Of a DNA stretch of 16,720 nucleotides, positions 1-16,720 are shown piece after piece. Under the pieces are notes generated by a model. The model ran no database searches. It saw only the letters and a program-made list of their open reading frames with translations, and had not been told where the DNA came from. Position numbers and translations under genes: made by a program. Source of the stretch: Aquificaceae bacterium (GTDB lineage Bacteria > Aquificota > Aquificia > Aquificales > Aquificaceae); NCBI GenBank assembly GCA_037924335.1, contig JAXSMZ010000030.1, forward strand, positions 1 to 16,720, read 5' to 3'. How positions within the stretch are numbered: position 1 is the stretch's first letter; every line of letters starts with the position of its first letter.

Positions 1-6
1 CTACGA

Positions 7-34
7 CATATACCACAAGTTTTTTGTTTGTCAA
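7..34 (-). promoter_or_regulatory. Possible sigma70-type promoter reading leftwards out of the window
   Basis: Minus-strand TTGACA at 34..29, then 16 nt to TG-G-TATATG (-10-like at 12..7, imperfect last base). Same position relative to the 23-bp repeat as the MTase promoter. Confidence 0.4.
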
Positions 35-39
35 GAGGT

Positions 40-62
40 TGTGTAAGTCCACATGATATTAG
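40..62. repeat. Direct repeat copy 1 (TGTGTAAGTCCACATGATATTAG)
   Basis: 22/23 identical to 2191-2213; the 19-bp core TAAGTCCACATGATATTAG (44-62 vs 2195-2213) is exact. Confidence 0.95.
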
Positions 63-66
63 ACTG

Positions 67-93
67 AAAGTTACACTTGTCAAGTGTAACTTT
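67..93. repeat. Perfect 13-bp inverted repeat AAAGTTACACTTG-T-CAAGTGTAACTTT (operator, terminator or recombination accessory site)
   Basis: 67-79 is the exact reverse complement of 81-93 with a 1-nt centre; lies 4 nt from repeat copy 1 and downstream of the REase gene. Confidence 0.85.
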
Positions 94-226
94 AGAATCC
101 TCCAGAAGAACTCATATCACCTTTGCTTGCTCCTATTAGTATTTTTTTCATCCACAAAAATTCCAGTTTTATAGTTGTTACTTTATAAAAGTTTGCAGAT
201 CCCCCCTATATGTGAAGATGGATGTT

Positions 227-925
227 TTATAACAATGGTTCTATTTTTTCGTAAAGCTCTATTAAGTGAATCTCCTTTATTCTAAAGCCAGTTCCCCTAT
301 TCCTTACAGAGTTATTAGGTTTTAAATGCATTCTTAAATCTATTCCTATAAAACCTTTCTTAAATGCCTCAATGAACTTTCTTGAAGAGGTCTCAGACAA
401 AAGATAAAACTCATTAAAATGAAAATATTCTCTCTTATTTTCTATCTTAGAATCAGCAATACAAAATAATACTCTACTTAGCTTAGTTAAAAATTTTCCT
501 ATTATAGTATATAAATCATAAGATCCTATAATATTCTCTACATTGTCCACTATTTCAATAATATTTTCTGTCTCTTTTAATTTAAGAGATAGATTCACGG
601 TTGACCTTTTACCATAAAAAAGTGTATTCTTTAAGGCTAATCTACCTTGTGTATCTTTATAACCATACCTTTCAATAATTTCTCTTTGTGGTATTTTCCA
701 AACACCTTTGTTAAAAGTGAATAATGTTATAAGACTATCTGAATTTCTTCTTGTTGCCTTTATCTCTATCCTTGCACCGAGATCAGGAATGGCGATGTTG
801 TTTTCTGAAATACCTAATAAGCTCTCTAAAGTGTGCCCTATTCCAGTGGTTCCTGACCGGGTAGATTGAATATATCCCTTATTTTTTATTTCCTCTAATT
901 TCTTAATCAATTCAAATTTAGTCAT
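227..925 (-). CDS. MvaI/BcnI-family type II restriction endonuclease
   Basis: 232 aa; GTTGIGHTLESLLGISENN..PDL...EIK (PD-(D/E)xK) and C-terminal RNRGTGFRI typical of the family; start overlaps the MTase stop (TAATG at 927..923). Confidence 0.9.
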   Translation of the reverse strand: MTKFELIKKLEEIKNKGYIQSTRSGTTGIGHTLESLLGISENNIAIPDLGARIEIKATRRNSDSLITLFTFNKGVWKIPQREIIERYGYKDTQGRLALKNTLFYGKRSTVNLSLKLKETENIIEIVDNVENIIGSYDLYTIIGKFLTKLSRVLFCIADSKIENKREYFHFNEFYLLSETSSRKFIEAFKKGFIGIDLRMHLKPNNSVRNRGTGFRIKEIHLIELYEKIEPLL

Positions 926-2148
926 TATGTTTTCTCCATTACAACGATGTATTCATATTTCATAGTGCATGATTTTTCACCGACTATATTTGTGGGAGAA
1001 TTTTGTAGAGGCATTCTTTTGTTATGTATTTCTCTTATAAGGGTTTTTATATGTCTCAAGCCTAAATATTCAAATATTTCTCTTATAATATCATCCATTG
1101 GTATTTGAATTCCCCTAACAGTTCTGTTACCAACTACAAAACAAACTATTGCATATCTATTTAATATTTTAAAAATGTTTTTACATGCTAAAAACAAGTC
1201 ACCATAAAAAGACTTAACTTCAACAGCTCTCTTAAAGTCAACTTTTTCAAGTATTTCTATGGTATTTTTAAGGGTTTTTGAAAAATCAATATTGCCTTGA
1301 TATTTCCTACCCCCTAAAGAATCTCTATCAAGTTTTAAATCAGAATCACCAAAAGGGTTAAGACCCCTTAACCAATCTAAGCTAAAACTTGAAAATTGAC
1401 CATAAGCAACAGTAGTTCTACTGTCACCATATGGTGGAGAAGTTATAATTATGTCAACTTTTTCCTCAAAGGGAATTTTTTTTCTTGTATCACTTTTATA
1501 AATTTTAAGATGTTTTGATTCTGAACTTATATAATCAAACTGTAATCTATTAGTATAATCCATTAAATTTTTTTCAAAAACTTCTAAAGCATTTGGTCGG
1601 AATTTACTTAATTCCTCCCTATCCAATCTAAATCTTTTAAATTCTCCCTTTCTGTTATTAGAAACATCTCTCACAGTTTGTGAAAAAGCTACAAGAAGCA
1701 ATTCATAAAAATCTTTATCCTTGTACTTCTTAATCACTGTTCTAATTTTCCCTAATTGTTCTATAACATAATCCTTAAACCAGTAATCTATGTTTTTTAC
1801 TTCAGGAATATCAGGAATGGAATTTTTAATTTTGTCAAAAATTTCTGCTTTAGGTAAATCTGAAATATTTGAACACCTAACTTTGGTTATGAGTAAAGCA
1901 AGTGGATTAATATCAGTTCCATACACTGATAAGCCAGCCCTTAATCCCTCACAAAGAGACACTCCACTACCACAGAAAGGATCATAAAGCACTTGCTTGC
2001 CTAAACCATATTCTTTCAATAGTTCTCTTACAACAAGGTAATGTAACATTGCTGGATAATCATGAATTCCATAACGACCAAAGGAGGCTGCTTCTTTTTT
2101 AAAATCTAATAAAGGTTCTCGCTTTTTGAGAGTTTGAAAGGTTAACAT
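925..2148 (-). CDS. DNA amino-methyltransferase, probably N4-cytosine, alpha-group motif order (M.MvaI-like)
   Basis: 407 aa; HDYPA, SAM-binding DPFCGSG in the N-terminal part, catalytic TSPPY downstream; translationally coupled to the endonuclease. Confidence 0.9.
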   Translation of the reverse strand: MLTFQTLKKREPLLDFKKEAASFGRYGIHDYPAMLHYLVVRELLKEYGLGKQVLYDPFCGSGVSLCEGLRAGLSVYGTDINPLALLITKVRCSNISDLPKAEIFDKIKNSIPDIPEVKNIDYWFKDYVIEQLGKIRTVIKKYKDKDFYELLLVAFSQTVRDVSNNRKGEFKRFRLDREELSKFRPNALEVFEKNLMDYTNRLQFDYISSESKHLKIYKSDTRKKIPFEEKVDIIITSPPYGDSRTTVAYGQFSSFSLDWLRGLNPFGDSDLKLDRDSLGGRKYQGNIDFSKTLKNTIEILEKVDFKRAVEVKSFYGDLFLACKNIFKILNRYAIVCFVVGNRTVRGIQIPMDDIIREIFEYLGLRHIKTLIREIHNKRMPLQNSPTNIVGEKSCTMKYEYIVVMEKT

Positions 2149-2155
2149 TTGAAAA

Positions 2156-2184
2156 AATATATCTCAAAGATATGAAAAAATCAA
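2156..2184 (-). promoter_or_regulatory. Sigma70-type promoter of the M-R operon (predicted leaderless transcript)
   Basis: TTGATT (2184..2179), 17 nt, TATATT (2161..2156), then 7 nt to the ATG at 2148; no Shine-Dalgarno. Confidence 0.7.
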
Positions 2185-2190
2185 GTAAAA

Positions 2191-2213
2191 TGTATAAGTC
2201 CACATGATATTAG
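2191..2213. repeat. Direct repeat copy 2 (TGTATAAGTCCACATGATATTAG)
   Basis: 22/23 identical to 40-62. Confidence 0.95.
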
Positions 2214-2289
2214 TTTCTAATACCTTATTTCCTCTATGCTTATACCACTTATTTCAACTACCCCATATAAAACCGTATAAAATATACTC

Positions 2290-3702
2290 ATGGACCTTCT
2301 TAAGAACTACAGGCTTATACCTTTGGAGGAAACAGAGGAGAGCATAAAGCTGATGGTTCCAAAGAACGCAGACCCATTTATCCTTGAGGAGATAAGGTTT
2401 TTGACAAAAAAGCGTGTGGAAACTGTGTTTGTACAACAGGAAGAGTTTACCCAAGAGCTTCAGAAAAGACTTGCAGAAGAGGAGGTCATAATAGACAGTT
2501 CCGGTGGAGATGTAGAGAGAAAAAAAGATATTCTTTTGGAAGAAGGGGAGGGTCCAACGGTGAGCTTTGTGAACTCTTCTCTGATAAAGGCTACTGCCCT
2601 TTCTGCCTCCGATATACACATAGAACCTTACGAGGATGTATCCTCTGTTAGATTCAGGCTTGATGGTATACTGCACGATTACATGAGCATTCCCATATCT
2701 TTGCATGAATCTGTTGTCTCTCGTATAAAAGTCCTTGCCAACTTGAACGTAGCAGAAAAGAGAGTTCCGCAGGATGGAAAGATAAGGGTAAGGATAGGTG
2801 GGAGAGACTTGGATATAAGGGTATCCGTTGTTCCAACAACCTTTGGCGAGAGGGTAGTTTTAAGGCTCTTAGACAGGTCTGGAAGCATATTAAAATTAGA
2901 AGAGCTTGGACTTTCAGGAAAAGACTTGGATGCTCTTCAAGAACTAGCAAAGAAGCCTTACGGTATTGTGCTTGCTACTGGTCCCACAGGAGCTGGAAAG
3001 AGTACAACCCTTTATGCCATACTTATTCACATAAAAAGTCCAGAGAAGAACATAATAACCATAGAAGACCCTCCAGAGTATCAGGTCAAGGGTGTGAGTC
3101 AGATACAGGTAAACCCAAAGGTTGGTCTGACCTTTGCCAACGGTCTCCGTGCCATCCTGAGGCAAGACCCAGACATAATAATGGTAGGTGAGATAAGGGA
3201 TTCAGAGACTGCTGAAATAGCCGTTCATGCAGCCCTGACTGGACATCTTGTCCTCTCTACTCTCCACACAAACGATGCACCATCTGCCATAACAAGGCTT
3301 TCAGATTTGGGCATAGAGCCTTTCCTCATAGCATCATCCTTGGAAGGTGTTATAGCTCAAAGGCTCGTAAGGAAGATATGCCCGTACTGTAAAGAATCTT
3401 ACAAACCGACAAAGGAGGAGCTAAGAGAACTGGGTCTTGAAGGTGAGCATATACTTTACAAAGGGAGTGGGTGTGACATGTGCATGGGGACTGGATACAG
3501 AGGAAGGACTGGCATATACGAAGTTCTCAAGATGGATGATGAGCTAAAGAGCCTAATAACAAAGGTTCAAGATGCAAACCTGATAAGAAAGAAGGCAAAG
3601 GAAAGAGGCTTTAGAACAATGCAAGAGGATGGAATAGAGAAAGTTCTGAAAGGGATAACGACAACTCAAGAGCTTCTCAGAGCTGTAAGGATGGAAGGAT
3701 GA
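2290..3702 (+). CDS. gspE: Type II secretion system ATPase GspE (GspE/PulE/PilB family)
   Basis: ASDIHIEP, EKRVPQDG, Walker A GPTGAGKS, TIEDP, LRQDPDIIMVGEIRD, His box TGHLVLSTLHTN, Zn motif CPYC...CDMC; followed by gspL/M/K-like genes. Confidence 0.92.
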   Translation: MDLLKNYRLIPLEETEESIKLMVPKNADPFILEEIRFLTKKRVETVFVQQEEFTQELQKRLAEEEVIIDSSGGDVERKKDILLEEGEGPTVSFVNSSLIKATALSASDIHIEPYEDVSSVRFRLDGILHDYMSIPISLHESVVSRIKVLANLNVAEKRVPQDGKIRVRIGGRDLDIRVSVVPTTFGERVVLRLLDRSGSILKLEELGLSGKDLDALQELAKKPYGIVLATGPTGAGKSTTLYAILIHIKSPEKNIITIEDPPEYQVKGVSQIQVNPKVGLTFANGLRAILRQDPDIIMVGEIRDSETAEIAVHAALTGHLVLSTLHTNDAPSAITRLSDLGIEPFLIASSLEGVIAQRLVRKICPYCKESYKPTKEELRELGLEGEHILYKGSGCDMCMGTGYRGRTGIYEVLKMDDELKSLITKVQDANLIRKKAKERGFRTMQEDGIEKVLKGITTTQELLRAVRMEG

Positions 3703-4847
3703 TATACACAGGCGTTGACGGAAAAAAAAGCTTTAGCGTCAGGTACTCTTATATTAGAAGAAGATGGGAACCTACAAAAAGGCAAGGAAAAAGAGTCTGC
3801 GTTGTACCCTCTGACCTCTGTTTTATAAAGGTAGAAGATGCTTTTTCGAAGAAGAAGTATGAGATAAAGAGCTTTTACTCCCTCTATGTGGAAGAGAAGT
3901 TTGGAAATGTAAAGTGGGACACCTCCCTTTACAAGGACAAAGCCTTTTTGGGTGTATACAGGGACTTTTCAGAAAGCGGTTGCCACGAGGTGGAGTTAGA
4001 AGTTTTTGCACTGGCAAGAGTTCTTCTGACCTTGGGTCTTGATGGATATGTCCTTGACTTAGGGAAGAGGAAATCTACACTTGTGGAGGTCCAAGATGGT
4101 CTGCTAAAGAGCTACCGTGTAGTGCTAAAAGGTGGTAACCACATAGAAGAGGTCATAAGGATTAAGAGAGGTCTGAGCGACGAAGAAGCAAGCCATCTGA
4201 AGAGAACAAAGGGGCTTGATGTGGAAGAAGTCCAGGAAGGGCTTATGGACATCCTCTTGCCCATGAACTTGGACAGCAACATACCAATACTTTTGAGCGG
4301 TGGACTCTCAAAGCTTAAGGGCATAAAGGACATGTTTAAAAGCATCATAAAGAATCCCTACTGTGAGCCAGAGCTGACGAGCGCTTTTGGTGCAAGCCTC
4401 AAGCATGTCCTCAAAAATCCATATCCAGACTTTGTCAAAAGTGACCTCTCAGAGGAAGAATTAAAGAAGGTTGGAATGTCGGTTGGCATTGGTATGCTCT
4501 TATTCTTCTTCGTTTACCTAGGAATGGAGAAGCTCCTTTCATCAGGAAGTTTGAGGTATGAAGAGAGGAAAAAGTTTAAGGAGGTTTTTCCAAACACCCC
4601 TATAGTGGCGCTGTACGACCAGGTAAGGTCAAAGGTCTCCACTGGTGAGAGATACGAGGTAACAAAGAAAGTATACAAGCTTCAGCAAGTACTCAAAGAA
4701 GGTATGAAGGTATACTCTATAGAGTACTCTGACGGTGCTCTTACTGTGAAGGGAGAAGGTAGGGAAGATCTGGTTATGGGTATTGGAGCTAAGAAGATAA
4801 AGAAAACACCCACAGGAAGCTTAGAGTTTGAGGTGGAAGTAAAATGA
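3699..4847 (+). CDS. GspL-like assembly-platform protein (PilM/actin-like cytoplasmic domain, one TM, periplasmic domain)
   Basis: 382 aa; VLDLGKRKST, GGNHI and ILLSGGLSKLKG are actin-fold-like motifs; hydrophobic segment VGMSVGIGMLLFFFVYLGM; ATGA overlap with gspE. Confidence 0.65.
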   Translation: MIYTGVDGKKSFSVRYSYIRRRWEPTKRQGKRVCVVPSDLCFIKVEDAFSKKKYEIKSFYSLYVEEKFGNVKWDTSLYKDKAFLGVYRDFSESGCHEVELEVFALARVLLTLGLDGYVLDLGKRKSTLVEVQDGLLKSYRVVLKGGNHIEEVIRIKRGLSDEEASHLKRTKGLDVEEVQEGLMDILLPMNLDSNIPILLSGGLSKLKGIKDMFKSIIKNPYCEPELTSAFGASLKHVLKNPYPDFVKSDLSEEELKKVGMSVGIGMLLFFFVYLGMEKLLSSGSLRYEERKKFKEVFPNTPIVALYDQVRSKVSTGERYEVTKKVYKLQQVLKEGMKVYSIEYSDGALTVKGEGREDLVMGIGAKKIKKTPTGSLEFEVEVK

Positions 4848-5248
4848 GGGACTATTTGACCAGAAGGAACCTGACCTTCTTCTCTCTTTTATTAACATCC
4901 TTTATGTTCTACCTTCTCATTTCTAACTATTACAAGCTCAGGAACGAATACTACAAGGATTACCTAAGGTATAAAGAGGTTATGCTGTTGATGGAAAACT
5001 ACAGGGGTATGGGTAGAGAAGAGCCAAGCGAAGAGCTTTTAAGAAGGCTAATATCCCAAAGTGGGGGTGAGTTTCTGTCCTTAAGACAGACGGATGTGGG
5101 CTATGAGGTCAAAGCAAGAAAGGTATACGGTCAAGACATATCAAGGCTTTTATACTCCATAGAGGAAAAAGGTATAAAAGTTTTTAGGTTTAAAGCCGTT
5201 GATAATACGGGAGAAGGTGTTTTTGACGTAGAGTTGACCTTAAGATGA
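4844..5248 (+). CDS. GspM/PilO-like bitopic membrane protein
   Basis: 134 aa; N-terminal TM, helical stretch, ferredoxin-like C-terminal pattern; ATGA overlaps with both neighbours, between gspL and gspK. Confidence 0.55.
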   Translation: MRDYLTRRNLTFFSLLLTSFMFYLLISNYYKLRNEYYKDYLRYKEVMLLMENYRGMGREEPSEELLRRLISQSGGEFLSLRQTDVGYEVKARKVYGQDISRLLYSIEEKGIKVFRFKAVDNTGEGVFDVELTLR

Positions 5249-6099
5249 TAGTTTTGTTGGCTCTCTTTATCTTTCTCACTTCTGCTTACTATGTTATGAG
5301 CATGTATTCAAGCCTTAAGTCTGCTAACTCTGTAGTTCAGGAAGTCTATGCCAAAGAACAGGCTTATCACATCTTCTTATCCGCACTTCCTTTGGCTCTG
5401 GAAGCCATAAAAAAAGATGACCCTTCTTATGACAGCATTCAGGACGTGTGGGCTTATACCAGAGAGTTCAAGACAGAAAAGGGAGAGCTTTTTGTAAGTA
5501 TTTACGACGAGGAGAGGTTTCTGAACCTAAACTATGTGGACGGCGGGGCTTATGGTAAGTTCTTTGAAAGACTTTTGAACTTACTCAGAATAGACACATA
5601 TTACAAGGAAAACCTTCTTGCCTGGGAAGGTAAGACGAACATAAAAATAGAAACCCCCTATCCTATAAAAAGGGCTCCATTGGATTCAAAAGAAGAGCTA
5701 AGGTACATGGGGTTTAAAGAAGAAGACCTGCTCGGTAAAACCATAGGGAACGACTTTTACCCAGGACTTGAGAGCCTCACGACTGTATACTCTTCTGGGA
5801 AAATAAACATAAACACGGCAAGCAGGTATATACTTATGGCTCTGGAACCGAGGATAGATGAAGGTTTGGCAAGCAAAATTATAGAGAGAAGGAATAAAGA
5901 ACCCTTTAAAAGGGTTGAGGACCTTGTGCTCGTGGACGGTTTTACCTTTGATATACTCTATGCTGTGAGAGAATTAGTTGATGTAAAGAGCAGGTACTTT
6001 CATATAGTTATGGACATAAGGTCTGGCGGTTTCTCATCGAGGTTTGAAGCAATATACGATAGACAGAATGATAAGATCGTTTATAAAAGGTTACTTTGA
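5245..6099 (+). CDS. gspK: Type II secretion minor pseudopilin GspK
   Basis: N-terminal hydrophobic helix; DDPSYDSIQDVW, IYDEERFLNLN, GKININTAS..L and PFKRVEDL..V.G motifs typical of GspK. Confidence 0.82.
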   Translation: MIVLLALFIFLTSAYYVMSMYSSLKSANSVVQEVYAKEQAYHIFLSALPLALEAIKKDDPSYDSIQDVWAYTREFKTEKGELFVSIYDEERFLNLNYVDGGAYGKFFERLLNLLRIDTYYKENLLAWEGKTNIKIETPYPIKRAPLDSKEELRYMGFKEEDLLGKTIGNDFYPGLESLTTVYSSGKININTASRYILMALEPRIDEGLASKIIERRNKEPFKRVEDLVLVDGFTFDILYAVRELVDVKSRYFHIVMDIRSGGFSSRFEAIYDRQNDKIVYKRLL

Positions 6100-6559
6100 A
6101 ATACTCCTTTATTTTCTCTTACTTTTGAGCATTGCTCTCCATAGTTTTTTCCATCTTCCTAACTTTTCTGGACTCTTTCTCTTGCTCCCCTTGCTCTTTG
6201 CGGAAGTTCCCATATGGAAGGGGAGCTTATGGGACCTTTCTATACTTGCCCTTCCCCTTTTTCTTCTTTTAGAGGGGAATGTGGAGAACCTTCTTAACCT
6301 TTCCTTATATGCCTTTGCTGAAGAGCTCTTCTTTAGAGGTTTCCTGATGAGTAGGTACTCAAACCTCGTTGTATCTTTTATGTTCATGTTTCCTCATATC
6401 TTGCTATATCAAAGTATCCCGTCTGCTCTTACTTTTTTCCCTTCGTTGTTCTTTGGCTTTCTCTATAAGAGGACTGGCTCCTTAATATTCGTAAGCATAG
6501 CCCATGTCTTTTCAAACGTACTCTACAGTATTATAATTATGGAATATGCTAATAGCTAA
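6068..6559 (+). CDS. CPBP (CAAX/Abi) family intramembrane glutamic protease
   Basis: Motifs AEELFFRG (EExxxR), FMFPH (FxxxH), AHVFSN (HxxxN); highly hydrophobic. In-frame ATG at 6068 preferred over TTG at 6044; overlaps the gspK end. Confidence 0.88.
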   Translation: MIRSFIKGYFEILLYFLLLLSIALHSFFHLPNFSGLFLLLPLLFAEVPIWKGSLWDLSILALPLFLLLEGNVENLLNLSLYAFAEELFFRGFLMSRYSNLVVSFMFMFPHILLYQSIPSALTFFPSLFFGFLYKRTGSLIFVSIAHVFSNVLYSIIIMEYANS

Positions 6560-7199
6560 AGGATTACCATCGGCAAAAGACGCTCGTATATACATGTCCG
6601 TTGAGAGAACATACCTTGGATACATGAGGCTCTCCCTTTACACACTCTCCTTTTCAGTCTTTTTGGAAAAACTGGAAATATTTGCCGATATTACTCAGAA
6701 GATACATGTATCTGTGCTTTTGCATAATGTAGCCATCCTTTTAGCTCTGTTGGGAACCTTATTTATAATCGTTGGCATAATAACTTTTTATTTCGATGTA
6801 AGCTATATAGAAGGAGGTATAGAAGTGTCTCCAAAAGAGGTCACAGACCCCAGAATTTACATGGCAGCCGAGAGAACCTTTTTGGCATGGATAAGGACAG
6901 CAATAGCCCTGATAGTTTTTGGATTTGTAATTGAAAAGTTTGAGTTTTTTCTAGAACAGCTAGAAAAGGTCTTTAACATACATCTCAGAGGGGATCATAG
7001 GACGCTCGTAAGCGTAGGGGTTTTCATCATAGTGGTTGGGCTCTTTACGTTGATCATAGGTGCTATAAACTTTTACAGGACTATAAAACAGGTGGATAAA
7101 GGAACGTACAGAACTCACACATGGCTTTACAAAATATACGGAGCCATCATATTTTTAGCCTGCTTGGCCCTTACCTTTTATGTGTTTAAAATAATTTAA
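6546..7199 (+). CDS. YidH/DUF202 family membrane protein with two tandem DUF202 domains
   Basis: Repeated signature DARIYMSVERTYLGYMR and DPRIYMAAERTFLAWIRT, each followed by TM segments and an EKxE motif. Confidence 0.85.
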   Translation: MLIAKGLPSAKDARIYMSVERTYLGYMRLSLYTLSFSVFLEKLEIFADITQKIHVSVLLHNVAILLALLGTLFIIVGIITFYFDVSYIEGGIEVSPKEVTDPRIYMAAERTFLAWIRTAIALIVFGFVIEKFEFFLEQLEKVFNIHLRGDHRTLVSVGVFIIVVGLFTLIIGAINFYRTIKQVDKGTYRTHTWLYKIYGAIIFLACLALTFYVFKII

Positions 7200-7223
7200 A
7201 AAACAAGGCTTAAAATGTTATCC

Positions 7224-8918
7224 ATGAAGAGCTATGACATAGTTGTTGTAGGTGCTGGAGGAGCTGGGCTTAGAGCAGCCATAGAGTGTGCAAGGGACCC
7301 AAGCATAAGGGTTGCAGTGGTTTCAAAGGTTTATCCTACACGTTCTCACACTGGCGCAGCTCAGGGAGGGATAAATGCAGCCCTTGGAAACGTTGTGTCA
7401 GATGATAGCCCAGAAGCCCACGCTTATGACACAATAAAAGGTTCTGGCTTTTTGGCTGACCAGGATGCAGTCTTTTTTATGTGCGAGAATGCCCCAGAGC
7501 TTATACATGAGCTGGACAGATGGGGAGTTCCCTTCTCAAGACTTCCAGATGGGAGGATAGCCCAAAGACCCTTTGGCGGTGCATCCTTTCCAAGAACTGT
7601 CTTCTCTGCAGACAGGACTGGACATGTTATACTGCATACCCTCTTTGAGCAAGCCTTGGCAAAGGATAACATAGATTTTTACAACGAGTTTTTTCTCGTA
7701 GACCTAATACACAATGGACAGAGAGCCAAAGGCGTATGTGTATACGACATAAAGAACGGGGAGGTTATGACACTTCAGTCCAAGGCTGTAATCCTTGCCA
7801 CCGGTGGATTTGCGAGGGTTTACTGGCAGAGAAGCACCAATGCGGTGGGGAACACTGGAGATGGTGTGGCTGTAGCACTCCGCAATGGCATACCGTTAAA
7901 AGATATAGAATTTATCCAGTTTCATCCCACTGGGCTTGCGAAAACTGGCATACTTCTCTCCGAAGCATGTCGTGGCGAAGGTGGATACCTAATAAACAAA
8001 CTCGGCGAAAGGTTTATGCAGAGATACGCTCCGGAGAAGATGGAGCTTGCAACAAGGGACACAGTTTCAAGGGCTATAGAGTACGAGATAAGGGAAGGTA
8101 GAGGCATAGGGGAAGGCATATCCGCCTATGTTTACTTGGACTTGAGGCACCTAGGGGAAGAGAAGATAAAGGAGAGGCTTCCACAGGTTAGGCAGCTTGC
8201 CATAGACTTTGAGGGTGTAGACCCTGTTTATGAGCTTGTTCCTATAAGACCAACAGCTCATTACTGCATGGGGGGAATGCACGTAGAGAATCACATGACA
8301 AGCTCCACCCCCTTAGAGGGGCTTTATGCCATCGGTGAGTGTGCGTGCGTTTCCGTTCATGGTGCCAATAGGCTAGGAGGAAACTCTCTCATAGAGCTTT
8401 TAGTTTTTGGTAAGTTCTGCGGTATAAGTGCAAGGGAGTATGCCAAGTATGTAGACCATTTACCCATAAGCCATGAAGAAAATGAAATAGGTAGGGTTTA
8501 CATAGAAGAGCTTATCAATAGGGAAGGCAAAGAGAAGGTTGCTGAAATAAGAAGAAAGATGGGAGAGATAATGTGGGAAAGAGTAGGCATATTCAGGAAT
8601 GAGAAGTCTCTCATGTCTGCCTACGAAGAGCTAAGCGAGCTTCTTGAAAGGTGGAGAAACATACCAGTCATCGATAAATCAAGGGTTTTTAACACAAACC
8701 TAATAGAAGTTATGGAGCTAAGAAACATGTTAGAGCTTGCAAGAGCTGTAGCCTATGCAGCTTTGCACAGAAAAGAATCAAGAGGAGGACATTCAAGGGA
8801 GGACTATCCAAAGCGAGATGATGAGAACTTCCTCAAGCACACCTTGCTTGTACAGGATGGGAATAATCTAAGAGTAGAATACATACCAGTTAGGATAATG
8901 AAGTATGAGCCAGTTTAA
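7224..8918 (+). CDS. sdhA: Succinate dehydrogenase/fumarate reductase flavoprotein subunit (SdhA/FrdA)
   Basis: GAGGAG, covalent-FAD His motif RSHTGAAQGG, QFHPT, SEACRGEG, HYCMGG, HGANRLGGNSL, ESRGGH. ATG 7224 preferred (7 nt after TAAAAT at 7211-7216); the ORF track start is 7215. Confidence 0.93.
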   Translation: MKSYDIVVVGAGGAGLRAAIECARDPSIRVAVVSKVYPTRSHTGAAQGGINAALGNVVSDDSPEAHAYDTIKGSGFLADQDAVFFMCENAPELIHELDRWGVPFSRLPDGRIAQRPFGGASFPRTVFSADRTGHVILHTLFEQALAKDNIDFYNEFFLVDLIHNGQRAKGVCVYDIKNGEVMTLQSKAVILATGGFARVYWQRSTNAVGNTGDGVAVALRNGIPLKDIEFIQFHPTGLAKTGILLSEACRGEGGYLINKLGERFMQRYAPEKMELATRDTVSRAIEYEIREGRGIGEGISAYVYLDLRHLGEEKIKERLPQVRQLAIDFEGVDPVYELVPIRPTAHYCMGGMHVENHMTSSTPLEGLYAIGECACVSVHGANRLGGNSLIELLVFGKFCGISAREYAKYVDHLPISHEENEIGRVYIEELINREGKEKVAEIRRKMGEIMWERVGIFRNEKSLMSAYEELSELLERWRNIPVIDKSRVFNTNLIEVMELRNMLELARAVAYAALHRKESRGGHSREDYPKRDDENFLKHTLLVQDGNNLRVEYIPVRIMKYEPV

Positions 8919-8938
8919 AAAAGACCCCAGGAGGGGTC
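8917..8938 (-). terminator. Intrinsic terminator oriented for a minus-strand transcript
   Basis: Minus strand GACCCC-TCCT-GGGGTC followed by TTTTTT (plus-strand A6 at 8917-8922); no U-tract follows the hairpin on the plus strand. Confidence 0.8.
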
Positions 8939-8970
8939 AGGCGCACGAGGTGCCACACGATGTTAAATTT
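8917..8970 (-). ncRNA. Candidate ~54-nt small RNA
   Basis: Lies between a good promoter (9005..8977) and a terminator (8938..8917); internal hairpin GCAC-CUC-GUGC; no ATG-initiated ORF. Confidence 0.5.
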
Positions 8971-8976
8971 ATAATA

Positions 8977-9005
8977 AAAATAACACAAAGTAACTCCTCT
9001 GTCAA
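8977..9005 (-). promoter_or_regulatory. Sigma70-type promoter for the candidate sRNA
   Basis: TTGACA (9005..9000), 17 nt, TATTTT (8982..8977) with extended -10 TG. Confidence 0.65.
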
Positions 9006-9183
9006 GGGTGTGAGGCTTTATCAAAAATACCACCATGCTCTCAAACTAGAGAATATATGAAAGTAAAGAACCAATAAGCCTTTAGATAGAACCAAGACCT
9101 CTAGTTCCTATTGCAGGAGCGTAGTCTGTGAATACTCATAGGCTATTTTGAAACACCCTGATGGTGTGTAAAAAAATGTAAAA

Positions 9184-9192
9184 TGGTATAAT
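9184..9192 (+). promoter_or_regulatory. Extended -10 promoter of secA
   Basis: TG-G-TATAAT, 9 nt before the ATG at 9202; no Shine-Dalgarno. Confidence 0.65.
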
Positions 9193-9201
9193 TTTACTGT
9201 T

Positions 9202-12000
9202 ATGGTAGGCTGGATACTGAAAAAGCTTATAGGTACAAAGAACGAAAGAGAGGTCAAAAGGCTAACTTCCCTAGTAAAGAAAGTTACGGAAAAAGAGAAG
9301 GAACTTGATCGGCTTAGCAATTTAGAACTGCTTGAGCTGGCCAGAAGCTTAAAGGAAAAGGTTGCAACTGACGAAAGACTAAAGGAGGTCATACTCAAGG
9401 GTGGTGTGGAGGATGAGGTCATATTAGCCTTTGCCCTTGTGAGGGAAGCTGGCAAGAGAACTATAGGTCTTAGATTCTTTGATGTACAGCTCATAGGCGG
9501 TTTTGTCCTCCATCAGGGTAAGATAGCCGAGATGAAAACTGGTGAGGGTAAGACCTTGGTTGCCACGTCGGCCGTGTACGTGAATGCCCTAACAGACAGA
9601 GGAGTTCACGTGGTAACAGTCAACGACTACCTGGCAAGAAGGGATGCTCAGTGGATGGGCCCCATCTATAAGTTTCTTGGGCTTGATGTTGGTGTTATAA
9701 ACTCAGACTACTCTTCTTACAGGGTCGATTGGGTGAGTGAGGATGCTCTCATGGAAGCCATAGATAAGAACGTGAGAGTCTGGCCAGAGGGATACCTTGA
9801 AGATATCTTACCTTCAGAAAAGATAGACGCAAGGGCTAAGAAAGCTTTCTTTACTAAACTGACTCTCTGTAATAGAAAGGAAGCATACCAGGCACACATT
9901 ACCTATGGAACTAACAACGAATTTGGTTTTGATTATCTCAGAGATAACATGGCTTTCTCTTTGGATGACATTGTTCAGGTGAAGGGGCACAACTATGCCA
10001 TAGTAGACGAGGTAGACTCAATACTCATAGACGAGTCAAGAACTCCACTGATAATATCTGGACCATCCCAGATGGACACAGCCGTGTATTACAGCGCCAA
10101 CGATGTGGTTAAAAAGCTGTCCAAGGAAGAGGACTTTACAGTAGATGAGAAGAACAGGAGTGTACTGCTTACAGAACAGGGGATAAGAAAGATTGAATCC
10201 TTTCTTGGCATAGACAATCTTTACGATATAAAGCATATAGACCTTTTGCATGCCGTAAACCAAGCCCTTAGAGCTCATCAACTCTTCAAAAGAGACGTTC
10301 ATTACATAGTTAGGGATGGTGAGGTTCTCATAGTGGATGAATTCACTGGAAGGGTACTGCCAGGAAGAAGGTGGAGCGAAGGTCTTCATCAGGCAATTGA
10401 AGTTAAAGAGGGCGTCAGTGTGCAGCAGGAGAATCAAACCTTAGCAAGCATAACCTTCCAAAACTACTTTAAGCTCTATAACAAGCTTGCCGGTATGACC
10501 GGAACTGCAGAAACAGAAGCCCTTGAGTTTAAAGAAATATACGGCCTTGATGTGGTTGTTGTCCCAACTCATAAGCCGGTGAAAAGATATGACCATCCAG
10601 ATTTGGTTTACAAGACAAAAAAGGAAAAATGGCTCTCAGTTGTAGAGTACATAAAACAAGAGCACAGCAAAGGAAGACCTATACTTGTTGGCACAGTGTC
10701 CATAGAAGATTCTGAGCATCTCTCTTCTTTGTTAAAAAAGTATGGTATACCTCATAACGTTCTGAACGCAAAACAGCACGAGAGGGAAGCTGAGATAATA
10801 GCTCAGGCTGGAAGGCTTAGCAGTGTCACCATATCCACCAACATGGCTGGCAGGGGTACGGACATACTGCTCGGTGGAAACCCAGAGTATTTAGCCAAAG
10901 AAATACTCAGCAAAAAGGGAAAGACCTTAGAAAATGCCACGCAAGAGGAATGGAAGTCAGCTTTGGAAGAAGCCTATAGGATAACAGAGGAGGAAAAGAA
11001 AAGGGTTGTAGAGCTTGGTGGCCTTTTGGTCATAGGTACAGAAAGGCATGAATCGAGGAGGATAGACAACCAACTTAGAGGAAGGGCTGGAAGGCAAGGA
11101 GACCCTGGAGAATCCAGATTTGTACTCTCCTTAGAAGATGACCTTCTCCGTATATTCGGTGGAGACAGAGTAAAGAGGATGATGGACTTTTTAAAGATAC
11201 CCGAAGGAGAACCTATAGAGAGCAGAATGGTTACAAAGGCTATACAGAACGCCCAAAAGAGGGTAGAAGCCCAGAACTTTCAGATAAGGAAGAGACTTCT
11301 TGAGTACGATAACGTCATGAACACACAAAGGCTTACAGTTTATGGGATAAGAAGGGACATATTAGAGAACAAGGGATTGAAAGAGTATGTAGAGGAGTTT
11401 GTGCGTGATATTTTAGAATACAGAGTGAACACTCTTCTCGTTGAAGATGAGCCAGAACTTTGGGACACTAAGCCCCTTGCCGATTACCTCGAGGAGCTCA
11501 CAAAGACAAAAGTAGAGATTCCACAGGTAAGAGACAAACAAGAACTCATAGAGAAGCTATCGGAAGATGTTCTGAGCATTCTCAACGGAAAGGAAGAGCA
11601 AATAGGTGAGAGTCTCTTCTTTGAGATAACAAAGGTGGTGCTCTTGAACAACCTTGACCACCTTTGGAGGGAGCATCTTCATGTTCTCGACAGAGTGAGA
11701 GAGGGAATATACCTAAGAGGATACGCTTCCAAGGACCCGTTGGTTGAGTATAAGAAGGAAGCCTTCTATCTCTTTGAGAATATGATGTTAAACTTCAAGG
11801 AGAGTGTTTTGTCAGACCTTCTAAGGGTAGAAGTGAAATCTCAAGAAGATATTCAAGAAGAGGTCAAGAAGGAAGAGGAAGAAAGAGAAAGGTTATTACA
11901 GCAAGCTGTTTTTAGTGGTGCGCCTGGGAAAAAGGATGAGGGAGGACCAAAGAGGAAAACCTTAAAGGAAAGGCTTCAATCAAAAAGAAGGGTCAAGTGA
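9202..12000 (+). CDS. secA: Preprotein translocase ATPase SecA
   Basis: 932 aa; MKTGEGKT, VTVNDYLARRD, DEVDSILIDESRTPLIISG, STNMAGRGTDI, QLRGRAGRQGDPG; ~50-aa insert in NBD1; no C-terminal Cys-rich zinc motif. Confidence 0.99.
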   Translation: MVGWILKKLIGTKNEREVKRLTSLVKKVTEKEKELDRLSNLELLELARSLKEKVATDERLKEVILKGGVEDEVILAFALVREAGKRTIGLRFFDVQLIGGFVLHQGKIAEMKTGEGKTLVATSAVYVNALTDRGVHVVTVNDYLARRDAQWMGPIYKFLGLDVGVINSDYSSYRVDWVSEDALMEAIDKNVRVWPEGYLEDILPSEKIDARAKKAFFTKLTLCNRKEAYQAHITYGTNNEFGFDYLRDNMAFSLDDIVQVKGHNYAIVDEVDSILIDESRTPLIISGPSQMDTAVYYSANDVVKKLSKEEDFTVDEKNRSVLLTEQGIRKIESFLGIDNLYDIKHIDLLHAVNQALRAHQLFKRDVHYIVRDGEVLIVDEFTGRVLPGRRWSEGLHQAIEVKEGVSVQQENQTLASITFQNYFKLYNKLAGMTGTAETEALEFKEIYGLDVVVVPTHKPVKRYDHPDLVYKTKKEKWLSVVEYIKQEHSKGRPILVGTVSIEDSEHLSSLLKKYGIPHNVLNAKQHEREAEIIAQAGRLSSVTISTNMAGRGTDILLGGNPEYLAKEILSKKGKTLENATQEEWKSALEEAYRITEEEKKRVVELGGLLVIGTERHESRRIDNQLRGRAGRQGDPGESRFVLSLEDDLLRIFGGDRVKRMMDFLKIPEGEPIESRMVTKAIQNAQKRVEAQNFQIRKRLLEYDNVMNTQRLTVYGIRRDILENKGLKEYVEEFVRDILEYRVNTLLVEDEPELWDTKPLADYLEELTKTKVEIPQVRDKQELIEKLSEDVLSILNGKEEQIGESLFFEITKVVLLNNLDHLWREHLHVLDRVREGIYLRGYASKDPLVEYKKEAFYLFENMMLNFKESVLSDLLRVEVKSQEDIQEEVKKEEEERERLLQQAVFSGAPGKKDEGGPKRKTLKERLQSKRRVK

Positions 12001-12105
12001 CTTCCTCTCCTCATTAAAATGAGGAGCTTCCCTTTCTCAGGGCTTAACTTCCCGTCAGTCCAACGGTAGGGCATAGATTACTGCCTATGCCAGACAGGTT
12101 TATGT
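11997..12105 (-). ncRNA. Putative TnpB-type omegaRNA (reRNA) scaffold inside the mini-element
   Basis: Extended -10 TG-G-TAAAAT (12120..12112) followed by three hairpins (12091..12070, 12066..12052, 12026..12007) ending at the RE TCAC; 5' end is estimated. Confidence 0.5.
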
Positions 12106-12166
12106 ATTATTATTTTACCACAATTCATCTCTCCTTTGAAAAGGAGAGCCTTCTTGTGGAGGTTTC
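11997..12166 (-). mobile_element. 170-bp non-autonomous IS200/IS605-family element (PATE/MITE-like), no transposase or TnpB gene
   Basis: Minus strand: flanking target TTAC (12170..12167); LE hairpin CTCTCCTTT/AAAGGAGAG (12148..12129) preceded by AAGG; RE hairpin CTCCTCATT/AATGAGGAG (12026..12007) preceded by GAAG; ends in TCAC (12000..11997). Removing it restores clean stops for both secA and tsaC. Confidence 0.85.
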
Positions 12167-12776
12167 GTAAACTTTTGGCAAATTGGATGAAATCTTCAAA
12201 GGCTATGTTCCCCCTTCTTACCAGCCTAAGACCTCTTTTACCTATTAGCTTTACTACTGTGGATGGTTCTCCTTCGATTTTTCCAGCATCTACGTACAGG
12301 TCAACGCTATCTCCAAAGTAATCCATCCCCATCTTTACATCAACGGATGGTTTTAGTCCTTCTGGGTTTGCAGAAGGTGCAACAAGGGGCAAACCCATAG
12401 CCTTCAAAACATCCCTTACAAAGGTTCTTTCCCTTGGTAATCTAAAGGCTAAGCTTTTCCTTCCTCTTGTAAGGTAACCATACCTATTGTATTTGAGATA
12501 AAAGATAAGGGTGACTCCAGAGTCCAAAAGGTTCAAGTGAAAAGAGCTTGCTCTGACAGGAAATATTCTAATGTGCTCCTTACTTGGAAGCAAGACTATG
12601 AAAGGCCTTTGCGATTGTCTTCTCAAAAAGAACAGCCTTTCCACGGCTTTCCTGTTTGTGGCATCCGCCAAAAGACCGTATATGGTATCCGTAGGCGCAA
12701 AGACTATCCCACCTTCCCTTAAAGTGTTAACAGTGTAATCTATGACATGCTTATCTGTGATCTTTATGACTTTCAT
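12078..12776 (-). CDS. tsaC: L-threonylcarbamoyladenylate synthase (YrdC/Sua5 family, single domain); last 29 aa derive from the inserted element
   Basis: PTDTIYGL, AFRLP, APSANPEG, PSTVV motifs; ATGA overlap with thrC. Confidence 0.9.
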   Translation of the reverse strand: MKVIKITDKHVIDYTVNTLREGGIVFAPTDTIYGLLADATNRKAVERLFFLRRQSQRPFIVLLPSKEHIRIFPVRASSFHLNLLDSGVTLIFYLKYNRYGYLTRGRKSLAFRLPRERTFVRDVLKAMGLPLVAPSANPEGLKPSVDVKMGMDYFGDSVDLYVDAGKIEGEPSTVVKLIGKRGLRLVRRGNIAFEDFIQFAKSLRNLHKKALLFKGEMNCGKIIIHKPVWHRQ

Positions 12777-13831
12777 ACCTCTATGAGCTCAAGCACCTTT
12801 CCCAGGTCTGGCGGTAAGCTTATGGGCTCTTCGCATACGCTCATGGCAACATTTGGGTCTTTGAGACCGTTCCCAGTCAAAGTACAAACGGCAACTTCAC
12901 CACCTTTAAAAAAACCTTCTTTGGTTAGCTTTATAAGCCCAGCCACCGAAGCAGCAGAAGCTGGCTCGCAGAATACCCCCTCCTTGGATGCTACAAGCTT
13001 GTAAGCGTATAGTATGCTCTCATCGCTGACGGCATCTATCTTACCCTGAGATTCCTGTGCTGTCTGAAGGGCAAACTGCCAGCTGTAAGGATTACCTATC
13101 CTTATGGCAGAAGCTATTGTCTGTGGGTTCTTTATAACGTAGCCCTTCACTATTGGAGCTGCGCCTTCTGCCTGCCATCCCATCATCCTTGGAAGCTTCT
13201 TGACCTTCCCTATATTGAAGTACTCCTTATAGCCCTTCCAATAAGCTGTTATGTTTCCAGCGTTGCCGACTGGTATAAAGTGATAGTCTGGAGCATCACC
13301 GAGAGCATCACACACTTCAAAGGCTGCTGTCTTTTGCCCCTCTATCCTGAAGGGGTTTACAGAGTTCACTATCTCAACTGGGAGGAGTTCTCCTATCTTT
13401 CTTACTATGTAAAGGGCATCGTCAAAGTTTCCCTGAATGGCTATGACCTTAGCACCGTAGATCACGGCCTGTGAAAGTTTCCCAAGGGCAACTGCACCTT
13501 TTGGAAGGAGTACATAAGCTTTCAGTCCTGCCTTAGAAGCGTAAGCCGCCGCAGACGCAGAGGTATTACCTGTAGAAGCACAGATAACAGCTTTTTTACC
13601 AAACTCAACAGCTTTTGATATGGCTAAGGTCATTCCCCTGTCTTTGAAAGAACCAGTTGGGTTTAAGCCTTCGTACTTTAAGAATATATCTCCTTTAAAG
13701 CCTATCTCCTTTGCAAGATTCTGTGCATGTATGAGCGGAGTGTTTCCTTCACATAAAGTAACTATAGGGGTGTTTGAATTTATGGGTAAGAGCTCTCTAT
13801 ACTTGTGTATTATTCCTCGCCAGTAGTTCAT
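12773..13831 (-). CDS. thrC: Threonine synthase
   Basis: 352 aa; EGNTPL, PLP-lysine motif NPTGSFKDRG, CASTGNTSAS, PVGNAGN, EPASA, LTGNGLKDP. Confidence 0.97.
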   Translation of the reverse strand: MNYWRGIIHKYRELLPINSNTPIVTLCEGNTPLIHAQNLAKEIGFKGDIFLKYEGLNPTGSFKDRGMTLAISKAVEFGKKAVICASTGNTSASAAAYASKAGLKAYVLLPKGAVALGKLSQAVIYGAKVIAIQGNFDDALYIVRKIGELLPVEIVNSVNPFRIEGQKTAAFEVCDALGDAPDYHFIPVGNAGNITAYWKGYKEYFNIGKVKKLPRMMGWQAEGAAPIVKGYVIKNPQTIASAIRIGNPYSWQFALQTAQESQGKIDAVSDESILYAYKLVASKEGVFCEPASAASVAGLIKLTKEGFFKGGEVAVCTLTGNGLKDPNVAMSVCEEPISLPPDLGKVLELIEV

Positions 13832-13834
13832 AAC

Positions 13835-14104
13835 TTATTGCTCTTGTTCTTTCTTCTCCTCCTTTGATTTTTCAAGCTCTTTTTTTGCTCCTTCTATGGC
13901 ACCAGACGCAGCAGAGGAAGCTATCTTTATCATCTTGTTTGCCAATTCAAGAAGGGAAGTTGTTAGTTCCTTTGCTTTTTCTATGGGCACCTGCATAATG
14001 GGCTTTTCTTCGATCCCTATTTTCTCCTTTAAGGCTTTGAGCTCTTTTTCCAACCTCTCAATCTCCTCACGTATGTTCTGTCCTTCTTTCTTTTCTTCTT
14101 CCAT
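13835..14104 (-). CDS. Small charged coiled-coil hypothetical protein
   Basis: 89 aa, E/K-rich heptads; strong Shine-Dalgarno AAGGAGGT just upstream; ends 3 nt before thrC. Confidence 0.8.
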   Translation of the reverse strand: MEEEKKEGQNIREEIERLEKELKALKEKIGIEEKPIMQVPIEKAKELTTSLLELANKMIKIASSAASGAIEGAKKELEKSKEEKKEQEQ

Positions 14105-14149
14105 AGGATTACCTCCTTACTTATATTTTAACCCAAGTCGATCTTGGAT

Positions 14150-15062
14150 TATAATAACCCAATATAACTTGAACATCACTGGAAAGGTCATCCAGAAAAC
14201 AAGGATAGGCTAATAGCTATAATTCAAGAGCTTGAAAGGAAAGGTCTCTTAAAGGAGGTAATTCACATAAACCCCAGAAGGGCGTCCGCCATGGAGGTTG
14301 CTTTAAATCATGACCCTGCATACATTCAAGAGATAGCGGACTCTTGCTCCGCAGGTGGTGGATACCTTGACCCAGATACCTATACAGTGCCAGCCTCTTA
14401 TGAGGTAGCCCTTTACGCAGTGGGTGGAGTGCTTGAGGGCATAGACAGGCTCTTGAAAAAAGAGGTTGATGCGGTATTTTGTGCAATAAGACCACCAGGA
14501 CACCATGCGGAGCACTCTAAGGCTATGGGCTTTTGCCTTTTCAACAACATAGCCATAGGTGCTCACTATCTTCTCCAAAAGGGCTTTGAAAGGGTATTTA
14601 TAGTGGATTTTGATGCCCACCATGGGAATGGTACTCAAAGGAGCTTTTACGAAGATGATAGAGTTTTCTACTTCTCTTCTCACAAATATCCCTTCTATCC
14701 CGGCACTGGGTCAGCTCAAGAAAAGGGTGCAGGCAGAGATTATGGTTTTACTCACAACGAGCCTCTTCCTGCAGGTGCAGGAGACAAGGAGTTTGACAGG
14801 ATATGGTGAGGTCTTTCCTAAACTTTTCTATGAATACTCGCCCCAGTTTCTTCTTGTCTCCGCAGGCTACGACGCCCACAGAGAGGACCCACTAACATAT
14901 CTTAATCTTTCCACAGAAGGCTTTGGAAGGCTCGTGAGCCATCTAATTGAAAACGCAAAAAGGCTTTCTATCCCTGTCCTCTTTGTCCTTGAAGGGGGCT
15001 ATAACCTAAAAGCCCTATCAGAATGTATAAGCCTTACCATAGAGAGGTTGCTGGAAGTATGA
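14150..15062 (+). pseudogene. Histone deacetylase-family (AcuC/AphA-like) deacetylase, disrupted
   Basis: Homology begins upstream of the called ORF (LEHHWKGHPENKDRL from 14168) behind an in-frame TAA (14165-14167) with no ATG. RPPGHHA, GFCLFNN and DFDAHHGNGTQ are in one frame; SAGYDAH and LEGGY are in another after a frameshift at ~14801-14804. Confidence 0.88.
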
Positions 15063-15268
15063 TGTTTAGGAATTTAAAGCACTATATCTTTCAGGCTTTT
15101 TCTTTTTTACTTGCTGCATACGGCTTCTATCTTCTTTTTCTTTTCCTTCTTGACACCATGCTAAGGGTAAATAGACCTCTGGCTTATCCCTTTTCTATAG
15201 CTCTTACTCTTTTCCTGATTACCCTCACACTTTTATACTGGGTCAAGAAGAAAAGGCTTCCTTTGTAA
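15059..15268 (+). CDS. Small two-TM membrane hypothetical protein (69 aa)
   Basis: ATG at 15059 overlaps the deacetylase stop (ATGA); two hydrophobic helices and a basic tail. Confidence 0.7.
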   Translation: MMFRNLKHYIFQAFSFLLAAYGFYLLFLFLLDTMLRVNRPLAYPFSIALTLFLITLTLLYWVKKKRLPL

Positions 15269-16201
15269 AGTCTCTATACTAAGCGTAAAAATCATCAGTA
15301 AAGTATTTCACCCTTTCCTTCTTAAACTCCCTCTTGGAGAAGAGGACCTTGTAATCTTTTAAGGACAACTCTTCCGCTGTTTTCTTGACAAGGGCTTCTA
15401 CCTCATCTCTGTCTCTTCCATGAACCATAGAGAAAAGGTTATACTTCCAAACACTGTTGGTGGTTCGCTCGTAGCAATGAGAAACTCCCTTAAAGCCTGC
15501 TATGAACCTCCCAACTTCTTCAACCTTCTCTTTCTCCACATTCCATACAGCCATTCCGTTGGCAGTAAAACCTGCCCTTCTATGGAAGATTATGGCACCT
15601 ATCCTTCGGAGAACACCACCTATTTTGAAAAGGTTCATCAGTTTTATAAGCTCTTTTTCTTCCATATTAAGTTTTTTCGCCCATTCAAGGAAGGGTCTTT
15701 TAACAAGTGGCATATCCTCCTGGGTTACTCTTACCACCTCTATCTCCTTCTCCCCAAGTGGTTTGTAAACAAGCTCCCTCTCTTCTACTTCCTCTCTTTC
15801 TCCAATGTTTCCATAAGTTAGTCTGACCCCAATCTTAAACATTCTAGAGGAACATCAGGAGGAACAGCAAGGGTAAACCAAAGGTTGAATTCGTCTTCTC
15901 TCTCATAATTATGGCTTACACCTGGGTGGGAGTTCACAATGTTTACCACATTTTCCAGACTCCCAGCTTGAACTCTAAAAGCAATAAGAGATGAGTCATA
16001 TCCGAGCATTCTTGTATCATATATGGGAGAAATCTGTCTGATGATTTTCTCCTGCTTTAAGGTTTTAAGCATCTCAATAACATCCTCTTCCCCCATCCCG
16101 ATCCTGTTCCCTATAAGTAAAAAAGGTCTCTGAACGATCGGTATCTCCTGCTGAACCTCTTTAAGCAAGCTTTTATACTCTTCTATTATTGATTTGTCCA
16201 T
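15243..16201 (-). pseudogene. Fused siroheme decarboxylase NirDL/AhbAB (AsnC/Lrp-like fold), disrupted
   Basis: Half 1 (from ATG 16201): RPF..IG, IIRQISPIYD, HPGVSHNYER, FNLWFT. Half 2 in another frame: FKIGV, RPF, HRRAGFTANGM, GVSHCYER, YNLFSMVHG. Frameshifted junction at ~15840-15848; probable nonsense TAG at 15281..15279 with the frame open to TGA at 15245..15243. Confidence 0.85.
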
Positions 16202-16254
16202 TGCCAAGTATGAAATATAAACTTTTGTATGTAATTGACAACTCACTTCAATCT

Positions 16255-16283
16255 TTAGCTTTATTGGTAGAGGTGTGTATAAT
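16255..16283 (+). promoter_or_regulatory. Probable tRNA promoter
   Basis: TTAGCT, 17 nt, TATAAT (16278-16283), 17 nt upstream of the tRNA. Confidence 0.55.
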
Positions 16284-16300
16284 ATTAATATTGACCTGCA

Positions 16301-16372
16301 GGGCGATTAGCTCAGAGGCAGAGCGCTATCCTCACACGGTGGAGGTCGGAGGTTCAAGTCCTCCATTGCCCA
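16301..16372 (+). tRNA. tRNA-Val(CAC), CCA not encoded
   Basis: Cloverleaf: acceptor GGGCGAT/ATTGCCC, D arm GCTC/GAGC, anticodon arm CTATC-CTCACAC-GGTGG (CAC at 16333-16335), T arm GGAGG-TTCAAGT-CCTCC, discriminator A followed by TTAT. Confidence 0.93.
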
Positions 16373-16391
16373 TTATCTACAAAGTTCAATA

Positions 16392-16405
16392 TTGACAAAT
16401 ATCAT
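16392..16405 (+). promoter_or_regulatory. FNR/DNR-like box overlapping a TTGACA -35 upstream of the hydrogenase gene
   Basis: TTGAC-AAAT-ATCAT matches TTGAT-N4-ATCAA at 8/10; TATGTT lies 16 nt after TTGACA. Confidence 0.4.
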
Positions 16406-16448
16406 ATTCTGTCTATGTTTTAAGCATAACTACCTAAAGGAGGCTAAG

Positions 16449-16720
16449 ATGGAAAGCCTTTATCACATATACAAAAGGAGGGGATACACAAGGAGAGATT
16501 TCTTAACTTCCGCCATTGCTCTTTCTACCGCCCTTGGCTTATCCTCTTCCTTACTGCCAAAGGTCGTCAAAGCCCTTGAGGTAAAACCAAAGCCTGTGGT
16601 GATATGGCTTGAGTTTCAGGACTGTGCAGGTTGCACCGAATCCTTTATAAGAAGCACAAGCCTATTACCCACCGATGTGCTTTTAGATTATCTATCTCTT
16701 GAATACCATGAAACCCTCAT
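16449..16720 (+). CDS. Group 1 [NiFe]-hydrogenase small subunit with Tat signal (5' partial, runs off the window)
   Basis: Not in the ORF track. AGGAGG at 16438-16443; MESLYHIYKRRGYTRRDFL (twin-arginine) ... VIWLEFQDCAGCTESFIRS ... LSLEYHETL. Confidence 0.95.
   Translation, partial: MESLYHIYKRRGYTRRDFLTSAIALSTALGLSSSLLPKVVKALEVKPKPVVIWLEFQDCAGCTESFIRSTSLLPTDVLLDYLSLEYHETL

Follow-up and report, generated by a model that had tools for sequence, protein, structure and literature searches.

The stretch of DNA analysed here (the window) comprises 16,720 nucleotides of contig JAXSMZ010000030.1 from an Aquificaceae bacterium (assembly GCA_037924335.1; genome G000) and contains a secA gene and a gene for a Sua5/YrdC (TsaC-like) protein, which overlap tail to tail already in the empty allele (Table 1). 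The minus-strand segment 11997–12166, located at this overlap, is a non-autonomous IS200/IS605 element (PATE), whose boundaries were set by sister copies and by the empty site. The exact empty site is present in a genome of the same genus (G006) and in one hot-spring metagenome run (X6), and the allele TTAC|TTGACCC foreseen by the original prediction thus exists; read depth over the element in X6 includes reads from further copies and organisms and did not serve as a measure of copy number. The insertion exchanges the last 5 residues of the TsaC-like protein for 29 read from the element. A transposase cannot fit in 170 bp, and the only reading frames there are the tail of the host gene and the last codons of the parent element.

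Table 1. Features at the junction of secA and the tsaC-like gene (positions in the window)
Feature	Position	Strand	Remarks
Host secA	9202..12000	+	Same protein; the right end of the element provides TGA in place of the stop codon TAA
Predicted 16-nt guide	11981..11996	-	Host sequence next to the element, at the end of the tsaC-like gene and antisense to that of secA
Right cleavage site TCAC with the 3′ strand of the pseudoknot (AGUC)	11997..12002	-	TCAC in 12/13 own-genome right ends
Whole mini-element (PATE), 170 bp	11997..12166	-	Ends exactly as in sister copies; missing with clean borders from G006 and run X6
Right-end hairpin (omegaRNA stem 4) with the right DNA guide GAAG	12007..12030	-	6/8 pairs with two-sided changes
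omegaRNA stem 2 with 5-nt loop, stem 3 absent	12030..12042	-	All 4 pairs kept in 32/34 rows
omegaRNA stem 1, CCGTT-GGACT-GACGG	12052..12066	-	2/5 pairs with two-sided changes
5′ pseudoknot strand in stem 1 loop GGACU	12060-12057	-	
omegaRNA 5′ hairpin	12070..12091	-	Two-sided changes at 4/7 pairs; pairing in 96.8% of cells
Host Sua5/YrdC (TsaC-like) gene	12078..12776	-	PF01300
Promoter-like site TTCAAA-17-TAAAAT with TG	12112..12140	-	TG-TAAAAT at 12120-12112
Left-end subterminal hairpin	12129..12148	-	Outer stem 12159-12154 with 12123-12118
Left DNA guide G_L AAGG	12149..12152	-	Guide predicts flank motif in 28/30 related left ends
Target motif TTTAC (C_L TTAC, predicted TAM), outside element	12167..12171	-	Retained in empty site

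Subterminal palindromes are present at both ends, and every feature of the proposed mini IS200/IS605 element with two hairpins was recovered in place. The right-end hairpin proper (12026–12007) directly follows GAAG and stops 10 nt before the scaffold end, so that a 3′ hairpin lies within 10 nt of it; AGTC occupies 12002–11999 and the cleavage site TCAC 12000–11997. As a single-stranded DNA, the element folds with z = −4.7, and 0 of 200 shuffles were as good. Insertion occurred 3′ of a conserved motif (empty site TTAC|TTGACCC) and without target duplication. The predicted target TTAC does flank the left end (12170–12167), but it is part of a longer motif: T occupies position −5 at 11/11 own-genome junctions, which makes the left motif the pentamer TTTAC and not the tetramer. 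TTTAC was found at 10 of these 11 junctions of related insertions and TTTAT at one. The guide and cleavage tetranucleotides are complementary under the IS608-type rule, which extends to a pair 4, and both predicted pairings, AAGG with TTAC and GAAG with TCAC, are in place. Agreement between guide and flank at the 28 conforming left ends spans three motif classes (TTAC, TTAG, and TCAC). For pairs 1–2, the rule is set out in the available parts of two reports on IS608 (PMC5934647, PMC3201880).

The sister copies anticipated by the original prediction were identified in G000, which harbors nine two-ended copies with identical ends; the element occupies several sites, with both filled and empty alleles, and is hence mobile. 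The flank is different at every copy. Decay is under way, as shown by an ends-only derivative of 51 bp and by copies whose left hairpin is damaged. Deletions with at least four different junctions have spared the scaffold from the 5′ hairpin onward, and in one mini type (L082) the deletion reaches into this hairpin. G000 also contains another mini family, distinct from this one, that retains a near-consensus promoter and the scaffold, and many guide-bearing minis are present per genome. A pattern scan of the genome collection yielded two loci, both minis, which were left out of all counts because their sequences were already represented; a loose right-end motif scan was too noisy to be used, and the viral contigs contained no exact match to a 29-nt left-end pattern.

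The interior had been proposed to resemble an omegaRNA, including a possible pseudoknot, and this was borne out by covariation, by tnpB-linked relatives, and by a match of 84.4 bits (E 5.6e-22) to a covariance model, which was built from tnpB-linked scaffolds. In an alignment of 34 rows, covariation is seen in four helices and in an ISDra2-like pseudoknot of the 95-nt scaffold, and 97.0% of the cells concerned are paired, compared with 35–48% in slid controls. The pseudoknot sits just 5′ of the predicted guide, in the same register as in ISDra2; 97.8% of its cells are paired, one of its four pairs shows a two-sided change, and two are invariant. The variable pair is U-A in 21 rows, C-G in six, U-G in three, A-U in one, and unpaired in three. 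These compensatory changes may have been inherited from different parents rather than selected in the minis. A stem 3 of the ISDra2 type is not present, its place being taken by a 5-nt loop in the parent as well, but TnpB omegaRNAs do not universally have this stem; across the alignment, the stem 2 loop measures 5 nt in 20 rows and 26–28 nt in 14. Folding of the 108-nt RNA gave z = −2.6 (2/200 shuffles as good), and that of the 145-nt RNA including the guide only −1.7 (15/200). A scan of 4227 Rfam families returned nothing over the element at E ≤ 1. The predicted extended −10 sequence, TG-TAAAAT, is present at its expected place, but promoter matches do not exceed chance (one found versus 0.4 ± 0.6 in shuffles). 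TAAAAT lies 9 nt upstream of a tnpB-like start codon in L062, and the site is probably the tnpB promoter of the parent, as judged from sequence.

The last 75 nt of the element agree at every position with the tnpB 3′-end of metagenome contig L083 and differ by one change in L078, and the frame of the full-length TnpB P0002 runs on through the scaffold (94% over residues 419–436); an origin of the omegaRNA at the tnpB 3′-end plus right end is seen in L083, L078, P0002, and P0003. A decayed parent of 706 bp is found in the same genome (C2:31809–32514), with the same ends and tnpB pieces 52–79% identical to P0002, as expected from the predicted tnpB parent sharing interior and ends. Related autonomous elements, L040 and L143, occur in genomes or contigs other than G000: the left-end 20-mer is also found at the left end of L040, which carries tnpA and tnpB, and tnpA adjoins a same-clade tnpB in L143. 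The 75-nt tnpB identity, the decayed parent, the covariation, and the covariance-model match indicate that the element is an internal deletion of a tnpB parent that retained the whole omegaRNA, and we regard its identity and ancestry as a tnpB-derived PATE as nearly certain.

No Y1 TnpA was detected in G000 by Pfam or tblastn, and among seven genomes of the genus there was only one weak TnpA match, inside a 1408-aa frame. No intact cognate TnpB was found in G000, and no intact cognate tnpB in G084 (54% complete), G006, or G013; the best TnpB matches among 178 genomes of the phylum are 45–55% identical, and two loci on viral contigs carry relatives at 52–54% identity. All 83 TnpBs of the parent clade have Q at the RuvC-II glutamate. 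A downstream glutamate is missing from the closest subclade, in which that position is Q in 7/7, and is present in 63 of the other 76. The RuvC-I and RuvC-III aspartates are each kept in 82/83 (the exceptions being one gap and one N), and the residue two places after the RuvC-II Q is invariably acidic (81 D, 2 E; n = 83); in sequence, this combination looks like a rearranged RuvC-II site.

These observations are best accommodated by the following scheme. This non-autonomous, IS605/IS1341-derived element arose when an internal deletion of a tnpB element of ~1.5 kb joined the left end and tnpB promoter to the last ~35 tnpB codons, which contain the whole omegaRNA scaffold and the right end. Its ends, target, empty allele, and copies show that it inserts 3′ of TTTAC; a Y1 TnpA acting in trans would move it by single-strand peel-and-paste. 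An omegaRNA of ~110–125 nt would most likely be made, from its own promoter or by thrC–tsaC read-through, and the flanking DNA would supply its 3′ guide; in the empty allele, the sequence that follows TTAC corresponds to the predicted guide. With a cognate TnpB, the complex would cleave the empty allele next to TTTAC once excision had occurred, leading to copy-back of the element, by analogy with Meers et al. Taken as a whole, a tnpB-derived PATE, mobilised by TnpA and likely making a trans-acting omegaRNA, is the probable explanation, and selection of the mini family for a working omegaRNA is equally to be favored. Guide activity in this host at present is doubtful; the copy may be intact but idle, since its partners were not found in the assembly.

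Alternatively, the element could be an orphan passenger for whose spread the two ends and a transient TnpA suffice; the omegaRNA would then be inherited DNA that no TnpB uses any longer. The missing partners in G000, the decayed and ends-only copies, and the non-canonical RuvC-II of the parent would all fit such a history, and the right-end hairpin and TCAC are required for transposition anyway. However, it is the scaffold-bearing form that multiplied (nine two-ended copies against one ends-only), several independent junctions stop immediately before the scaffold, 10/10 own-genome minis preserve the pseudoknot pair, with three pair types, and the second mini family also keeps promoter and scaffold; we consider this alternative rather unlikely.

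A domesticated, nuclease-dead (TldR-like) TnpB that the minis program to bind or repress chromosomal sites is suggested by the numerous guide-bearing minis per genome and by the seven closest proteins, in which both candidate positions for the RuvC-II glutamate are occupied by Q. Such a role was rejected as very improbable: two of the three catalytic aspartates and the invariant acidic residue after Q are kept, a search of the whole genome found TTAC followed by a 10-nt match for 0/13 guides, and the element is polymorphic and mobile. Cis-antisense regulation of secA was dismissed as still more remote. The flank is indeed antisense to the last secA codons, as had been pointed out, but a meaning of this match is not supported, given that every copy has another flank, that the two genes overlapped before the insertion, and that neither G006 nor X6 carries the insertion; the antisense overlap simply follows from where the element inserted.

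The favored reading, a tnpB-derived PATE with a likely trans-acting omegaRNA, provides a tidy test case for the claim in the literature that gene-less elements keep their omegaRNA since TnpB in trans guards against loss; all the components for such a test, from the parent, minis, and TAM to the guide and a naturally occurring empty allele, have been identified. The short scaffold and the QDD-type TnpB, a putative nuclease, are a modest lead toward compact, thermostable editors. More tentatively, and with the balance somewhat against it, the locus might represent a naturally minimised OMEGA system, in which a 95-nt stem-3-less scaffold serves a hot-spring TnpB of ~436 aa with a rearranged RuvC-II, and gene-less copies, which would have arisen repeatedly and be shared between genera, live in swarms at the expense of a TnpB that enters the population only from time to time; if so, the RNA-guided nuclease would be compact and heat-stable, with TTTAC as its TAM and a putative catalytic arrangement.

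PATEs with trans-acting omegaRNAs are already in print, and the element is a clean, unusually compact example and no new class. A demonstration of trans-acting omegaRNAs to which the literature refers was reportedly made mainly on IscB, with the effector in the same genome. In Geobacillus stearothermophilus, according to the accessible part of the report, PATEs often encode omegaRNAs for the TnpB of other elements in trans (Meers et al., 10.1101/2023.03.14.532601); these are likewise protein-free IS200/IS605 derivatives with LE and RE, but they have another TAM and another scaffold family, and both tnpA and tnpB, neither of which was found here, reside in the same genome. Standalone omegaRNAs acting in trans are also described in the available sections of Altae-Tran et al. 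(PMC10691335). The PATEs of Haloquadratum walsbyi, whose host is an archaeon, are presented in the accessible text as tnpB elements that have lost their core and can be as short as ~52 bp, close to the 51-bp form here, and share the subterminal palindromes, the lack of terminal inverted repeats and target duplication, and a length too short to code (PMC3119063). Compared with the ISDra2 omegaRNA, as covered by the available portion of Nakagawa et al. (PMC10097598), the scaffold has the same pseudoknot between the stem 1 loop and positions −6 to −2, a stem 2, the right-end hairpin as stem 4, an overlap with the tnpB 3′-end, and a flank-derived 3′ guide. It is shorter (95 versus 116 nt) and has an extra 5′ hairpin, and stem 3 is wholly absent, whereas the engineered ISDra2 Trim2 removes only stem 3b; the predicted TAM is TTTAC instead of TTGAT, and the cognate TnpB, unlike that of ISDra2, has QDD at RuvC-II (PMC10097598). 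With IS608, insofar as its ends are described in the portions at hand (PMC5934647, PMC3201880), the element shares TTAC as a C_L located beyond its left end, a guide tetranucleotide on the 5′ side of both hairpins, and a distance of 10 nt between hairpin and right cleavage site, but it differs in the pentamer preference TTTAC and in G_L AAGG, G_R GAAG, and C_R TCAC, which are AAAG, GAAT, and TCAA in IS608.

The 170-bp, gene-less IS200/IS605 derivative on the minus strand of the window (11997–12166) is mobile and its ends are exact; its interior is read here as the omegaRNA of a tnpB-bearing parent. All of the features named for it in the original prediction were found at the locus (see table), in the minus-strand order TTTAC / 14 nt, AAGG, left hairpin, TG-TAAAAT, a 95-nt structured stretch (the scaffold), right hairpin, and TCAC / flank. 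As single-stranded DNA, the element region folds better than 200 of 200 shuffled sequences (z −4.7), and a scan of the window with Rfam returned no model for the element. The predicted empty allele, TTAC/TTGACCC, was present in a genome of the same genus (G006; flanks 91% identical), which lacks exactly the element and carries no duplication. A contig from one of four hot-spring runs (X6) likewise skips 11997–12166 with otherwise unchanged flanks, this support being a single contig with 30 letters on its short side at a minimum likeness of 90; since contigs of two further runs (X4 and X5) enter the element from either side, the insertion site is probably polymorphic within the species.

Locations of features within the element and of the second gene-less omegaRNA family in the host assembly
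Feature	Location	Strand
Left hairpin	12148–12129	minus
TG-TAAAAT promoter-like site	12120–12112	minus
Right hairpin	12026–12007	minus
Second family member	C4:2101–2224	
Second family member	C2:113716–113839	
Second family member	C23:8380–8503	
Second family member	C2:130286–130409	
Second family member	C20:9576–9695	
Second family member	C19:606–726	

The sister copies sought by BLASTN against the host assembly (1.53 Mb, 39 contigs) amount to nine two-ended copies of 147–218 bp, counting the window element, two of them with damaged left hairpins; another copy lacks the left end, and the search also returned a single fragment of the right side, a 51-bp form consisting of the ends only, and a longer one of 706 bp. 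The junctions with a left end (n = 11) read TTTAC in ten cases and TTTAT in one, and TCAC forms the right end in 12 of 13. Near-identical minis (85–87%) occur in a genome of another genus (G084), and the same mini is present in a named Aquificaceae record, which makes Aquificaceae the probable family of the host. Elements also nest within one another: one window-family mini (C4:54731–55210) has inserted into the end of another family's tnpB remnant, with a tnpB remnant of a third family alongside.

In the IS608-type rule, guide base 4 pairs with position −1. Guide bases 1 and 2 of IS608 pair with −3 and −4, its left guide AAAG acting with the cleavage motif TTAC and its right guide GAAT with TCAA (PMC5934647, PMC3201880). 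Among 30 distinct related left ends, which are kin and provide no independent statistic, the rule predicts a motif 13–16 nt upstream and is correct in 28; the motifs obeying it fall into three classes (TTAC, TTAG and TCAC), and guide and flank motif, as read from these ends, vary jointly, which bears out the claim of IS608-type pairing. A 20-mer of the left hairpin also borders a tnpA+tnpB element (L040) in another genome (G014).

A parental tnpB with the same interior had been anticipated, and a 25-nt interior pattern matched 15 metagenome loci, in three of which (L083, L078 and L087) the tnpB coding sequence continues into the scaffold. Over the last 75 nt of L083 the window sequence is identical, and the reading frames of two full-length TnpB proteins (P0002 and P0003; 436 aa; PF01385 + PF07282) pass through the scaffold; the element interior thus reads as the parent's omegaRNA. 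A parent with the same ends survives in decayed form: because its ends, its broken tnpB pieces (52–79% identical to P0002) and its 5′ hairpin agree, the 706-bp element on C2 is the direct parent. In L062, the left end is followed by TAAAAT and, 9 nt on, by a start matching the N-terminus of the TnpB P0001; in the parent, the promoter-like site probably drove tnpB. In L143, tnpA lies directly upstream of a tnpB of the same clade; no single contig among the related loci carried an intact tnpB with the compact scaffold (5-nt stem-2 loop) together with the two ends. Compact-scaffold elements and a tnpB at L061, L062, L078, L081 and the C37 start are interrupted or bordered by unrelated transposase-like sequence.

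The scaffold structure was aligned over 34 sequences (20 compact, 14 long), and its 26 pairs are paired in 97.0% of 861 cells against 35–48% in slid controls, a score favoured by the structure having been drawn from the same sequences; two-sided changes occur at 13 of the 26 pairs. The suggested GACT/AGTC pseudoknot was recovered as pairing of the GGACU loop with positions −6 to −3, the variable pair being U-A in 21 scaffolds, C-G in six, U-G in three, A-U in one and unpaired in three. Stem 2 keeps 4/4 pairs in 32 of 34 scaffolds, and its loop has 5 nt in the compact rows and 26–28 nt, including a further stem, in the long rows, a pattern that places the loss of stem 3 in the parent, at a stage preceding the minis. 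A covariance model of 18 tnpB-adjacent long scaffolds from other genomes gave, as proposed, a match in the window, a single one scoring 84.4 bits (E 5.6e-22), this model being not wholly independent since 13 of the 18 were excised by a mini-derived motif. Processed omegaRNAs are reported at 79–466 nt (PMC10278001), so the 95-nt scaffold is short yet within range.

The RuvC-II glutamate position of typical TnpB is Q in all 83 aligned homologues, with D (81) or E (two) two residues further on, and the RuvC-I and RuvC-III aspartates are each kept in 82; the downstream glutamate is Q in the seven closest TnpBs and present in 63 of the 76 others. Rearranged RuvC-II sites, predicted to remain active, have been described (PMC10691335). 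The closest TnpB relatives (P0004, P0005, P0007, P0086 and P0087) are labelled as coming from archaeal and WOR-3 assemblies, reflecting either broad horizontal transfer among hot-spring organisms or misbinning.

Neither a Y1 TnpA nor an intact cognate TnpB was found in the host assembly, which is fragmented, its contig ends often falling inside other tnpB families; their lack counts against present function of the element. Long tnpB frames of other clades, not cognate to the scaffold, lie at C23:178–1700 (455 aa) and C1:154600–155800 (363 aa). The proposed extended −10 promoter is present as TG-TAAAAT, but matches of this quality are no more frequent than chance predicts; thrC and the tsaC-like gene point the same way, and transcription probably reads through from them.

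The insertion point is the tail-to-tail overlap of secA and a Sua5/YrdC gene. Because TTAC and TCAC differ by a single base, the insertion turns the TAA stop of secA into TGA and leaves the SecA protein unaltered, and five C-terminal residues of the YrdC-like protein are replaced by 29. The predicted guide differs in each copy, and TTAC plus a 10-nt genomic match occurred in 0 of 13 cases, which suggests that the guides would address only empty alleles; the antisense match to the secA end does exist, but it is incidental, each copy having its own guide. Elsewhere in the window, a DNA methyltransferase-like ORF (407 aa) and a 232-aa ORF that may encode a restriction endonuclease, both judged from translations by eye, adjoin at the contig start (227–2148, minus); a deacetylase-like gene is split across two overlapping frames (14291–15062; 172 + 150 aa) by a frameshift or an assembly error; and a tRNA gene lies at 16301–16372 (plus; Rfam RF00005, 61.8 bits).

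At least four different deletion junctions retain the scaffold from the 5′ hairpin onward, which can be read as a sign of selection, and one deletion type (L082) cuts inside this hairpin. Of the 23 covariance-model matches in the host assembly, 16 are complete scaffolds with no tnpB attached (ten of the window family and six of a second family), five lie after tnpB ends, one is a fragment and one is cut by a contig end. The second family has TTAA as left flank in five members, GTTCAC or GTTCAT as right end, a near-consensus TTGACA-17-TATAAT promoter in three, and only broken or contig-cut tnpB pieces (C16, C37, C39 and the C1 end). The model also matches 34 of 90 genomes of the taxonomic family, and among 30 fetched best-per-genome loci, 15 follow tnpB, 13 do not and two are too short to tell. 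By these matches, gene-less omegaRNA elements are ordinary in the host's group.

Among the papers listed for TnpB minis and clades, no title or abstract opening pointed to a study of the window family, which does not in itself prove that none exists. The element is real and well supported, and its kind has already been described: PATEs have been known as core deletions of tnpB elements (PMC3119063), Meers et al. reported that PATEs often carry omegaRNAs on which TnpB has to act in trans (10.1101/2023.03.14.532601), and Altae-Tran et al. reported standalone omegaRNAs acting in trans (PMC10691335). The pseudoknot pairing has the register of that of ISDra2, and the ends-only derivative (C1:182142–182192), with its single fused hairpin, resembles the 52-bp PATE described for Haloquadratum.
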